Shown: in pieces, positions 1 through 64,000 of the stretch | How positions within the stretch are numbered: the stretch's first letter is position 1 | How the letters are laid out: every line of letters starts with the position of its first letter | Origin: a virus | Lineage: Duplodnaviria > Caudoviricetes | Length of the DNA: 64,000 bases | Direction: 5' to 3' (one strand) | IMG/VR virus record: IMGVR_UViG_3300037400_005963 | Span: 92,521 to 156,520 of that record | The notes under the pieces: model-generated | The model's input: the letters and a program-made list of their open reading frames with translations, nothing else | Database searches by the model: none | What the model was told of the DNA's origin: nothing | Program-made: the position numbers and the translations under genes

Positions 1-57
1 TAACGAATACTTGGAGTGGTGTGAATCATTTAAATAATCCCAATTAAAATTGATATT

Positions 58-1116
58 ATGGACTACGAAAGAAAATACAAAGAGGCTCTTGAGAGAGCAT
101 CAAAGATTTGTAATAGTGATTTTGAACCAAATGATAAATCAATATTATGTTCTATTATCTTCCCCGAACTCAAAGAGAGCGAGGACGAGAAGACAAGGAA
201 AGACCTTACTGAATTTATTAAGAGTGCTTCAGGTGGATTCTTAAACTCTACAATACCGTGCAAAACATTCGGAGAATGGCTCGAATGGCTTGAAAAGCAA
301 GGTAAAAAGTCTGTAAATATAGATGTTGAATCTATGGTAAGTTCATATGAACAAAGACTTGAAAGTCAAGGTGGTACAAAGTATACTCCTCTTGTTAATA
401 TGCGCTTAACTGCTTTTAGACATGGTGTTGAAAATGTATTAGATGAACTAAATTTAAAGAAACTTGAAAAGCAAGCTGAAAAAAAGCCTGCTGATAAGGT
501 TGAACCAAAGTTTAAGGTTGGTGATTGGATTATTGCCACCGGTGAAGTGGTTTATCAAATAAAAGATATTCAAGGTCCAAATGTTACTCTTATAGAGCCA
601 AACGGAGATGAAAGTATTTTTGACATAAGTGTTTTAGATGACGCAAAGTTATGGACAATCGCTGACGTAAAAGATGGCGATGTGCTTGTTGATGAGGACA
701 ATAACATAGGTCTTTATTTAGAAGAAAAGGATGATGTATATTGGCATTCTTGCATTTATCTTGGTTGCGATAATTGTCTTCGTGGCTTTAGTATAGGCGG
801 TTATCATAAGCATAAAAATACTAAACCAGCAACTAAAGAGCAACGTGACCTGTTATTTCAGAAAATGAAAGAAGCGGGTTACGAATGGGACAGTGAGAAG
901 AAAGAATTGAAGAAAATTGAGCCAAAGAAAGTTAATGCCAATAAGGTAATTAATTGGGTTAATCCCGATAAGGTAATTGAATGGCTGAAAGGTAGGATAA
1001 GAGAGACGAAAGAATATTTTGGTGAACATGGTGTATATTACGATACCCATTTGACATTACCTTATAGTTCTATTGAAGACCTTATTAATGATTTTAAGGA
1101 AGATTTCGGACTATGA
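58..1116 (+). CDS. Phage hypothetical protein (Bacteroidota-phage accessory family)
   Basis: 352 aa ORF; motifs KVEPKFKVGDWI and KPATKEQRDLLFQKMKEAGYEWD, which I recall from Prevotella-type phage accessory proteins. Confidence 0.7.
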   Translation: MDYERKYKEALERASKICNSDFEPNDKSILCSIIFPELKESEDEKTRKDLTEFIKSASGGFLNSTIPCKTFGEWLEWLEKQGKKSVNIDVESMVSSYEQRLESQGGTKYTPLVNMRLTAFRHGVENVLDELNLKKLEKQAEKKPADKVEPKFKVGDWIIATGEVVYQIKDIQGPNVTLIEPNGDESIFDISVLDDAKLWTIADVKDGDVLVDEDNNIGLYLEEKDDVYWHSCIYLGCDNCLRGFSIGGYHKHKNTKPATKEQRDLLFQKMKEAGYEWDSEKKELKKIEPKKVNANKVINWVNPDKVIEWLKGRIRETKEYFGEHGVYYDTHLTLPYSSIEDLINDFKEDFGL

Positions 1117-1520
1117 CAGAAGAAGAATTAATGATTGGTGACCTTGTACAAGTAAATGACGAAGTATGTAAGGTTATATCAATATCGTATTTTGACATTG
1201 GGATATCTGACAGTAAAGAAGATTTCTACAATGAGCATATTGATAACATTAAGCCCATTCCTCTTACCACAGAAATCTTGGAGAAAAACTTCGACTCCGA
1301 GAAAGTTGACTTCGAGGGACGTCATATCAGCACACGATACACTGACCGCAATGAGTTCCGTGACATCGTGATTGCTGAATATACTGACGGGATGTGGGAA
1401 GTTAAGATTGACGATGTAGATTTCAGTGACCCTCCGACCTGGAAGGTATATGTCTGTGACGTCCACGAATTGCAACACGCATTGAGACTATGTAGTATTA
1501 ATAAAGAAATTAAATTATGA
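1113..1520 (+). CDS. Phage hypothetical protein, GD..PIPLT..VHELQH family (paralog 1)
   Basis: ELMIGDLV, PIPLTTEILEKN, VHELQHALRLCSINKEIKL; ATGA overlap with the upstream gene. Confidence 0.75.
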   Translation: MTEEELMIGDLVQVNDEVCKVISISYFDIGISDSKEDFYNEHIDNIKPIPLTTEILEKNFDSEKVDFEGRHISTRYTDRNEFRDIVIAEYTDGMWEVKIDDVDFSDPPTWKVYVCDVHELQHALRLCSINKEIKL

Positions 1521-1789
1521 AAAAGAAAAAAGACGACAAAACACTTGGATTGCTGGTATGGGCAATTGTTAGTGCCATCATAATCGGCTTTTGCTGGTCG
1601 TGTGTAGAGAAGAACGCTGACGGCTCCATCCCCCTTAATAAGAACACAGAGGGCAGTTATTCATTGTCCGAATACCGTCAAATCGTTATTGACTCTTGTG
1701 AATATATCGAGGCGAACTATGCTCTATCTCATAAGGGAAATTGCAAGTTCTGTGCTGAGAGAAGAAAGAAAGAGCTTAAAGAAGAATGA
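1517..1789 (+). CDS. Small membrane-anchored protein with C-terminal H-x3-C-x-x-C motif
   Basis: N-terminal hydrophobic helix, IDSCEYI, HKGNCKFC; resembles 63568-63849. Confidence 0.65.
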   Translation: MKKKKDDKTLGLLVWAIVSAIIIGFCWSCVEKNADGSIPLNKNTEGSYSLSEYRQIVIDSCEYIEANYALSHKGNCKFCAERRKKELKEE

Positions 1790-1882
1790 TATGACACCAG
1801 AAGATGAAGACAAATATTATGATTATTTTAGATATTGGTCAAAGGAACTTAGAAAAGATATTTTAAAAGAGTTATTAAAAAT

Positions 1883-2359
1883 ATGAATCAAGAAGTTAGA
1901 CAAAAGTTAGTAGAGAGATGGGTAAATCCCGAGGATGTACAGTATCTAGATGAGGCTATTGAGAGCATCAATAAGCGTCGTAGTAAACAATATCAACATA
2001 AGTATGATATTACCAAGCCTCAGAAAACAAAGAGGTGGGAATACGTCTTCACCGAGAATGATGACCCCTATGATGCAGATATTGATGTTACCGTTGATCA
2101 CGCCATCACAATGCTAAATCAGTTTAAGACAAAAGGTTATCCATATGTTGGATATGAGGACGAAGAACTAATTGTATATCGATATGAACTTGAAGCTGCA
2201 AGTGAATGGGCAAAGAAGATTAAAGGTGACATCTTACGAGAAATCAGTTCTGTTAAGAAGAGCCACAACACTCGTGAACAGAAGGTTGCTAAGATTGAAA
2301 AATTAGAGAAACAAATAGAAGAACTTAAAAAAGAATTAGAACAAGATAAAGATTCTTAA
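1883..2359 (+). CDS. Hypothetical protein with C-terminal coiled coil
   Basis: 158 aa ORF in a coupled + strand array. Confidence 0.65.
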   Translation: MNQEVRQKLVERWVNPEDVQYLDEAIESINKRRSKQYQHKYDITKPQKTKRWEYVFTENDDPYDADIDVTVDHAITMLNQFKTKGYPYVGYEDEELIVYRYELEAASEWAKKIKGDILREISSVKKSHNTREQKVAKIEKLEKQIEELKKELEQDKDS

Positions 2360-2361
2360 TT

Positions 2362-2532
2362 ATGAGTGAGCAGCAGAAAGATATGTTAATTGCTTGGTTT
2401 GATAATATAAAGCAGATGGCAGATAAGAGACCAAGTAATGACCTGAAAGAAGTATTAGAAGCAATTAGTACCTATGCAGAGATGTGTAAGGGAGATGTTA
2501 AGAATATGTTTTACTCTGACAATTTATCGTAG
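2362..2532 (+). CDS. Small hypothetical protein (56 aa, MSEQQKDML...)
   Basis: Read by hand; fills the gap between neighbouring genes. Confidence 0.55.
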   Translation: MSEQQKDMLIAWFDNIKQMADKRPSNDLKEVLEAISTYAEMCKGDVKNMFYSDNLS

Positions 2533-2537
2533 AAATT

Positions 2538-2783
2538 ATGACAGAAAAACAATTTGAAAAGGCACTTAAATTAAGTAATGCGCTTAATTTAATCAATAAG
2601 ACTTTAGAAGTTGTACCAGTTCTTAATCCCTCGGGTACTACAAATCACGTTGATCTGCGTTTTACTGATACTTGCGAGAATAAAATTATTGCAAAATTAG
2701 CATACGACTTATTTCCAGAAGAATTCAAGGAATTACTATATAGGAAGAAAAAAGAACTAGAAGAAGAATTCAAAAAATTATGA
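2538..2783 (+). CDS. Hypothetical protein
   Basis: 81 aa ORF in array. Confidence 0.6.
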   Translation: MTEKQFEKALKLSNALNLINKTLEVVPVLNPSGTTNHVDLRFTDTCENKIIAKLAYDLFPEEFKELLYRKKKELEEEFKKL

Positions 2784-2962
2784 CAGAAGAACAAAAGAAC
2801 TTAATAGTAATTAGGTATGAGATCGAGAAAAGAATCGAGCTCTATGAGACAGAAAGAAGAGAAGAAGGTTTGTCTCAAATAGATAAAATAAGTCTTGGTG
2901 CTAGAATTGCTGCACTTCAAGAATTACTAGTTTTCATAAAAGGATTAGATAAGACTAATTAA
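2780..2962 (+). CDS. Hypothetical protein
   Basis: 60 aa, ATGA overlap, followed by a terminator. Confidence 0.6.
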   Translation: MTEEQKNLIVIRYEIEKRIELYETERREEGLSQIDKISLGARIAALQELLVFIKGLDKTN

Positions 2963-2963
2963 G

Positions 2964-2996
2964 GGAGGGCCAAAATAAGGCTCTCCATTTCTTTTT
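2964..2996 (+). terminator. Rho-independent terminator
   Basis: GGAGGGCC-loop-GGCTCTCC followed by a T-rich tract. Confidence 0.7.
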
Positions 2997-3000
2997 AAAT

Positions 3001-3086
3001 TCTTATATGTGATAAAAAAATTTTTTTCATTTCATTCTTATTTATCTAGTTCATGTTCGGGAGGAATGTGAACTAGATTTTTTCTT
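3001..3086 (+). ncRNA. Candidate small RNA copy 1 (promoter, U-rich CATTTCATT seed, GNRA terminator hairpin)
   Basis: TCTTATATGTGA motif, then TTTTTTTCATTTCATTC, hairpin ATCTAGTTCATGTTC-GGGA-GGAATGTGAACTAGAT and T-run; no ORF. Confidence 0.55.
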
Positions 3087-3091
3087 TCAAA

Positions 3092-3104
3092 CCCTTATAT
3101 ATAG
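3092..3104 (+). promoter_or_regulatory. Putative phage promoter motif CCCTTATATATAG (representative copy)
   Basis: YCTTATA..TG/AG recurs upstream of nearly every transcription unit on both strands. Confidence 0.7.
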
Positions 3105-3141
3105 AGAGAAATAACATTTATTTTAATAAAAAAACAAAATT

Positions 3142-3999
3142 ATGATTACAAACAGAATGAGTTATGAGGAAATCTTAGAAGAAATAAAAAAAGATTTCCC
3201 TAATCAAAGAGAGTTTATTAAGAAACTCAGTTATCAATTTGATAAGACCTTTAATAGGAAGACTCAAATGCAGTCAAGAATAAAAGGTCTTCGGAAAAGA
3301 GGAATCTACAACATCAATGTAGATCTTATTCCCCTAATGCACTATAAATTTAAAAGTGCTAGAGGAAATCAATATTACGCACTGCACTTAGTAAGATTAG
3401 ATGCAGAGTATGGCGAAACTAGAATTTTTGCGGTTCTTCCACCCAAAACATCAAGTGGAATCGGAGAATATGCAAAATTAAATCTAGATCCAATGACGGG
3501 TTATATTGGGATCGGATATATTATAACTTCCCATTACATTGATCGAATCCGTCAGAGGTGTGAGAAATTAAAAAACATTTCATCAGACCTAGATGATATT
3601 TTAACTGATGCCCCCAGTAATAGTGAGATAATAGATTACTTCTCATCTCAAATATCTGCGGACAGAGAAATAAAGGTATCTAATACTCTAGGTCTTAGGA
3701 GAGGACTTTGTATATTTGATTCTTCACAATTTAAAGATCGGGAAACTCTTATTCCTACTCTGAAACTTGGATATGTAGGAATAGACATAATAAGTCCTGA
3801 AAATATACCGGGATGTATCTTTATATACCGAACTTATATTCAAGAGCCGAGAAAAAGACAAAAGGCTCAATTAAAGGAATATAGGGAGATAAAAGAGACT
3901 TCCAAGGAAGAGAAGCAGTATAAATATGTGAAGGAAAATTATAAAATGTACGATTTCCTAATCGAAAGAAAACGTTTAATGGAGGAGAATGGGGATTAA
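3142..3999 (+). CDS. Hypothetical protein with ITSHYIDRIRQR (HxxxRxxxR) motif
   Basis: 285 aa ORF with its own promoter motif and terminator. Confidence 0.7.
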   Translation: MITNRMSYEEILEEIKKDFPNQREFIKKLSYQFDKTFNRKTQMQSRIKGLRKRGIYNINVDLIPLMHYKFKSARGNQYYALHLVRLDAEYGETRIFAVLPPKTSSGIGEYAKLNLDPMTGYIGIGYIITSHYIDRIRQRCEKLKNISSDLDDILTDAPSNSEIIDYFSSQISADREIKVSNTLGLRRGLCIFDSSQFKDRETLIPTLKLGYVGIDIISPENIPGCIFIYRTYIQEPRKRQKAQLKEYREIKETSKEEKQYKYVKENYKMYDFLIERKRLMEENGD

Positions 4000-4018
4000 T
4001 TTCCCATTTCCTTTTATT

Positions 4019-4100
4019 TCCTTATAGTTGAATAAGATTTTTACATTTCATTTTTGTTTACCTAGTTCATGTCCGAGAGGGATGTGGACTAGGATTTTCT
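4019..4100 (+). ncRNA. Candidate small RNA copy 2
   Basis: TCCTTATAGTTGA motif, TTTTTACATTTCATTTTT, hairpin CCTAGTTCATGTCC-GAGA-GGGATGTGGACTAGG; paralog of 3001-3086. Confidence 0.55.
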
Positions 4101-4168
4101 TCCTTTTATACCCTTATATATAGAGAGATAATTAAATATATTAATAAAACAATTAAAAGAAAAAGATT

Positions 4169-5131
4169 ATGAAGCCGAACAAGAGTATGGTTTTTTGTCC
4201 ATCCGCGAGGAAACAGAAAATCAAATTTGATTCCAAAGAAGCGGCCGAACGCTTTATTAGTTGGAATGGAAAAGAAATTCTAAATGAGAATGGTTATGCA
4301 CCCAGAAGAGTTTATTATTGTTCTGCCTGCGGGAGTTGGCACGTAACAAGCTCTTCTAAGAAAGAAAGAAGAAACATAGACCAGGATAGGGAACTTAGTA
4401 ATAGGGTTCTTCTGCCCGGTATATTTAAGTGCAGACCTAATAATAATGTTTTGGTTCCATTATTCTCGAAAATTATAAAATTAGCCGTGAGGGCACTCGA
4501 TCTTGGTTATTTGGATCAAAAAGAAAGGGCCCTTTTTAGGTGTAGGGAATCAATGGGATTAATAGAGAAAACAGAAAGATTGGGAAAAATATTAAGTGTA
4601 AAAAATAAATTTCTGACTAGGTGTAATACATTTCGTCAGATTCTTCAGCAAATAGAAGAAGCCCTTAATGAATCCCCGATCGATAAATCAAGATTAGATG
4701 AATTAATGACCTTGATTTGTTGGACAATTGAGAGATGTGGAAGAAATAATTTTTCATATTCTCCCTACAATACTGGAGGTCATGACTTTAAGGTGACTCC
4801 ATCAAACATAGATGAAGTCTTAAAGAACCTTCAGGAAAAAGAAAAAGAGAAAGAAAGAGAAGAACAACTATCTAAAGAAATTAATATGTTGATCCCAGCC
4901 GCAGAAATGTGTATTAATTATGGGAAATACAATCAAGCTAAATCTAATATTAGTGATTCAATTTCTAAAGCAATGAAATTAAGTGTTCCAGAAAAAAGAA
5001 TACAATATATTTCACGCTGTTTAAAATTAATTATAAAAAAGAATTGGATCCCTAAGGAAGAGCTTGAAGAGCTTTTTAAGGGGACGGAGTATGAATCCTC
5101 ACTGGAGGAGCTCATAAAAAAATATACATAG
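4169..5131 (+). CDS. Hypothetical protein with N-terminal zinc-finger-like domain and helical C-terminus
   Basis: CPSARK...YYCSACGSWHVTS motif. Confidence 0.7.
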   Translation: MKPNKSMVFCPSARKQKIKFDSKEAAERFISWNGKEILNENGYAPRRVYYCSACGSWHVTSSSKKERRNIDQDRELSNRVLLPGIFKCRPNNNVLVPLFSKIIKLAVRALDLGYLDQKERALFRCRESMGLIEKTERLGKILSVKNKFLTRCNTFRQILQQIEEALNESPIDKSRLDELMTLICWTIERCGRNNFSYSPYNTGGHDFKVTPSNIDEVLKNLQEKEKEKEREEQLSKEINMLIPAAEMCINYGKYNQAKSNISDSISKAMKLSVPEKRIQYISRCLKLIIKKNWIPKEELEELFKGTEYESSLEELIKKYT

Positions 5132-5138
5132 TTGTTTA

Positions 5139-5174
5139 ATCTAGCTTACGGAAACGTGGGCTAGATTTCTTTTT
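5139..5174 (+). terminator. Rho-independent terminator
   Basis: ATCTAGCTTACG-GAAA-CGTGGGCTAGAT followed by Ts. Confidence 0.7.
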
Positions 5175-5206
5175 ATTTCCTTATAAGTGAATTAATTATA
5201 GAATAA

Positions 5207-5437
5207 ATGAAATATCGAATAAGAAAAATTAGAAATAAGGTTTACGTAGTAGAGAAAAAACCCTTCCTAGGTTGCTGGGAAAATGCTATAGGTGATGAAT
5301 CTCTTACCTGGCCATCGATAGAAGATTGTCTTCATTGGATCAGGTGTAGACTTGGTTATTCTAAGGGAACACTCAAAATAGGTTATATAGAAAATTTATA
5401 CTATAATAAATATTCAGGACGCTATGAAGAATCGTAA
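5207..5437 (+). CDS. Hypothetical protein
   Basis: 76 aa, downstream of promoter motif at 5178. Confidence 0.6.
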   Translation: MKYRIRKIRNKVYVVEKKPFLGCWENAIGDESLTWPSIEDCLHWIRCRLGYSKGTLKIGYIENLYYNKYSGRYEES

Positions 5438-6206
5438 ATTAAATCGAGTTGAAAGAAAAATTAAGGGATGGTTAGTGGAAAATATTGCATTACCACTTAT
5501 CAGAAATCATGAAAAAGATAGCCCCTTGATTAAACACTATTTAGATGAGGGTGGACAAAACAGAGACATAATTGATCTCTTGGCTGTTTTTGGCACACAG
5601 GGACATTCAGGATCATCAGCTCCCCTTACTGCTCGGTTATTCGAAAAGGCTGCTATGTTTAAGATACTATCGCCGCTGAAATTTACCGATAATGAATTCG
5701 GAACATTGCATGGTGATTCTCAACAAAATAGACGAATGAGTTCTGTTTTCAAAGATACAGATAAATCTGGCACTGAGAGGATTTATGACATCGATGCAAT
5801 CACCTGGACAGAGAAATCAGGAAAACGTTTTGACATGAATGGGGAAGATTTCTTTGATTGTGATTATGCAAAGATGGGTTACGGTTTTCATGGCGGTTCA
5901 GTTATGGTATATTCTAAGATCAATGATACCTGGCGCTGTCTTGGTTCTCGACAGGAGATTATTAATCGTGAAACCTTTATGGGAAAGAATCAAGTTCGTG
6001 TCCCCGTCATAGAAATAGATGATTCCAGTGATACGAAGAATGACTATGTATGTTACTTCACATTAGAAGAGTATATTCCTCAGAACTTTTATCTAGATTA
6101 TCAGTTTATGGAACGAGATAAGGATGAGGAATATGGAAAGATGTTAGAGATTTGTAAGAAACATAAAAACTCATTAATCGAGGCTTTACAAGATGGCAGC
6201 AATTGA
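5424..6206 (+). CDS. Phage protein, GHSGSSA family (paralog of 30145-30894)
   Basis: QGHSGSSA, KILSPLKFTDNE, QNRRMSSVF, DIDAITW. Confidence 0.7.
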   Translation: MKNRKLNRVERKIKGWLVENIALPLIRNHEKDSPLIKHYLDEGGQNRDIIDLLAVFGTQGHSGSSAPLTARLFEKAAMFKILSPLKFTDNEFGTLHGDSQQNRRMSSVFKDTDKSGTERIYDIDAITWTEKSGKRFDMNGEDFFDCDYAKMGYGFHGGSVMVYSKINDTWRCLGSRQEIINRETFMGKNQVRVPVIEIDDSSDTKNDYVCYFTLEEYIPQNFYLDYQFMERDKDEEYGKMLEICKKHKNSLIEALQDGSN

Positions 6207-7056
6207 TAAAATTTATGTGAATTCTTTCGAACAATACGAAGAATTTAGAGATTGGTGTAAAAAACAGCCTCCTCTTAAGGATAAATATGGACGTGAGGCA
6301 AAGATAACGCAGTACTTATATTTCTGGAGAAAGGAAGATCTTAGTGATAGGAAGTACAGTGATTTTCCAATATTTAATGCACCTTGTTATGTAGATGCAT
6401 ACATCATTCGAAACTGTCCCCTCGATTATATTCAAAGAGGTCTAATGCTAAACTATGGATATAAAACCGAGGAAGATATCAAAGAAATGTTTGAGACAGT
6501 TAAGAGCCGTACTCCAGAAGAACAAAAACGAATCAATGAGGCAAAAGCTAATAATGTTTATCCTAACCCCCTTTCTAATTATTGGTGGGTAGATCTAGAC
6601 GACTTTGATATTGCAGAGGATGGAAAAATATCTCTTAAGAAGAAAGAAAAATCAACTTATGAGAAGATTTTAAATGGGGAATTATATAACTCCCCCAAAA
6701 GAAGTGGGATTGAAGTCGGAACTCATTTTACAATGATTAAATCTCCCACTGCCTGGGGATATAATAAGTTTGAAAAGCCTCTTAGAGGAACTTGGTTCAT
6801 CGATGTAGAAAGTCCTACTGGAAAATACGATTTCCTATGGTTTCATCAAACTTCAAAGAAAAACTTTGGTAGTGGAACCTGGGATTATGTGGACGAGTTT
6901 GTAGATGATCCCTACGGGTCCTCTTCGAGTGCTAATATCCAAACTATTCGATCACTTAGACGACGAATTAAAGAGTGGAAATTGCCAATTGGTACTAGGA
7001 TTATTGCAACCGGACGATATGAGTATGAAAGATATGAATTTATTGTTAGAAAATGA
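6193..7056 (+). CDS. Hypothetical protein
   Basis: 287 aa ORF overlapping its neighbours. Confidence 0.7.
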   Translation: MAAIDKIYVNSFEQYEEFRDWCKKQPPLKDKYGREAKITQYLYFWRKEDLSDRKYSDFPIFNAPCYVDAYIIRNCPLDYIQRGLMLNYGYKTEEDIKEMFETVKSRTPEEQKRINEAKANNVYPNPLSNYWWVDLDDFDIAEDGKISLKKKEKSTYEKILNGELYNSPKRSGIEVGTHFTMIKSPTAWGYNKFEKPLRGTWFIDVESPTGKYDFLWFHQTSKKNFGSGTWDYVDEFVDDPYGSSSSANIQTIRSLRRRIKEWKLPIGTRIIATGRYEYERYEFIVRK

Positions 7057-7766
7057 GATGTAGAATTATTTCATTCTTAGTGAGTTTGATATTATCGATC
7101 TCTAATATTAATGCAAATGATACTATTCCACTAATTAATGATTCTACTCCAATATCTCTCCCTAAGGAAAATATAAATTGGGGAAGGTTAGGGTTTCATA
7201 CAGGAATGTTCATTGGTTGTGGTGGAGTTATGATGATAGTTCTTGAAGCACTCCCCGAGAATGCTACAGCTTGGAATAAAACTGAACTTCGTGAAACTCC
7301 TGTATTTCAGCGATGGAAAGATCATGTAAAGAAAGGACCTGTTATCGATAAAGATAGACCAGCCTTTAATTATATTCTTCATCCTTATGCGGGAGCGGTC
7401 TATTATCAAGCAGCTCGGGGTAGTGGGTGTAATTGGTGGCAGTCATTCCTATACTGTACCTTCGTTAGTAATGTACTGTGGGAATATGGATTTGAAGCAT
7501 TTAATGAAATCCCTTCTATCCAAGATCTCTTAATTACACCTATAATTGGTAGTGCATTTGGAGAAGGATTTCATCTCTATAAAAAGAAAATTCTTAAAAA
7601 CGATTATCGAGTATTAGGCAGTCGTTTTCTAGGAAAGACCATTTGTTGGTTTATTGATCCCTTCAATGAATTTGGAAATGTGATCTTCCAAGAAAAGGAT
7701 AGAGTTACATCTACGTTCTTAGTATCAAATAATCAAAAATTAATAACATTAAGAATTAAAATATGA
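7053..7766 (+). CDS. DUF3943-domain secreted/membrane protein
   Basis: Signal peptide; NYILHPYAGAVYYQAARGSG, WEYGFEAFNEIPSIQDLLITPIIGSAFGE. Confidence 0.75.
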   Translation: MRCRIISFLVSLILSISNINANDTIPLINDSTPISLPKENINWGRLGFHTGMFIGCGGVMMIVLEALPENATAWNKTELRETPVFQRWKDHVKKGPVIDKDRPAFNYILHPYAGAVYYQAARGSGCNWWQSFLYCTFVSNVLWEYGFEAFNEIPSIQDLLITPIIGSAFGEGFHLYKKKILKNDYRVLGSRFLGKTICWFIDPFNEFGNVIFQEKDRVTSTFLVSNNQKLITLRIKI

Positions 7767-7812
7767 AAGTAAAAAAGAAGACTTCAATTAATATTAAAAA
7801 AGCACTTGAGAG

Positions 7813-7878
7813 ATGAAAATAAATGAGCTTCAACATATCTTCAGAGTATGTGGAGTAGATAGAGAGATTAAGACTTAA
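7813..7878 (+). pseudogene. Remnant C-terminus of the VHELQH family
   Basis: Translates MKINELQHIFRVCGVDREIKT*, matching the C-termini of 1113-1520 and 8416-8874. Confidence 0.5.
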
Positions 7879-7972
7879 AATAGAAGTATCCTGGCGGTAC
7901 TTCTTTTATTTTGTTCATTTATAGATACTTAGGCCGGAGAAAACCTAATATATGAATTAAATTGAAACAGCT

Positions 7973-8077
7973 ATGGTATTTATAGATATTAAAGATCTAA
8001 TTGCAATTGTAGTTTTGTGTATATGTGTAATTTTAATTTGTATTAAAACATATAAAGATAAAAGAAAAAATGACTAA
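7973..8077 (+). CDS. Small single-pass membrane peptide (34 aa)
   Basis: MVFIDIKDLIAIVVLCICVILICIKTYKDKRKND; downstream of a CCTAATA promoter variant. Confidence 0.5.
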   Translation: MVFIDIKDLIAIVVLCICVILICIKTYKDKRKND

Positions 8078-8459
8078 CGAAGAAAGAGATCTCCTGATAC
8101 AGGATATATGTGGGAGGTTGCCGTATAGTGTAGCAACCGAATATAATGGAGAGTTTTATGAGATCCTTGGTTATGTTCACGGAAAGGTAGTGGTAGCAAA
8201 GCCCTTCTCTTCAATTTCGATGCCAATTGATATCGAATCCTGTCGACCAATTCTTCGAGAGATAAAAGATCTATGTGGAGAAGAAAAAAGAAAGTTTGAT
8301 GACCTAGTACGTTTCGCAGAGAGTAATAAAGATTCTCACGTCATCTTAGATTTCTTAAACTCGATACATGTAGATTATCGAGAGCTTATTCCTATGGGAT
8401 TAGCTAGAAAAATGGATGAAGTTAAATGTCCAGATTGGTATGGGAGGCTCGAGAATTAA
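8070..8459 (+). CDS. Phage hypothetical protein
   Basis: DICGRLPY...RPILR...DYRELIPMGLA motifs. Confidence 0.7.
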   Translation: MTNEERDLLIQDICGRLPYSVATEYNGEFYEILGYVHGKVVVAKPFSSISMPIDIESCRPILREIKDLCGEEKRKFDDLVRFAESNKDSHVILDFLNSIHVDYRELIPMGLARKMDEVKCPDWYGRLEN

Positions 8460-8874
8460 AGGACCGGGAATAAAACATTTCCAGGTAGGAGATTGGATAT
8501 ATTCTGATTCAGATATACCAGTTAGAGTGGAGATAGTAAGAAGAACCTATTTATGTTATTCTCCTGATGGGGGAGTTACTTTTGAATATGTTTTTCAACC
8601 CTCGCCTATTCCAATAACTCCTGAGATTATGAAGAAAAATGGATTTGAATCAAAATATGACGCTACTTCAACTCTCCATGACATGATTTTTAATCTAACT
8701 GATGGTACTTACTTAGATGTAGGAAACGGTGATGTTTTTGCAACGTATTCTGAATATGATTCCGATATGAGTAGGTGGGTTGAAAACGAGTTGCTTTTTT
8801 GTGCTATTTCTTATGTCCATGAACTTCAACATCTTCTTCAATTACTTAAAATAAATAAAGATATTAAAATATGA
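8416..8874 (+). CDS. GD..PIPIT..VHELQH family (paralog 2)
   Basis: FQVGDWI, PIPITPEIMKKNGF, VHELQHLLQL; true start may be slightly downstream. Confidence 0.7.
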   Translation: MKLNVQIGMGGSRIKGPGIKHFQVGDWIYSDSDIPVRVEIVRRTYLCYSPDGGVTFEYVFQPSPIPITPEIMKKNGFESKYDATSTLHDMIFNLTDGTYLDVGNGDVFATYSEYDSDMSRWVENELLFCAISYVHELQHLLQLLKINKDIKI

Positions 8875-9392
8875 CACTTAAAGAAATCGAGAAAAAATTT
8901 CCATTTTCTGGGAAAGACGGACCTTGTAAAGATTGTGCATATTTAAATATATGTACTAGTATATTGCCAGGACTAGTTAAACCTAAAAGATGTGGTGGTC
9001 CTTTCGTAGTAGAGGATTTGAATAAATTTAAGGCAGTGATGGAAGAATTAATTGAAAATCAAAAAGATATTCCGCCTGAGATTGCAAAAATAGTACAAGA
9101 TAATTTTTGGGACTTAATAGATGATAAGGAGACGAAGCCAGAAATTAACCCGGAACGAGAAAGAATAGTAAACAGTATAGGATATAATGCTGCCAAGAAT
9201 GCAATTAACTACTATAATACAGTAGTTCTGGACGATAATGTAGTAGACGCATATGAAGAGGGTGCTTCATTTGGCTATACTTTCGCTATTGGTAAGGTTT
9301 GTCGTTGGCTTAAGAAAAATATTAACTCTTATCCAACCCCTATTCCTGTTGATAAGTTAATTGAGGATATTAAAAAAGCATTAGATGAATGA
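8871..9392 (+). CDS. Hypothetical protein
   Basis: 173 aa, Cys-rich N-terminus. Confidence 0.65.
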   Translation: MTLKEIEKKFPFSGKDGPCKDCAYLNICTSILPGLVKPKRCGGPFVVEDLNKFKAVMEELIENQKDIPPEIAKIVQDNFWDLIDDKETKPEINPERERIVNSIGYNAAKNAINYYNTVVLDDNVVDAYEEGASFGYTFAIGKVCRWLKKNINSYPTPIPVDKLIEDIKKALDE

Positions 9393-9601
9393 TGATAACC
9401 CTTAAAGAGTGTTGTGCTATCTGTGAATTTTATAAGAATCATAGAGAAATAAGAAAGTGTCCCCTCGAGAAAGTATATTCAACTGCATCTGGGTGTGGGT
9501 GTGATGATGCGGAAGAGTTTGCAAAGTATAGGGTGACCTGTGATGCTTTTAAATTAAACAAATTATTTAATACCGATAATAAGAATGGAAAATCTACTTA
9601 A
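9389..9601 (+). CDS. Small Cys-rich hypothetical protein
   Basis: 70 aa with CCAIC, C and CGC motifs. Confidence 0.6.
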   Translation: MMITLKECCAICEFYKNHREIRKCPLEKVYSTASGCGCDDAEEFAKYRVTCDAFKLNKLFNTDNKNGKST

Positions 9602-9731
9602 TGACCTAGTTTACATCTTATACTGGATAATTGGAATAGCTTTCATGCTAATTGTTATAGTAGGAGCATATAAATTAGTTAAAGCGATTATTAAAGATTT
9701 TAAAAATAAAAAAGATAATGACTCCGATTGA
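9585..9731 (+). CDS. Small membrane protein (48 aa)
   Basis: MENLLNDLVYILYWIIGIAFMLIVIVGAYKL..., read by hand. Confidence 0.5.
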   Translation: MENLLNDLVYILYWIIGIAFMLIVIVGAYKLVKAIIKDFKNKKDNDSD

Positions 9732-9809
9732 GAGTCATTTTTTTTATCCCATTATCCCCTTATAAGTGTAAGTAAAAAGTATATTATAATAAACAAATTA
9801 AATAATAAT

Positions 9810-10259
9810 ATGAAAGCATTTTATCGATACCTAGAACAATTAGGTAGAATTAAGTTATTAATTGAATTATTTAAGTTAAAAAGTGTAACCTGTGAGTTGG
9901 ATATATACAATACCAACAAAACAGCAGCTCTTAGGTTGAAGTGGCATGCACCTTGGCCGGATAAACTGAGAAGGCAGTCTGAATTGGCGGCCATTGAAGA
10001 TATTCTAAGTTCAAAGGATGCAGAAGAATTCGATGACACCTTAACGGAACACGAGCTCTTATTCCTAAATGCATGGAAACATGAGACTGTTTGGGTTAAT
10101 TATAAGATGAGATTTGAAAAACCTGAGGATTACACAGTTTATCTGAAGGATCTATCTCAGGAGGAATGGATTGCACTTAGAGACTCAATAAAGGAGTACT
10201 TAGTTAAGGAGGATGACGAAGTTCTTAAACATTATATTTCCTTAACATCTACAAAATAA
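9810..10259 (+). CDS. Hypothetical protein
   Basis: 149 aa; promoter motif at 9757, terminator at 10261. Confidence 0.65.
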   Translation: MKAFYRYLEQLGRIKLLIELFKLKSVTCELDIYNTNKTAALRLKWHAPWPDKLRRQSELAAIEDILSSKDAEEFDDTLTEHELLFLNAWKHETVWVNYKMRFEKPEDYTVYLKDLSQEEWIALRDSIKEYLVKEDDEVLKHYISLTSTK

Positions 10260-10260
10260 A

Positions 10261-10289
10261 AAAGAGACCGATTAAAGGTCTCTTTTTTT
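10261..10289 (+). terminator. Rho-independent terminator
   Basis: AAAGAGACC-GATTAAA-GGTCTCTTT followed by Ts. Confidence 0.7.
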
Positions 10290-10353
10290 CCTTCCTTCTT
10301 TAACGTCGGAGGAATAAAAATAAAATAGGGGACCATATTGATCCCCTGTTTTT

Positions 10354-10710
10354 TTAATCGATCAAGATTTCAATTTCCTTTCCATCTGATCCCTTAGGCA
10401 ACTCTACTTCGAGTATACCGTTTTCTAATTTGGCTTTAATGTCTTTTCTTTTTATTCCCCTGGGAAGGCGGTATTTATTATTGATTCCCGCATTAAACTT
10501 TCCTTCGGTTTCCTTCTTTCCTTTGATGATGAGGAAATCACCTTCTACTCTAGTATCAAGTTCGTCTTTCTTATATCCCCAAGCCGATACACGGAGAAGA
10601 TATTTATCGTTGTCTTCCTCTACTCTGTAACTTGATGCCGGAAGACCAAACATCTGATCAAACATATCATTAAAAGTACCCATAATATTATTAAATTTTA
10701 TAAGATTCAT
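10354..10710 (-). CDS. Small heat shock protein (Hsp20/alpha-crystallin)
   Basis: GYKKDELD, LIIKG, YRLP, IKAKLENGILEVELPK. Confidence 0.9.
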   Translation of the reverse strand: MNLIKFNNIMGTFNDMFDQMFGLPASSYRVEEDNDKYLLRVSAWGYKKDELDTRVEGDFLIIKGKKETEGKFNAGINNKYRLPRGIKRKDIKAKLENGILEVELPKGSDGKEIEILID

Positions 10711-10851
10711 TTTTCTATTATATAGGTTTACAATAATTATGCCAATCCCGAGAAATTCTTATATATGACAAAATTTCAGATATAAAATGTCAAAGTGGCA
10801 GAGAAATTTTAAAATAACTGACATAATGACTGATAACAAATTAATAAAAAC

Positions 10852-11949
10852 ATGTTAAACTTTTTTGAACTACAAGACATCGTACTTCTTCCTTCAGTGG
10901 TAAATCAAGGTCACCCCGGAGGAAAAGTAAATTTTGAGGTAAAAGACTTAGGAGATTTGACAGGAATACCTAATTCATTGCCCATCTTCGCAAGTCCAAT
11001 GGAGGCCATTATTAATAGTGGAAATGTTAAAACTTTCATAAATAATGGAATAAAACCTGTTCTCCCCGGCACTGAATCATTAGATATACGACTTCAATAT
11101 TGTTCTTGGATATACTGTGCATTTTCCTTGAATGAAGTTGAAGATTGTTTTTTGAAGAATAAGAGAAGGGGTGATAGACAATTTCATATTTGTATAGATG
11201 CAGGTAACGGACATGATGTTGGAGTATTAAATATGGGTCTTGAGCTACGAAAAATGTATGCCGATCAAGTATGCTTAATGGGAGGAAATGTTGGAATTCC
11301 CGAAGTATATAAGGACTACTCAAATGCTGGATTTGATTACATGAGAGTAGGAATATCAAGTAGTTCTGTAGTTGATAAAGAAAAGTACGGGTTTCACTAT
11401 CCTATGGCATCTCTTTTGGATGATATTAAAACTTATCGTTTTTCAGGTGCCGGCAAAGGACTAAGACCTGTGAAAGTAATAGCAGATGGAGGAATAAATT
11501 CATTCTCTTCTATCGTAAAAGCAATTGCATGTGGAGCAGATTATGTAATGCTAGGAAGAGAGTTTGCTAGAACCATTGAAGCCGCCGGTGGAATATTTAA
11601 AAAACAGAAAACGAAAGACGGCGGGAAAGAATTTGTTCAAATCAACCCCGGTTCCATACAAGGATGGGAGGGTGGTAGAGCAAAAGCCGAAGGTCTTCAG
11701 AGGTGGTACTATGGAAATACTACAAATGAGATACGAACAAAAAGAAAAACGCAGGAAGATCAAGAGGCCTATGAAAATGGTTTTGCTGGATATGTAGTAA
11801 ATGATTCAACTAGGGATTGGATTTACATAGATTATTCCTTAGATGAATGGGTTGACGATTTTAAAGAATGTGCTTACTATGCATTTATGATGACTAACTC
11901 TTTAACCTGGGAAGAGTTTAAGAAAAATGCAAAATACGGAACTCACTGA
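10852..11949 (+). CDS. IMP dehydrogenase/GMP reductase family protein, catalytic Cys apparently absent
   Basis: DIVLLP, IFASPME, ICIDAGNGH, MGGNVG, RVGISSSSVVD, VIADGGI, KAIACGADYVMLG. Confidence 0.85.
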   Translation: MLNFFELQDIVLLPSVVNQGHPGGKVNFEVKDLGDLTGIPNSLPIFASPMEAIINSGNVKTFINNGIKPVLPGTESLDIRLQYCSWIYCAFSLNEVEDCFLKNKRRGDRQFHICIDAGNGHDVGVLNMGLELRKMYADQVCLMGGNVGIPEVYKDYSNAGFDYMRVGISSSSVVDKEKYGFHYPMASLLDDIKTYRFSGAGKGLRPVKVIADGGINSFSSIVKAIACGADYVMLGREFARTIEAAGGIFKKQKTKDGGKEFVQINPGSIQGWEGGRAKAEGLQRWYYGNTTNEIRTKRKTQEDQEAYENGFAGYVVNDSTRDWIYIDYSLDEWVDDFKECAYYAFMMTNSLTWEEFKKNAKYGTH

Positions 11950-12202
11950 TATCGCGTCAAACCCTTATATGTGTATGAAAAAGAAAACAAAAAAATTGAA
12001 TTGGAAAAACGTTTTAATAGGAGCACTAGGTATAACAACTGGAGTTCTCCTAATAAAAAACAGAAATTTAGAGAAAACAGTTAGTGGACTCACTGCCGTA
12101 AACGAGAATAACAAGGATCTTATCAGGGGCCAAGAAAGGGCTATCCGGGGATTAAGTTATGGGCTCGGAAAAGAAGTGGGTTCAAAATATTATAAACATT
12201 AA
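11927..12202 (+). CDS. Small membrane-anchored coiled-coil protein
   Basis: LIGALGITTGVLLI helix; the start is probably the internal MKKK. Confidence 0.6.
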   Translation: MQNTELTDIASNPYMCMKKKTKKLNWKNVLIGALGITTGVLLIKNRNLEKTVSGLTAVNENNKDLIRGQERAIRGLSYGLGKEVGSKYYKH

Positions 12203-12213
12203 AAATAAAAATC

Positions 12214-13170
12214 ATGGAGGAGAACAAAAACAACATGAAAAACGAGGGAAAGAAAAATTCTAAACCTCGTAAGCCCAATAATGATCTTGGAATCATGAGG
12301 GTATTGTGGGCCATATTTAATATGATGGCTCGAAAAAGAGATCGGTTTCACCTGTTGAAACCAGAGGAGTTGGATACAATTTCTAACTCACTAGATCTTT
12401 GTGAATGTCAACGACTTCGTAAATCAATTGTTGAAGATCACTATTTTAAGAAACTGAAAAAATTGGACATACCTGTTCCAAAACTAATTCTTGAACCCAT
12501 TCAGGGGTCTCGAAGAACCAAATTGGGCATTGAGGATGATCCAGTAAAAATTTTGAAGGAGATACATAAATATGTTTCGGTTAAATATCCTAATGAAAAT
12601 TGGGTACTCCCCGAAGACATCGTTATCTTCGACAAAAAAGAAGAAGAAAAGGTAGAGGAAAATAAGCCAACTGTAAAGGAGGCCAATATTACTGCCAAAC
12701 GACCTTTCGGTCGAAAACAATTTGCGATAGCCGCACTTCTTAGTGAATTGGGACCAAAGTCGCAAAAAGAAATCGGTGAGTTTTTATTCTATAGTGTTAA
12801 CTTTTGTTTTAATAGGTTATCACCAGAAGACTTAAATTACCGAGAGTTCAAGGTTCTTTCCGATGGAAGGATTAAATTTGTGGGAGAGTTAGAGAATCTT
12901 CCCTACAATCCTAAAAACATCATTGAAGAACCGTGGTGGATTTCAGATCCAGCTAAAATAAAAGTATTTGAGAAATATTTCCGTGTTCAACGTGAGAGGG
13001 TTGAAAATATTATTATCATCCATCGTGATGATAGTATTAGAACTCGACGAATTCTTGCAAAAATAATTGATTCTTCCGATTATCCAATCGGAAAGCCAAA
13101 TCTGGCTAATGAATTGAAGGCTGGACTAGTCGACTGTATCTTAATTGATGCAGAAGAGCTTCTAAAATAA
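12214..13170 (+). CDS. Hypothetical protein
   Basis: 318 aa ORF followed by a terminator. Confidence 0.7.
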   Translation: MEENKNNMKNEGKKNSKPRKPNNDLGIMRVLWAIFNMMARKRDRFHLLKPEELDTISNSLDLCECQRLRKSIVEDHYFKKLKKLDIPVPKLILEPIQGSRRTKLGIEDDPVKILKEIHKYVSVKYPNENWVLPEDIVIFDKKEEEKVEENKPTVKEANITAKRPFGRKQFAIAALLSELGPKSQKEIGEFLFYSVNFCFNRLSPEDLNYREFKVLSDGRIKFVGELENLPYNPKNIIEEPWWISDPAKIKVFEKYFRVQRERVENIIIIHRDDSIRTRRILAKIIDSSDYPIGKPNLANELKAGLVDCILIDAEELLK

Positions 13171-13303
13171 TAGGATTTTCAAATACTAGAAAGAAAGGGG
13201 ACAATTCCCTTTTCTTTTTGGCCCGGAATTTAAAACGCCTTTATTTCCTTATATATGTGATAGTTAAAAAAAATATTAACAAACAAATTTTTAAACAAAC
13301 ACT

Positions 13304-13501
13304 ATGGAGAATCCAGAAGTTAAGCAACAGAGTTGTTGCAAGAAAAAATCATGGCGTAGTAATGCCATAGAAAAAGTTGTTATTTTTGGGTTTGGCTGTC
13401 TCACTACATACTGCTGCCTTAACCCAAACAAAGTAAAAAATCAACTTGACAAAGTGAAGGGCTACTTCCAAAAGGGCCAGAAAGGAGGAGAGAACGCATG
13501 A
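13304..13501 (+). CDS. Small membrane protein
   Basis: VVIFGFGCLTTYCCL helix; promoter motif at 13246. Confidence 0.6.
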   Translation: MENPEVKQQSCCKKKSWRSNAIEKVVIFGFGCLTTYCCLNPNKVKNQLDKVKGYFQKGQKGGENA

Positions 13502-13704
13502 AGAATAGAGACGCAGCAAGGTGGATCGTAACGGGTTGCGCCGTTCTTGCCACAGGAAAATATCTTGGAATCGGCGAGAAGATTTGCAGAACCTCAAAAG
13601 GTGCTTTTGATAAATTAAAGGGTTACTTTAAAAAAGCAGAAGATACCGCAGAAGAGGTTATTGAAGAGGTCAAGGAAGAAATAACAACTTCTGATAAGGA
13701 TTGA
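13498..13704 (+). CDS. Small membrane-associated protein with acidic tail
   Basis: WIVTGCAVLATG; shares LKGYF/VKGYF motif with the upstream ORF. Confidence 0.6.
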   Translation: MKNRDAARWIVTGCAVLATGKYLGIGEKICRTSKGAFDKLKGYFKKAEDTAEEVIEEVKEEITTSDKD

Positions 13705-13791
13705 TCAACAATCCCCAGTTCTCCCCACGTTGAGAGGAACTTTACATTAGTTCCTCTTTTTTTTATTTTCCCGATATTTCCTTATACTTGT

Positions 13792-13953
13792 ATGACGCGA
13801 CAAAAAATTAAGAAATTATTTACTGCATCAGCAGTGAGTTTAAGTAAATTGTCATGGGACCTATCTAAGGTCTTATTAGTAACCGGATCAGCAGCAATTT
13901 TTATAGCAATGATAGCTGATTCTATAAAAATAAAAGAAGATGGAGAACTCTAA
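13792..13953 (+). CDS. Small membrane protein (53 aa), probably leaderless
   Basis: MTRQKIKKLF...VLLVTGSAAIFIAMIA; ATG abuts promoter motif TCCTTATACTTGT. Confidence 0.55.
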   Translation: MTRQKIKKLFTASAVSLSKLSWDLSKVLLVTGSAAIFIAMIADSIKIKEDGEL

Positions 13954-14098
13954 TGTTTTTAGAAAGGTTATGGGTTCAGGACTAGGCTCTGCAATTAATG
14001 CGGTAGCTATACTCGGGTTAGTAACTCATCTAGTGAGTTATATATATGACCTAACTAATTTAAAGAAATCACCTTCTCCTCCTAGGAGGGAAGACTAA
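13940..14098 (+). CDS. Small membrane protein (52 aa)
   Basis: MENSNVFRKVMGSGLGSAINAVAILGLVTHLVSY..., read by hand. Confidence 0.5.
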   Translation: MENSNVFRKVMGSGLGSAINAVAILGLVTHLVSYIYDLTNLKKSPSPPRRED

Positions 14099-14132
14099 TT
14101 AACATAATTATTAATTCTTTAAATACGGGAGA

Positions 14133-15197
14133 ATGAAACAGAGTGTTTTAATTTGGACCGGAGCAGCGATAACCGCGACAGGTCTAATTGGCATCGGTTA
14201 CAAACTTCTTAAAAAAGACAAGAAAAAGAAGTTTTTTACCGAAAAAACTGACACAAATGAGGGCGGACAAGATCAGCCCGGAGTAAAAACAACCAAAAAG
14301 AAAATTGCACGACCTGAATTCGAAAAGAAAGAATTGGTTGATAAGCGCAATTTTATTAACAAATTGTTTGATGAGTTGATTGAGAATGGATCAATGGATC
14401 CAGAAGATCTTAATCAACCGAATGAAAGAGTTCCATCTATTATATTCCGTCAGGTTTATGATTGGGAACAGAAACGTGATAAGCTCGATATTTTGTTTGA
14501 AATTCCAAAGGGAAGTTATCTTAAAGGTATTCGAGTATTTGTAGAAGAGTCTGGCGAAGAGAAGGAATATCCACTGCCCGGAAAAAACATGAATGCGGGA
14601 CAGTTCATAAAATTCCTATCGAGAGAGTATCTGACCAATCTGGTTAAAGATACGTTGCCACTCTATAAGGATAAAGTATTTGTTAGGCTTGATGGTTATT
14701 ACTACGTATCCTACACAAAGGTAGATCCAGAGAACGGAGAAGAAGATTATGGATATAAAATAATTCCGGTTAATATGAGGAGATTAAAAGGATCCTCAGA
14801 TACAGACTCACGTTCACTAAGTAACCATCTATTTAAGGTATTTGATGCCATTGTCAATGAAAAACGGGAATTCATCGAAGATCAGTTTCTAGTAAGTAAG
14901 AAAAATGATCAATTTCGTGATAAGGATATTGATGATGTACTATTTGCAGTTCGTTTATCACTGTTCATAGCAGATGACGAACATCCGTTTGGAATAACTC
15001 CAACTGGAGCAAGTAATCTAATTGATGAACTTCTCCAAATAGTTATACCAGGACGAAATACCTTTAGCTATGAAAATATGATCTTCTTTGATCCAGATTA
15101 TGAGGAAAAAGAAGAGTTAATGATCTATGCACGTAAAGAACAAGGTAACCTGTCAAAATTGGTACCTTACCCTTACAATGTAGACGATGAAGATTAA
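14133..15197 (+). CDS. Membrane-anchored hypothetical protein
   Basis: N-terminal TM helix followed by poly-Lys; 354 aa. Confidence 0.7.
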   Translation: MKQSVLIWTGAAITATGLIGIGYKLLKKDKKKKFFTEKTDTNEGGQDQPGVKTTKKKIARPEFEKKELVDKRNFINKLFDELIENGSMDPEDLNQPNERVPSIIFRQVYDWEQKRDKLDILFEIPKGSYLKGIRVFVEESGEEKEYPLPGKNMNAGQFIKFLSREYLTNLVKDTLPLYKDKVFVRLDGYYYVSYTKVDPENGEEDYGYKIIPVNMRRLKGSSDTDSRSLSNHLFKVFDAIVNEKREFIEDQFLVSKKNDQFRDKDIDDVLFAVRLSLFIADDEHPFGITPTGASNLIDELLQIVIPGRNTFSYENMIFFDPDYEEKEELMIYARKEQGNLSKLVPYPYNVDDED

Positions 15198-15206
15198 AAG
15201 TTTATA

Positions 15207-15244
15207 AAAAAGAGAGAATAGCTTTAGACTATTCTCTTTTTTTT
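15207..15244. terminator. Bidirectional terminator between convergent genes
   Basis: A-run, AGAGAATAG-loop-CTATTCTCT, T-run. Confidence 0.7.
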
Positions 15245-15441
15245 CAACACTTTATTCGAAGAACTTTTTTGCCCAGTTTCCCTTTATATACTATGATATC
15301 GAATTGTTCCATATCTTTCATTAAGAAGCCAACAGAACTTAATTTTATATCGTCTAGAGTGATTTCTTTTTCTGGTTTATTTTTTCTACATTCCAGATCA
15401 TCATCATTCACAATTAAAGCTTTTAAACTTCTTCTTTCCAT
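15244..15441 (-). CDS. Hypothetical protein
   Basis: 65 aa. Confidence 0.6.
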   Translation of the reverse strand: MERRSLKALIVNDDDLECRKNKPEKEITLDDIKLSSVGFLMKDMEQFDIIVYKGKLGKKVLRIKC

Positions 15442-15452
15442 CTCAATATAGT

Positions 15453-16085
15453 TTATAATTCTATTGTTTTCCCCGAATCTAGATCAATTCCCCTAGCACC
15501 GGGTCTCTCAAGCAAACTTTTTTCGATATGAGGGCGAAGAAATGTAAAAGAGTCTTGCGGATATTTCCCAATCATTCCTTGAATCATGAAACTCTTCATC
15601 TGATAGGAGAGATAATAAAGGGGATCGTTTTTTACTCGATGTCTAATATTATCCCAAAGTTTTCCTATAATTTTCCCAAGAGTTTTTGTTTCCGGTAGAT
15701 ATTTGAAGTTCTTTGCTTCTTCCTCTATTATCATTAAAATTTTTCTAATGATAGTTATTACTGTATCTGCCCCACTAAGTCTTCTTCTCGTCAATCTTTT
15801 ATATTCACTGATTATTAGTGGTTTGTATAAGTATAGAATTTTACAAAGTACTTCAGTCTCTTTTATGGTTCTTCCTGTATATACTTTTTTAAACGTTGAA
15901 TCTATGTTTGCTAAATATGTTTTAACTATTCCCTTATATCTATCTTCTTCTTTCATGAGACGTTCTAACTCCACTACTAAAAAATCAACTATATTCAATA
16001 AACCTAATGCATAAAGATCGATTGATATAGTTATGTTTGGATCGACACGTCTCATGAGTTCTTCTACTTTTACTGTCGTCTTCAT
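15453..16085 (-). CDS. Hypothetical protein
   Basis: 210 aa; - strand promoter motif near 16120. Confidence 0.7.
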   Translation of the reverse strand: MKTTVKVEELMRRVDPNITISIDLYALGLLNIVDFLVVELERLMKEEDRYKGIVKTYLANIDSTFKKVYTGRTIKETEVLCKILYLYKPLIISEYKRLTRRRLSGADTVITIIRKILMIIEEEAKNFKYLPETKTLGKIIGKLWDNIRHRVKNDPLYYLSYQMKSFMIQGMIGKYPQDSFTFLRPHIEKSLLERPGARGIDLDSGKTIEL

Positions 16086-16163
16086 AACTATATTATTTTT
16101 TATAAATTATACTTCTCTTATAAGAGCTTTAGAAGCTAATTCCCCCTATTTCCTTATTTATGT

Positions 16164-16670
16164 ATGTTAGATAATAATTCAATGATAGAATTGGCCCTTT
16201 GTTGGGTAAAGAAAACTAAACTGTATAAGGAACTACTAGAAATAAATACTAAGATTCACGATATTATTGTGGAGCTTGGTACGAAAGATCTACCTAAAGA
16301 TTTCAATAGTGATCTCGAACTCTATACTCAACGAAGCATCGATCCCTATTATACCAGGGCACATACTTGTTGGGATTTACGAAATAAATTAGATGGATTT
16401 AGTATTGATTTTACGGACATTGATTATCCTATTCCAGTTGTAGTTACGCAAGGAGACAGAAATTGGTGTCATAATGAGAAATATTACTATAGAGTTGGAA
16501 AAAGAAAGTTAGCACCGCTATTGAGGAGATATGAAGATATTATGATAGATATTGAGAAAAATTATAATATATTTCGAGAAGCTTTAGAATTGTATTCTGG
16601 GGAATTAACCTATTCAGATGTAAAACAAGCATTGAACCTAAAAAAATTAGATGAAGATGATACTGACTAA
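16164..16670 (+). CDS. Hypothetical protein, probably leaderless
   Basis: ATG directly follows TCCTTATTTATGT. Confidence 0.65.
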   Translation: MLDNNSMIELALCWVKKTKLYKELLEINTKIHDIIVELGTKDLPKDFNSDLELYTQRSIDPYYTRAHTCWDLRNKLDGFSIDFTDIDYPIPVVVTQGDRNWCHNEKYYYRVGKRKLAPLLRRYEDIMIDIEKNYNIFREALELYSGELTYSDVKQALNLKKLDEDDTD

Positions 16671-17406
16671 TTGTGATAGATCACTTCTTGCAAGAAAATT
16701 TCTTGAGCAGGTTGAATTTGGTAAAAAGTGTTCCGAGTTAAGTAATCTTAGGAATAGTATAAAAAATTTAGCAGAGAAGCTTTTAATACGAAATCTTTAC
16801 TCTGAAGATGAGGTTAAATATATAGAAAATAATTCTCAGTTTATTTCAAGCTTTGATGTTACCATTGATTTAGTAACGCTTCGTATATCAAAGAACGAAA
16901 TTAGCTTTCCCAGTCCAGAATTTACCGGCGGAAAAGATCCGTATTTGCCTTATTCCGATAAACGATTTTCTGAATCTATTAGGGTTGGGATTCCTAAATT
17001 AGAGCGACTGGAGGAATCAATAAGAAAAGGAAATAAAAGCGCTTTTGATTTCCCAATGACGCGGGAAGATAAATTTATTTTCAGAGAAATTCAGAACTTA
17101 TTTATAAAGTTTCTTAACATTGCTTGGGAGATTAGAGACATAAGAAGTAGTTATTTTCAAGGTTGGACAGGCTATCAATATAATTTTAGTGAATCGTTTA
17201 GCTATACTGAAGGAAGTTTATACTCAGATTCATTTCTTAAACCGAATGGAGTAAATACAACAGATCAATTAAAAAATAGATTCCCCGAACTCTATGTTGA
17301 ACTTATAAAAAGTAAATCCGAGGAACAAGAACTTCCTAATCCTGGCGAGAATAAGGAAAAAATATTAAATCGACTCAAGAAACTAACAATGTTCCTAGAT
17401 AGATAA
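16651..17406 (+). CDS. Hypothetical protein
   Basis: 251 aa. Confidence 0.65.
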   Translation: MKMILTNCDRSLLARKFLEQVEFGKKCSELSNLRNSIKNLAEKLLIRNLYSEDEVKYIENNSQFISSFDVTIDLVTLRISKNEISFPSPEFTGGKDPYLPYSDKRFSESIRVGIPKLERLEESIRKGNKSAFDFPMTREDKFIFREIQNLFIKFLNIAWEIRDIRSSYFQGWTGYQYNFSESFSYTEGSLYSDSFLKPNGVNTTDQLKNRFPELYVELIKSKSEEQELPNPGENKEKILNRLKKLTMFLDR

Positions 17407-17453
17407 AATAAAAGTAGAGAGATATTTAAATTATATCTCCCTACTCTATTTTT

Positions 17454-18107
17454 TTATAATCTGTAACCACAAGTACACTGACTTCCCTTAGATATTCCAT
17501 AATTTTGTGTAGTGCCTAATTGATAGTCATTAATATCATATTCCTCGTCTTGTGGATAAATGCCACTACTCCAGGCTTCCCAATCCTTATAGGTTTCTCC
17601 AGTTGAACCACAGCAACAAGCGCAGCCCTGTGATACCGGTTCTACCAGTAAGCCTGCATACATAAGTTTAAGTCTAGTAACTAAGCAGCTCATTACATTT
17701 GTCCAAGAGAATATAAATCTATCCCTTGAATATATTATGTAATCGCCCTCTTCCTCATTAGACTCTTCTTCCTCTGTATCATCCTGGTCGTCTAAAGTTT
17801 CCTCTTCTGTAGGAATTTCTTCATCATATACTCCTACTTCTGTGGCTAGTGTGTCGGCTTGAAGTGCAACAATAAGATCTGCTCCGTAATCAAATAGTTC
17901 AAAGATGGTATTCAGCTTTTCAAGAATATCTGCATCATCGCCAAGTAGAACTAATTTTTTATCAACGAATTCTAATATTTTTGTTATATAAGGAGCTAGT
18001 TCAGGTCTTACGTGATAATCTACTGCACCTAAGCCAAGTCGTTTCATTAAATCAGATAGAGCTACTTTATACTGTAGATATCCTTCATCTGCATTCCATT
18101 TTATCAT
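17454..18107 (-). CDS. Acidic hypothetical protein with Cys clusters (possible virion-associated)
   Basis: Poly-acidic stretch, GCACCCG, CTCG. Confidence 0.6.
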   Translation of the reverse strand: MIKWNADEGYLQYKVALSDLMKRLGLGAVDYHVRPELAPYITKILEFVDKKLVLLGDDADILEKLNTIFELFDYGADLIVALQADTLATEVGVYDEEIPTEEETLDDQDDTEEEESNEEEGDYIIYSRDRFIFSWTNVMSCLVTRLKLMYAGLLVEPVSQGCACCCGSTGETYKDWEAWSSGIYPQDEEYDINDYQLGTTQNYGISKGSQCTCGYRL

Positions 18108-18110
18108 AAT

Positions 18111-18473
18111 TTACCACTCTCCTCCGTCTATTATTGTAGCTTGATCTCCTGCTTTCCATTTCCAGGTTTTATTCCAGTCATTTGGATCAGTGGAAGTAAA
18201 TATATACTCTTCCCAACCATTTTCTCCTAAGAATCTAAGTTTAACGCCCGGATACCTTCTTTCTCCCGGTACTTTAGGTAAAACAGATTCTAATGTATAT
18301 CTCTTAGTAAAATTATTTTCTTCAACGTTTGGATTAATATACTCTCGAAGAAAATCGTTAACTACTCTAGAGTTTGAATTTACCGCAGTATTTATATTAT
18401 TCATATCCTGACTGCTAAGATTTTGACCTGGTGAGAAAGAATTTATTCCCGTGCCATTTGTTATGTGTCTCAT
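18111..18473 (-). CDS. Hypothetical protein, possible virion/tail component
   Basis: C-terminal IIDGGEW; VPGERRYPGVKLRF. Confidence 0.55.
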   Translation of the reverse strand: MRHITNGTGINSFSPGQNLSSQDMNNINTAVNSNSRVVNDFLREYINPNVEENNFTKRYTLESVLPKVPGERRYPGVKLRFLGENGWEEYIFTSTDPNDWNKTWKWKAGDQATIIDGGEW

Positions 18474-18476
18474 ATA

Positions 18477-18644
18477 TTAAATTAGTACAATAGAATCTAA
18501 TCGACAATTATCTAATTTACCTCGTTCTGCGGAATACTTTGGCATCTTAGATTTGAACCATTCTAGTGAAATTTCACGTCTAGGTCCTTTTGCCTGACGA
18601 GCGAGGGTGGTCATATTTTCAATTTTCCTTACAACCCTAGCCAT
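18477..18644 (-). CDS. Small basic hypothetical protein (55 aa)
   Basis: MARVVRKIENMTTLARQAKGPRRE..., read by hand; fills an operon gap. Confidence 0.55.
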   Translation of the reverse strand: MARVVRKIENMTTLARQAKGPRREISLEWFKSKMPKYSAERGKLDNCRLDSIVLI

Positions 18645-18921
18645 CGCTTTCTCTAACTTTTAATATATATAAATCGGCTAAGATAAATGAATCTTTTGGA
18701 CAATCATCTAGATAAACTACTGCGAAACATTTTCCATCAACAGATATACGAAACTTGACATCAACTACAGTATATACTCGATTCGATATTCCTTTCCAGT
18801 TAGTTCTTCCAGTTATCCTTCTTATTTTAACTTTAGCGCCAATCAATTGATGATAATCTATTACACCACTCGTTTCATCCCAATCAATTAAGCGCTCATC
18901 ATCTTTACAAAAACCCTTCAT
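18637..18921 (-). CDS. Hypothetical protein
   Basis: 94 aa, coupled to neighbours. Confidence 0.6.
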   Translation of the reverse strand: MKGFCKDDERLIDWDETSGVIDYHQLIGAKVKIRRITGRTNWKGISNRVYTVVDVKFRISVDGKCFAVVYLDDCPKDSFILADLYILKVRESDG

Positions 18922-19379
18922 TCTCCTTTTGCTAATTTATCTACGTAATTATTCCATTTTGCTTTTGGATCCATTATACTTTTAGGTTGATGTCCCTTTA
19001 CCCAACGAAAGTCTATAATTCCTTTTAATTTTTTTGATTCTATTTCTTTATTAATTAAAGAATAAAGGATTTTTATATAAGGTTTATTGATCTTCCATTC
19101 ATTTTTTAACCATTTCCCCACGCCCTCATAGTCAGTATATACTATAACTTCCTTAGCGTTCTTAGGAATATTAAATTTTCTAAGGGCCTGTAAAACTCCC
19201 ATCATTTCAGTCGTCGGGTTACTAACATCTGAGGTCTTAATAATTTCTTTTAGGTATTTAGGAGTTAATTCTAGGGAGAATTCATCTACTAGATTTCCAG
19301 AAATTAACATAACCCCACCACAGCCTAAACGACCAGTGGTTTTAAAATGCGATCCATCAGTAAAAATCTCTACATTCAT
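18918..19379 (-). CDS. rnhA: Ribonuclease HI
   Basis: IFTDGS, NPTTEMMG, VYTDYEG, WVKGH, NNYVDKLAK. Confidence 0.92.
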   Translation of the reverse strand: MNVEIFTDGSHFKTTGRLGCGGVMLISGNLVDEFSLELTPKYLKEIIKTSDVSNPTTEMMGVLQALRKFNIPKNAKEVIVYTDYEGVGKWLKNEWKINKPYIKILYSLINKEIESKKLKGIIDFRWVKGHQPKSIMDPKAKWNNYVDKLAKGE

Positions 19380-19807
19380 ATTTCTATTTGTCTATTTACA
19401 TCTGAATATTCGAACGGTGGAAGTTCTGGGAAAATTTTTCTTAATTCTTTTGTCCCAATCTCACAGATATCTCCAAGAGTATTCAGTGCGTCTGCCTTTT
19501 CAATAAAATTTTGACAAAACCTAGTCATTAGATATATTATCTTACTAGGATCATCCTGAATATTTTTTTGTTTTTCATGGAGAACTCTATTCCCGTGATT
19601 TTCTGAAAATTTTTGAAATAGATCAATCCATTTCCAAGGAATTAGAAGTGATGTTCCTGAGTATAGATAATACACAAGATATCCAGAACTATTCATCCTT
19701 CCAACGGTTAATTCTCCTATTTGCCTATCAATATCTTTCTCCGGGCCGTTTTTTGTTTCCTGATAACCCAGTTGAATAAATTCCTGTAATAATTGTATTA
19801 AATTCAT
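19376..19807 (-). CDS. Hypothetical protein
   Basis: 143 aa, coupled. Confidence 0.65.
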   Translation of the reverse strand: MNLIQLLQEFIQLGYQETKNGPEKDIDRQIGELTVGRMNSSGYLVYYLYSGTSLLIPWKWIDLFQKFSENHGNRVLHEKQKNIQDDPSKIIYLMTRFCQNFIEKADALNTLGDICEIGTKELRKIFPELPPFEYSDVNRQIEI

Positions 19808-20055
19808 TTGATAGTTATATAAAAATTTATCAATGCATTATCCGTTAGAACTACCGTTAATGTTTCTCTAAATACTTCATATCCAGTGGAGTCGCATAAT
19901 TGTTTTTTATAGCCAACTAGATCTAGAAAGTTATCTAAATCTTCTTGAAGATAAAAAGTAATTGATAAGGCTCCATTAGATATCGCGTAAGTAACAAAAA
20001 CGGAATAGGGATATATCTCGTGTTTTTCTAGATACTCAATAACATCTTCTACCAT
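19804..20055 (-). CDS. Hypothetical protein
   Basis: 83 aa, coupled. Confidence 0.6.
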   Translation of the reverse strand: MVEDVIEYLEKHEIYPYSVFVTYAISNGALSITFYLQEDLDNFLDLVGYKKQLCDSTGYEVFRETLTVVLTDNALINFYITIK

Positions 20056-20474
20056 TCTATTTCTTTTATTTTATTAATTAATAAGCCAGAAGAATTCAAA
20101 ATGTCTCGTAATACTGACCTATGACAGATTTCACTGTTACTTCCATAACCTAGTAACACTACCGCCTTAGCATTACATATATTTCTTAAATTTTCTAGTC
20201 GTTTTATTATTGACTCTGATGTAATGTGTTTAATCTCTTCTCTGTACTTCTCTTTGAACTCCTCAATATTTATTTTTTGATCCCTTTTTGCTTGGTAGAG
20301 TTCATTACTGGGGGATAGGTCTCTTAAGTGAATAACACTATCACTATATCCCCCAATTAGTTCGGAGTTTCTAATGTTTCTAAGAACGAAAGTAGGAAGA
20401 ATTTCATTTTGTTTAAACATCTTCATGGTTAGCGGCGACACAAAAGATGTATAAATTAATAGATTGCTGCTCAT
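20049..20474 (-). CDS. DUF488-like protein
   Basis: IYTS, LSPSNEL, VVLLGY, CHRSVL. Confidence 0.7.
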   Translation of the reverse strand: MSSNLLIYTSFVSPLTMKMFKQNEILPTFVLRNIRNSELIGGYSDSVIHLRDLSPSNELYQAKRDQKINIEEFKEKYREEIKHITSESIIKRLENLRNICNAKAVVLLGYGSNSEICHRSVLRDILNSSGLLINKIKEIEW

Positions 20475-20879
20475 TTAAAAATTATTTCCTCCAAATTTCC
20501 TATACGCGGATCTAAATCCCGTAGCACTAGCTAATCCACTACTCGGCTTCTTTTTCTTTTCTCCACCCTGTTGCTGTCCGTTTCCCGAACCATTAAACCT
20601 TTGTGAAGATACCTGAAAACCACTAGGAGCCTGATTGAGTCTTTTTACCAGCTTAAGATTTCCCTCTATTATTCCTTTCATGGTGTATGAATCGATGTGA
20701 TATGATATATTCGGACTTTTAAGAATGTCCTCCTGAATCATTCCGGAATCTAAGAGAAATTTATTTAAAATACAGAGAGCCTCAGTTAAATTAGCAGAAA
20801 CCATTAAGGAATCTGAACTGGGCTCGTATATTTTAAAGTACTGTTTTTGTGGATCGAAGTTTATTACAATTTCTATCAT
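20475..20879 (-). CDS. Hypothetical protein with low-complexity basic tail
   Basis: 134 aa. Confidence 0.65.
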   Translation of the reverse strand: MIEIVINFDPQKQYFKIYEPSSDSLMVSANLTEALCILNKFLLDSGMIQEDILKSPNISYHIDSYTMKGIIEGNLKLVKRLNQAPSGFQVSSQRFNGSGNGQQQGGEKKKKPSSGLASATGFRSAYRKFGGNNF

Positions 20880-21235
20880 CTCCTGCCACCAACGGGACCT
20901 TGGCCTGGATTACCGTGTCCTCCTCCATGACTTGGGGGAGGAGTTGAAGGTCTTACCCCATGATTCCCTCCGTGTGATGGAGGTGGGGGAGTAATTCCAC
21001 CGGGTCTGCCTGGACGACCTGGGTTATGTGGCCTTCCGGGGGGAGGTGGTGGTGTAGGTCTATAGTGTCTGTGATAATAGTAATAGGGTCTAATTGGGTG
21101 GTAGTATCTATATCCGCCTAAATAAATAGTAGTTTGTGGAACTGGATCTACAACATCAACGTATAGTTCATCACTACAACCACAGAATAGGATTCCTACA
21201 AAAAGAATCGCTAATGTAATCATTAACTTTTTCAT
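20876..21235 (-). CDS. Proline/glycine-rich lipoprotein
   Basis: Likely start MKKLMITL (21235), lipobox-like FCGC, two PPPSHGG repeats. Confidence 0.65.
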   Translation of the reverse strand: MKKLMITLAILFVGILFCGCSDELYVDVVDPVPQTTIYLGGYRYYHPIRPYYYYHRHYRPTPPPPPGRPHNPGRPGRPGGITPPPPSHGGNHGVRPSTPPPSHGGGHGNPGQGPVGGRR

Positions 21236-21687
21236 AACATTATTAAAATTCCTATGATTATTCCTAATATCCCACCAGCACCGCCAGCAAACCAAGCTTT
21301 CTTTTTTGCTTTTTTATTTTCGGTTGCTAACTTATCATTCTGATTAGATAAGTTAACATTTTCTGTAGCTAATTGGGTAGCTTGTTCGATGTAGTAGGCC
21401 TCTTTTTTCTTTTCTCTCTCTTCTTGTGCTACTATAATAGAATCTTTTAGACAAAGCCTAGTTGAATCTATTTTAGCAGCTTCCCTTAGAAGACCATTCT
21501 CCTTCTTGGTCCATTCAAATTCTTCAATAATTCCATTAATGGTTGATAAATTTTTTGGAGTAATTTGAACTAATGTATCTCCATTTATGACAACCTTTTC
21601 CTGCGCATTCCCCAGAAAAGTAAAAGAAAAGAGGAATACGACAAAGATAAATATTTTCTTACTCTTCATCTTCATACTTATCTTCAT
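21232..21687 (-). CDS. Secreted coiled-coil protein with C-terminal TM (spanin-like)
   Basis: Signal peptide, coiled coil, C-terminal GGILGIIIGILIML. Confidence 0.5.
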   Translation of the reverse strand: MKISMKMKSKKIFIFVVFLFSFTFLGNAQEKVVINGDTLVQITPKNLSTINGIIEEFEWTKKENGLLREAAKIDSTRLCLKDSIIVAQEEREKKKEAYYIEQATQLATENVNLSNQNDKLATENKKAKKKAWFAGGAGGILGIIIGILIML

Positions 21688-22000
21688 ATTCTTCTAGTTT
21701 ATTTCTTAAATATATTATACCACTATCAAGAGGCAATTTTTTAATACTATCTGCCTTGATATATTTTATCTTGGTTATAACTTTAATGTTATCTCTTACT
21801 TTTTCCGCTTTTCCTTTCTCTTTTATTTCAGTCTTCCATAAAGTATCTATTTTATTTTGCTCTTTAATATAGACTGTATCTGGAACTACTACAGGCGGAA
21901 TAGAAATCGGTTTTGACCGATTGAAGACATATTTATCCATTAATACGCCTAGGCCAAAACCGATTAGTAATATAATAATTATACTAAGAATCTTTTTCAT
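21659..22000 (-). CDS. N-terminally anchored membrane protein (spanin-like)
   Basis: MKKILSIIIILLIGFGLG, DTVYI, DTLW, DSI motifs. Confidence 0.5.
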   Translation of the reverse strand: MKKILSIIIILLIGFGLGVLMDKYVFNRSKPISIPPVVVPDTVYIKEQNKIDTLWKTEIKEKGKAEKVRDNIKVITKIKYIKADSIKKLPLDSGIIYLRNKLEEYEDKYEDEE

Positions 22001-22553
22001 TTACTAAAATTCCGATCCGATATTCTGTATCGGATTCTTTCTTATAGTTTACTTTGAGATGATATATCTTAAAATCATCTCCCAAATCCTGGATGGCATG
22101 AATATCCCAGCCCTCTGTGGAATCTAGCTGACTTTTAAGATACATTAATCGTCTAAGTCGTTTTCCCAAGATGTTCATTTCTGCTGCATTAGCTGATAAG
22201 AGTTGTTCGTTTAGTTTTTTAATCAACTCCTCCGTTTCTTCTAAATTCAACAGCTTCTCTTGAGTTTCGCCGATTCCATATTGAGTGGGTGTTTCACTAG
22301 TAACGGTATTAATGAAAATACCGTCTCTTTTCTCACTCTTTATTTCAACCAGCTTCGCGGTGTATTTATCACAGACGTTTATTGCATTTGTTATATTATT
22401 TAGCTGATCTAGCGAAGTTGTCATACCAAGACTGACAAATACTCCAGTTGGCTGAACAAACTCCTCTCCATCTAAACTGTTAATATAAAATGTCTTAAAC
22501 TTCGATTGATAAAACATACTAACTAGTTCATATACTTTTTCTCTACTTACCAT
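21984..22553 (-). CDS. Hypothetical protein
   Basis: 189 aa, coupled to the VWA gene. Confidence 0.65.
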   Translation of the reverse strand: MVSREKVYELVSMFYQSKFKTFYINSLDGEEFVQPTGVFVSLGMTTSLDQLNNITNAINVCDKYTAKLVEIKSEKRDGIFINTVTSETPTQYGIGETQEKLLNLEETEELIKKLNEQLLSANAAEMNILGKRLRRLMYLKSQLDSTEGWDIHAIQDLGDDFKIYHLKVNYKKESDTEYRIGILVNEKDS

Positions 22554-24316
22554 GATGAATAACTGTTATTGAAATTTTTCACAACTATATTTTTGAACTT
22601 TTGATTATAGTTGCTTCTTCCGTAGTTAAATCCCCAGAGAGAATAATCTCCCATGGATTTTTCTTCCTCTGCCCACTCTTGCAAGTAGTCTTCAAAGTCA
22701 GACACAATTACGAGAGTTGCACTATTATCGTAGTGTTCTTTAAAATATTTTATACCTCTAGCTAACCTAGTTCCTCCACCTACATGGATTCTTGGAATCG
22801 AATTTTTTGGGTCAATATCTTTAATATGCTCTCCCAGACCTGTATTCCAAGAGATAATATCGTATTTTAATCCACGACCGGTTCCACATTTTCTCATCTT
22901 CTTAGCGATAGTATTTAGAATTCTATCAACTAAGCGAGTATCCATAGAGCCTGAGATGTCAATTAAATATACAATCTTAGGATCGTAGACCATAGTTACT
23001 TGACTACTCATCGACGGCGCAATTACTTTTCGATTTATTCCACGATTATAATTCTTCATTACATCACGGACGATCTCTCGCTTAACTACTTTATTCTTGT
23101 AGTTTCTAATTACTTCATCGATCGCTTCGTCAACTGGATCTAGAGTTTTGTTAACCTCCCTTAAGAAATCTCCGCCAGGACCATTTCCACAACCTGTTCC
23201 TCCACAGGCAGTAATTTGACCTAAGGATCTTTTCACGTCGGTTGAATCTCTTTCCTCAGTTCCATGATCTATTCTTCTTCCCTGTCGCTGAAGATCTTTT
23301 AATTCAGATGATCCAGCTTTTCCACCAGAGTTAGAATCGTCATGTTTTCCTAAAGAGTCAATGATCTCATCAAAACTAGGATCTTTTCCCTTTCCGTCCT
23401 TGTCCTGACCTTGTCCCTTGCCGGGTTGTTTCTCTGTCATTCCCAATTGCTGGAGAAGTTCATCTAATCCCGTAGAAGCATTACCATTTCCGAGTTGCTC
23501 CAACATATTCTTCACATCCTCGGAAGAAATATTCTGAGTATCACCACTACCTCCCATCTTAATGCTAACCAGCATTTTAACGAATTGATCTAGATTTTTA
23601 ATTATCATAATCAAATATTCTGGGTAAGATAGTTCATCGGAGAAAGGAGATCCATCTGGATGATGATAGCGATTTGGTAATATAAGTTTGATTTTAGACT
23701 CTTCCTTCATTTGGTTGAGTTTATCTTCAATTGCTTTTTTTAATACCTCTTCCTCTACTTTATCTTTTAATTCCTCAAGGATTTCCGTTCCAGTGTCTGG
23801 CAAGATACTAGTAAGTTCTGCCTCCATCTCTTCAATATCTTCGTTGCTAAGAATCTTGGTGTTTACTTCCATATCCATAGCAATATTATGAAGACTATGA
23901 TTTAAGATAGGATCATCGATTACTTTTTCGATTAATTTTTCAGCGAAATCAATTCCACAGTTTTTATTGATCTGATCTATTAATTCGCCTCGGTATAGCT
24001 TGAATACATTACATATTCTTCTATCAAGTTCCTCATGTAAACCATCTAGGTGACCTAAGTAGATATGCCCTAATTCGTGAAGTTTTATCCTGTAATCTGT
24101 ATGCTCCAATCCAGTTGTATTGCATACCACATTATAGACAATCAGTTCACGACCGGAATCGATATCAATTGTTTTAAATCGATATGAATAACCTAAGTCC
24201 GGTTTCTGAGGAGAGAACTTTCCATCAGTCTTCACTCGCAACGAGTTTCCAAATCTGTTATAAGCACTCGTTACGAAATTTTCAACTATTTCCAGTTCTG
24301 AATATTTTCTTTTCAT
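22547..24316 (-). CDS. Metallopeptidase-VWA domain protein (DUF2201-like)
   Basis: HELGH, NIAMDMEVN, G/K-rich linker, MIDAS LIDISGSM, GGGT, VSDFE. Confidence 0.85.
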   Translation of the reverse strand: MKRKYSELEIVENFVTSAYNRFGNSLRVKTDGKFSPQKPDLGYSYRFKTIDIDSGRELIVYNVVCNTTGLEHTDYRIKLHELGHIYLGHLDGLHEELDRRICNVFKLYRGELIDQINKNCGIDFAEKLIEKVIDDPILNHSLHNIAMDMEVNTKILSNEDIEEMEAELTSILPDTGTEILEELKDKVEEEVLKKAIEDKLNQMKEESKIKLILPNRYHHPDGSPFSDELSYPEYLIMIIKNLDQFVKMLVSIKMGGSGDTQNISSEDVKNMLEQLGNGNASTGLDELLQQLGMTEKQPGKGQGQDKDGKGKDPSFDEIIDSLGKHDDSNSGGKAGSSELKDLQRQGRRIDHGTEERDSTDVKRSLGQITACGGTGCGNGPGGDFLREVNKTLDPVDEAIDEVIRNYKNKVVKREIVRDVMKNYNRGINRKVIAPSMSSQVTMVYDPKIVYLIDISGSMDTRLVDRILNTIAKKMRKCGTGRGLKYDIISWNTGLGEHIKDIDPKNSIPRIHVGGGTRLARGIKYFKEHYDNSATLVIVSDFEDYLQEWAEEEKSMGDYSLWGFNYGRSNYNQKFKNIVVKNFNNSYSSW

Positions 24317-24318
24317 CT

Positions 24319-25839
24319 TTAGAATGATTTAATCTCAGCTGTCGATTCAACAAGAGCGGCCTGAGTTTTCATCAGTAATCTCTTAATAGTCTTTATCTTA
24401 AATAAAACTTTTCTGAGCTTTATATGGGTATTAGTAACAGAATCTTTGGCAGTTCTATCATAACCACGCTTTGGATCATTAACGAGACTATCTACTTCTG
24501 TTGCTAATGTTGCAATTAAATTCCAGTAAACGACATCACCTGCATATTGTTCTACAGTAACTGGACAAACTGATTCAGCTGATGCATCTGGATTAACTTT
24601 GTACTTAGAGATTCTCTGAGAAGATTTAATTAAGCAACCGTTAATTTTGCTTACTAAATCAGAATCAATAGGTCTCTCTATACTCTTTAATTCACCATCT
24701 GATTTAAGCTCGTTTAATTTATTGATGACTGCATTAAGAACTGGTGCTTCTAATACGGTAGAATCACTTACAATATTATCCTTGAAGAAATTCTCGTACT
24801 CGGGAAGTTTATTATTATTCATTTTCTCAATGTCTCCAATCACCTCAGCCATAGAATCATAGTAATCCTTAGCTACTCTAGATTTCTTTACTTCACCGTT
24901 ATCGTCTCTACTAAGTGCTAGTCCAACAAGACCATTAACCATGTTCAAGTAGTTCTTAGAAATGATTCCATCTTTTCCGAAACAGATGAATGAAGCAACA
25001 GTAACGTCACGTAAATAGTTCAGAGTACGATATGTAATGAATCCGGGTAAGGTTTCATCACCATCCAAGTCTGAGTATATATTAGACAATTCAGTAACTT
25101 TTGGATTGAATACTTTATCACCAGATGTCATAAGTTGTTCCGTTACTAACTTAATCTGTCTTTCGATATATTCTCCGATTTTATCTACGTTCTCCTTAGT
25201 ATATTCCTTTTCCTGTTCGTCCATTTCCTTCATGGCCTTTATCAAAGTATCTTTCAGGTCCTTTCTATTTCCACTAATAGAACCAGTATACTTGCAAAGG
25301 AACATGTCTAAGTCATTCTTTTCAGGCACAATGTTATAAATACAAAATCTATTCATCAATGGTGGAAGCATTATCATTGAATTGCTCAGGTTATTAGCAT
25401 AGTTACCCGCTGATACAATCAATGTGCTCTCTGGTAATCTTTCTCGACCTACCATTCTCTCAAACACCAGATGAAGAAGTGCTGCCTGAACGTAGTCATT
25501 CGCAGTTGTAATCTCATCCAAGAACAAAAGACTCTTCTTTCCCTTTGCGTCATTATCCAAGATATCCTGGAACCAATCTGGACGTAATCTAATTGTAGAT
25601 CTATCGACTGATGTATCCGTTGGTGCAATTGGATAACCGAGAATACTTTCGGGACTCTCAGAGTTACCTCTTACCAAGATCAATTCATATCCTCTTACCT
25701 CAGAGAATAATTCAACTGTCTTAGTCTTACCAATACCTGGATTACCTACTAACATAAAGGGACATTCATCCTTTACTTTCTCTGCCACTTTCAACGCGGC
25801 AAAAATTTGCATGTTAATTGAATTGTTCAAATTTGCCAT
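24319..25839 (-). CDS. MoxR/dynein-related AAA+ ATPase
   Basis: Walker A GNPGIGKT, Walker B LFLDE, VQAALL, SAGN, PPLMNRF. Confidence 0.88.
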   Translation of the reverse strand: MANLNNSINMQIFAALKVAEKVKDECPFMLVGNPGIGKTKTVELFSEVRGYELILVRGNSESPESILGYPIAPTDTSVDRSTIRLRPDWFQDILDNDAKGKKSLLFLDEITTANDYVQAALLHLVFERMVGRERLPESTLIVSAGNYANNLSNSMIMLPPLMNRFCIYNIVPEKNDLDMFLCKYTGSISGNRKDLKDTLIKAMKEMDEQEKEYTKENVDKIGEYIERQIKLVTEQLMTSGDKVFNPKVTELSNIYSDLDGDETLPGFITYRTLNYLRDVTVASFICFGKDGIISKNYLNMVNGLVGLALSRDDNGEVKKSRVAKDYYDSMAEVIGDIEKMNNNKLPEYENFFKDNIVSDSTVLEAPVLNAVINKLNELKSDGELKSIERPIDSDLVSKINGCLIKSSQRISKYKVNPDASAESVCPVTVEQYAGDVVYWNLIATLATEVDSLVNDPKRGYDRTAKDSVTNTHIKLRKVLFKIKTIKRLLMKTQAALVESTAEIKSF

Positions 25840-25911
25840 TTTTCTTTAATTAAATTTTAAACATTATCAACTATAAGATTTTAAGGGGGATTAGAAATTA
25901 CTTTTAAATAT

Positions 25912-26044
25912 TTAAAAAAGTCGGAGATTTAGCTAAGAGTAGTTCAAGAATAAATAATTATTCAAGTGCACCTAACCACTCTTAACGTATCTCCTAGATA
26001 TTCTAAAAATGAATATCGAATCCGCACTATAGCGAAATTCCTCA
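25912..26044 (-). ncRNA. Candidate structured small RNA (long imperfect hairpin)
   Basis: - strand promoter motif at ~26044-26055; hairpin GGAGAT..TAAGAGTGGTT..AACTACTCTTAG..ATCTCC (25923-25994) followed by a U-run. Confidence 0.4.
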
Positions 26045-26170
26045 CATATAAGGAAACATTCAACCATTTAGAGGTGAATTGTGGATTTGAAATGGAAGAA
26101 AATCAGATAAAGTCCTATGTATCACCTTATTAGTAATAATATATAATTTCAAAACACAATAATATAAATA

Positions 26171-26935
26171 ATGAAGGAAGATGAGTTAAAAAAAGATGGC
26201 GCTACTATTTATTGTATAATACAGCTAGCCTTTATTAATAATGTATTTCCAGACCTTTTTCATGAACTACAGAAAATTTCAGATAAAACTGAAGATTTAG
26301 ATAAGAGTGTAGATCAAGTAGATGAGATGACTAATTCTGCTATGTCTGAAGTTTGTTTAGTAATGAAGTGGGGGAAAACCTTTTGTTTTTATGGTAGTAA
26401 GGGAAAAGCCGGAAGAACGAAAGCTTATGATACAAATTGTGGTGATTATAAGCCTGCTGCAGTTTTTAGCAGTTTAGATTCTAGAATAGAAGGAAAAATT
26501 CATAAAATATTAAGCGAACATCAACGTTCTGGTATTTTATACGGGAAAGGAATGATATTAGGAGAAAAAGTTGAATTTTACAATGTAAACAAAAGTCTTT
26601 GGAGATTTTTGATTTATTTGATTAGAATATATAATAAAGGGAAAGGAAGAAAAGACTTAATGTCGTTCATTGACAATGTTTATAATGTATACGAAGCTTT
26701 TTCATATGAACCGGGAATAAAATTAAGTCTAGATTGTGCAGGAATTAAACTATCCAGCATTAGCGATGAATGTCTAAACGGTTGTATTAATATTAGAAAG
26801 AGAGCTCTTAAGATTATTGAAAAAATTCCAGGAGTAATGTCAAAGGTAGAAAATTGTATCAAAGAAGAAATTAAACTATGCGATGAAGAATCAAATAGGA
26901 GACAGATAAATAAACAAAAGGAGATTACTGATTAA
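26171..26935 (+). CDS. Hypothetical protein, possible T5orf172/GIY-YIG-like domain
   Basis: GRTKAYDTN, IEGKIHKIL, EFYNV resemble the T5orf172 pattern. Confidence 0.45.
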   Translation: MKEDELKKDGATIYCIIQLAFINNVFPDLFHELQKISDKTEDLDKSVDQVDEMTNSAMSEVCLVMKWGKTFCFYGSKGKAGRTKAYDTNCGDYKPAAVFSSLDSRIEGKIHKILSEHQRSGILYGKGMILGEKVEFYNVNKSLWRFLIYLIRIYNKGKGRKDLMSFIDNVYNVYEAFSYEPGIKLSLDCAGIKLSSISDECLNGCINIRKRALKIIEKIPGVMSKVENCIKEEIKLCDEESNRRQINKQKEITD

Positions 26936-26951
26936 AGTAATCTCTTTTTCT

Positions 26952-27074
26952 TTAAATCCTTCGCCTAGTGAAGTAGTTCTCAACTGGTAATACTAGTATT
27001 CGATATAGTATTACAACTATTATAAAGATCGGAACTAATATCATTAATAGAAGTATAATCGGTACTTTCTTCAT
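26952..27074 (-). CDS. Small membrane peptide (40 aa)
   Basis: MKKVPIILLLMILVPIFIIVVILYRILVLP..., ATGA-coupled to 27071-27316. Confidence 0.5.
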   Translation of the reverse strand: MKKVPIILLLMILVPIFIIVVILYRILVLPVENYFTRRRI

Positions 27075-27316
27075 ATTCCTTCATTAGTATCGCCTAAGCA
27101 ATAACTCTTTTCTTGTTTATTAAGTTCTCTTAAGATTTTAATAGAATCTAATCGATCTTGCTGTTTTCTTCGAAATTCCCTATATTCTTGTATTCCGATA
27201 GTTTTTTCAATAGTGTCATTATTACATTCAGTAATAGCACAATTGGTCTCGCGTTGTTCACAGTTGCAAGAAATGCAAATCAATAATAAAATAGTAAAAA
27301 TAATTGTCTTTTTCAT
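27071..27316 (-). CDS. Small putative lipoprotein
   Basis: MKKTIIFTILLLICISC signal/lipobox. Confidence 0.6.
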   Translation of the reverse strand: MKKTIIFTILLLICISCNCEQRETNCAITECNNDTIEKTIGIQEYREFRRKQQDRLDSIKILRELNKQEKSYCLGDTNEGI

Positions 27317-27411
27317 GTCTTTAAATTTTTGTTATCTTATTTATATATATAAGGGGATATCGGGCTAAATTATTTTTCCGTCCATATTTAACATAATACC
27401 CTTATATATAG

Positions 27412-28000
27412 ATAGATAAGTATATTAATATTTATCTGATCCACGTATCTGAAACGAATGATACTAACTTATATAAGCATACTAAAGGTGACTTGCGGGA
27501 ACTTATATAAGGACAGCTGATTAAGGTGGAAATCAGGTTCGTTTGGGCGAACAGAAAATAGGCAAGTGCGTATAAAGAATTTAGTTATGGAGAATTATAC
27601 GTATAGGCCCAAAGCGTTAAAGGTTATGGAGACAAATTATTAGAGGCCCAGAATGCAACTAAACAATTATATTTATATATGTTGCATAGGGCTTTATATA
27701 AAAATAAATAAATAAAAATAAACAGTTAAATTCGGAGAGAATTTAACATCGGCAATATGCGAAGAGGTGAAGAACTTCTTAGTGCAGTGCCAAAACCGAA
27801 GTAACTTAGATATCTAGGTGAACTTTGAAATGAGATTGATGAATTAACTGTATTATTCACTTTCTCAGAGTAGGAGGTCGGCGATATTTAGGGAGAAGAA
27901 ATACAGCTTCTTATTATAGGAGAGTCTATATAGATCGAAGAGATACTTGCGAGGCCTATAATTAAATATCACAAATCCCAAGGAGAGAAACCTTAGGTAA
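27412..28000 (+). ncRNA. Candidate large structured non-coding RNA (~580 nt)
   Basis: No ORF of 60 aa or more; promoter motif at 27399; many hairpins and long-range complementarity (TATAGGCC 27602 / GGCCTATA 27953). Confidence 0.55.
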
Positions 28001-28042
28001 TATAAACTTTTATGAGACAATAACAAAAAAAAAACAATAACT

Positions 28043-28219
28043 ATGAAAAATTTTAAACTTTACCAAGCGATTTGCTTGGTGCTGATGGCGGTATTTTATA
28101 TTGCCGCAGTGTGGTCACATAATGAAGTGGCTACAAATATTGATTTAGCCCTTTTCGGGGCTTCATTCGCAGGCGTAATTACCTGCCAAATCCTCAAATA
28201 TAAAAAGAGGATTTCTTAA
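28043..28219 (+). CDS. Small two-TM membrane protein (58 aa)
   Basis: MKNFKLYQAICLVLMAVFYIAAVWSHNEVATNIDLALFGASFAGVITCQILKYKKRIS; A-rich leader. Confidence 0.6.
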   Translation: MKNFKLYQAICLVLMAVFYIAAVWSHNEVATNIDLALFGASFAGVITCQILKYKKRIS

Positions 28220-28455
28220 AAAAAACAACGGGTCTCCATACGTAAGTGTGGGGCCCGTATCTTAACAACCTTTATAACACGTAACCTAAGAGGAATAAAA
28301 TAACTTTTAGAACACAGGATTACCGGAGAGCGCTGCTCAAGACCGGTGCTCCCGCCCGTGTGAAGATATTGATACATTTACTGTATCTTTATTTTTTCAG
28401 TTTTCTAAGTACTTACTCCCTTATAATTGTAGAATTATAAAAATAATAATATATA

Positions 28456-28824
28456 ATGAAAAGAAATAAGTTAGATAATTTAATTGCGAAGTTGGTGAAA
28501 GAATTAGAGGCTTCGGAAGAATATCAAGATTTCAAAGAAGAAGTTTATGATACTTTGAAAAAAACGGTGGAAGAATATAGGGAAGGATCAAACGATACAA
28601 TTGAGGAGATGTATGAAGAAATCTCATATCCGCCAATAGAAAGTATAAATTCATATGCTCAATCACTTACGGGTTTACTAGTTAAAGAAAATATATTAGA
28701 CCCAAATAAACTAACAGATGAAGATAGAATGTATATTTCAGATCAGATTGCTTTATATTGGATAGAGGTAAGAAAAGAAATGTGCAAAAAAATCTTGGGA
28801 ATAAAAAAGAAAGGTGGAAATTAA
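28456..28824 (+). CDS. Hypothetical protein
   Basis: 122 aa; promoter motif at 28418. Confidence 0.65.
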   Translation: MKRNKLDNLIAKLVKELEASEEYQDFKEEVYDTLKKTVEEYREGSNDTIEEMYEEISYPPIESINSYAQSLTGLLVKENILDPNKLTDEDRMYISDQIALYWIEVRKEMCKKILGIKKKGGN

Positions 28825-28838
28825 TTCCACCCTTATTT

Positions 28839-29033
28839 TTACTTTTTCTTTTTTACTTTATTTATGTCTTTAATTAACTTATCATTAAGCGTATTCATTG
28901 CTTTGTAAAGTTTATCCCAAGATTTCTCATATTTAGTTCCTCGAAGATGCATACCTCCATGAATCATTTCATTTCCGCCCCTCATTATATGTTTCTGGGC
29001 AGATCTCAATTCTTGTTCATTTAACTCAATCAT
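28839..29033 (-). CDS. Small hypothetical protein
   Basis: Likely start MIELNEQ within the 28839-29090 ORF. Confidence 0.55.
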   Translation of the reverse strand: MIELNEQELRSAQKHIMRGGNEMIHGGMHLRGTKYEKSWDKLYKAMNTLNDKLIKDINKVKKKK

Positions 29034-29113
29034 ACTATAAATAAAGTAATAAATAAAGTTTATAAAAATAGAGAGTACAATATTTAGCATATTAGTACTC
29101 CCATTTAATTAAT

Positions 29114-30118
29114 TTATCTTACTACAACCGTTACGATTTGATGTCCAGTTGCTCCAAGACCTTCTGTAGATCCAATAGTTATTCCGCGATTATACAAATA
29201 ATCTGCAACAGCTTGAGCTCGTTCATTAGAGATTCTATCATTAGCTGCATCTGTACCGGGATAACTAGCTTCACCCTTAATATCAACTACTACATTAGTT
29301 GGAATCTGATCCAATACGTTCATAGCTGCATTATCAAGGGTAGATTTGCCGTAATCAAATGCAACAACATATGTTTTGATGGGTGCTTCGATCACACGAT
29401 CCTTGTAAACAATCTTCTCTACTACTTGAGTAATAGTTTCAGGCTGTCTACTGCGGAGCTCATTTATCTGAGCATTTAGAAGATCTACTTCCTCTTGTGT
29501 ATATTTATAGGGGCAAAGCTTAAACTCCTTGCCAAACTTATAACTAACACCAGCCATCAATCCATACCAAGCATTTCTAGAATCAAATCTTGGATAGGCG
29601 CCTGTTCTAGTACGAGTTAAGTTATAATTCAACTCTGGCACAATGTTAAGTTGGAATTTTGGAGTTAAATTAATATTAAACTCAAGTTGCATCTTAGTAG
29701 ATAGATCATTAGTTGGATGTTCTGAATAAAATCCATGTACCCAACCCGGTCCTACTGCTGCAACAACCTCGAACTTATCAGGGGTTCCTCGGAAACCATG
29801 AAATAGGTTGTTAAAATTTAACTTAGCTAAGGCGGAAACATTTACAAAGTTAACTACATGACCAGTCTGGAATGCACCATACTTTGATCCATTTTCCCAA
29901 CCCATAGTACCATCAATTGCAACTCCAAAAGTAGGAGTAATCCAATGTGCATATTGCAATGAGGTTCCAGCTTGGATAGTGTGTCCCCAGTCTTCATAAC
30001 CATTACAACCTGGGTGCATTAATGCAGTTACACCACCCTTAAGTGTTACTACTTCTTCTGCTCTTGCCATAGTAAACATGCTAACTAAGGCAATCAAACA
30101 TAAAATAAACTTTTTCAT
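29114..30118 (-). CDS. OmpA family outer-membrane protein (Bacteroidota type)
   Basis: Signal peptide, beta-barrel region, NAQINELR linker, C-terminal FDYGKSTL...NDRISNERAQAVADYL. Confidence 0.85.
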   Translation of the reverse strand: MKKFILCLIALVSMFTMARAEEVVTLKGGVTALMHPGCNGYEDWGHTIQAGTSLQYAHWITPTFGVAIDGTMGWENGSKYGAFQTGHVVNFVNVSALAKLNFNNLFHGFRGTPDKFEVVAAVGPGWVHGFYSEHPTNDLSTKMQLEFNINLTPKFQLNIVPELNYNLTRTRTGAYPRFDSRNAWYGLMAGVSYKFGKEFKLCPYKYTQEEVDLLNAQINELRSRQPETITQVVEKIVYKDRVIEAPIKTYVVAFDYGKSTLDNAAMNVLDQIPTNVVVDIKGEASYPGTDAANDRISNERAQAVADYLYNRGITIGSTEGLGATGHQIVTVVVR

Positions 30119-30144
30119 TCTTTTAAATAAATTTTTTTAATTGT

Positions 30145-30894
30145 TTATAATAACTCTTCTATTAGGATATCAAGGTGTTTTCCACACCATTCTATTTCCT
30201 TCATGTATTTATCTATATATTGGGGTTTTAATTTTTCAGAATCTGTTAATATATAATCTTTATAAAACCTTTGTGGAATTTCTGATTTTAATGTAAAATA
30301 GAAACTACTATCTTTATTATCAGGATCATATATTTCCATACAGTTACATTCTACTGTATTATCACCCATAAATGTTTTCTTATTCATGACAAGGTTTCCG
30401 GACCATACGGGAGTTATTTTATCCAGATCCTTGTCATAAATTAGACATATACCGGAAAAAGTAGACTGAGGATTATCATACTCAAAAGACTTGGTTTTCA
30501 AATTATATTTTGTTCCGTTTACTTTCCAGGTAATTGCATCTATATCCACTACCATATTTTCTCTAAGATATAGAAATATATTACTTAGTCTTTTATTTTG
30601 TCTAATTAATTCTCCGATCGTTTCAAATTCGGGTCCCCATTCATCATCTTCAAATGTTAAAGGTGATAGGATTTTATATCTAGCTGCTCTATTAAATATA
30701 GACAATGAGGGATAAAGACTAGTTCCCGTGTGTCTTTGCAAACCCAGCAGACCAAGTAGATCTAATACATTCTTATCCACTTTACTAGTGTCCGTTCCTA
30801 GTTCATTCAGATAATGTTTTACAAAAGAACTATCTCTATAAGCTCTCCTCATGATGGGAAGCGCAACTTTCTCAAATAGATATTTTTTAATCAT
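30145..30894 (-). CDS. Phage protein, paralog of 5424-6206
   Basis: QRHTGTS, KILSPLTFEDDEW, QNKRLSNIF, DIDAITW. Confidence 0.7.
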   Translation of the reverse strand: MIKKYLFEKVALPIMRRAYRDSSFVKHYLNELGTDTSKVDKNVLDLLGLLGLQRHTGTSLYPSLSIFNRAARYKILSPLTFEDDEWGPEFETIGELIRQNKRLSNIFLYLRENMVVDIDAITWKVNGTKYNLKTKSFEYDNPQSTFSGICLIYDKDLDKITPVWSGNLVMNKKTFMGDNTVECNCMEIYDPDNKDSSFYFTLKSEIPQRFYKDYILTDSEKLKPQYIDKYMKEIEWCGKHLDILIEELL

Positions 30895-31207
30895 TTGTTT
30901 CTTTTTCGTTTTCCTTAAATTCTTTTAAATCTCGTTTCACTACACTAAGTCCATTTTCAATCATCTCTAAATACTTATCATATTCTTCTCCCTCTAGTTT
31001 GAAATCGGACTCGAGTTTTTCTTTAAGGAATTCAAGATTTTTGATATTCTCTTCACAAGAATTAATATCTATACATGTATCAGAACTGATACAACCAGCT
31101 ATTAATATATTCAATATGTTATTACTTTTCATCAAATATAAGAAAAAAAGGGGGTTATACCCCCATTTTATATAGTTTTCCAGACCATTTTCCTTGTCCG
31201 AAGTCAC
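30887..31207 (-). CDS. Hypothetical protein
   Basis: 106 aa; start uncertain. Confidence 0.55.
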   Translation of the reverse strand: MTSDKENGLENYIKWGYNPLFFLYLMKSNNILNILIAGCISSDTCIDINSCEENIKNLEFLKEKLESDFKLEGEEYDKYLEMIENGLSVVKRDLKEFKENEKETND

Positions 31208-31724
31208 GTCGATTGGGTGAAATGAGTATGTCTATTCGATTTCTCCATCTTTTGTTCATCGTATCATGAACATAATAGATGCCGTTGATAGTTGGATCAT
31301 CTGATACTACTTTAACCCTGTCTCCATATTTAACCCTTTTTGATTTTATTAGGTCCTGGGAAACTGCAATCCATCTAAGATTGCCCGAATTTAGGGAGTT
31401 CAAATTAATTTTACTCCCATCGGCTGTGATCAATGGATCAGAGTCACATTGACCTACTACCGGCTGATATAATGTAATGCCTATATCAGCAATCAACTTT
31501 TCATTTTCTTTCTTAGTTACTTGTTGTTTAGGCATTTTGGTTTCTTGCCTCTCTTTGGTAACTGTTGTAGTAGAAGTTGACTTTCCTACTCTAGTCTCCG
31601 TTGCCTTTATTTCTCCTACTGGAATAACAGTGGCAATGCTTTTTTCCTCTCTTGGTAAGAGGAACATATACATAAACATAATTCCCCAGATTACCAAGAA
31701 AACTTTTTCAGGTTTCATTCTCAT
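31155..31724 (-). CDS. 3D-domain (MltA-like) membrane-anchored cell-wall protein
   Basis: YQPVVGQCDSDPLITADG, IAVSQDL, VHDTM, RIDIL; start moved to MRMKPEK because a promoter motif lies at ~31797. Confidence 0.8.
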   Translation of the reverse strand: MRMKPEKVFLVIWGIMFMYMFLLPREEKSIATVIPVGEIKATETRVGKSTSTTTVTKERQETKMPKQQVTKKENEKLIADIGITLYQPVVGQCDSDPLITADGSKINLNSLNSGNLRWIAVSQDLIKSKRVKYGDRVKVVSDDPTINGIYYVHDTMNKRWRNRIDILISPNRRDFGQGKWSGKLYKMGV

Positions 31725-31816
31725 TTTACTTGTTTTTTCTGTTTTTAAATTAAAAGAGACGGATTGTTTACCGTCTCTACAGTTAATAATCTCAAATATA
31801 AGGGTTTCGTGGGATA

Positions 31817-32752
31817 TCATTCATAGATATATTTCCCGTCTAAGAGATTATAAATATCGATATAATCTATTCCAACAATTTTTGCAGCCCTTATATCACG
31901 ATCTGATAATCCCCACCGTCCTGAGTGAACCCCTATGTATACAACTTCATCGGGATTACACACAATATTTCCCGGCTTATTAGGATCTTCAAGAACACTA
32001 CTTAGAATTCTATCCTTGGGTGTATGTTGCTGCATCTGTTTCAAAACATGACAATCACCTAATGGAATTCTAAGATAAGTTGTTATACTACATACTATAT
32101 ATTCTAGTGCTACTCTCGCTAAATATTTATCACCTAAGCCTGGCACTAATTCATTCGAGGGAAATATTATATATACTTTCTCTGGATTGAAGCTAGCTAT
32201 TTTTTCCCAGACCTTAAAATTTGGTTTCAGGTCAAACATAGCTCTCGGCAACAATCCAGGTTTTCCATTCGAGTCATAAGATTCTACTAAACAATCTAAA
32301 GCATCGCATACTACAATACGTTTTCTTTTATTATTGATAGTATAATCTATTTTTTGCTGACTCTGATAATTGTTTCCAGTATTTCCACTTCCCCAGGGAG
32401 TACTTGGTTGATTATTACTCCCACTTCCACTACTTCCCCAACTTGACCAGGAAGGTGTAGATTGACTTTGCGATTTTTGCTGCTGTTCCCATGGGGCTAA
32501 TCCGCTACTATTTCCGGAACCAAACCTAGAACCACTATTAAATGACGGTGTAAAAGGTGCATCCATTTTTATTGTTGTACTTATATTTTCTTGATGTTGT
32601 TGATTATTTAATATTGCCTCAATTCTTGCATCCTCATCGGATTCATTAGTCTCTTCAATTTCCTCCAATGGATCATCATCTTCTGGATGTCCAGTATAAT
32701 CTGGTGGAATCAAATTATCATTCTCTTCTTCAATCTTGTTCGTTCTTTCCAT
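31817..32752 (-). CDS. Disordered N-terminus plus divergent HAD/PNK-3'-phosphatase-like domain
   Basis: VVCDALDCLV, VYIGVHSGRWGLSDRDIRAAKIVGIDYIDI. Confidence 0.6.
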   Translation of the reverse strand: MERTNKIEEENDNLIPPDYTGHPEDDDPLEEIEETNESDEDARIEAILNNQQHQENISTTIKMDAPFTPSFNSGSRFGSGNSSGLAPWEQQQKSQSQSTPSWSSWGSSGSGSNNQPSTPWGSGNTGNNYQSQQKIDYTINNKRKRIVVCDALDCLVESYDSNGKPGLLPRAMFDLKPNFKVWEKIASFNPEKVYIIFPSNELVPGLGDKYLARVALEYIVCSITTYLRIPLGDCHVLKQMQQHTPKDRILSSVLEDPNKPGNIVCNPDEVVYIGVHSGRWGLSDRDIRAAKIVGIDYIDIYNLLDGKYIYE

Positions 32753-33215
32753 TTAAATTTGTTTTTTGAAGTAAGTCATGAAGAATACATCCTGAATAAT
32801 CTGATGTGCAATTTTTAAAATCATCTCTGTATCGATCACAGATATCACAACAGATTGTTCTGATTACATCTTTTATATCCACATAATGTCTTTTGATTAT
32901 TCTCTGAAAACCCTCAACATCTGCCATATTATCTTCAATCGTTCCCTTCTGAGGAACATATCCGATACTGCTAGTGTAATAATCCTCTTGAGTATAATCA
33001 TCTTTCACCCCAATACAGAAATCTTGAAATGTTTTATTCTCATCGTCTAAGAATTCTGGATGTGGAAGTTTACTACAGACATTTATTCCATATGGACATT
33101 CCTTATCACATACTAAAATTTCAACGTCTTCATCCGGTATAACGGGTCTAAACATAAATTCTTTTTCCCCATCCGAATTTTTCACAATAACTTTTTTATA
33201 TTTTTTTAAACTCAT
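32730..33215 (-). CDS. Cys-rich hypothetical protein
   Basis: 161 aa with many Cys; promoter motifs at ~33236 and ~33272. Confidence 0.65.
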   Translation of the reverse strand: MSLKKYKKVIVKNSDGEKEFMFRPVIPDEDVEILVCDKECPYGINVCSKLPHPEFLDDENKTFQDFCIGVKDDYTQEDYYTSSIGYVPQKGTIEDNMADVEGFQRIIKRHYVDIKDVIRTICCDICDRYRDDFKNCTSDYSGCILHDLLQKTNLNGKNEQD

Positions 33216-33316
33216 AACTTTTATTTATTTTCTCTTATAAGGATTTATTGACCTTTTGATATTTCTTCAGATATAAGGATAAAACCCTAATAAATAGAAT
33301 ATTAAAGATTTTTAAA

Positions 33317-33871
33317 ATGAAATATAAAGTTTTAGAAAAATTAAAGTCTATACCGTATAGTGATAATCAAGTAGATATGCTAGAGACTTTATTTGATATT
33401 GATCCAAGTCTTCATAAAAGATATGAAGATATTCTGCAGAAACTTTATCAAAGCTGGGTAGATTTCGGAAACGACTGGGATAAGAAATATGATGCACTTA
33501 TGGAGGAAATAAAAAACAGTCATTGGGAAAATACTAGAAATCAGCTATATGATGCATTAGACCATCAGTTTTCACGAGATCCAAAAATAGTGACAGCAGA
33601 GTATCTAACTGGACTTAAAAATACTGGAGATCTATATTTATCCAGTAATATCACGCTGAGAAAAACTGATGAACCTAATAAGTACGTTTTAGATACCGAA
33701 CTAAAATTTAGAGAAATAGTTTCGGATGATAATGGTGCTCTTATTGGAATCGATTTTCTCGGAATAATATTCATTACAATTGGTTTTAAGTTTATGGGGA
33801 AATTTCTAGAAAAACTAGAAAAAATAGAAAATACTATTTACTTTAAGTTTATTGATGACGATGACAGATAA
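33317..33871 (+). CDS. Hypothetical protein
   Basis: 184 aa. Confidence 0.65.
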   Translation: MKYKVLEKLKSIPYSDNQVDMLETLFDIDPSLHKRYEDILQKLYQSWVDFGNDWDKKYDALMEEIKNSHWENTRNQLYDALDHQFSRDPKIVTAEYLTGLKNTGDLYLSSNITLRKTDEPNKYVLDTELKFREIVSDDNGALIGIDFLGIIFITIGFKFMGKFLEKLEKIENTIYFKFIDDDDR

Positions 33872-34421
33872 AAAAAATTATAGTAAGTTGGGACAGAAGT
33901 TAGCTTATCTTCTAAGACATGATACTAATTATGAATTTCCTTCAGAGGGCTGGAGGGAATCGGACGACCTAATAAAGAATCATGGTTTTACTTTAGAGGA
34001 CCTTAAGGAAATAGTGAGAAATGATAATAAAGGTCGTTTCGAGTGGAAAGATGGAACCTATACCGGTATTCGTGCAATTCAAGGACATAGCATCAGTAAA
34101 ATTAGAATAAAATATCCTCGAACTGATCCACCTGAAGTTTTATACCACGGCACTAAAGTATCTAATCTAGAAAGTATTTTTGCTGGTGGTATAAGCAGTA
34201 TGGAAAGGTTATATGTTCATCTATCTGATAACCCCGAAACTGCATTTAAAGTGGCCAACAGAAAAAATAAAACCAGAAAAATATCTGGACCTGGGATTGT
34301 TTTAGAAGTAGATGCAAAGAAGATGATTTCTGAAGGATATGCATTCTATCTAACTTCTAATGGAGTTTGGTTAACGAGATTTGTACCGAGTAAATTTATA
34401 AAAATTTTAACAACAGAATAA
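33852..34421 (+). CDS. kptA: RNA 2'-phosphotransferase (Tpt1/KptA)
   Basis: LLRH, KGRF, IRAIQGHS, LYHGT, VHLS, NGVWL; real start probably at 33861. Confidence 0.92.
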   Translation: MMTMTDKKNYSKLGQKLAYLLRHDTNYEFPSEGWRESDDLIKNHGFTLEDLKEIVRNDNKGRFEWKDGTYTGIRAIQGHSISKIRIKYPRTDPPEVLYHGTKVSNLESIFAGGISSMERLYVHLSDNPETAFKVANRKNKTRKISGPGIVLEVDAKKMISEGYAFYLTSNGVWLTRFVPSKFIKILTTE

Positions 34422-34423
34422 TT

Positions 34424-34774
34424 ATGATACAATCGAAAGAATTAACGCTAGGCTGTACAATTTTAGTCGACGGAATAGAATATCAAGTAAATTCCTTACC
34501 TTTACCTAAAGAAATTGAGGAGAAGGCAGAGGGAATACCTATAACGAGAGAACTTCTTCTTGAAATGGGTTACGAAGACAAGAAAAATGATGTCATTGAG
34601 GATGAACTTGAATTAGATCTCCCCAGTGGAAATTTTGCAACAGTCTTTAAATTCAAGGATGACGAAGATTGGGTACTCCATTTAGATGATAAATTTAGGA
34701 TGTCATTAGGTGGAAGAAGTTGGTTGAAGTATTATCATGAAATTCAAGCGCTCCTATCACTCCTAGATAAATAA
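34424..34774 (+). CDS. GIPIT..HEIQ family (paralog 3 of 1113-1520)
   Basis: KELTLG, GIPITRELLLEMGY, YHEIQALL. Confidence 0.65.
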   Translation: MIQSKELTLGCTILVDGIEYQVNSLPLPKEIEEKAEGIPITRELLLEMGYEDKKNDVIEDELELDLPSGNFATVFKFKDDEDWVLHLDDKFRMSLGGRSWLKYYHEIQALLSLLDK

Positions 34775-35148
34775 TGGAAGAAAGAAAATTACTATCAGAA
34801 TTCACCACAGAGGAATTAAGAAAGGAGTTAAGAAGGCGAAGAAAAAAGCCCACTTCAATTACCCCTAGGTGGTTAGAATGGAAAGGGGAGGTAATTAAAA
34901 TTCACGAGTGGGGAAAATATAAACAATATACCTATACAGTGAAAACAGAAGATCCCCGAGTGCCAGACAAGGAGAAAACTCAAACCTATCCCATTAAACG
35001 AGGATGTATAAAAAAAGAATTCAGACCTAAAGTGGGAGATACCGTACTTCTTTCTCTAAGATATACAAAGAAAATGAAAGAGGGAAAACAGCCAATCTGG
35101 TGGGGACTTGGAAAAATTAAAGAAATAATAAAAAATAAGGAGGATTAA
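34774..35148 (+). CDS. Basic hypothetical protein (OB-fold-like)
   Basis: 124 aa, GEVIKI...PKVGDTV. Confidence 0.55.
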   Translation: MEERKLLSEFTTEELRKELRRRRKKPTSITPRWLEWKGEVIKIHEWGKYKQYTYTVKTEDPRVPDKEKTQTYPIKRGCIKKEFRPKVGDTVLLSLRYTKKMKEGKQPIWWGLGKIKEIIKNKED

Positions 35149-35211
35149 GTCCTCCTTTTTGTTCTGAAATATAAAAAAATATGGTTATTATCCCGAAAAA
35201 TTCTTATACAT

Positions 35212-35391
35212 GAGCATGACTGAGTTTTTTGTTAATACTCTAGTGAAAGTTGTGGTACAATTTGCGAAAATTCATTCTCATTCATAGTTGTAATAGATTT
35301 TTCATAATATAAAATTTGGTTAGGTTAATAATTGGTTTCTTTCTCAGTTAGTGGTTGTTAATGTTTTGTGTTGTTTTTCTCAGTCATGCTC
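35212..35391 (+). ncRNA. Candidate ~180-nt RNA closed by a perfect 13-bp terminal stem
   Basis: GAGCATGACTGAG (35212-35224) / CTCAGTCATGCTC (35379-35391), immediately after promoter motif TTCTTATACAT; U-rich interior. Confidence 0.55.
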
Positions 35392-35404
35392 GATATTTAA
35401 AACA

Positions 35405-35450
35405 AAATAAGGAGACTTTTTAGGTTCTCCTTATTTCTTTTTTTTATTTT
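35405..35450. terminator. Bidirectional terminator
   Basis: AAATAAGGAGA-loop-TCTCCTTATTT flanked by A/T runs. Confidence 0.7.
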
Positions 35451-35454
35451 TCTA

Positions 35455-38400
35455 TTAAGATGGGGAATAAGTTTCTACTGTCCAGCCCGGTGGAACTATG
35501 GTTGGATCATTCTCACTCCAATTAGCATCAGCACTCTTAATAAATGTTCCAGTAGGAGCAACATTATTTATCCAACCAGATATACAATAATTACTTGGAA
35601 TATCAGTTGCTAACATTGTTATACGATTCAGCTTAGAACAGTTAGAGAACATTCTTCTATAGCAATAGTTTCCTAATGTAGTTGCAGTTAAAACTGGACT
35701 GGTAGTAATATTTGAACAACCACTAAACATATCGCCGCAACTTGAGCTTCCTACGCTACTACTGCTAAAAGTAATATTTGGAATTTCAGTAAGATTTTGA
35801 CAACCATAAAACATATATTCACATACCTCACTGCCCCCATGAACAGTAAGAGTTAAGTTTTGTGGACCGTCAGTTAATGATACACAACCACTGAACATAC
35901 TATCAAATGCATTGTTTCCTCCGCTTTTTAGCGACATTGTTGGAATATTTTTTAATTTTGTACAGCCCCTAAACATTTCCATACAACCTTCAGCAGGGAC
36001 TGTAGTAAGATTTATTTTTGGACAATCTACTAATGAAGTACAATATCCGAACATATTTCTATAACAATAAATACCGTACGACGTTGATGGTAACTTTGGG
36101 GGAACTTTTAATGACGTGCAGCTCTGAAACATATTTCTATAACAGTGATTTCCCAATGAAGTCGCTGGTATTTCGGGTGCCTGAGTTAATGACGAACAGT
36201 TAGAGAACATCGAATTGAGGGCCGAATTTCCGGTGTGTGCTGTGGCAGCTACCAATTTAGGACCATTCACCAACGAAGTACAGCTATTGAACATGCTATT
36301 ATAACAATTTAGTGGAGCTTTTGTCGCAGGTAATAAAATCAAACTATCAGTCATGTTAGAACACCCCCAAAACATATTACAATAGCTGTATGTGGCTATT
36401 GTCGTTGCAGGCAAAACAAGATTCTTAGAACTAATTAGTTTAGTATTACTTGAAAATAGATGTGCAAAACTATATGTTCCTGTTAAAGTTAGCTGATTGT
36501 TGAAATTATCATCAAACAATAATGACATTATATTTCCACTAGCAGAAAAATTACCAGTTGCAGAAAAGGAACTTCTCTTGTCCTGATCAAGAGCTGTCGC
36601 CAACGTAGTACCACTTCCTTTCCAAAGTACTTTCCCTCCAACTGGAACGGTTGGAGTAGTAATAGTTTGCGCTGTACTATCGATTTGTGTAGTAGTCCAA
36701 GTATTTCCATTATCTAAACTATAAGATATAGAGGACATTTCTGCATTAGTTACAGTAGTAGGGACAGTTAAAGTAAAAGTTCCTGCCTCTATTGCTTCGA
36801 ATGTAAGGTATTTATTTAAATATTCATCACTTACTATTTCAGCATCGGTTTTTGAAATCCAGCCTGAAGGTATACCATTATCTCCGGAGACTGACCAAGT
36901 TGCAGCACAGCTTTTAATAAAATTACCACTATTAGCTACGCCACTTACCCAACGTGCTGTATAGGTATCGGAGGGAGTGGTGGTAAATAATGCCTTTATA
37001 TAGTCAACCGATGAACAATTTTTAAATAGATCTGCATAACAGTTTTCCACTAAATCTCTTGCAGGTAACTCCGGAGTCGCAGTCAATCCAGTACAACCAC
37101 TAAACATTTCAGCATAACAACCTTCAGTTAAATTTAATGAAAATAATATTAAATTTTCTGCACTTATTAAATTAACCGAATTTTTAAATAATCCCCTAAA
37201 TGTCCACTCAGAAGTCAATGTTGTATTACATGCAGTGAGACTCATGGGATTTCCGCTAACACGATATCTTCCGGAAGAAGACATATTAGAACCGTCGTTA
37301 TCATTTCCTAAATGATACCCTAAAGCTCTCCACAGTACTTTTCCTCCTGCCTGAATGGTTGATGTAGTGACAACTACTTCTTGTTTCTCAACATTATTTG
37401 TCTTTTGCCAAGTTTGTCCATTATCTAAAGAATATTCTACATAATTTAATTCCTCTGAACTTATGTCAACTGGAATTGTAAACGTAAAGATACAGTTATC
37501 AACTGCTTCAGTAGTAAAATAATTATATTGATCTACAGTTGGCCAAATGACTCCCCAACCTTCTGGTATTCCGCTAGAACTAAATACATTCCAGGTCGCA
37601 CTTGGATTCTTGACAAAGATACCAGCTTCCGCTACACCACTCATCCAACTAGAAGTATACGAAGAACTTGGCGTAGTTGTAAACATTGCCTTAATATAGT
37701 TTAAATTAATGCAATTTTGAAACATTTGTTGATAACATCTATTAACTAATGTAGTAGCTGGTAATTCAGGAGCATTGACTAGAGAAGAACACCCCTCAAA
37801 CATACCATAGTAACAATTGCTAACTAATGTAGTAGCTGGTAATTCTGGCGCTGTGGTTAATGCAGTACAACCAGAGAACATACTATAGTAACAACTGCTA
37901 ACTAATGTTGTTGCTGGAAGTTCTGGTGCAGTAGATAAAGAAGTACAGTCCTGAAACATATACTGATAACAACCATTTGCAGTTAAAGTAGTAACTGGCA
38001 AACAATATTTATCATTATTATCTATTGGAAGTATATCCCATAGGTCTTCATCTGTTATTTTAGTCCCCGCAAATAAACCTGCAAGAGCACCGCTTGCTAC
38101 GACATTAGAACTTGAGAAATCTATATTAGTACAACCTGGTAGTATTCCTGTACCATAAAACATCTTGAAATAGCAATTATTTGCAAATGTAGTAGCAGGT
38201 AGGTTCAAAGTTCCGGTTAAACTGAAACAGTTATAGAACATTTGATAATAACACTGAGTTGCTAATGTAGTTGCCGGCAATTCCGGTGCTTCTGTTAAAG
38301 AAGTACATCTCTCAAACATACTATAGTAACAATAATTTGCTAGTGTAGTAGCAGGTAATTCTGGTGCCGTTGTTAGTGATGTACAGCCCTTAAACATTTG

Positions 38401-39174
38401 ATAGTAACAACTGCTAACTAATGTAGTTGCCGGTAATTTAGGAGCCTTGACTAGAGAAGAACACCCCTCAAACATACTATAGTAACATTCATTAGTTAAT
38501 GTTGTTGCTGGTAATACCGCCGGGGCATTCGTCAGAGAAGAACAACCCTTAAACATTTCAACATAACAATAAGCTGAGAGTGTTGTGGCAGGTAAATAGA
38601 GGTCTTTAGCAGAGATTAATTTATCTGAATTGTTATAATAACTGAATAAAAAATGAAAACTGTCTTGTCCTATAGTAGTTGTGTATAATGAAGTTTTTCC
38701 GAGAAAATCGCTCCCGTAAAGAAGAGACATTATATTTCCGGAAACATTATATCGCCCTGAAGTAGAATAGATTTGAAGAGCATAACTCTCACTAGGAGAA
38801 TAATTGTTTTTTCTATAGCAACAGGATTTTCCATTGCCTCTCACTAATACATGACTGCCTGCCTGAACTGTAGGAACAGTAGCTGTATAGGTGGCAGAGT
38901 TAGAACTATTATTCGTTCTTATCCAAGTATTTCCGTCATCTAGACTATATTCAACATAAGAAAAACAGGCAGGATCTAAATATCTGCCCATATCAAGTAC
39001 GAAATCACAATCATCAATTGCTTCTAGTGTTAAATAATTTCTTACTAGATTACGTGGAACATATTCTACCTCTTCCTCCGATTCAATGTAAGCAACGGTC
39101 GGAAAGCTTAGGTACTCAGTTCTTAATGCTTCCTCATATTCTTCTCTTGTATTATAATATCTTAATTCATCCAT
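35455..39174 (-). CDS. Large BspA-like leucine-rich-repeat protein (three tandem modules), possible virion/adhesion protein
   Basis: Many APELPATTLxxxCYxxMFxxC repeats; three YSLD(D/N)GxTW...SGN(I/P)MSL...PxGW modules. Confidence 0.8.
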   Translation of the reverse strand: MDELRYYNTREEYEEALRTEYLSFPTVAYIESEEEVEYVPRNLVRNYLTLEAIDDCDFVLDMGRYLDPACFSYVEYSLDDGNTWIRTNNSSNSATYTATVPTVQAGSHVLVRGNGKSCCYRKNNYSPSESYALQIYSTSGRYNVSGNIMSLLYGSDFLGKTSLYTTTIGQDSFHFLFSYYNNSDKLISAKDLYLPATTLSAYCYVEMFKGCSSLTNAPAVLPATTLTNECYYSMFEGCSSLVKAPKLPATTLVSSCYYQMFKGCTSLTTAPELPATTLANYCYYSMFERCTSLTEAPELPATTLATQCYYQMFYNCFSLTGTLNLPATTFANNCYFKMFYGTGILPGCTNIDFSSSNVVASGALAGLFAGTKITDEDLWDILPIDNNDKYCLPVTTLTANGCYQYMFQDCTSLSTAPELPATTLVSSCYYSMFSGCTALTTAPELPATTLVSNCYYGMFEGCSSLVNAPELPATTLVNRCYQQMFQNCINLNYIKAMFTTTPSSSYTSSWMSGVAEAGIFVKNPSATWNVFSSSGIPEGWGVIWPTVDQYNYFTTEAVDNCIFTFTIPVDISSEELNYVEYSLDNGQTWQKTNNVEKQEVVVTTSTIQAGGKVLWRALGYHLGNDNDGSNMSSSGRYRVSGNPMSLTACNTTLTSEWTFRGLFKNSVNLISAENLILFSLNLTEGCYAEMFSGCTGLTATPELPARDLVENCYADLFKNCSSVDYIKALFTTTPSDTYTARWVSGVANSGNFIKSCAATWSVSGDNGIPSGWISKTDAEIVSDEYLNKYLTFEAIEAGTFTLTVPTTVTNAEMSSISYSLDNGNTWTTTQIDSTAQTITTPTVPVGGKVLWKGSGTTLATALDQDKRSSFSATGNFSASGNIMSLLFDDNFNNQLTLTGTYSFAHLFSSNTKLISSKNLVLPATTIATYSYCNMFWGCSNMTDSLILLPATKAPLNCYNSMFNSCTSLVNGPKLVAATAHTGNSALNSMFSNCSSLTQAPEIPATSLGNHCYRNMFQSCTSLKVPPKLPSTSYGIYCYRNMFGYCTSLVDCPKINLTTVPAEGCMEMFRGCTKLKNIPTMSLKSGGNNAFDSMFSGCVSLTDGPQNLTLTVHGGSEVCEYMFYGCQNLTEIPNITFSSSSVGSSSCGDMFSGCSNITTSPVLTATTLGNYCYRRMFSNCSKLNRITMLATDIPSNYCISGWINNVAPTGTFIKSADANWSENDPTIVPPGWTVETYSPS

Positions 39175-39234
39175 AATAATTAATCAATAAAAAGAAATGA
39201 TTGTAGTCTATTATTCTACAATCATTTTATTAGT

Positions 39235-41448
39235 TTAATCTTCTTCCAGTACTTTCTTATAAAATTCCATACCGTTTTCAGATTTTATCGTTTCCATCAT
39301 ATCTTTGTGTATTATGGTTCCATATTTTTCAACATAGTCTAAAAAAGTTTCTGAATCCATACTGCCATTTTCACCAAGATACAGTGCTATTTTCTTAATA
39401 AGATGTTTTTCTGTTTTTAATATATTCACAGTTTCTTCCTTAAGATCACACATTCTCCTTGTAATAACTTCCTCAAGAGAAGCTGGGAGGAGTTCATTGT
39501 TTTCAAATTCGACTCCATTAAAATATCTTACTCGATTCCTAGTATTCTCTGAATCAAATCCATTAGGAACACTGACATTACTTTCGGTCGACCTATTAGC
39601 AAAAGATACTGGTTCAAAATATCCAACTTCATAGCTTGCTCTGGCTAAAGTATCCCATGCCTCAGCAATATCAGAAGAACTTCCCATCAAAGTCATATCA
39701 GGTCTATCTCCATAAACTATTTCTTCAGCTAGATAACCTGCCATAGATACCATAACTTCAGTATCTACATCATGTCTACACTGAATTTCGCCCTGAAGAT
39801 CTTTGATATAAGTACTACAGAAACCTCCTCGATCAATAGATACTCCAACTAAGTTCATCGGGGCATGACCAGTTCTCCAAGCAAACATAACAGCATGTCC
39901 GGCTTCATGGACGGATGTAATAAATCTTTTCTTTCTCTTCAATACATCCCGATTTTCACCTAAAAGGAGACTAATTGGATAGCGAAGTCTTCTATTTGAA
40001 ATCTTTTTACTATCCGTCTTAAATAATAGTACCAGCGTAGCAGTAGAACATCTAAAACCTGTTACAAAATCCTCTACATCGATATTAACTTCAACATCAT
40101 GTTCTTCCTTCTTCAGTAAGATTTCGGATAGATATGGCGTTAAGAGCATGTTAATAGATGAGAAAATCGGTCTAACTCCCTGAGTTGGATAAACTCCTTC
40201 ATAATAGATTAGATCTTCTACATTTTCAGTATAGGTAACTGTTATTTCTGGAACAATAGTATTAAACTCCTTAGATATTCTTTCTAATTCTTGTTTTATA
40301 ATCTTAATAAAGTCTTTTTTCTGAAGAGTTGGATACTTTATTAAATTATTTCCCAATCTTGCTACCTGTTCTGGTCTATATCGTTTTAGGAGTGCAGCTT
40401 TTATATCGTGGATATTTACATTTTTAGTAATATCATAAAAGATATCAGGATCCATGTCGGGATTTAAATCGTCACTAACCTCAAAGGCTTCATCTAGATT
40501 ACCAATTACAAAGATTAATGCCTTAGTGCAATCTATAGTCTTTCCTCCGCGATCAGTTACTACTTCCTTAAAGAGAATTCGATAAAAATCGCCTAATGTT
40601 TTGGTCGATTTAATCTGATCTAATAGCTCTTTTCCCTTACCGGGACTTCTTTTACTAGCACGCCTAACGATACATCTAAGAGTATCTGGTTTTAATAGTG
40701 GGAGCGGTCTAAGAGGATCTGCATTTTGAGCTTCTGAGTCTTCCTCTTCAATACTCGGAGTTTCCTCAGGCTGAAGTTCCATATCATCAATCTTTCTATT
40801 TTCATACCAGATGAATCCAATATCCCTCAAAACTTGTCGAACATCCTCTTTTTCTATGACTGATCCATTTTTTAACTTCATGTCTGGATAAGACTTAGAT
40901 AATTCTTCTAGATCTTCCACAAATTCACAAAGTTTATTAAACGACCAATCATATCGATCAGTTACATTAATAATACCAGAATCTAAAAGTTCCCAGATTG
41001 GCCGAATGTTTGAATTAATGGTTTCTTTCCCTTCTTCATCAATTGTTTTTGCATATTGGAATTCATCAAAGATAAGAACGGGATTTCCTCCTTTAATAGT
41101 TACATTCCCAGGCATTCCTTCAAGATCTTCCGGACTATTTCCAAATGTATCCTCTATATCTCCAATTATATCCACTCGATCGGCGGTACATCTACCACAA
41201 TCGAAGAAAATTGAATCTTGTTTTATACCTAATAGTTCGGTTAATCTTCTGACTACACTAGTTTTTCCAGTACCGGTCATTCCCCAAATAGAAATAACCG
41301 TCGGTCTGGTAATTAATTCTGGGGTAATATACCAAGGAGAAACTGAATTTATTATTTGGTCTATTATATCATCTAGACCAACAAATTCTGTTTTTAAAAT
41401 TTGTCCTGTATTCTTTAAAATTTTTAATCTTTCGTCTTTATTGATCAT
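39235..41448 (-). CDS. Soluble AAA+ ATPase fused to peptidase M41 (FtsH-like protease domain)
   Basis: GMTGTGKT, LIFDE, RPEQVARLG, GVRP; HEAGH, MAGYLAEE, GSSSDI; likely start MINKDE. Confidence 0.85.
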   Translation of the reverse strand: MINKDERLKILKNTGQILKTEFVGLDDIIDQIINSVSPWYITPELITRPTVISIWGMTGTGKTSVVRRLTELLGIKQDSIFFDCGRCTADRVDIIGDIEDTFGNSPEDLEGMPGNVTIKGGNPVLIFDEFQYAKTIDEEGKETINSNIRPIWELLDSGIINVTDRYDWSFNKLCEFVEDLEELSKSYPDMKLKNGSVIEKEDVRQVLRDIGFIWYENRKIDDMELQPEETPSIEEEDSEAQNADPLRPLPLLKPDTLRCIVRRASKRSPGKGKELLDQIKSTKTLGDFYRILFKEVVTDRGGKTIDCTKALIFVIGNLDEAFEVSDDLNPDMDPDIFYDITKNVNIHDIKAALLKRYRPEQVARLGNNLIKYPTLQKKDFIKIIKQELERISKEFNTIVPEITVTYTENVEDLIYYEGVYPTQGVRPIFSSINMLLTPYLSEILLKKEEHDVEVNIDVEDFVTGFRCSTATLVLLFKTDSKKISNRRLRYPISLLLGENRDVLKRKKRFITSVHEAGHAVMFAWRTGHAPMNLVGVSIDRGGFCSTYIKDLQGEIQCRHDVDTEVMVSMAGYLAEEIVYGDRPDMTLMGSSSDIAEAWDTLARASYEVGYFEPVSFANRSTESNVSVPNGFDSENTRNRVRYFNGVEFENNELLPASLEEVITRRMCDLKEETVNILKTEKHLIKKIALYLGENGSMDSETFLDYVEKYGTIIHKDMMETIKSENGMEFYKKVLEED

Positions 41449-41526
41449 AAATTTTAATATTAAAATACTCAAATATAAGAAAATAAAAGGCTCCGGAAGT
41501 ACAAATTAAGTCTTCCAGAAGCCTTT

Positions 41527-42090
41527 TTAGAACATACTTAGAAGATTAGCTATACTTCCAAGTTCGTAGTTGGTTTCTCTTTTCTCCTCTACCTCAACAG
41601 TATTTCCATGTTGATCTATATAAGATGTACCTGGGAATACTATTTCTTTTTTCTGGATTGCTAACTTATCTTCTGCGTTTTTCAAAGTAGTTCTATATCT
41701 TTCAGCCCAATATGTTACCCAGGGAATTTCTTCTACTGAATTTCCATTAACCTCAACGGTTCTAGGATCTAACTCGGTCGAAAGAAGTCTTTCAATATCT
41801 TCGTATCTAGGTTTAGGGCATTGAATAAATACCTCTACTTCAATAGAATCATCTCCTATATCTGTAGTTTTCACTTTCCAAAAATAAAATCCTTTATTAT
41901 TTGTCCATATGTAATCTACGTCCTCTTGATTATTTCCACCGCCCGAGAATAAATTTTCCCATATATCAGGAATAAGGGCTACTACATTACTAGTTGATCT
42001 TCCATCAGGATAAATGCAAATCTGGTCCTGTAGAAGACTGCCCGTAGCGGAAATCCAAGCCTGGCCTTTAATTATTTTATTATCATCCAT
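41527..42090 (-). CDS. Hypothetical protein
   Basis: 187 aa. Confidence 0.65.
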   Translation of the reverse strand: MDDNKIIKGQAWISATGSLLQDQICIYPDGRSTSNVVALIPDIWENLFSGGGNNQEDVDYIWTNNKGFYFWKVKTTDIGDDSIEVEVFIQCPKPRYEDIERLLSTELDPRTVEVNGNSVEEIPWVTYWAERYRTTLKNAEDKLAIQKKEIVFPGTSYIDQHGNTVEVEEKRETNYELGSIANLLSMF

Positions 42091-42154
42091 TATTTACACA
42101 AACTAAATAAAAAGTGTAGATCGGATTAATCATTTTCGAACTACACTTTGTTGT

Positions 42155-43177
42155 TTAAGTATTCTTGTTCTCTAAAAGACTTTCTGCGACCTTTAGATAA
42201 GAGAATACATTATAGTATTCCGCATCTTCTGTTGGAAAATGTAGAAATGATACGGGGAAGTGTTTTTCTACCTCTTTGACAAAATTCTCAGACTTTAGGG
42301 CTTTCTTGAATAAGTAAGGTATACCACCACACATCAAGATTCCCTCGGCTGCATCAAGAAACTCTCCGAAACGATCTTCTAAGAGTTTCAGGACATTTAT
42401 CAAATACTTAGTAATAAACTCATCTACCTTTTGACTAATGTCATACTTTCTGCCTCTTCTTGTAAAGATACCACCATTATCTAGGATATCTTGACAACCC
42501 TTTATACTTTCCCTGATTTCATAATGTTTATACAGGAATTCTTGTATATCGTAGGCAATCATAATGACACCAGTATTCTCTAAGCCGACTGTTGCGCCAG
42601 CTACTGCATTTCCAACTACATTGCAAATATCTATCGTCTCAAAACCACCATCACAGATTATATAATTTTTCATTTTATAATCATTTCTTGTAGTGGTCTC
42701 TTTAATATTTAGCGCACACGTTTGATAAGTTTTCTTAGCCGCGCTACCTTGAGAAAACAACATAAAGTATCCAGGCTTATCTATCATCAGTACATCATAC
42801 AATGTCTTCAATAGATCGTCTGCCTTATCTGCATATGCCATACTAAGCCCTATAGCAACATGGTCAAATCTCTCAACACCACCATATTTTTTCAAGAGAT
42901 AAGATATCCAAGCTGGATATACTTGACATAATCCCTGAAAATTTTCTAGTGACAATTGATAACTTCTGGCCACCTTCAATGCTGCACTACTTAAGACATA
43001 ATAATCTAATCCTAGCTTAAAAATAGTATCATCATTGTCTTCTAGTATCTCAGGCTCAGGAACTTTAGCAATGGCAGATATAAATTTCTCAAGAACTAGT
43101 ACACCCTCAGAATTGTAGTATGCAACTTTTACTGAAGAGAATCCTAAATCTATTGCTAATATCCTATTCCTCTCCAT
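42155..43177 (-). CDS. Actin-like ParM/StbA family ATPase
   Basis: Phosphate-1 AIDLGFSSVK, phosphate-2 ICDGGFETIDI, adenosine LMCGG. Confidence 0.85.
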   Translation of the reverse strand: MERNRILAIDLGFSSVKVAYYNSEGVLVLEKFISAIAKVPEPEILEDNDDTIFKLGLDYYVLSSAALKVARSYQLSLENFQGLCQVYPAWISYLLKKYGGVERFDHVAIGLSMAYADKADDLLKTLYDVLMIDKPGYFMLFSQGSAAKKTYQTCALNIKETTTRNDYKMKNYIICDGGFETIDICNVVGNAVAGATVGLENTGVIMIAYDIQEFLYKHYEIRESIKGCQDILDNGGIFTRRGRKYDISQKVDEFITKYLINVLKLLEDRFGEFLDAAEGILMCGGIPYLFKKALKSENFVKEVEKHFPVSFLHFPTEDAEYYNVFSYLKVAESLLENKNT

Positions 43178-43673
43178 ATTTTTCTTTAATATTCTTAATA
43201 AGTTCTAAATAATTATTTAATACTTCTTTATTTACTTTGTACTTTTTCAGATCGCATACTATATTATCTTCTAAATAACCAAACGATACGACTGGATATA
43301 ATGCTGAAAATCCTGTTGTCATTAATCCAACTCCATATCCGTCATCTGATCCAGAAATGGGATTTCCATAAGAATCATATTTGATCGTATTCTTAACAAT
43401 CACTAATTGCTGAAGATCGGATTTATCATCAGTTCTTTTATAAGCAAATACAAGTTCCCCCGATAGAAGTGAACTGTGAATACTATTCCAAACTGATGCA
43501 GCGCATTCGTCGGCTGATCTCCAACCACAAACTAGTTGCATAAATCTTTCGCGTGCAGCTACTGATTGTTGAGTTTGTTGTGCATTTTGAAGAACTTCTG
43601 AAAAGTTTGCATCTGGTAATTCTTGTTCTTTTATATACTTATCTACGTATTTCCTTTTTTCTTTTTTCTGCAT
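43164..43673 (-). CDS. Hypothetical protein overlapping the ParM-like gene
   Basis: 169 aa. Confidence 0.65.
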   Translation of the reverse strand: MQKKEKRKYVDKYIKEQELPDANFSEVLQNAQQTQQSVAARERFMQLVCGWRSADECAASVWNSIHSSLLSGELVFAYKRTDDKSDLQQLVIVKNTIKYDSYGNPISGSDDGYGVGLMTTGFSALYPVVSFGYLEDNIVCDLKKYKVNKEVLNNYLELIKNIKEKYGEE

Positions 43674-43695
43674 ATAATATTTTTTAAGATTTTAT

Positions 43696-43884
43696 TTACT
43701 TTACTCCAGTATGCCCATAACCACCGGCGCCTCTAGAAGTCTCCTTTGTCATCTCTTTGAGTTCGATAACTTCGGCGTGTTCTACTTTTGCCATTACGAT
43801 TTGAGCTATTCTATCACCTGGTTCTACTGTCTGTGGAGAGTTTGAAGCATTATAAAGAATTACTCCAACTTCTCCAGTATAATC
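43696..43884 (-). CDS. dut: dUTPase exon 2
   Basis: DYTGEVGVIL (end of motif 3), GDRIAQ (motif 4), RGAGGYGHTG (motif 5). Confidence 0.93.
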   Translation of the reverse strand, partial: DYTGEVGVILYNASNSPQTVEPGDRIAQIVMAKVEHAEVIELKEMTKETSRGAGGYGHTGVK

Positions 43885-45499
43885 CAATGTATACGGAGTT
43901 CTCACTCCGATTTAGACTATTTCTTCTAAGTAAAGCACATAGTCGTTGAAACACAAACTTATATTGTGTCTGCCGATTAAGTTTTAACTCTTCCGGCAAT
44001 TCTCTTTATTTAACGACTCCAATTTTTTATAATCTCTAAATTTCCGTCGTCGTTCTTAACTGCAATAGCTACATTCGGATAGTCCTTGAATGTTTCCATT
44101 GCTTCTGGAATTAATTCGCGTCTTACTGTTATTACGACTTCTTCTGATTTAGCTATAACATATCTCATCATACTTTCTACCTTATCTTTTTTAACTAATT
44201 CAGGTCTTGCCTTTTCGTCTAAGATATTTGTAATATTCATAAAACTTTTTACTTTAGGGGAGCATTTTAATTCCCAGGGTCTAAGTTGCCCTACGATATT
44301 TAATCCCCCTAAAGATCGACATCTAGATAAAGCTACATACATCATGCCATAATCAAAAAAGCCGGTATGAACATTAACTTCATCAAAAGTTTGTCCCTGA
44401 CTTTTATGAATAGTCATTGCATATGCTAATTTACAGGGATATTGGGTATGTTTTCCAATAATCTTCTGTTTTATTTTTTTATTTTTATCTAGTTGATATT
44501 CTACTACATTCCAAGTATAAGGTTCAACGTAAGAATCTTGAGAACTTCCATCAATTCTTACTTGAATACATCCAAGGGAAAAGTTTACCACAGTTCCTAA
44601 AGATCCATTATACCAACGGCCATCATTATTTAACATCATAATTCGGGCCCCTACCGATAAATATAGTATGTCCTCCGCTATCTTATCTATTTCCTTAACT
44701 TTTCCCGACGTAACTGCTTCGAATTCCTCTATTGGATTTCCAAGTTCTTCTAATTTCTTAGAGTTTATTTCAGCTACTTGATTTCGGGTCGGACAGATAT
44801 TAATAGCATTTTGATTTGCTTGCCAAGGCATTACTTCACGTGTTCTTAAGAGATCTAATCCTACTTGATCCCCAACACGTAAATAATCTAAGGCAGTATC
44901 AAATCCAATATCTTCTTGTCTAAAGTTTTCTTGAAGCTCTATTGTCCATATATTTAACTCTTTCCATTCTGGTGCTTCAAATGGATAGCGCTTGTCACCA
45001 TACATTTCATAGAATGTAACGGCGTTTTTTACATTATTAGTATCCAAGATCGGACAGAGTTGATATAAGTCTCCAACTAAGATTACCTGTTTTCTTTTAG
45101 AGGATGTGTTATTTGCTTCTATAATTGATCGAGCAACGTAACCGAATAGATCTACTCGACACATAGAAATCTCATCGATTATAATTAAATCAGATGCCTC
45201 TAATAACTTCCTTGCTTTTTTGTTGGTTACTTTTTCCGTTGGACTAAGAGGTCGTACGGGAGCTTTAAATACACTATGTATTGTAGTTCCCCCTATATTG
45301 TTGGCTGCTAAACCAGTTGGCGCACATATAATGGTCTGTAATCCATATGCTTGAGCACGCCTTATTATTTCGCTAACTACGAATGATTTTCCAGTACCTG
45401 CTTTTCCAGTTAAGAAGAATGATTCCTTCGATTCAAATGCATCTAACGCATATTCCTGTGAAGGTGAAAATTTACTCATTTAATTGTTCTTATTGGTCT
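43885..45499 (-). mobile_element. Group I self-splicing intron in dut, carrying a helicase ORF in L1
   Basis: 5' exon ends in U; intron ends in G; P AAUUGCCGGAA, Q AAUCGGCAG, R UCAACGACUA, S AAGAAAUAGUC; P9 CGGAGU-GAGA-ACUCCG; IGS GGAGUCG pairs with exon CGACUCU; removal restores an in-frame 145 aa dUTPase. Confidence 0.9.
44010..45479 (-). CDS. Pif1/RecD-like SF1B DNA helicase (intron-encoded)
   Basis: GKAGTGKS, CAPTGLAA..IGGTTIHS, IIDEISM, LVGDLYQL, FRQ, NGSLG, QYPCKLAYAMTIHKSQGQT, YVALSR. Confidence 0.92.
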   Translation of the reverse strand: MSKFSPSQEYALDAFESKESFFLTGKAGTGKSFVVSEIIRRAQAYGLQTIICAPTGLAANNIGGTTIHSVFKAPVRPLSPTEKVTNKKARKLLEASDLIIIDEISMCRVDLFGYVARSIIEANNTSSKRKQVILVGDLYQLCPILDTNNVKNAVTFYEMYGDKRYPFEAPEWKELNIWTIELQENFRQEDIGFDTALDYLRVGDQVGLDLLRTREVMPWQANQNAINICPTRNQVAEINSKKLEELGNPIEEFEAVTSGKVKEIDKIAEDILYLSVGARIMMLNNDGRWYNGSLGTVVNFSLGCIQVRIDGSSQDSYVEPYTWNVVEYQLDKNKKIKQKIIGKHTQYPCKLAYAMTIHKSQGQTFDEVNVHTGFFDYGMMYVALSRCRSLGGLNIVGQLRPWELKCSPKVKSFMNITNILDEKARPELVKKDKVESMMRYVIAKSEEVVITVRRELIPEAMETFKDYPNVAIAVKNDDGNLEIIKNWSR

Positions 45500-45748
45500 A
45501 GAGTCGATAGTACCAGGTTCATTTAGTACGATTAATCCTTTCTTCAAAGCCATTCCTGACCTACTTCTTACTTGTACCTCATATCCAATTGAGATATCTA
45601 AATAAATACCGGTTGGGATTAATCTTCTTTCTCCGGGTTCTAGGATAACAACTTCATCTAAGAAAGCTCTAATATCCATCCCGCTACTTCCCACTGTTTT
45701 ATATTCAGGCAGTGGGTTGTTTGATTTATTTACTATTCCTAATTGCAT
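45500..45748 (-). CDS. dut: dUTPase exon 1
   Basis: SSGMDIRA (motif 1), RSRSG (motif 2), PGTIDS (start of motif 3). Confidence 0.93.
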
Positions 45749-46191
45749 TATAGCTTAAATTTAAATTTAGTTATTAATCGAAACACCCATGAATTTCCAG
45801 AAATGAATCTGACACTACTTAAAATATCAGGTCCTTTCCAAAACTCTTTTAAATCAACTTCATATATATCGAATCCATAATTTTCTGGACTTAAACACAC
45901 ACGATCATCTAATAATTTTCCACTAGAGATAATTGATGACAGTGATTGCATTAAATAGTCATAATCTCTTGGAAGAAGGTATGTTGGTTTCTTTATCGTA
46001 TTAAGACCTAAGCTATAATATATTGGAAGTGATAACCTAACCGAATTCCCGCGCTGTTCAAAATAGAGTGTATTATTTTCTTTTTCAAACTTAACGGTAA
46101 TTGGTATTGGTTTATCAACTAGTAAAGTATTCTTATTAAATATCAGTAAATTATTATATATCTCTATTAAGTCGTCTTGTAGTGTTACCAT
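45748..46191 (-). CDS. Hypothetical protein
   Basis: 147 aa, TAATG-coupled. Confidence 0.65.
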   Translation of the reverse strand: MVTLQDDLIEIYNNLLIFNKNTLLVDKPIPITVKFEKENNTLYFEQRGNSVRLSLPIYYSLGLNTIKKPTYLLPRDYDYLMQSLSSIISSGKLLDDRVCLSPENYGFDIYEVDLKEFWKGPDILSSVRFISGNSWVFRLITKFKFKL

Positions 46192-46808
46192 TATTCTCCA
46201 GTTGCACAGAAGATCTTAATACCAAGCTGATCAAGAATCTCGTAAATTCTTGTAGTGATGCCGGGTTCGATGCTTCCTTTTATTCTCTTAACCTGTTCGA
46301 GCCTGTCAATGTATTCCTTCAATGGATTCTTAACATTTCCAATAGTCTCAGGATCAAAGAAATCCACCTGTTCGACTACCTTTTTCAGTACTTCTACTAT
46401 ATCCATTCCATCCGCGGGTATAATCTTTGTGGTAGTAGGATAGTCGTACTGCAAGAAAGTGGTATCAATAATATTCCACTCAACGGTCTCAACTGGAACT
46501 GATGTAGGATTCTCCTCATCATCTGTTACATTCTGAATCTGTACCAGATAACCAGCGCGAGCGAGATAGTAATTAATACTAACAAAATCTTTAATCTTCA
46601 TAGTATAGTTACTATTCAGGAAATTAATAATGTCAGCATTCTTCAGAGCAAGTTCAATATCTGAAATATGATTTTTCAAAAAACCTTTCACAAATTCCAG
46701 TACGCCTACACCAAGGGCCTCTTTATCAAATCTTACTCGATCTACGCAACGACCAACTGTTGCATTGGTGTTTCCTGTTGTAATTGAATATAAATTTACT
46801 TCGATCAT
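46191..46808 (-). CDS. Hypothetical protein
   Basis: 205 aa. Confidence 0.7.
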   Translation of the reverse strand: MIEVNLYSITTGNTNATVGRCVDRVRFDKEALGVGVLEFVKGFLKNHISDIELALKNADIINFLNSNYTMKIKDFVSINYYLARAGYLVQIQNVTDDEENPTSVPVETVEWNIIDTTFLQYDYPTTTKIIPADGMDIVEVLKKVVEQVDFFDPETIGNVKNPLKEYIDRLEQVKRIKGSIEPGITTRIYEILDQLGIKIFCATGE

Positions 46809-46823
46809 TTTATTGATTTTATT

Positions 46824-47210
46824 TTAATATATTTTATTTTTATTAGTTGGGTCAGTTATAGCTAAAATAACGGCCCACATTTTGTTTTCTGGCTCTCCTA
46901 ATTCGAAAAGCCGTCTCTCTGATAACGAAAAATCTCCCGCTTCTAAGAGATCATTATATAATTCCATTAGATCTAGTTCTTTTCCTTGATTCCACTCTAT
47001 TATTCTATCCATCATATAGGACAAAAACTCATGAGCTTGAATCTGTCTAAGATCTAATAGGTCAAATTCTTCAAGTTCGTAAGCTAATTTCCACAAATCA
47101 AAGATATCCGATACTCTAGCATTCTGACCATAAGCTTTATTTAGTCGCTCATAGGTAAATCTAGTTGATAAGGGATAATCTTTAGAGTTTTTTGTCTTGA
47201 AGTATTGCAT
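46824..47210 (-). CDS. Hypothetical protein
   Basis: Likely start MQYFKTK within the 46824-47231 ORF. Confidence 0.6.
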   Translation of the reverse strand: MQYFKTKNSKDYPLSTRFTYERLNKAYGQNARVSDIFDLWKLAYELEEFDLLDLRQIQAHEFLSYMMDRIIEWNQGKELDLMELYNDLLEAGDFSLSERRLFELGEPENKMWAVILAITDPTNKNKIY

Positions 47211-48666
47211 AGTAACTTGATTCCCAAACAAGATCTAAATTTCTATATTGAAGTGCTGTTTTAAGAAATCCCTTTAGATACTCATAGTATCTAGTCTTAT
47301 TTTGACTTTTTACTAAGAGAAGGAGATCTGGTATCGATATGTTAGTGTTTTCCCATCTAAACCTATCAATAACAAGTAATTTATTTAAATCCATGTCCTC
47401 TAATTTTGACAATGTTTTTAAATAACTTACCATCCTATTTCTTCTCTCCGAACATATAGGATTTCCACATTTTAGTAGACTTCCGTAAATATCAGAAGGT
47501 CCCAATTTATATCCACATTTACAGGTGGGCCACATATAATCGCCATTCCCGGGATTAAATACCTCACCTACCATTGGGATAGTAGAATTAGCTAGTACAA
47601 TTCCGATTTCAGCACCAGGAGATATATTTCCCTTTATTAATTTTGATATACTACCTGCGCTTGGTTTTCTAACTGTACAACCTTTGATATTAACTGGATC
47701 TACTAAAACATTCGCAGACCAAGAATCTTTTCCTTTAACGGTTTGATCATTCCATTGGATTCCGCGAACTATTGTCTTTATCGCTTCTGTTCCACTACCA
47801 GCACCCGCATATTTTAAAGCTCTTTGGCAAATTCCATTCTTGTTATACAGCACCCAACCATCATTCAAGAATCGACCGTCCTTAGTTGTAGTTTGATCAG
47901 ATTCACAAAACTCTGGCTTAAGTTCAGATAATTTCCAAACTTGTGCTGCCGAAAACATCACGTGTCCATCCAGAGATGAACGGACTGTGCCGAAAAGATT
48001 TAAAACATCTCTATAATCAGAATTTCTAATTGAAATTCCTTCTGGTGAATCATCTGTATAGTATCGATAAGCTCTAAGAGTTAATAGACTATTCACTTCA
48101 GAATCACAATACTTCGAATTAATTAGACCGTTAGCTTTTTGTCTAGCCCTTTGGGGATCAGATTCACTTAGGCGGCTAGTATCAATTAGAGCTTCACATT
48201 GGATAGCTACTATTCCCCTCGGAAAATGCCTGGGCAGGAAATGTATTAATTTCCATGTCTGATCTACCCCATAATTATCGAGATTCAAATTCCCGACAGT
48301 TACTACTCTTTTGGGCACTCCCGTAGATGGATCTAGATATACTGCTATACTTGACCCATCATATTTTAATGTATAATACAAACTAGTTCCAAGTTCTTTT
48401 TCGGATTCTATGAAAGCATCATACATAGTACCGGATACCTTAAATTTCTTGATTTTCTCAATGTAAGAATTTTTCGTTTTCGTCCCCTTTAAGTAAGTTT
48501 GGAATACGTAGTCTCTTACAAAGAATCCATCTTCTTGAACAGCCCTGGCTTCTAGGATATCATAATCTGCATCACTAACACCAGTTGGTTCAGATTTAAT
48601 CCAGTATTTAACTGCTATATCTATTAATCCTTTCCATTTTTCTAAAACTTGATCTTGAATTTCCAT
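47182..48666 (-). CDS. ligA: NAD-dependent DNA ligase (compact, no BRCT)
   Basis: Domain Ia YW..SDADYD, motif I KYDG, NDGWV, ALKY, Zn finger CKCG..CGNPIC. Confidence 0.85.
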   Translation of the reverse strand: MEIQDQVLEKWKGLIDIAVKYWIKSEPTGVSDADYDILEARAVQEDGFFVRDYVFQTYLKGTKTKNSYIEKIKKFKVSGTMYDAFIESEKELGTSLYYTLKYDGSSIAVYLDPSTGVPKRVVTVGNLNLDNYGVDQTWKLIHFLPRHFPRGIVAIQCEALIDTSRLSESDPQRARQKANGLINSKYCDSEVNSLLTLRAYRYYTDDSPEGISIRNSDYRDVLNLFGTVRSSLDGHVMFSAAQVWKLSELKPEFCESDQTTTKDGRFLNDGWVLYNKNGICQRALKYAGAGSGTEAIKTIVRGIQWNDQTVKGKDSWSANVLVDPVNIKGCTVRKPSAGSISKLIKGNISPGAEIGIVLANSTIPMVGEVFNPGNGDYMWPTCKCGYKLGPSDIYGSLLKCGNPICSERRNRMVSYLKTLSKLEDMDLNKLLVIDRFRWENTNISIPDLLLLVKSQNKTRYYEYLKGFLKTALQYRNLDLVWESSYYAILQDKKL

Positions 48667-48681
48667 TATTTATATCTCTAT

Positions 48682-49023
48682 TTAGTTTTCTGCTATTCGT
48701 AACAACCAGTCCAATAATATATTCTGGACTTCGTCAGAGAAGACTTCTAATAGATTTTCTTTCTCAGGCACACAATCACTCTCATCCTTCGTGGCTACGT
48801 AATGAAGAATACTTTCTTCCTCACTCCATCTAGGCATTACTGTATATCCCCTATTTTCAAGGAACTCAATAATCCTTCCCTTTTTCCAGGTTACCATACC
48901 AAAAGGCTTAGATAGTGTCCCAAGAAGAGTAACTGCATTTTTTGCTAATGGACAATCATTATCTGGCAAAATATCTTTATTAAATATTTCGTCATCTTTA
49001 TTAATTAAATTATCATCCTTCAT
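48682..49023 (-). CDS. Hypothetical protein
   Basis: 113 aa. Confidence 0.6.
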   Translation of the reverse strand: MKDDNLINKDDEIFNKDILPDNDCPLAKNAVTLLGTLSKPFGMVTWKKGRIIEFLENRGYTVMPRWSEEESILHYVATKDESDCVPEKENLLEVFSDEVQNILLDWLLRIAEN

Positions 49024-49130
49024 TTATTCTTCTCTTATTAATTAGAGTTTTAAGCGTATGAAAATGAACTTTATTTAATATGAAATTAGGGGCTAGACCC
49101 TATAAAAAGCCCAGCCCCCAGTTAACCTAA

Positions 49131-50753
49131 TTATACATCATTGTTTTTTGTTTCTTCTTCATCATCAATAATAGTACAATCAATCAAAAGTATCATTGAG
49201 GCAGTTGAAATACTATTTTCCAAAGAAACGCGAAGAACTTTAGAACTGTCTAGTACACCACTTTCTACTAGATTCTCAAATTTCTTAGTTTTTGCATTAA
49301 ACCCTATTCCGGGCTTAGAAGATCTTACTTTATTCATTATTACGTCACTACTTTCTCCGCAATTATCGATTATAGTCTTCATTACGACTGGAAGTGACTT
49401 AACAACGATTTCAGCGCCTTCTCTTTCATCTCCATCTAGAGTTTTCCAGAATGCTTTATCCTTCTTGATTGCTTCAACGGCTCGGAAATATATATAACCT
49501 CCGCCAGGTACACAACCTTCAGCAATAGCACTCTTAGATGCTAAGATAGAATCTTCGATAGTCGCTTTTCGATTCAGTTTTTCAGCTTCACTAGCTCCGC
49601 CAGCCTTGATGATAGCTATACCACCAACCAGGTTAGCAACTCTTTTTTCAAACTTAGTCTTATCATACTCAGTGGTAGCTGGATCATTAAGACGAGACTC
49701 CAGAATTTTTGCACGTTCCTGAATCATCTCTTTATCACCAAGCCCTTCATAGATAATACAGCTATCACGATTTACTATAACACGTCCAGCTTGACCAAGA
49801 TCGTTGACTGTTGCCTGAGCTAATTGAATTCCGTTCTCTGGACAAATATGATTAGCACCAACAGCTACTGCGATGTCCTCCATAATGTTCTTTCTTGCAT
49901 CACCATAATCAATACCCTTTACTACACAGCACTTTAATGCACCGTGAAGAGTATTCATAATCAACATAACATTAATAGATTCATCAATATCATCACAAAT
50001 AATTAAAAGAGGTCTACCATTTCCATTTTTTTGATAATCCTCGAAGAAATTAATGATTTGTGGAATAGTGCTAAGCGTTTCTCCAACTACAAGGATATAT
50101 GGATTCTCAAGAATACAAGTACCGTCCTCAGGATTAGTAACATACTGTGGACTAGCCCAACCGCGGTCAAGCTTCATACCATCTGTTACATCTACTACTG
50201 TGTCCAAACCGCTAGCCATGTCTGCAGTAATGAGACCGTTTATTCCAACTTTCTCTAAACCACGTACAACAAGTTCGCCAACCTCTGGATCATTATTAGC
50301 AGATATAGTAGCTACTTTTCTGATCTTTTCAAGGTCGCCATTTACTTCAATAGAGTTTTTCTTAATATACTCGGTAAGCCATTTCTGAGTTTTTATCATA
50401 CCTGACTTGACCTCATTAACATTAGCTCCAGTAGCAATAGCTTTTTGACCTTTAAGACAGAGTTCCTTAATTAGGATTGATGTACTACTTGTTCCATCAC
50501 CTGCTTGAGTTTCAGTCAATTCTGCAGCTTTCTTAACTAGTTCTGCGCCCATGTTCATTTCGCGATCTTTGAATTTCACGATTTTAGCAACAGAGGCACC
50601 ATCTCTAGTAATATCAACACCCATACCAGTATCTAAGGCTACACCTTTCCCGGCTGGGCCAATTGTTATTTTAACTGCATCGACTGTTTTTACTACACCT
50701 TCAATAATCTTACTTTGAGTTAACTCTCCAATTTTAATAATTTTTCCTTCCAT
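49131..50753 (-). CDS. groEL: Chaperonin GroEL
   Basis: AVKITIGPAG, ITRDGASVA, AGDGTSS, VATISANND, GCVPGGG. Confidence 0.95.
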   Translation of the reverse strand: MEGKIIKIGELTQSKIIEGVVKTVDAVKITIGPAGKGVALDTGMGVDITRDGASVAKIVKFKDREMNMGAELVKKAAELTETQAGDGTSSTSILIKELCLKGQKAIATGANVNEVKSGMIKTQKWLTEYIKKNSIEVNGDLEKIRKVATISANNDPEVGELVVRGLEKVGINGLITADMASGLDTVVDVTDGMKLDRGWASPQYVTNPEDGTCILENPYILVVGETLSTIPQIINFFEDYQKNGNGRPLLIICDDIDESINVMLIMNTLHGALKCCVVKGIDYGDARKNIMEDIAVAVGANHICPENGIQLAQATVNDLGQAGRVIVNRDSCIIYEGLGDKEMIQERAKILESRLNDPATTEYDKTKFEKRVANLVGGIAIIKAGGASEAEKLNRKATIEDSILASKSAIAEGCVPGGGYIYFRAVEAIKKDKAFWKTLDGDEREGAEIVVKSLPVVMKTIIDNCGESSDVIMNKVRSSKPGIGFNAKTKKFENLVESGVLDSSKVLRVSLENSISTASMILLIDCTIIDDEEETKNNDV

Positions 50754-50765
50754 CTAAACTTAAAT

Positions 50766-51023
50766 TTAAAGCACTACAAGAATATCTGATATTGAAATGA
50801 CCCTATACTCATTACCCTCCTGTTTAAATTTATGGCCAGGATCGTAATAAGTTAAAACCTTATCTCCCTCTTTCAAGGAAGTTACTTTCTCTCCCACTGA
50901 TATTACTTCAAATAACATCTTATCTTTGGTTGATCCAACAGGTACAATAAGGTCTCCAATCTTTTCTTGGAGTTCTTCCTGTTTAATTTCTTTTACTAAA
51001 ATTTTAGAATCGATTGCTTTCAT
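50766..51023 (-). CDS. groES: Co-chaperonin GroES
   Basis: KAIDSKILVK, EVISVG, LKEGDKV, SDILVV; adjacent to groEL. Confidence 0.88.
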   Translation of the reverse strand: MKAIDSKILVKEIKQEELQEKIGDLIVPVGSTKDKMLFEVISVGEKVTSLKEGDKVLTYYDPGHKFKQEGNEYRVISISDILVVL

Positions 51024-51094
51024 TTTATTTAAATACGCTTTAGTTAAAAATTTATCATATATAAGATAAAAAACCCAGTTTTATAGGAATTTTA

Positions 51095-51598
51095 TCAATT
51101 AAGGGAGGTATTTTTTGAAGAAAAACAGGAAACTTCAAATAATTTCTCAAAGAAATCGATAAAGTTAGTAGTTTTCTTTAAAATGTTCCACTTAGTTCTA
51201 ATCATCCAAGTGATTTCCTCCTTTAGGTTCTCAGAATCAAAAAAGTATCCCTGTAAAAAACCAGTAAGTATTTGTTCCTTAGTAGTTAAACACCTTTCCT
51301 CTAATGGCTTTCTCTCTGCTGGGCCACATCTTAAGATAAATACCTCCTCTAAAACTTTTACAAGCTCATTAACTTCGAGATTGTCTGGCAACTTATCTAG
51401 GTAATCTTCCCAATCTTTATATGAATCATTTTCAAAGGGATTCATTTTTATTAAATCACAGAGACTTTTTCTGTTTTCTTCAGTATCATCAAAATTCAGA
51501 GTAATCTCTACTTCTGAACCTGAGTTAAATTTCTCAATTACTTCATTTACATTAGTTCCGGTATCTAAAGTAAGTATTAATTTTCTTGTTCTAGACAT
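51095..51598 (-). CDS. Hypothetical protein
   Basis: 167 aa. Confidence 0.65.
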   Translation of the reverse strand: MSRTRKLILTLDTGTNVNEVIEKFNSGSEVEITLNFDDTEENRKSLCDLIKMNPFENDSYKDWEDYLDKLPDNLEVNELVKVLEEVFILRCGPAERKPLEERCLTTKEQILTGFLQGYFFDSENLKEEITWMIRTKWNILKKTTNFIDFFEKLFEVSCFSSKNTSLN

Positions 51599-52788
51599 TG
51601 TATATTAAACTTTAAATTTGATTTTCCTTCCATCACTATTACTTTTCTTTCATCGGGGGGATCTAAATTAAATACCCCAGGAAATTTACTATATTCGCAT
51701 CCAAGATAGTGACAATGCCCGTGGATAGACCAGTATCCATTTTTATAATATCTCTTGGAGAAAAATTCATCAGTTTTATCTGTATATTTATTAGTATTGA
51801 TCAGACAACCTAAGTATTTTGGGTTAATTTGATCAATCCATTTTAATCCACAATGACTACAAACGAATTTATTGCCGGCTCTTTCATAAACTAGGAATTC
51901 ATTTAATTTTTCATTAAGTTTGTCTATCCATTGCCATGCTTCTGCCGCACTTATGTCATCGAATTGTAGTGCTGTCTGATCTAGGAAATCTTGTGGTATT
52001 TCAGATAAAAGAGTTTCACTAACTATTCTTTTGTTTCCACGAAGCGCTTTCCAGCCTAAGTATTTTCGTAGCCTAAGTTCGTGATTTCCCTCTAGGAATA
52101 TAATATTGTCACTAGTTTCATTCATTACGTATTCCATTATCTTTCTACTACCGTCGGATTCTACTCCATCTATATAATCCCCAAGGAAAATATTTAGATA
52201 GTTTCTTTTGATCATTGGAAAAATATCCTTCTGAAGAATATTCCAATGAGAATGAAGATCGGATACGTGAAGAATACTGCTTTTGTTTTTTACCCTAAAC
52301 ACTGGTGTATTTTTATCCCAATATTTCTCAATATCGGAAAAAGATTCTATACATTGTTTCTCGGTGTAATCTTGTTTCTTAAAGGTTTCTACTTGTTCGA
52401 TAAGTTGGTCCCTAGATCTGGGAATATATCTTGGATCTTGATACTTTTTCAAATCACTTAGATAATCGGGAGGAATTGGGAATACTTTAAAAAATACTTG
52501 ATATCCCAAAACCCTGGCCAATTGTTCAATAGCTACCGTTGAATCTAATCCCCAATCTAAGACCACTAAAGAACCATTCATTCTACTAACAAGAACTTCA
52601 ATTGTCCTCCGATAGATAAGATCATCCAAAGATCGGACTAAGAAATCTCGACCACCTTTATATTCGGGTTTGTAATATAATCTCTTAAATGCTTCTATAT
52701 CAACCAAAAAATTTAATAATCTTTCTCGTTTCAACCAAGAATCTTTTTCAAACTTAGATAGACCGCGAAGGATTATTAAAGATTTCAT
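51577..52788 (-). CDS. PNKP-like protein: degenerate P-loop kinase domain plus metallophosphoesterase
   Basis: IILRGLSKFEK (eroded Walker A); SDLHS, LGDYID, EGNHE, SHCG, IHGH. Confidence 0.75.
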   Translation of the reverse strand: MKSLIILRGLSKFEKDSWLKRERLLNFLVDIEAFKRLYYKPEYKGGRDFLVRSLDDLIYRRTIEVLVSRMNGSLVVLDWGLDSTVAIEQLARVLGYQVFFKVFPIPPDYLSDLKKYQDPRYIPRSRDQLIEQVETFKKQDYTEKQCIESFSDIEKYWDKNTPVFRVKNKSSILHVSDLHSHWNILQKDIFPMIKRNYLNIFLGDYIDGVESDGSRKIMEYVMNETSDNIIFLEGNHELRLRKYLGWKALRGNKRIVSETLLSEIPQDFLDQTALQFDDISAAEAWQWIDKLNEKLNEFLVYERAGNKFVCSHCGLKWIDQINPKYLGCLINTNKYTDKTDEFFSKRYYKNGYWSIHGHCHYLGCEYSKFPGVFNLDPPDERKVIVMEGKSNLKFNIQCLEQEN

Positions 52789-53372
52789 TCAGGTAAATTA
52801 AATTGCTGTACCTGTTGGAAAGCGGGAAGTGTAAATAAACCCTGAAGCATTAACAAAACACTTACCATCTTTCCTGGGTAAAGGGGGATTTGATATCTCT
52901 CACACATCAATTTTACCATTGGATATGCATAATATTCGGCAGGACAACGACAAATCATCTTCTGAGATTGTGCATAATTTCCAAATAATAATAGTGGTGC
53001 TGGAGCCTGACTCTTTTTTAAGAAATTAAAAATAATGCCATCAGCTTGATCACAGAAATCAAAATTACTGGTAGTTTTTGCAGTAAATTCTGGATTATCG
53101 ACTGACATTTCTGGATTCTGGAGTGGATTTGCTGGTTTTCCACATAGAATCGCATAATTTAAATTCTTAAACATTACCAATCCCGTTTTAGAGTTCATTG
53201 ATCTATCTGCATAGTAAGCAACTCCCTCTATAAATTTTTGCTCCCAAGCATAAGCTCCACTTGGGTCATATGAGGAAGAACCAACTAAGGCTATTTTGAC
53301 CGACCCCGTGGCTTCCTCACCAACTACGTCTCCTGGGTAGTAGACGATAACATTCTCACTTATTTGTTCCAT
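52785..53372 (-). CDS. Nucleoside 2-deoxyribosyltransferase-like protein (divergent)
   Basis: ALVGS, W..KF, ADGIIFNF, P..LLLFG, KMICRCP, V..MCERYQIP. Confidence 0.6.
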   Translation of the reverse strand: MEQISENVIVYYPGDVVGEEATGSVKIALVGSSSYDPSGAYAWEQKFIEGVAYYADRSMNSKTGLVMFKNLNYAILCGKPANPLQNPEMSVDNPEFTAKTTSNFDFCDQADGIIFNFLKKSQAPAPLLLFGNYAQSQKMICRCPAEYYAYPMVKLMCERYQIPLYPGKMVSVLLMLQGLFTLPAFQQVQQFNLPE

Positions 53373-53457
53373 TATTATTAATACTACGATTAAGAAAAAG
53401 AAAAGATAGGTAATCTTCTTACATATCCTTTCTATGTATTCAATTAATATGATAAAT

Positions 53458-54081
53458 TTAAAACCACTCTGTATATTTTAACTTTGGCTTATATATCTCA
53501 CGCCACTCATCAAACTTACCTAACATGAGCATAGATACTACATCACTATATTCAGACTTATTAGTCTCATAATTAATCAAATACTGATTAAATGCTACTT
53601 TATAATAGTCCTCAGGTGATTTCTCACTCTTTGAAAAATCCAAATAGTCTGAATAATTTTCAATCAAAAGTAAGTTTCGTTTATTTTCCATGGCGGTTAA
53701 AACATCCATTTTTAGATCTTCCTCCGGATATCCAAACAAAGGAAGGAACTCTCTCGTTTGATTCATATGCCTATTTGCCATCCAAAAGAATTTGCTAATG
53801 AGAGTCATAACTGTTTCAGTCAGGCTCTTAGTCGACTCCTTCTCGATACCTATTCTTTGAATTCCCTCTTGCATATCGTTAGTTGAAGAAAAATCTAAAA
53901 CAGGTATAGGGAGACTAATTATGACAGTCGATCCGTCTCTACCAATTTGCATACCTTTTGGCAGATTTGGATAAGTTTTCGCATATCCTGTGAAGTTGGC
54001 ATAATACTCATTAAAGACGTTGCTCTCTACGTGGAGCTCTAACCTCTTCTTTTCTAAATTAATAGAATGTATAATTTTCAT
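53458..54081 (-). CDS. Hypothetical protein
   Basis: 207 aa; promoter motif at ~54110. Confidence 0.65.
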   Translation of the reverse strand: MKIIHSINLEKKRLELHVESNVFNEYYANFTGYAKTYPNLPKGMQIGRDGSTVIISLPIPVLDFSSTNDMQEGIQRIGIEKESTKSLTETVMTLISKFFWMANRHMNQTREFLPLFGYPEEDLKMDVLTAMENKRNLLLIENYSDYLDFSKSEKSPEDYYKVAFNQYLINYETNKSEYSDVVSMLMLGKFDEWREIYKPKLKYTEWF

Positions 54082-54129
54082 ATTTATTCTAAATTATTTA
54101 TTTCACAGGTATAAGGTTTTATGTCCCTT

Positions 54130-54699
54130 TTAAATCTTGTTTCTTAATTTGTCGTAAAGATCTGTAGTGAAGATGAAGGGTTGGGGATTTTTAATGGGCG
54201 TTTTTTTTCTCATCAATTCCGTCAACTCTTTAAATTTACTTTTCTGAACTGCCTCCTTATGTAGATCCTTAATTCTGAAAACTTCTATCCCTAACTGTCC
54301 CAAATACCTATCTCTTACGGCATCTTTATCCTCACAGTGAAGATCGGAATCCAACTCCACCGATAATTTCAACTCGGGAAAATAATAATCTAGTAACCAG
54401 AATAAACCACTCTTCATTTCTGGTAAACGTTTACTATTTTCTATGATCACTGGAAATTCTCGATAAATGATTAATGGGTCAAAATAACCAACATTAATTA
54501 GTGCATCAAATATCTTGGATTGCTGTGATCTAAACCTCAGTTGTTTTCTTCTAGTGAATCGTTTACAGGATACAGCACTAGGGTAAACTATTGCCTTGAA
54601 ATTAACTATTTTTCCACTCTTCCCAACTGCATAAACTGGATATTTTTGTCCAGGAATGTCAGGAAAAATAAACTCTTTATAATAATCTTCTTTTTTCAT
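54130..54699 (-). CDS. DUF559/Vsr-like (EDxHD) endonuclease domain protein
   Basis: REFP, LDYYFPELKLSVELDSDLH, DAVRDRYL, GIEVFRI. Confidence 0.8.
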   Translation of the reverse strand: MKKEDYYKEFIFPDIPGQKYPVYAVGKSGKIVNFKAIVYPSAVSCKRFTRRKQLRFRSQQSKIFDALINVGYFDPLIIYREFPVIIENSKRLPEMKSGLFWLLDYYFPELKLSVELDSDLHCEDKDAVRDRYLGQLGIEVFRIKDLHKEAVQKSKFKELTELMRKKTPIKNPQPFIFTTDLYDKLRNKI

Positions 54700-54750
54700 A
54701 TACTTAATAAATAAAAGATGACCAATGTTAGTTTGATCATCTTTTTGTTT

Positions 54751-55311
54751 TTATTTTTTTATTACTTTTCCCCAAGTTAGATAATATTCTCCTTCAATAT
54801 CCTTTAAGAGATCGTCTAATACATGAAGTTGCATTAAACAGTTTGGACATAGAGTTATATCAGTATTCGTGCTTTGATATGCTCTAAATTCCTGTCCAAT
54901 TCCTGGTATTAAACTACCCATGACGGATTTTCCACATAAAGAACATTCATAAGTCTTATTATCTTCGGGAATATATAAATCATTCTTATCACACTTAATG
55001 AAAGAGTGAAGAAGATGCTTAATGAATCCTCGATACTGTCTTGTTCTATAAGCATTCATGAAAAGCGGAACATCTATTTCACTCGGTTCCATCGTTCCCT
55101 TCAATCCATCTGGAGAACTTGAACGTTTCTTTTGAACCAATTCAACTAATTCCCCATCAAGAAGATTTTGAGGACAGAGATATGCAAAGATCGTATTCTT
55201 TTCCCCTGGTGAAAGTTGATTCCCTAAATCAAGTAATCTATTAAAAACTTCATCCTCAGATTTTCCCTGTAGGTTTCTAATAAAACCTTTAATAAATTCT
55301 TTTCTTATCAT
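54751..55311 (-). CDS. Zinc-finger hypothetical protein
   Basis: CSLCG...LCPNC. Confidence 0.65.
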   Translation of the reverse strand: MIRKEFIKGFIRNLQGKSEDEVFNRLLDLGNQLSPGEKNTIFAYLCPQNLLDGELVELVQKKRSSSPDGLKGTMEPSEIDVPLFMNAYRTRQYRGFIKHLLHSFIKCDKNDLYIPEDNKTYECSLCGKSVMGSLIPGIGQEFRAYQSTNTDITLCPNCLMQLHVLDDLLKDIEGEYYLTWGKVIKK

Positions 55312-56630
55312 ACTATCCCTTCGTTTGGAAATAATTCTTTAAACTTATCTTTAACTTCGGTGCCGGTAACATGTTTTCCAATTATCTCGTGATTATTGTA
55401 TTTATCACAAAGATCGTCAAGTTTTTGTTGAGTATTCCAATGAACGTTACACATTTCCGCAGAACTCTTAATAAATTCTTCTTTCAATTCTGGTGTATCC
55501 CAAATAACATCTGGGAATAAAGATATTATCTGTCCGACCGCTGCTTTATCAAGATCGCTCATATTAAGACTAGTATTATTTGTCACATTTCGTGCAATTA
55601 ACGCCATTGCTTCATCACAGAAATTGAAAGTATCTGGAACAAGTTCAGTCTTCATTAATTCAATACCTCTAAGATATTCTGCTATCTTTATTCCTTTATC
55701 TTGAGATATTGCTAATAGATCTCCAGTAGGTTTTCCTCTAACGATTTCCTTTCCCTTTGTTCTAATAACATTTAAGATATGATAATTCGGAACTCTCACA
55801 AAACAATACAGCTCACTAGGAAGTTCGCTTGGTTGTATCAATTTAGTATAAGGTTGCCAACAACTCGATCCTCCAACTATATCATATATCTCATAAGTAT
55901 TTTTATTATACCAAGATTTTGTAATTAGTATATTTTTTCCAATTTTTCCGAGGTATATAAAATACTCCGAAGTTATTCTCCTAGAAAAGGAATACAAATT
56001 ACCAGGTACAAGATCATCATTTTTTATAAATTTTCCAGATTGCAGTTTCTCACCAATTAATACGCTGGGAGAATCTGACACATAAGAAGTGAAATTTATT
56101 CTAAATCCATTACACCTTGTACCATAATCCTTAATCATGTATTTTCCAGCTAGCCAACCATCAATTATGTTTCCTCCAGACTTAATTAATCTAAGCAGAT
56201 TAAAGCAGTTCATCAGTACTATCACGGATCGACCCTGCGAAGCTTTTTTCAGTTCTTCCGAATCTAGTTCGACTAAACAACTACAATTCAAATCAGTGTA
56301 GTATAATCTGGGTCTAAATATTTTTGAGAATCCATAATATAGGCTCTCTCCTTGAAAAAGCTTTATTCGTACCTCTTTATTCGGAATTTTAACTCCGACT
56401 ACATCATATTGAAGGGCATAATATCTCGAAGAATCTATGGGAACTAGTCCATTAACTCCTCCAACAAAGGATTTTATTTTTTCTTTAACCGACGAACTAA
56501 CAGTCAAGCCTGTAATTGTTGCAATTACTAAGTCAGTTCTTTTGTTTTCGTCGTCATCTTTTATTTTGACCTTATTTAAATCTCTCGGTAACCATAATTT
56601 TACCTCATTCTCTATTAATCTTTCACCCAT
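55308..56630 (-). CDS. Hypothetical protein
   Basis: 440 aa; promoter motif at ~56654. Confidence 0.7.
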   Translation of the reverse strand: MGERLIENEVKLWLPRDLNKVKIKDDDENKRTDLVIATITGLTVSSSVKEKIKSFVGGVNGLVPIDSSRYYALQYDVVGVKIPNKEVRIKLFQGESLYYGFSKIFRPRLYYTDLNCSCLVELDSEELKKASQGRSVIVLMNCFNLLRLIKSGGNIIDGWLAGKYMIKDYGTRCNGFRINFTSYVSDSPSVLIGEKLQSGKFIKNDDLVPGNLYSFSRRITSEYFIYLGKIGKNILITKSWYNKNTYEIYDIVGGSSCWQPYTKLIQPSELPSELYCFVRVPNYHILNVIRTKGKEIVRGKPTGDLLAISQDKGIKIAEYLRGIELMKTELVPDTFNFCDEAMALIARNVTNNTSLNMSDLDKAAVGQIISLFPDVIWDTPELKEEFIKSSAEMCNVHWNTQQKLDDLCDKYNNHEIIGKHVTGTEVKDKFKELFPNEGIV

Positions 56631-56719
56631 ATATTATTGTTAATTATAATCATATATAAGAATTTTTGGGGGAATTAAAAGAATAAAAGAAAATGATTCC
56701 AACGAGTAGAATCATTTTT

Positions 56720-57199
56720 TCAATATCTAAAATCTCGATAGGACTTAAAGAAGTAATAGTATCCCGGTCCACCATTTAAGGTAGGACGAACATCTACACG
56801 AAGCATTGGGAAATCTTCTGGTGCAAGATTGGATATTTGTTTCTCATCTCCCCATCTATACTCTAATCGATTAGGGTCTCGAGTTAAATCAAAACCTCGT
56901 CCAATTCCTTCTATCCTATAAAGGCCTTCCATATTAGAATCTATAGATATACACCGAAACATAATCGGTGCTAAATCTCCTCGAAAGTCTGTTTCGATAT
57001 AGGGATCAAATATAAATATGTCACCTACTTGAATGTCGTCGAATCGCACTACAGATAAATGATCATCACCTATACCTGGAAAACCCAACTTCATTTCTTG
57101 TAGTCTGTCTTTAAAATGATTTACTACCATTGGCCAATCATACTTATGGCCCCTAGATCTTTCCCATTTTATTATTATATCATCGTTTATCATGTCCAA
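56720..57199 (-). CDS. Hypothetical protein
   Basis: 159 aa. Confidence 0.65.
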   Translation of the reverse strand: MDMINDDIIIKWERSRGHKYDWPMVVNHFKDRLQEMKLGFPGIGDDHLSVVRFDDIQVGDIFIFDPYIETDFRGDLAPIMFRCISIDSNMEGLYRIEGIGRGFDLTRDPNRLEYRWGDEKQISNLAPEDFPMLRVDVRPTLNGGPGYYYFFKSYRDFRY

Positions 57200-57585
57200 G
57201 TATAATAATAGCTATTAGTTTCACCTAGTTCTGCCATGAAAACCGGGTCAATAATATCTCTAACCAGACTATTAATAACATCAAGAGGATCTAATAAGTC
57301 TTCGAGTTTCTCTCCCCTCTTAATTGGAAAAGATACTGAGGTTGATACACACATCCCAATTTCCGTAACAAACATTCTACTAATCGTAAATATTCGTTCA
57401 ATATTGGAATTAAATCCAACTGATCTTCGTGCTAATTCCTCTATAATATTTTCTACCCAGTCCTCTTTTTTATAAAACATCAATTGTGCATGTACTTTTT
57501 TCAAAGTATCCATAGCTACATCAAGGTTTTCATATATACCTCGAACATATCTAGTAGTTAGGGTTGTGTCAAACTGCATTTCCAT
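57190..57585 (-). CDS. Hypothetical protein
   Basis: 131 aa. Confidence 0.6.
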   Translation of the reverse strand: MEMQFDTTLTTRYVRGIYENLDVAMDTLKKVHAQLMFYKKEDWVENIIEELARRSVGFNSNIERIFTISRMFVTEIGMCVSTSVSFPIKRGEKLEDLLDPLDVINSLVRDIIDPVFMAELGETNSYYYTWT

Positions 57586-57968
57586 AGTGCACTATAATTA
57601 TTATTACTTACTACCTCGTCCCAATAGATTTCCAAAAGTTCCTTAAGAAAATTATATTCCTGGTTTTCAGGAACAATTGGGCTCCAGTGAAGTATCAATG
57701 TTTGAATTTTCTTTTTATATTTTCTAAAAGACTCAACAAATTTTCGTTCCGGTTCAGAATCTTTCATAGCCTTATTTCGTTCTTGTAGAATATATTGAAC
57801 TAAACGCTCACTAAGTTCAATAGTATAATCGGAGGTGTAGGGACCAGAATTATGATTTTCTTCAATCAATTTCCCTGATTCCCAAGCCTCTTTTTTATAG
57901 TCTTGATCTTTCTTGATATTTCTTTCGTGTCTAAGTTGTCGTCTAATCTTCTTGTTGTTGTTTCCCAT
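57558..57968 (-). CDS. Hypothetical protein
   Basis: Likely start MGNNNKK within the 57558-58073 ORF. Confidence 0.6.
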   Translation of the reverse strand: MGNNNKKIRRQLRHERNIKKDQDYKKEAWESGKLIEENHNSGPYTSDYTIELSERLVQYILQERNKAMKDSEPERKFVESFRKYKKKIQTLILHWSPIVPENQEYNFLKELLEIYWDEVVSNNNYSALWKCSLTQP

Positions 57969-57972
57969 ACTA

Positions 57973-58416
57973 TTAAAAAGGCATTCTATTATCAAGTATT
58001 GTACGACAAATCGATTCCTGAACGTCCTCTGGAAGATCTCTGAGTAATGTTCTATCATGACCCCGTTTCTCAATATAAACTGATCTTGGGGTTTTTAATG
58101 CAAACACTTTCTTATAACCTGTCCCATCTGGAAGATTAGTTTCATAGTACTCATTTGATCTTTTATAATAATCTTTCATTAGTTCAGTGAAAATCAAATA
58201 TTCCGGATCAGTTTCATAGTTTTCTCCCCACCAGAGTTTATAATCTTCTAATTCAGAACAAACTTTATTAATTGCATCCTCCGATAAAGTCCATTCTCCG
58301 TTACTATAAATTTTATTGCCGGAGATTGTTATTCGACCTTGTGTTGGTGACTGAAAAAAGTTTCTTCCGCTAGTTCTTAATACCTGTTTAATATATCTCT
58401 CTCCCGTCATTGGCAA
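57973..58416 (-). CDS. Hypothetical protein
   Basis: 147 aa. Confidence 0.6.
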   Translation of the reverse strand: MPMTGERYIKQVLRTSGRNFFQSPTQGRITISGNKIYSNGEWTLSEDAINKVCSELEDYKLWWGENYETDPEYLIFTELMKDYYKRSNEYYETNLPDGTGYKKVFALKTPRSVYIEKRGHDRTLLRDLPEDVQESICRTILDNRMPF

Positions 58417-58711
58417 AATAATCTTTTAACTTCAAGATTATATCTAAACATTCTTCTGTCTTTACTTTTCTGGGAATTAGTTCAAGTAGATCTTCTAGTA
58501 TTTTATTGATCTCTGTACTGATTTCCTCACGATATCTTAAAAGGGAACATATTTCTTCCCGAGTGCCCCTTAAGATATGCATATATTGACAGCGTATTCT
58601 AGTTGGATCTTTTATTTCAACTTCCGTCCTATAATAAATTATATTTCGAATTTTTGCAAATAATAGACTCAATCTTGTCTGTATATCTAATTCGTCTAAT
58701 GGATGTTTCAT
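58388..58711 (-). CDS. Hypothetical protein
   Basis: 107 aa, just after - strand promoter motif at ~58717. Confidence 0.6.
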   Translation of the reverse strand: MKHPLDELDIQTRLSLLFAKIRNIIYYRTEVEIKDPTRIRCQYMHILRGTREEICSLLRYREEISTEINKILEDLLELIPRKVKTEECLDIILKLKDYFANDGREIY

Positions 58712-58780
58712 TACAGTTATAAGGATTTAAGGAAGAATTCTGCCTAAACTCTTATAAATGAACAGATTTAATTATTTAAT

Positions 58781-59467
58781 ATGATAGTAAATAATTTTGA
58801 CTTAATAAAGAAATTATTAGTTTTTGAAGACAGGGATGATTTTTACTTTCTTCAGATAATTCAACGGAAGAAAGATGGATGTAATGTGTATGATTCGGGA
58901 TCTAATGGATATCGTAGAATTAAGACATACTACATCCGTTCTCTCGAAGATCTAATGACTCGGAAGGATAAGATCATTGAACTGTGTGAAAATAATAATG
59001 CGAGAGCATATATTCACCTTAATGTGAGATCCGCACGTGAAGTTGCATTAGATTCGGCTAAGGCTTATATTGAATTAGTGAAAGAAGGTAGATGTGAGCA
59101 AGGTCATCGAGTATATGATCATATCTGCGGAATAACTCCTAAATCTAAAGTAAAAAAGAAATGGATAATAGACGCAGATGAATTAACGGAAGATCAACTT
59201 GAGGCTCTTAAAATCGAAATAAATAAATGTCGTTCAAATTGGCCTATCGATAATGGAATCAATCCACCCGTTGAATATGATAATGTAATCGATACTATAC
59301 CAACTGTTCATGGATATCATATTATTACACATGGATTTAATATAGAAACTCTTAGAGACAATTTGAAAAGGCTGGTGTTTGCAAATTTATCTTCTAAACA
59401 AATCAAAGATATCTGTGATGTGAAAAAAGATCATCCAACTCTATTATATTTCAAAAATGATAACTAA
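58781..59467 (+). CDS. Conserved phage protein with primase (AEP)-like motifs
   Basis: ARAYI, WIIDAD (DxD), PTVHGYHII (GxH). Confidence 0.55.
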   Translation: MIVNNFDLIKKLLVFEDRDDFYFLQIIQRKKDGCNVYDSGSNGYRRIKTYYIRSLEDLMTRKDKIIELCENNNARAYIHLNVRSAREVALDSAKAYIELVKEGRCEQGHRVYDHICGITPKSKVKKKWIIDADELTEDQLEALKIEINKCRSNWPIDNGINPPVEYDNVIDTIPTVHGYHIITHGFNIETLRDNLKRLVFANLSSKQIKDICDVKKDHPTLLYFKNDN

Positions 59468-60263
59468 GGTACGTATAACAGATCGAGAAAATTCACCCAT
59501 TCACTATATTAATGAATTACGGGGTTTTGAAAATGGAAAAGAATATGAATTTTCACCTGGCGTAAATATAATAGTGGGAGAAAATGGATCAGGAAAGACA
59601 ACATTAATTAATCTAATTCGGAAGTATACATTAATAAGAGCCAGATCATGTGAGTGTAATATATACAATTTCAACGAATTAGTTAACTTCTCTGATAAAT
59701 TTTTAGATGGAATTGATGTTTATGGAGATTGGAAGAAGAATATCTTTAGTCTTCAGACAGGAGAAGAATCTAGACTGAATGATACCTCACTGGATAATTT
59801 CTCTTCTTTTGGACTAACGTTTGAATCTATGCATTCATCAACGGGACAAGGAACTCTAGCCGCATTAAGTTCGCTGTTCGAGTATATGTTTGATCCAAAT
59901 ACAGAACTTAGTTTTCCAATCGATGAAATAAGAAGACGAGTAAAGGATTCAAATGAAAGACTTAAGGAAGAAACAAATAATTGGAGAATATATCAAGAAT
60001 ACATAGATAATCATACAGTTGATTGTCCAAGTAGATATACACTACTAATGGATGAACCTGATAAAAATCTAGATATATTCAACATAGAGCAACTTCTGTC
60101 TATCTTGGAATATGAAAGAGACGATTTACAGTTAATCACTACAATTCATAACCCATTGATATTATATAAAATATCAAATAATAGAAACATAAATTTTATA
60201 GAAATGTCGACAGACTACATTAAAAAAGTAAAAGAAAAAGTTGAACATTTAATAGATGATTAA
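59457..60263 (+). CDS. ABC-type ATPase (AAA_21-like)
   Basis: GENGSGKTT, SSTGQ signature, LLMDEPD, TIHN. Confidence 0.85.
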   Translation: MITKVRITDRENSPIHYINELRGFENGKEYEFSPGVNIIVGENGSGKTTLINLIRKYTLIRARSCECNIYNFNELVNFSDKFLDGIDVYGDWKKNIFSLQTGEESRLNDTSLDNFSSFGLTFESMHSSTGQGTLAALSSLFEYMFDPNTELSFPIDEIRRRVKDSNERLKEETNNWRIYQEYIDNHTVDCPSRYTLLMDEPDKNLDIFNIEQLLSILEYERDDLQLITTIHNPLILYKISNNRNINFIEMSTDYIKKVKEKVEHLIDD

Positions 60264-60268
60264 CAATT

Positions 60269-60583
60269 ATGGGAACTTTTATTACATTTATTCTGATTTC
60301 GATTATGATATCAGTAGTAGTTATGCTTAACTGGGACGGACAGGTGAAGAAATGGAACAGGAAGAAAAACAATCCATTCTATGAAAAGAAAGGTTTTGGA
60401 GAAATCAATAAATATGACGCATTTTTAAAGTGTCGAAAAGTTATAGAATCTTGCAAAACAAAAAAACAGTGGGAAGTAGCAGCTAATATTCCTTGGCTAT
60501 TCTATAATCTCTACGATGATAATTATTTATATGACTGCTTGAAACGAGAAACAGATGATCAATTAAAAGTAGTGTTTGTATGA
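60269..60583 (+). CDS. Membrane-anchored hypothetical protein
   Basis: N-terminal TM; KVIESCKT. Confidence 0.6.
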   Translation: MGTFITFILISIMISVVVMLNWDGQVKKWNRKKNNPFYEKKGFGEINKYDAFLKCRKVIESCKTKKQWEVAANIPWLFYNLYDDNYLYDCLKRETDDQLKVVFV

Positions 60584-61671
60584 AATTACCAATATCATAT
60601 AACTGGAGAACAATGACCTTGCACATAGACATTGGAAAATATCATAAATATCTTCAATGTCCTTTTGCAACTTGGTGGAAAGCTAGAAAATATTTTCGGA
60701 AACCTAAATTTCATTGGTACTTTGGACCAATGAAGAAATACGTAGGTAAACCGTTCTATACGAAGTTTGGAAAAGCTAGGGACTTTACTATAAAAGGATA
60801 CTGGCCCATGGCATCAACTGAATATCTTAAATGGAGAACACCTAAATGGTTTCCAATTCACATGATGAGCAGTAATATAATGTGGAAAGATAAGTATGAT
60901 TCTCCACGTTATGAGAGGCCCGGATACTTTATAATATTCTTTGGACGAGATTATGAAACTTGTTGGCAATTTTCACTGGTAATCACAGCTCCAGAAGTAT
61001 ATTGCAACAATAACTGTACTACCCCGGATCACCAAGATAACTATTGGGAAAGTATATTATGGTATCTTAATTATGCTGATCAATATAGTGAAGATAAGAA
61101 AACTATAAGTTTAATCGATGCCAGAAAGACTTTTCAAAATCATTGGACCAGCCATAAAAGTATTCCCTTAGATGATTATGAAATACTTCAACAGGGGTTC
61201 AAGGAACTTAATATTGGACTTGAGGAGAATTTAAGATTTTATTACCTAGACATAAAATCAGACAAATTATTTAAACTTATTAAAAGAAGTAGATATAGTT
61301 ATAGTTGGGATATAGATAATAAATTACTATCCGACGTCGAAATATTAATACGAGTAACCCCAAGAAAACAGGGAGATGAGTTTGATCCAAAAACTGAAGT
61401 ATACGAACATACAGAATATATTCGAGTAAAAACGAATAAAGATTCAGAGGAAGATGATAAATATGAATACGTTAGACTATTTTTCAAAAACAAAGATGGA
61501 AAATTAGCAACGATACTCAACACGTCGTATGAAAATATAACCTTTAATTATCTTAATGTAATTGATCTCGGACCCTCGTTTAAAGATGAATTTTTGAATG
61601 AAAGAGGAGTGGCCTGGGTAAGAGGTTACTATAAGAGGTATAATGAAGACGGTACTTTAAAAGAGTGCTAA
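60580..61671 (+). CDS. Hypothetical protein (Trp-rich N-terminus)
   Basis: WKDKYDSPRYE motif, 363 aa. Confidence 0.7.
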   Translation: MKLPISYNWRTMTLHIDIGKYHKYLQCPFATWWKARKYFRKPKFHWYFGPMKKYVGKPFYTKFGKARDFTIKGYWPMASTEYLKWRTPKWFPIHMMSSNIMWKDKYDSPRYERPGYFIIFFGRDYETCWQFSLVITAPEVYCNNNCTTPDHQDNYWESILWYLNYADQYSEDKKTISLIDARKTFQNHWTSHKSIPLDDYEILQQGFKELNIGLEENLRFYYLDIKSDKLFKLIKRSRYSYSWDIDNKLLSDVEILIRVTPRKQGDEFDPKTEVYEHTEYIRVKTNKDSEEDDKYEYVRLFFKNKDGKLATILNTSYENITFNYLNVIDLGPSFKDEFLNERGVAWVRGYYKRYNEDGTLKEC

Positions 61672-61750
61672 AATATTAGAAGAGAATACTTTAAGTGGTA
61701 TTCTCTTTCTCTTATTTTCCTTATATGTGAAAATATAGAATAATATTAAA

Positions 61751-62335
61751 ATGAAAGTACAAGAATTAATGGAACTGGTAAATCTTACTGAGGTATTCCG
61801 TACATTAGATGAAGTTAGGGATTATCTCTTTAGGGAGAAAAAACTTGAACCAGCAATACAAGAGAGTTTTATTGAACCTGGCCCATTCTCATTAAATGCA
61901 TCCGATATATATCAGTGCGAAGATGGACAGGTAGAGGTTCATGGGGTATTGCGGATTTTGAATGAAGATAAGGCATATTTTCTCAAAGAATGTGAAGCTT
62001 CTGAATATAATATGAAATACGATAATAGAGAATTACCTCCATTATTTCCAGGTGAATTGCCAGAAGACGATCCTATTGCAGATACTAAATCACTTGATTA
62101 TAAGCATTATCGAGAAAAATGTGGAATAATTGATCCAGTCTATCTCGAAGAGATTGCTGATGCATATTATGCAGGGGCAGTTTGGATGAAAAGATATATT
62201 ACCAACACTATCTATGATTGGCTAAGGATGAAGATAAATAATTATATTTCACGAGACGGTCTAAATACTGAGAAACTTATTAATGATCTTAAGGATAGAC
62301 TAAAACCAGTAGAAATTAAGAAAGATGAAGAGTAA
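61751..62335 (+). CDS. Hypothetical protein
   Basis: 194 aa; promoter motif at 61718. Confidence 0.65.
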   Translation: MKVQELMELVNLTEVFRTLDEVRDYLFREKKLEPAIQESFIEPGPFSLNASDIYQCEDGQVEVHGVLRILNEDKAYFLKECEASEYNMKYDNRELPPLFPGELPEDDPIADTKSLDYKHYREKCGIIDPVYLEEIADAYYAGAVWMKRYITNTIYDWLRMKINNYISRDGLNTEKLINDLKDRLKPVEIKKDEE

Positions 62336-63131
62336 TGGTATCTATATAACTGGAGATATTCACGGTGAATTCTTACCTCTCATGTTTATAATAAATCAAC
62401 GTGAGAAACTAAAGAATTGCAGTGTTATCGTAGCTGGTGATATTGGAATGGGATTTTATAAACCTGGATACTACCTCGACACCTTTAAAGATATGGAAAA
62501 GAGGTTATCTAAAAACAATATACAGCTTTATCTAGTTAGAGGAAATCACGATAATCCATTTTATTTCAATGTCACTCCAGATAATTTGAAAAATTTTCCC
62601 CACGTTCACTTAGTACACGATTATGAAGTATTACATATAGATAATCATAATATCCTATGTGTTGGTGGGGCATCGTCGGTCGATAAAATTTATAGAATCG
62701 CCGGAGAAACCTGGTGGGAAGGAGAAAATATAATTCCCTACGATAAACTAGTTTGTAAAAACATTGATGTTGTCATTACTCACTGTGCTCCTATGTTCTG
62801 TCCACCGAAATATGAACGAATATCTTGGATGGATGATGAACTGGATGAAAAATCTAGGGCTGATAGAGTTTTATTGGGGAAATTATATTTTGACTTACTT
62901 AAGAAAAGCAAACCTAAGTATTGGTTCTATGGACACTACCATGCTCATCATGTTAGTGAACTCTCCAATAAGGAAGAGTCTTTTAGTGATATAGACAAAA
63001 GTCTTCTCTTAGGAGGACATACAATAGTATCTATAGATCCCGATGAATTAGTGGAGGATAAAAATACTTGCAAATTCATTGGACTTGATATGTTAATCTA
63101 TAATTCTTGGGATAAATATAAACTAGAATAA
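62325..63131 (+). CDS. Calcineurin-like metallophosphoesterase
   Basis: GDIHG, AGDIG, RGNHD, GGASSVD, ITHCAP, FYGHYH. Confidence 0.9.
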   Translation: MKSNGIYITGDIHGEFLPLMFIINQREKLKNCSVIVAGDIGMGFYKPGYYLDTFKDMEKRLSKNNIQLYLVRGNHDNPFYFNVTPDNLKNFPHVHLVHDYEVLHIDNHNILCVGGASSVDKIYRIAGETWWEGENIIPYDKLVCKNIDVVITHCAPMFCPPKYERISWMDDELDEKSRADRVLLGKLYFDLLKKSKPKYWFYGHYHAHHVSELSNKEESFSDIDKSLLLGGHTIVSIDPDELVEDKNTCKFIGLDMLIYNSWDKYKLE

Positions 63132-63157
63132 TAATTAATTTAAAAAAATTTTTAAAA

Positions 63158-63553
63158 ATGACATCAGAAAGTAAGTATTATCTGAAATGGGGCAGCATTT
63201 TCGTATTCATTGTTTGCCTGGTTATTGGAGGTTTAATGTTTGGCTGTCCAAGATATGAGGTATGGCAGCAGGAAATGTCTGGTAAGGCTGAATATGCTAA
63301 GGCCGAACAGAACCGGAAAATTAAAATCGAGGAAGCCAAAGCTAACCTCGAAGCTGAAAAATTGAATGCCAAGGCTGAAGTGGAACGTGCTAAAGGCGCA
63401 GCCGAAGCAATTAAAATTGAGGATGGATCGTTGACACCTACGTACATCCAATACCTGTGGGTTCGTCAACAATCTGACTTAAATAACAAAACGGTAATTT
63501 ATATTCCAACAGAAGGGAATCTGCCAATTCTTGAAGCAGGTAATAGAAAGTAG
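63158..63553 (+). CDS. Membrane protein with SPFH/band-7-like C-terminal coiled coil
   Basis: TM helix, AEVERAKGAAEA, LTPTYIQYLW, YIPTEGNLPILEA. Confidence 0.7.
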   Translation: MTSESKYYLKWGSIFVFIVCLVIGGLMFGCPRYEVWQQEMSGKAEYAKAEQNRKIKIEEAKANLEAEKLNAKAEVERAKGAAEAIKIEDGSLTPTYIQYLWVRQQSDLNNKTVIYIPTEGNLPILEAGNRK

Positions 63554-63567
63554 AGCTATAGGTTTAA

Positions 63568-63849
63568 ATGAAAATTTCAGCACAAACTAGAAAAATTTGT
63601 TTAACGGCAATAACACTATTAGTATTATCGTTTGGACTTGCCCTATTAATTTATGCTATAATAAGAAGTGTAACATCAGAAGAAGAGAAAGAACCAGCTA
63701 AAGTTGAGAATACACTCCCAGACTGTGCATATAATATACGAAAGATAGGGAATCATGAATATATTCTCTTAGAGGGAAATTCACATATTAATTATAATGG
63801 TATTTGTCACTCAGAAGACTGTCCATGTAAGAAACGAGATTCCATCTAG
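63568..63849 (+). CDS. Small membrane-anchored protein with H-x3-C-x-C motif
   Basis: TM helix, IGNHEYI, ICHSEDCPC; similar to 1517-1789. Confidence 0.65.
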   Translation: MKISAQTRKICLTAITLLVLSFGLALLIYAIIRSVTSEEEKEPAKVENTLPDCAYNIRKIGNHEYILLEGNSHINYNGICHSEDCPCKKRDSI

Positions 63850-64000
63850 AGAATAAAAAAATAGAGTACTTAACCAAATAAGTACTTTATTTTTATTTTT
63901 TTAACTATCACATAATAATTCCCGCAACTATTCCGCCATCTACTTCCATTATTCTTTCTCCTTTTTTTCAATCATTTTTCTAATTTCTTCTTTTTCTTCG

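Follow-up and report, generated by a model that had tools for sequence, protein, structure and literature searches.

To our knowledge, the giant gut phages of Bacteroidota are abundant and almost unstudied at the RNA level. Long RNAs that have two functions and encode small membrane-active or other small peptides include S. aureus RNAIII/hld, psm-mec RNA and B. subtilis SR1/SR1P. Type I toxin mRNAs (hok, tisB, zorO, fst, bsrG) form another group, in which hok-type mRNAs carry a 5'–3' long-range helix that encloses the ORF. In phages, the lambda S gene with its sdi is a holin gene whose initiation is controlled by RNA structure. Dual-function RNAs of the RNAIII/hld type, type I toxin mRNAs and holin mRNAs appear, by analogy, to be the nearest working counterparts of the locus described here. 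The large RNAs ROOL, GOLLD and OLE each have a defining covariance model and a conserved fold of several domains (PMC12286853, PMC5737381). ROOL and GOLLD are often found near tRNA islands in phages and prophages, a location that is typical and not obligatory, and the partner of OLE RNA is the membrane protein OapA (PMC12286853).

The locus is part of a 64,000-nt stretch of phage DNA (the window, to which all coordinates refer unless stated otherwise), which corresponds to bases 92521–156520 of a 156,520-nt record estimated to be ~42% complete. Positions 27317–28042 (726 nt) are the longest interval without an ATG-initiated ORF of at least 50 aa, in the window as in the whole record, and stay ORF-free under code 11, with TGA read as W (code 4), with TAG read as Q and with TAA read as Q. 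The initial annotation, which had described this interval as the largest non-coding gap, was correct in this, and all the sequence motifs it listed were recovered at their positions. It had also proposed membership of a class such as ROOL or GOLLD, or of a new one. The assignment to ROOL or GOLLD is contradicted by a cmscan search of the whole window against Rfam, in which no model reached its gathering score (0 matches). With lax filters and E ≤ 10, the region 27200–28300 returned noise only (snoR27, CrcZ over the A-rich sORF region, and Pistol with 16.8 bits against a cutoff of 34.5). ARAGORN found 0 tRNA genes in the 64-kb window.

The stretch resembles ROOL, GOLLD and OLE in being ~600 nt long, ORF-free, strongly folded and phage-encoded. 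It resembles OLE further in that a membrane protein is involved, here through a membrane-protein ORF that directly follows the stretch. Unlike these RNAs, it consists of a series of local hairpins, lacks a separate 3' end and is contiguous with the short ORF (sORF) downstream. The 58-aa product of this sORF, unlike the partner of OLE, shows no significant family match, and the OLE model does not match either. Since there is no match to an Rfam model, no tRNA in 64 kb and no long-range pairing above chance, the RNA is not ROOL, GOLLD or OLE. Our preferred reading, to which we assign a probability of roughly 50%, is that 27399–28397 is a single ~990-nt structured mRNA with a giant leader. A free RNA of 580 nt is a poorer reading of the stretch than the leader of a ~1-kb structured mRNA, because the stretch has no terminator of its own and runs into a conserved sORF within strong structure.

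The gap had been called promoter-driven, and this description holds. The motif core CCCTTATATATAG (27399..27411, + strand) belongs to a recurrent promoter-like motif of this phage that is rich in T/C upstream and GA..AATTAA-like downstream. A PWM was built from copies of the CCCTTATATATAG-type motif and scanned over the whole record. It finds ~22 promoter-like sites in 156 kb, most of them 28–63 nt before a start codon. The site at 27399 (PWM score 32.0) is an outlier, its first ORF being reached only after 643 nt; transcription from it probably starts at about 27412–27420. A divergent copy of the promoter (27343..27354, − strand, PWM 37.5) is located 38 nt upstream of the ATG of an 81-aa gene. 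The PWM scan shows no further phage-type promoter site on either strand of 27420–28418. Over the whole record, the motif takes the form of a T/C-rich tract followed by ..A(C/T)CCTTATA(T/A)..GA..AATTAA (other sites are, e.g., at 3093, 4112, 9758, 13247 and 61719). These sites are usually directly preceded by a hairpin and a T-run, and such terminator–promoter modules separate the units of the phage.

The evidence for RNA structure consists of single-sequence statistics computed on the one DNA sequence of the locus. The ORF-free, hairpin-rich leader of ~630 nt (27412..28042, + strand) has an MFE of −150.0 kcal/mol, compared to −113.8 ± 6.3 kcal/mol for 100 dinucleotide shuffles (z −5.7). An earlier z of −15 for this stretch was inflated, having been derived from 20 shuffles only with a small standard deviation. 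Perfect local 7-mer stems (loop 3–40) number 15 versus 2.9 ± 2.2 in 500 dinucleotide shuffles, and local 8-mer stems number 7 versus 0.74, so that local stems overall are five- to ten-fold enriched. Perfect 8-mer complements at least 60 nt apart occur 5 times, with 4.9 ± 2.9 expected. The ornate structure proposed in the initial annotation is thus upheld for the local helices, which exceed chance, but not for the long-range and pseudoknot pairs. The two pairs given as examples of the latter, TATAGGCC/GGCCTATA and GTATCT/AGATAC, are present in their places but are no more than chance would produce. Because long-range complements are at the chance level, the terms ornate and pseudoknotted are unsupported, and the region is instead a chain of local hairpins.

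The − strand of the same 27412–28042 stretch also beats its shuffles, as any set of inverted repeats would (−124.8 versus −99.7 ± 6.1 kcal/mol, 100 shuffles, z −4.1). The energy gain over shuffles is 36 kcal/mol on the + strand versus 25 kcal/mol on the − strand. A strand-symmetric stem finder identifies 20 stems in 27412–28400 (989 nt), whereas 52 background windows have a mean of 14.7 and a maximum of 19. The mismatches in these 20 stems comprise 16 G.T and 6 A.C (roughly p 0.03), a bias that is a modest sign of the + strand RNA being the folding strand. An RNA-level role is the best reading of the stretch, given that it is promoter-driven, non-coding, structured above chance and modestly biased towards the + strand.

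The structure does not stop at 28000, where the initial annotation had placed the end of the element. There is no boundary at this position, and the signal continues to ~28400. Successive 300-nt windows of 27331–28530 have + strand z-scores of −2.2, −1.6, −2.7, −0.2, −2.25, −4.76 and −1.9. The peak, 28081–28380 (z −4.76), which ranks third of 2084 windows in a scan of the whole record, falls outside the originally annotated stretch. Region 28000–28400 has a z of −8.7 (100 shuffles), and the whole unit has a z of −11.3, obtained from 20 shuffles only. The partition function of the whole unit predicts ~34 helices with a pair probability of at least 0.7, comprising 253 bp of which 27 are G.U. Other top outliers of the 300-nt scan are found at ~81.4 kb of the record (G000:C1:81151-81900, window −11369 to −10619), where z is −4.1 to −5.7 on both strands, and at 12931–13230 on the + strand (z −4.6), just upstream of the promoter at 13247.

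The predicted helices of the leader, all from one sequence and all on the + strand, follow one another closely. At the presumed transcript start, a 5'-terminal hairpin (27414..27437) is made up of 10 bp including one G.U and closed by an AUUA loop (p at least 0.72). It is followed by a 10-bp hairpin (27468..27511, p at least 0.99) formed by two palindromic CUUAUAUAAG copies and enclosing a small AAG/CUU hairpin; this CUUAUAUAAG hairpin competes with the ACTTGC/GCAAGT helix suggested by the initial annotation. Two adjacent 6-bp hairpins, CUGAUU/AAUCAG and GUUCGU/GCGAAC (27517..27552), are predicted next by the partition function. Then comes an interrupted 13-bp hairpin (27561..27609) with a GCGUAUAA/UUAUACGU core and the first GUUAUGGAGA in its loop. 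Overlapping it is a direct repeat (27584..27650, repeat family D1) in which GTTATGGAGA, 11 nt and AGGCCCA occur twice with a spacing of 39 nt. The spacing is a multiple of three, and therefore both copies are in one reading frame. A putative micro-ORF of 18 codons, MENYTYRPKALKVMETNY (27587–27643, +), would have the 39-nt repeat in frame and span both GUUAUGGAGA copies, and a second putative micro-ORF of 20 codons starts at 27458. No partner complementary to GUUAUGGAGA is found in the record.

The distal half of the predicted leader begins with a long hairpin, AGGCCC..AUGCAAC/GUUGCAU..GGGCUU (27638..27700), which leads into an A-rich linker (27693–27724). A perfect 9-bp hairpin (27725..27747, p at least 0.99) displays a fully unpaired GGAGA loop, and three more hairpins are predicted by the partition function at 27751–27791, 27797–27827 and 27831–27867. 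The last leader domain is branched, closed by GAUAUUUA/UAAAUAUC (27873..27979), and contains inner hairpins at 27893–27912 and 27914–27961. Between it and the sORF lies an A-rich region (27998..28042) that is predicted to be open and resembles the A-rich leaders of other genes of the phage. The start region of the sORF (−30..+12) has a predicted mean unpaired probability of 0.81. The leader thus has no obvious masking of translation.

Purine-rich motifs are abundant. GGAGA occurs 6 times versus 1.1 expected, GGAG/GGUG-type 4-mers occur 23 times versus 8.7, and SD-like 5-mers occur 16 times versus 5.8 (dinucleotide shuffles). This enrichment of purine/SD-like motifs falls in the top ~1% of genome windows, for a motif that was picked after looking. 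Only 2–3 of 11 GGAG/GGUG sites are in open loops. A CsrB-like sponge was rejected, as most of the GGAG/GGUG motifs are stem-bound despite their enrichment, which is left as an unexplained observation.

The sORF (28043..28219, + strand) codes for a protein of 58 aa that has two hydrophobic helices and ends in a basic tail, KYKKRIS. Four other metagenomic variants are present in a set of 5.8 billion proteins, with identities of 93, 89, 88 and 76%. All are 58–59 aa long; substitutions in the helices are conservative, the loop varies, and one variant carries an additional Lys in frame. They are known from Logan/ENA assemblies, on contigs of 28.8, 0.8, 34.8 and 1.7 kb, and an identical protein is encoded on a contig of 202.7 kb. 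Judged by these five variants with their conservative changes, fixed length and in-frame indel, the sORF is a real gene. The protein has no significant match in Pfam, PHROG, NCBIfam or PADLOC. Six hairpins are predicted inside the coding sequence, whose MFE is −60.6; 300 permutations of its synonymous codons average −41.3 ± 4.2, and none is as low (z −4.65). The same permutation test applied to ten other small genes of the window gives z of +0.5 to −2.8. RNA structure in the coding sequence of the sORF exceeds what the protein sequence requires.

Downstream of the stop codon, the partition function predicts three 3' untranslated hairpins at 28228–28258, 28286–28310 and 28324–28354 (+ strand). 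A predicted long-range helix between 28260–28282 and 27614–27632 would enclose the sORF, and taken alone it is not above chance. Pair probabilities in this part are ~0.75–0.8. The unit ends with a probable terminator (28362..28397, + strand), a GAUACA/UGUAUC hairpin extended by A/U pairs and followed by a T-run; its stem is weak, with 2 G-C pairs. A consensus scan finds no + strand terminator in 27400–28043, the same scan having also missed the 28362–28397 hairpin. The next promoter-like motif, CCTTATAATTGTA (28419..28431, + strand, PWM 16.3), is located ~20 nt past this hairpin and 37 nt before a 122-aa gene (28456–28824), which reproduces the terminator–promoter layout of the other units of the phage. 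In this unit, such a module is present only at 28362–28431. A − strand ORF of 53 aa (28216–28377) looks spurious.

These features could be combined into one RNA, of which we infer the two ends, the continuity and the role of the leader. The phage-type promoter at 27399 would start an RNA with a terminal hairpin, which would then pass through ~630 nt of ORF-free serial hairpins and an open A-rich ribosome landing region before reaching the sORF. The RNA would next encode the conserved two-helix membrane protein of 58 aa in a coding sequence folded into six hairpins, and would end, after three more hairpins, at the hairpin and T-run of 28362–28397. The leader would accordingly belong to an mRNA that is compact, probably long-lived and codes for a small membrane protein, which may be holin- or toxin-like. 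Its dense hairpins, including the one at the 5' end, may protect the RNA against host nucleases, and they may also offer binding sites for a factor that sets the timing and amount of the membrane protein. Because the start region is predicted to be open, stabilization, factor binding or both are more plausible than a simple on/off fold. Several observations speak against this reading. A leader of 630 nt is ~10 times longer than every other leader of the phage, which stability alone hardly explains, the proposed terminator is weak, and the strand preference is modest.

Compared with its nearest counterparts, the unit resembles the dual-function RNAs in being a long hairpin-rich transcript with a promoter and terminator of its own and a short ORF embedded in structure. 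It is about twice the size of RNAIII and, unlike these RNAs, carries its ORF in the 3' third behind a 630-nt leader; it shows no homology to them. What the unit shares with the lambda S holin gene is RNA structure near a gene whose product is a small membrane protein with two helices and a basic C-terminus; here, however, no endolysin is recognized nearby, and the 630-nt structure leaves the start codon uncovered.

The ~630-nt stretch, or the whole ~1-kb RNA, might itself be a functional large RNA with a trans-acting or scaffolding role, either freed through processing or in the form of a dual-function RNA that also codes for the 58-aa protein. A length and hairpin density far beyond those of the phage's other leaders would agree with this, as would structure that continues through the coding sequence beyond coding needs, the enriched SD-like purine motifs, the internal 39-nt repeat and the precedent of OLE RNA, which works with the membrane protein OapA (PMC12286853). 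Yet no Rfam family matches, long-range pairing is at chance, most GGAG/GGUG motifs are in stems, the record offers no target for GUUAUGGAGA, the terminator scan points to no 3' end ahead of the sORF, and searches of two related giant phages yield no homologue. We regard such a role as possible but unlikely. In a bolder and rather doubtful version, 27412–28397 would represent a novel type of large phage RNA that does two things, a ~1-kb scaffold of ~30 hairpins that encodes the 58-aa protein and works with or beside it. The basic tail of the protein might, for example, anchor the RNA at the membrane in the way that OapA tethers OLE RNA, or the GGAG/GGUG elements might soak up a host RNA-binding factor. 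The idea of a new large RNA is less likely than that of a giant structured leader on the mRNA of a small membrane protein.

A DNA-level function (origin of replication, packaging site, or control region bound by proteins between the divergent promoters) is improbable, and so is a decaying spacer with no function. The stretch does adjoin the divergent promoters at 27354 (−) and 27400 (+), contains an AT-rich tract (27693–27724) and many inverted repeats with a − strand z of −4.1, and the locus is absent in the relatives G002 and G003. However, its repeats occur in two copies only and form no iteron-like arrays, one strand is favoured by the excess of G.T over A.C mismatches and by its larger energy gain, and the structure runs through an expressed-looking sORF to the terminator, which a DNA site does not need. 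A spacer would moreover be the largest gap of an otherwise tightly packed phage. A module of the type I toxin–antitoxin kind, in which the 58-aa protein is a membrane toxin and its compact mRNA is held inactive and stable under the control of an antisense RNA, is very improbable. The likeness to type I toxin mRNAs consists of a hydrophobic protein of <60 aa with two hydrophobic segments and a basic tail, a very compact and stable-looking mRNA, coding sequence included, and a predicted 5'–3' closing helix that encloses the ORF. That helix is not above chance, though, the start region is predicted to be open rather than masked, and the PWM scan finds no antisense promoter of the phage type on the − strand of 27420–28418. 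The leader is also several times longer than those of the type I toxins we know of.

If the reading as one structured mRNA is true, this would be the longest structured leader known to us in a phage of this group and a clear case of RNA structure selected inside the ORF of a small membrane protein. Leader and structured ORF would together point to tight post-transcriptional control, or high stability, of a potentially lethal membrane protein. Should the leader instead be a stable, independent RNA, the very short list of large structured RNAs from phages would gain a new member. A unit this rich in hairpins is unusual for a phage.

The record encodes GroEL, a Dda-like helicase, ligases and other functions. 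Its nearest relatives among the genomes compared are G003 (362,675 nt, 92% complete, with a GroEL 63% identical) and G002 (a 122-kb fragment). The 'Jug' jumbo gut phages of Bacteroides/Phocaeicola have genomes of 360–402 kb, and the paper that describes them makes no mention of non-coding RNAs or origins (PMC12880540). Synteny with G003 ends after an ATPase gene (24319–25839), and genes from 26171 to ~31000 have no counterpart there. In G002 the locus is absent as well, with the synteny break right after the ATPase gene. The part of this giant gut phage that holds the stretch is a variable, accessory region.

A blastn search of the stretch against 50,697 phage records gave no match, and blastn and nhmmer searches against G001, G002 and G003 gave matches to promoters or A-rich leaders only. 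No relative carrying the locus was found in IMG/VR, JGI metagenomes or GTDB genomes with a neighbouring 254-aa protein and its alignment, the ATPase or the sORF alignment as queries; neither the sORF nor the 254-aa neighbour has a relative in these three collections. A spurious 53-aa frame of the leader has no match in the 5.8-billion-protein set. Several candidate relatives were rejected. L006 and L045 are unrelated, each with one chance match in the scans of IMG/VR for promoter- and repeat-motif patterns. L003 encodes a 45%-identical homologue of a neighbouring 334-aa protein but shows neither synteny nor the gap. A 612-nt ORF-free gap in G002, near the homologue of the same 334-aa protein, is a tRNA cluster (L018 10069–10404, G002:C1:80068-80403) comprising Leu-TAA, Leu-TAG, Gln-TTG and Cys-GCA tRNAs.

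Several proteins encoded around the stretch have recognizable features. A 249-aa protein (30145–30894, − strand) hits the Pfam family Tad3 of type I Thoeris inhibitors (51.3 bits versus a cutoff of 27, E 1.2e-13). The variable region thus also holds a Tad3-like gene, similar to one that counteracts the Thoeris defence against phages, and this match suggests that the region around the stretch is an anti-defence/accessory island. The 334-aa protein (29114–30118, − strand) contains a C-terminal domain of the OmpA family (peptidoglycan-binding, E 7.7e-9); its relatives are 45% identical in IMGVR_UViG_3300028886_000055 (L003) and ~30% identical in G002. The 81-aa protein expressed from the divergent promoter (27071–27316, − strand) has a lipoprotein-like N-terminus (hydrophobic, ...ISC), and the rest of it is charged and probably helical. 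Taken with the two-helix sORF, this protein might point to a module of the lysis type or one directed at the envelope.

Long ORF-free intervals are also present in G003. Positions 72846–74325 (G003:C1:72846-74325, L022) comprise 1.48 kb without an ORF of at least 50 aa and are unrelated in sequence to the stretch. Six of its eight 300-nt windows have z-scores of −1.7 to −3.1 on the + strand, with the − strand mostly near 0, which makes it a candidate long structured RNA. Four further ORF-free intervals (G003:C1:646-1284, 25643-26763, 182562-183372 and 309176-309818) each contain a 300-nt window whose two strands both have z-scores of −6 to −7.5, a pattern suggestive of long, near-perfect inverted repeats.

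Follow-up and report, generated by a model that had tools for sequence, protein, structure and literature searches.

Can a group I ribozyme core of 136 nt that has neither P2 nor P8 still drive splicing, and does it need a protein, such as the helicase encoded within the same intron, to reach its active fold? This question is raised by a dUTPase gene in a 64,000-nt stretch of Caudoviricetes DNA (the window), which corresponds to positions 92,521 to 156,520 of the IMG/VR record IMGVR_UViG_3300037400_005963. Textbooks place P3 to P8 in the conserved group I core. The pre-tRNA-Ile intron of Azoarcus sp. BH72, which belongs to subgroup IC3 and is the textbook example of a compact self-splicing group I intron, has about 205 nt and is treated there as the practical lower size limit. 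An earlier note on the window had described a core well below this size and had proposed the helicase in its loop as a candidate maturase or RNA chaperone.

The dUTPase gene lies on the minus strand and is split at GTIDS|DYTGE by a group I intron of 1,615 nt (43885..45499). Exon 1 (45500..45748, minus strand) comprises 83 codons, covers positions 4-73 of the PF00692 profile, starts at 45748 and has the 3' end GGT ACT ATC GAC TCT (GTIDS) at 45500. Exon 2 (43696..43884, minus strand; PF00692 profile positions 71-129) opens at 43884 with GAT TAT ACT GGA GAA (DYTGE) and ends at 43696 with GHTGVK and a stop codon. Excision of the intron restores the continuous motif, and the joined exons encode a dUTPase of 145 amino acids that is collinear with the intron-less protein P0124, with 110 of 145 residues identical and 0 gaps at the junction. 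The intron itself consists of an ORF for a helicase of 489 amino acids and, downstream of it, a non-coding stretch of about 125 nt.

All recognizable helices of the ribozyme are located between the internal guide sequence GGAGUC (44020-44015) and the terminal G at 43885. This distance is 136 nt, and the exact coordinates agree with the length given in the earlier note. P1 is formed across the intron by the last six bases of exon 1, GACUCU (45505-45500, minus strand), and the guide, resulting in six base pairs with a terminal U.G pair; the final base of the 5' exon is thereby the U that is characteristic of group I introns. The four guide bases preceding the P1 strand, AAUU (44024-44021, minus strand), pair with GAUU of exon 2 as P10, and the guide is kept in the homologous introns of contigs L005 and L029 described below. 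P3, P4, P5, P6, P7, and P9 can be read directly from the sequence. The guide is followed on the minus strand by J1/3 with the sequence GUUAAA (44009..44014), which leaves no room for P2, and by the 5' strand of P3, UAAAG (44004..44008, minus strand). The next segment (43971..43998, minus strand) contains P4 (UGCCGG/UCGGCA) around J4/5 AA, P5 (GAGU-UAAA-ACUU), and J5/4 AA. P6 is the hairpin ACACAA-UAUAAGU-UUGUGU (43951..43969, minus strand), and it is succeeded by J6/7 UUCAAC and the 5' strand of the guanosine-binding helix P7, GACUAU (43939..43950, minus strand), where the sequence UUCAACGACUA is nearly invariant in the family of related introns. J7/3 GUG and the 3' strand of P3, CUUUA (43931..43938, minus strand; identified by sequence and covariation), lead into the five bases CUUAG (43926..43930, minus strand), which stand in place of P8. 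The core is completed by J8/7 AAGAA with the 3' strand of P7, AUAGUC (43915..43925, minus strand), which fits the consensus AAGAUAUAGUC of the family and of Rfam, by the P9 hairpin CGGAGU-GAGA-ACUCCG with its GNRA loop (43894..43909, minus strand), and by the 3' tail UAUACAUUG (43885..43893, minus strand). This tail ends with the omega-G at 43885, and all homologues that were read likewise have a G immediately before exon 2.

The following features of group I introns are present in the window: the P3/P7 pseudoknot, the P4-P6 stack, the conserved joining regions J4/5, J6/7, and J8/7, the G-binding site in P7, the omega-G (G43885), and an exon ligation that restores the gene (GTIDSDYTGE). A canonical P8 helix is missing, as it is in about 24 distinct relatives. 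The earlier note had stated that P2, P5abc, and P7.1/7.2 are absent, and direct reading leads to the same result, since only GUUAAA lies between the guide and P3 and none of the other elements is found. Its drawing of P3 as UAAAGAG/UGCUUUA holds for the five base pairs UAAAG/CUUUA, which covary, while the two extra positions are an A/G mismatch and a G.U pair, are unsupported, and lie outside the pairs that were tested for covariation.

The lack of P8 is also reflected in the comparison with Rfam. At the gathering threshold of 50 bits, RF00028 has no match in the whole window, and in E-value mode it aligns with 43893-44068 on the minus strand with 34.9 bits (E 1.1e-6). In this alignment, only 1 nt stands opposite 59 P8 model positions, in agreement with the near-absence of P8 claimed by the earlier note, and a 'P2' is placed in coding sequence with many non-canonical pairs. 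The score below the threshold is largely due to the missing P2 and P8. No P2 or P8 formed from helicase-coding sequence was found either, so that the proposed minimality of the core stands against this alternative fold. The compact phage introns in L008, L009, and L010, which have 176-193 nt, share the P7 and J8/7 signatures GUUCAACGACUA ... GAAGGAAUAGUCU with the window; in contrast to the window, they keep P2 and a P8 of 4-5 bp and reach 66-69 bits with RF00028.

Relatives of the locus were searched for with sequence patterns, with proteins, and with covariance models. Blastn of the window locus against the phage collection and the strictest early DNA patterns for the core gave no matches. 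Two early DNA pattern matches (L006, L007) were chance matches in coding sequence, and two relatives of exon 1 (L003, L004) have no intron. The sole match of a helicase protein pattern (L002) is a free-standing helicase on a contig without an RF00028 match. Most matches of the pattern in metagenomes derive from one near-identical element (L011, L013-L015, L018-L020, L022, L024, L026-L028) that was set aside; its only scanned copy, L011, contains LSU rRNA as well as group II introns, looks organellar, and has no RF00028 match. L017 and L021 have a normal P8 or an insertion of the P7.1/7.2 type.

The closest relative of the helicase, P0002, is 53% identical and is encoded in the syntenic contig L005 between the same dUTPase halves, where the helicase ORF starts with the same ATGA overlap as in the window. 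In this intron every core helix is kept with different letters. P3 is GAAAA/UUUUC, which differs from the UAAAG/CUUUA of the window by two double changes, P6 is AUACUUU/AAAGUAU, P5 is shortened to GC-GAAA-GU, and P9 has about 10 bp with a possible GUAA cap, as drawn by eye. UAAG alone is found at the position of P8. Near-identical copies of a homologous intron from other samples are present in L029 and L030, and these copies have an A.C mismatch in P7. RF00028 remained below the reporting threshold (E<=1; E<=0.1) for L005, L029, and L034.

The same dUTPase codon carries two other inserts in related phages, which were recognized through exon-1 products ending after GTID[SA]. One of them, in L034, is a P8-less intron of 227 nt without an ORF. 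It has a P1 loop of 10 nt, P3 with the sequence AGAAG/CUUUU, GUAGU at the position of P8, and a P5 extension of about 100 nt. Its guide GGUG pairs with CGCU of the exon, so that both sides have changed at position -3. The P5 extension could compensate for elements that are missing in the window copy, which counts against the explanation favored below. The other insert contains an HNH_3 ORF and occurs in L033, L035, and the contigs of P0174, the last being known from gene tables; in L033 and L035 this insert is recognized neither by RF00028 nor by the covariance model R1 described below.

A score under the Rfam threshold, a missing P8, and the P7 mismatch in the sister variants L029 and L030 would also be expected if the intron were a decaying relic that no longer splices, with the dUTPase being dead or expressed as two fragments. 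This is extremely unlikely in view of the exons, which are both under purifying selection (in the comparison of the window with L029, exon 1 has a dN/dS of 0.11 and exon 2 one of 0.13) and in which every dUTPase motif is preserved between lineages whose synonymous divergence is saturated. Exon 2 starts within dUTPase motif 3, which is common to both exons, and compensatory changes preserve P3, P6, and P9 of the intron.

Miniature introns form a large family in gut jumbo phages, and the core in the window belongs to it. A search pattern without space for P8, UUCAACGACUA-N(8-19)-AGRWAUAGUCU, has 47 matches distributed over 42 viral loci, almost all of them on contigs of 230-400 kb. The covariance model R1, for which 11 P8-less cores including the window served as seed and in which P7 is left unpaired (P3/P7 pseudoknot), gave 190 matches with E<=0.01 in about 0.5 Mb of gut jumbo-phage loci. 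The window is a full-length P3-P9 match with the invariant motifs UUCAACGACUA and AUAGUCU, and its score of 135.7 bits is that of a seed member, whereas independent members score 45-123 bits.

Pairing and covariation in this family confirm the helices that had been proposed for the window. In 63 distinct R1 rows, 88.6% of the cells are paired compared with 58.9% in shuffles, and covariation is 0.51 compared with <0.1 after sliding. For the 35 best distinct rows, with the P7 pseudoknot added, pairing is 90.3% compared with 67% in shuffles; because the R1 alignments are fitted to the model these pairing values are somewhat inflated, and both the slid controls and examples read by hand agree with them. 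Across the 63- and 35-row alignments, covariation amounts to 0.44-0.51 and to <=0.11 in the slid controls. Among the 35 distinct cores, P3 is paired to 99.4% with 5 of 5 pairs covarying, P4 is paired to 100% with the compensatory changes CG->UA and GC->AU, and P7 is paired to 93.8% with an exchange of A-U for G-C in 2 of the 35. P6 is maintained as a helix with unrelated letters in L005 and 24 cores, and a P9 helix is present in 24 of 24 cores. The covariation that the earlier note had suggested to look for is thus found at two levels, in the helices that L005 keeps with different letters and in the 35-core alignment.

The spacing between P7 (GACUA) and P7' (UAGUC) divides the introns into two groups. 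A visible P8 hairpin of 3-7 bp is present where the spacing is 26-40 nt, whereas about 24 distinct cores with a spacing of 17-22 nt, among them the window with 20 nt, are P8-less. In L079, the tightest core that was read (18 nt), P3' is followed by just eight bases of J8/7. Some paralogues are identical from P3 to P9 except for a clean indel of 18-19 nt, which is the P8 hairpin AUGGUAGAGCAAUACCAU, and on contig L078 paralogues with and without P8 are located less than 1 kb apart. Among these paralogues, L044 and L078 have the hairpin and L045 lacks it. The loss of P8 in this phage clade is real and recurrent. P8 can be lost because it is a hairpin stacked on P3, so that its deletion leaves the strand path from P3' to J8/7 intact.

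The loci matched by R1 resemble Jug phages, a group of jumbo phages from the gut associated with Bacteroides and Phocaeicola. According to the accessible text of the paper describing them, Jug phages have genomes of 360-402 kb, and group I introns occur in 136 of 139 Jug genomes; they number 2,513 in total and on average 18.5 per genome, and their mean length is about 206 nt (Sci Adv 2026, PMC12880540). The likeness consists in the size of the gut-phage contigs (230-400 kb) and in a gene for 494 amino acids next to the window's intron. The identity of this gene to its counterparts is 66% for G001 and G002, the records that contain L040 and L066, and 59% for G003, a contig of 376 kb that is filed in a 'Bacilli' bin. 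Judged by this protein similarity, the phage of the window is related to intron-rich jumbo phages. In the available 156 kb of its genome, which CheckV rates as about 42% complete, R1 matches only this one intron.

Most members of the family have no ORF, and complete introns of this kind interrupt other genes. In L052, an intron of 140 nt in total (4893..4754) follows VVHDS in a gene for DNA polymerase A (Pfam 3.2e-25, profile positions 170-335 of 381); it has a P1 loop of 8 nt, no P2, no P8, and no ORF, and a second P8-less core lies about 110 nt downstream. In L040, an ORF-less intron of 184 nt (8345-8528) is inserted in phase 0 into a gene for the RNA polymerase beta-prime subunit with the NADFDGD motif. 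P1 and P2 are present and P8 is absent in this intron, and its core sequence is unchanged in 15 loci. The interrupted genes in L052, L040, and L034 look essential, and the introns must accordingly be spliced out. These three ORF-less examples indicate that P8-less cores can be functional without a cargo protein.

What distinguishes the window copy within the family is its P1 loop, which accommodates a helicase ORF of 1.5 kb. This ORF (44010..45479, minus strand; PF05970, 1.2e-24) fills the loop. It starts with an ATG that shares bases with the TGA of the read-through from exon 1 (AAATGA), and at its other end the last four codons coincide in part with the P10/P1 guide. By sequence, the protein is assigned to the PIF1/RecD type of SF1B helicases, which sets it apart from DEAD-box RNA chaperones and from LAGLIDADG maturases. 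In both lineages, the window and L005, Walker A and B and the later SF1B motifs are intact, and a dN/dS of 0.07 compared with L029 indicates purifying selection. The next-nearest relatives, with 43-46% identity, are free-standing genes beside genes for ParA or for CoiA/exonuclease VII. This helicase was not found in G001-G003, which are fragments or an incomplete bin.

The retention of the helicase in the intron of two lineages under purifying selection would fit a role as the maturase or RNA chaperone required by the core, as the earlier note had proposed. The position of the stop codon on or beside the guide would physically link translation with the formation of P1, and an unwinding activity could resolve a mispairing of the guide with P7: in the minimum-energy fold of the isolated core, the guide pairs with the 5' strand of P7 over 7 bp (AGUCGUU/AACGACU), which may represent a folding trap as far as can be predicted. 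Nevertheless, such a role is very improbable. The same core design occurs without any ORF in L052, L040, and L034, the protein belongs to a family whose nearest other members are free-standing, and the C-terminal 90 residues, the sole part that might be specific for the intron, are the least conserved (34% identity). In addition, a literature search revealed no paper that links PIF1-type helicases to group I splicing. As most family members lack an ORF, the helicase is most likely cargo riding in the P1 loop rather than a maturase or a dedicated folding factor, and the intron probably functions independently of it.

A different form of protein dependence is suggested by the weakness of the fold. 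The nested native helices have predicted energies of about -24 to -29 kcal/mol in total, and P3 alone is predicted at +2.0. In the Azoarcus intron, the tetraloop-receptor contacts L2-P8 and L9-P5 lock the three domains together (PMC2813881). The window core resembles this intron in its minimal helices, the absence of large peripheral domains, the GNRA loop of P9, the P3/P7 pseudoknot, and the P4-P6 stack. In contrast, the Azoarcus intron is G+C-rich and has both P2 and P8, while the window core has neither, a G+C content of 36%, and 136 nt from guide to omega-G; the ORF-less L052 intron has a total of 140 nt. The weak AU-rich helices and the impossible L2-P8 contact make help from a generic chaperone or a shared factor plausible.

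It could therefore be supposed that the mini-cores, including that of the window, need a trans-acting protein that is shared within the clade or provided by the host, either an RNA chaperone or a specific scaffold, to adopt the active fold. Besides the very AU-rich, weak helices and the partial loss of the contacts that tie the domains (PMC2813881), the repeated loss of P8 and P2 in one phage clade would be expected if stability were supplied in another way. The small introns of Jug phages interrupt essential genes, and metatranscriptome reads support splicing in 37 of 76 of them; this fraction would suit dependence on a protein, but in the accessible text it is given without a breakdown by cause (PMC12880540). 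On the other side, no candidate protein emerged from the analysis, and the GNRA loop L9, which is present in the window and can be drawn in L005, means that the L9-P5 contact may survive. Furthermore, the minimum-energy fold of the 140-nt L052 intron alone already recovers P1, P4, P6, P7, and P9. A requirement for such a protein is possible on this evidence, though rather unlikely.

Its more specific version, to which we give similarly little weight, is that a dedicated protein encoded or recruited by the phages scaffolds the mini-cores, that the RNAs of 136-140 nt would be inactive alone, and that P8 and P2 have been lost repeatedly for this reason. The same idea of a weakened scaffold held by proteins is realized in the yeast bI3 intron, which depends on Mrs1 and a maturase, and in Neurospora introns with CYT-18 and CYT-19. 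The cofactors in these systems are a LAGLIDADG maturase, a resolvase-derived protein, a tRNA synthetase, and a DEAD-box protein, and the introns, in contrast to the window core, retain P8 (PMC2813881, PMC3984707). If a scaffold protein existed in the phages, the mini-cores would parallel, in bacterial viruses, the mitochondrial ribonucleoproteins with CYT-18 and Mrs1. As only one mini-intron was found in the available 156 kb, the phage of the window need not share any factor that its intron-rich relatives may have, which also weighs against the explanation favored below.

The explanation that we consider the most convincing, and probable overall, is that of a splicing-competent group I intron that has been cut down to the bare core, carries the helicase as cargo, and follows the ordinary pathway. 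The Rfam score under the threshold, the weak predicted helices, the pairing of the guide with P7 in the minimum-energy fold, and the P7 mismatch in L029 and L030 speak against it. We infer the chemistry and the in vivo splicing of the window copy as follows. The guide GGAGUC would pair with GACUCU at the end of exon 1, bridging the helicase-bearing P1 loop of 1.5 kb, and a free guanosine bound in P7 would attack after U45500. Exon 1 would subsequently attack after the omega-G at 43885, aided by P10 (AAUU/GAUU), and motif 3 of the dUTPase would be restored. With the P8 hairpin deleted and P2 absent, P3' would lead straight into J8/7. The helicase would be translated from unspliced RNA, probably coupled to the translation of exon 1, and any help needed by the weak AU-rich fold would come from generic or shared factors.

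Parts of this picture are already known. The existence of the intron family and its splicing in vivo have been reported, and the accessible text of the Jug paper gives intron counts and lengths while containing no secondary structures and no mention of a loss of P8 or P2, of a dUTPase intron, or of a helicase within an intron (PMC12880540). Literature searches for natural P8-less introns, P8 deletions, and helicases in group I introns yielded nothing relevant, and the P8-less and often P2-less architecture is, as far as could be found, unpublished.

For the annotation of phage genomes, the findings mean that introns scoring below the Rfam threshold leave split genes that look like gene fragments. 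Owing to their very small size, the ribozymes described here also lend themselves to structural studies and to RNA engineering, for instance in designs for circular RNA or trans-splicing. Within one clade of gut jumbo phages, they form a graded series in which P8 has 7 bp, 3 bp, or is gone, P2 is present or absent, and the size goes down to 140 nt, and this series makes the contribution of P8 to folding and catalysis directly testable.

The DNA polymerase A gene of the gut jumbo-phage locus L052 is interrupted directly after the sequence VVHDS by a complete group I intron (L052:4754-4893, minus strand), which spans just 140 nt, carries no ORF and lacks both P2 and P8. We know of no natural group I intron as small as this one. 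On the same strand, some 110 nt further downstream, lies a second core without P8 (L052:4486-4613).

Mini-introns also occur in arrays within the RNA polymerase beta-prime gene. In the jumbo-phage locus L040, at least three of them are arranged back to back (L040:7798-8530, plus strand), starting just 3' of the NADFDGD exon with a spacing of about 290 nt and with intervening exons of about 150 nt each. Similar arrays are found in two further loci (L054:7109-7955 and L066:3201-5064). Metagenome-assembled contigs filed as 'Bacilli bacterium' contain either mini-introns or genes 59-66% identical to those of the window, and one of them, JAGAYY010000025.1 (L082, 376 kb), has both. Two others, of about 430 kb, encode dUTPases 65-66% identical to that of the window (P0135 and P0140). 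These contigs look like jumbo-phage genomes that were binned as bacteria.

In the window intron, the guide-region sequence AGUCGUU (44013-44019) is fully complementary to AACGACU (43941-43947; both on the minus strand), from J6/7 and the 5' strand of P7. In the predicted minimum-energy fold of the isolated core, this pairing replaces P3 and P7. The complementarity is weaker in the syntenic homologue L005 and absent from L034 and L052. Sister copies of the window intron from two other samples (L029:4440-4450 and the equivalent site in L030) have AUAGCC as P7', where the window has AUAGUC (43916); this change produces an A.C mismatch adjoining the guanosine-binding pair, and the 3' tail of both copies also has a 1-nt insertion. 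At the 5' end, read-through from exon 1 ends in TGA after seven codons in the window (45476-45499, minus strand) and after four codons in L005 (3991-4004), and in both lineages this TGA overlaps the helicase start codon (ATGA). The helicase stop codon lies within the guide region in the window and 2 nt before it in L005.

In two related phages, the dUTPase codon at which the window intron is inserted, there in the context GT[IV]DA|GY, is occupied by an insert encoding an HNH_3 ORF (L033:3794-4640 and L035:315-1177, both plus strand), after which comes a conserved, non-coding stretch of about 85-110 nt that contains two hairpins. This insert matched neither the Rfam group I intron model RF00028 nor R1, a covariance model built from 11 P8-less cores. 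In the ORF-less intron that L034 has at this codon, P5 is extended by a branched structure of about 100 nt (L034:437-533, plus strand), in which GACUGA...UCAGUC encloses two further hairpins and which may compensate for the absent P2 and P8.
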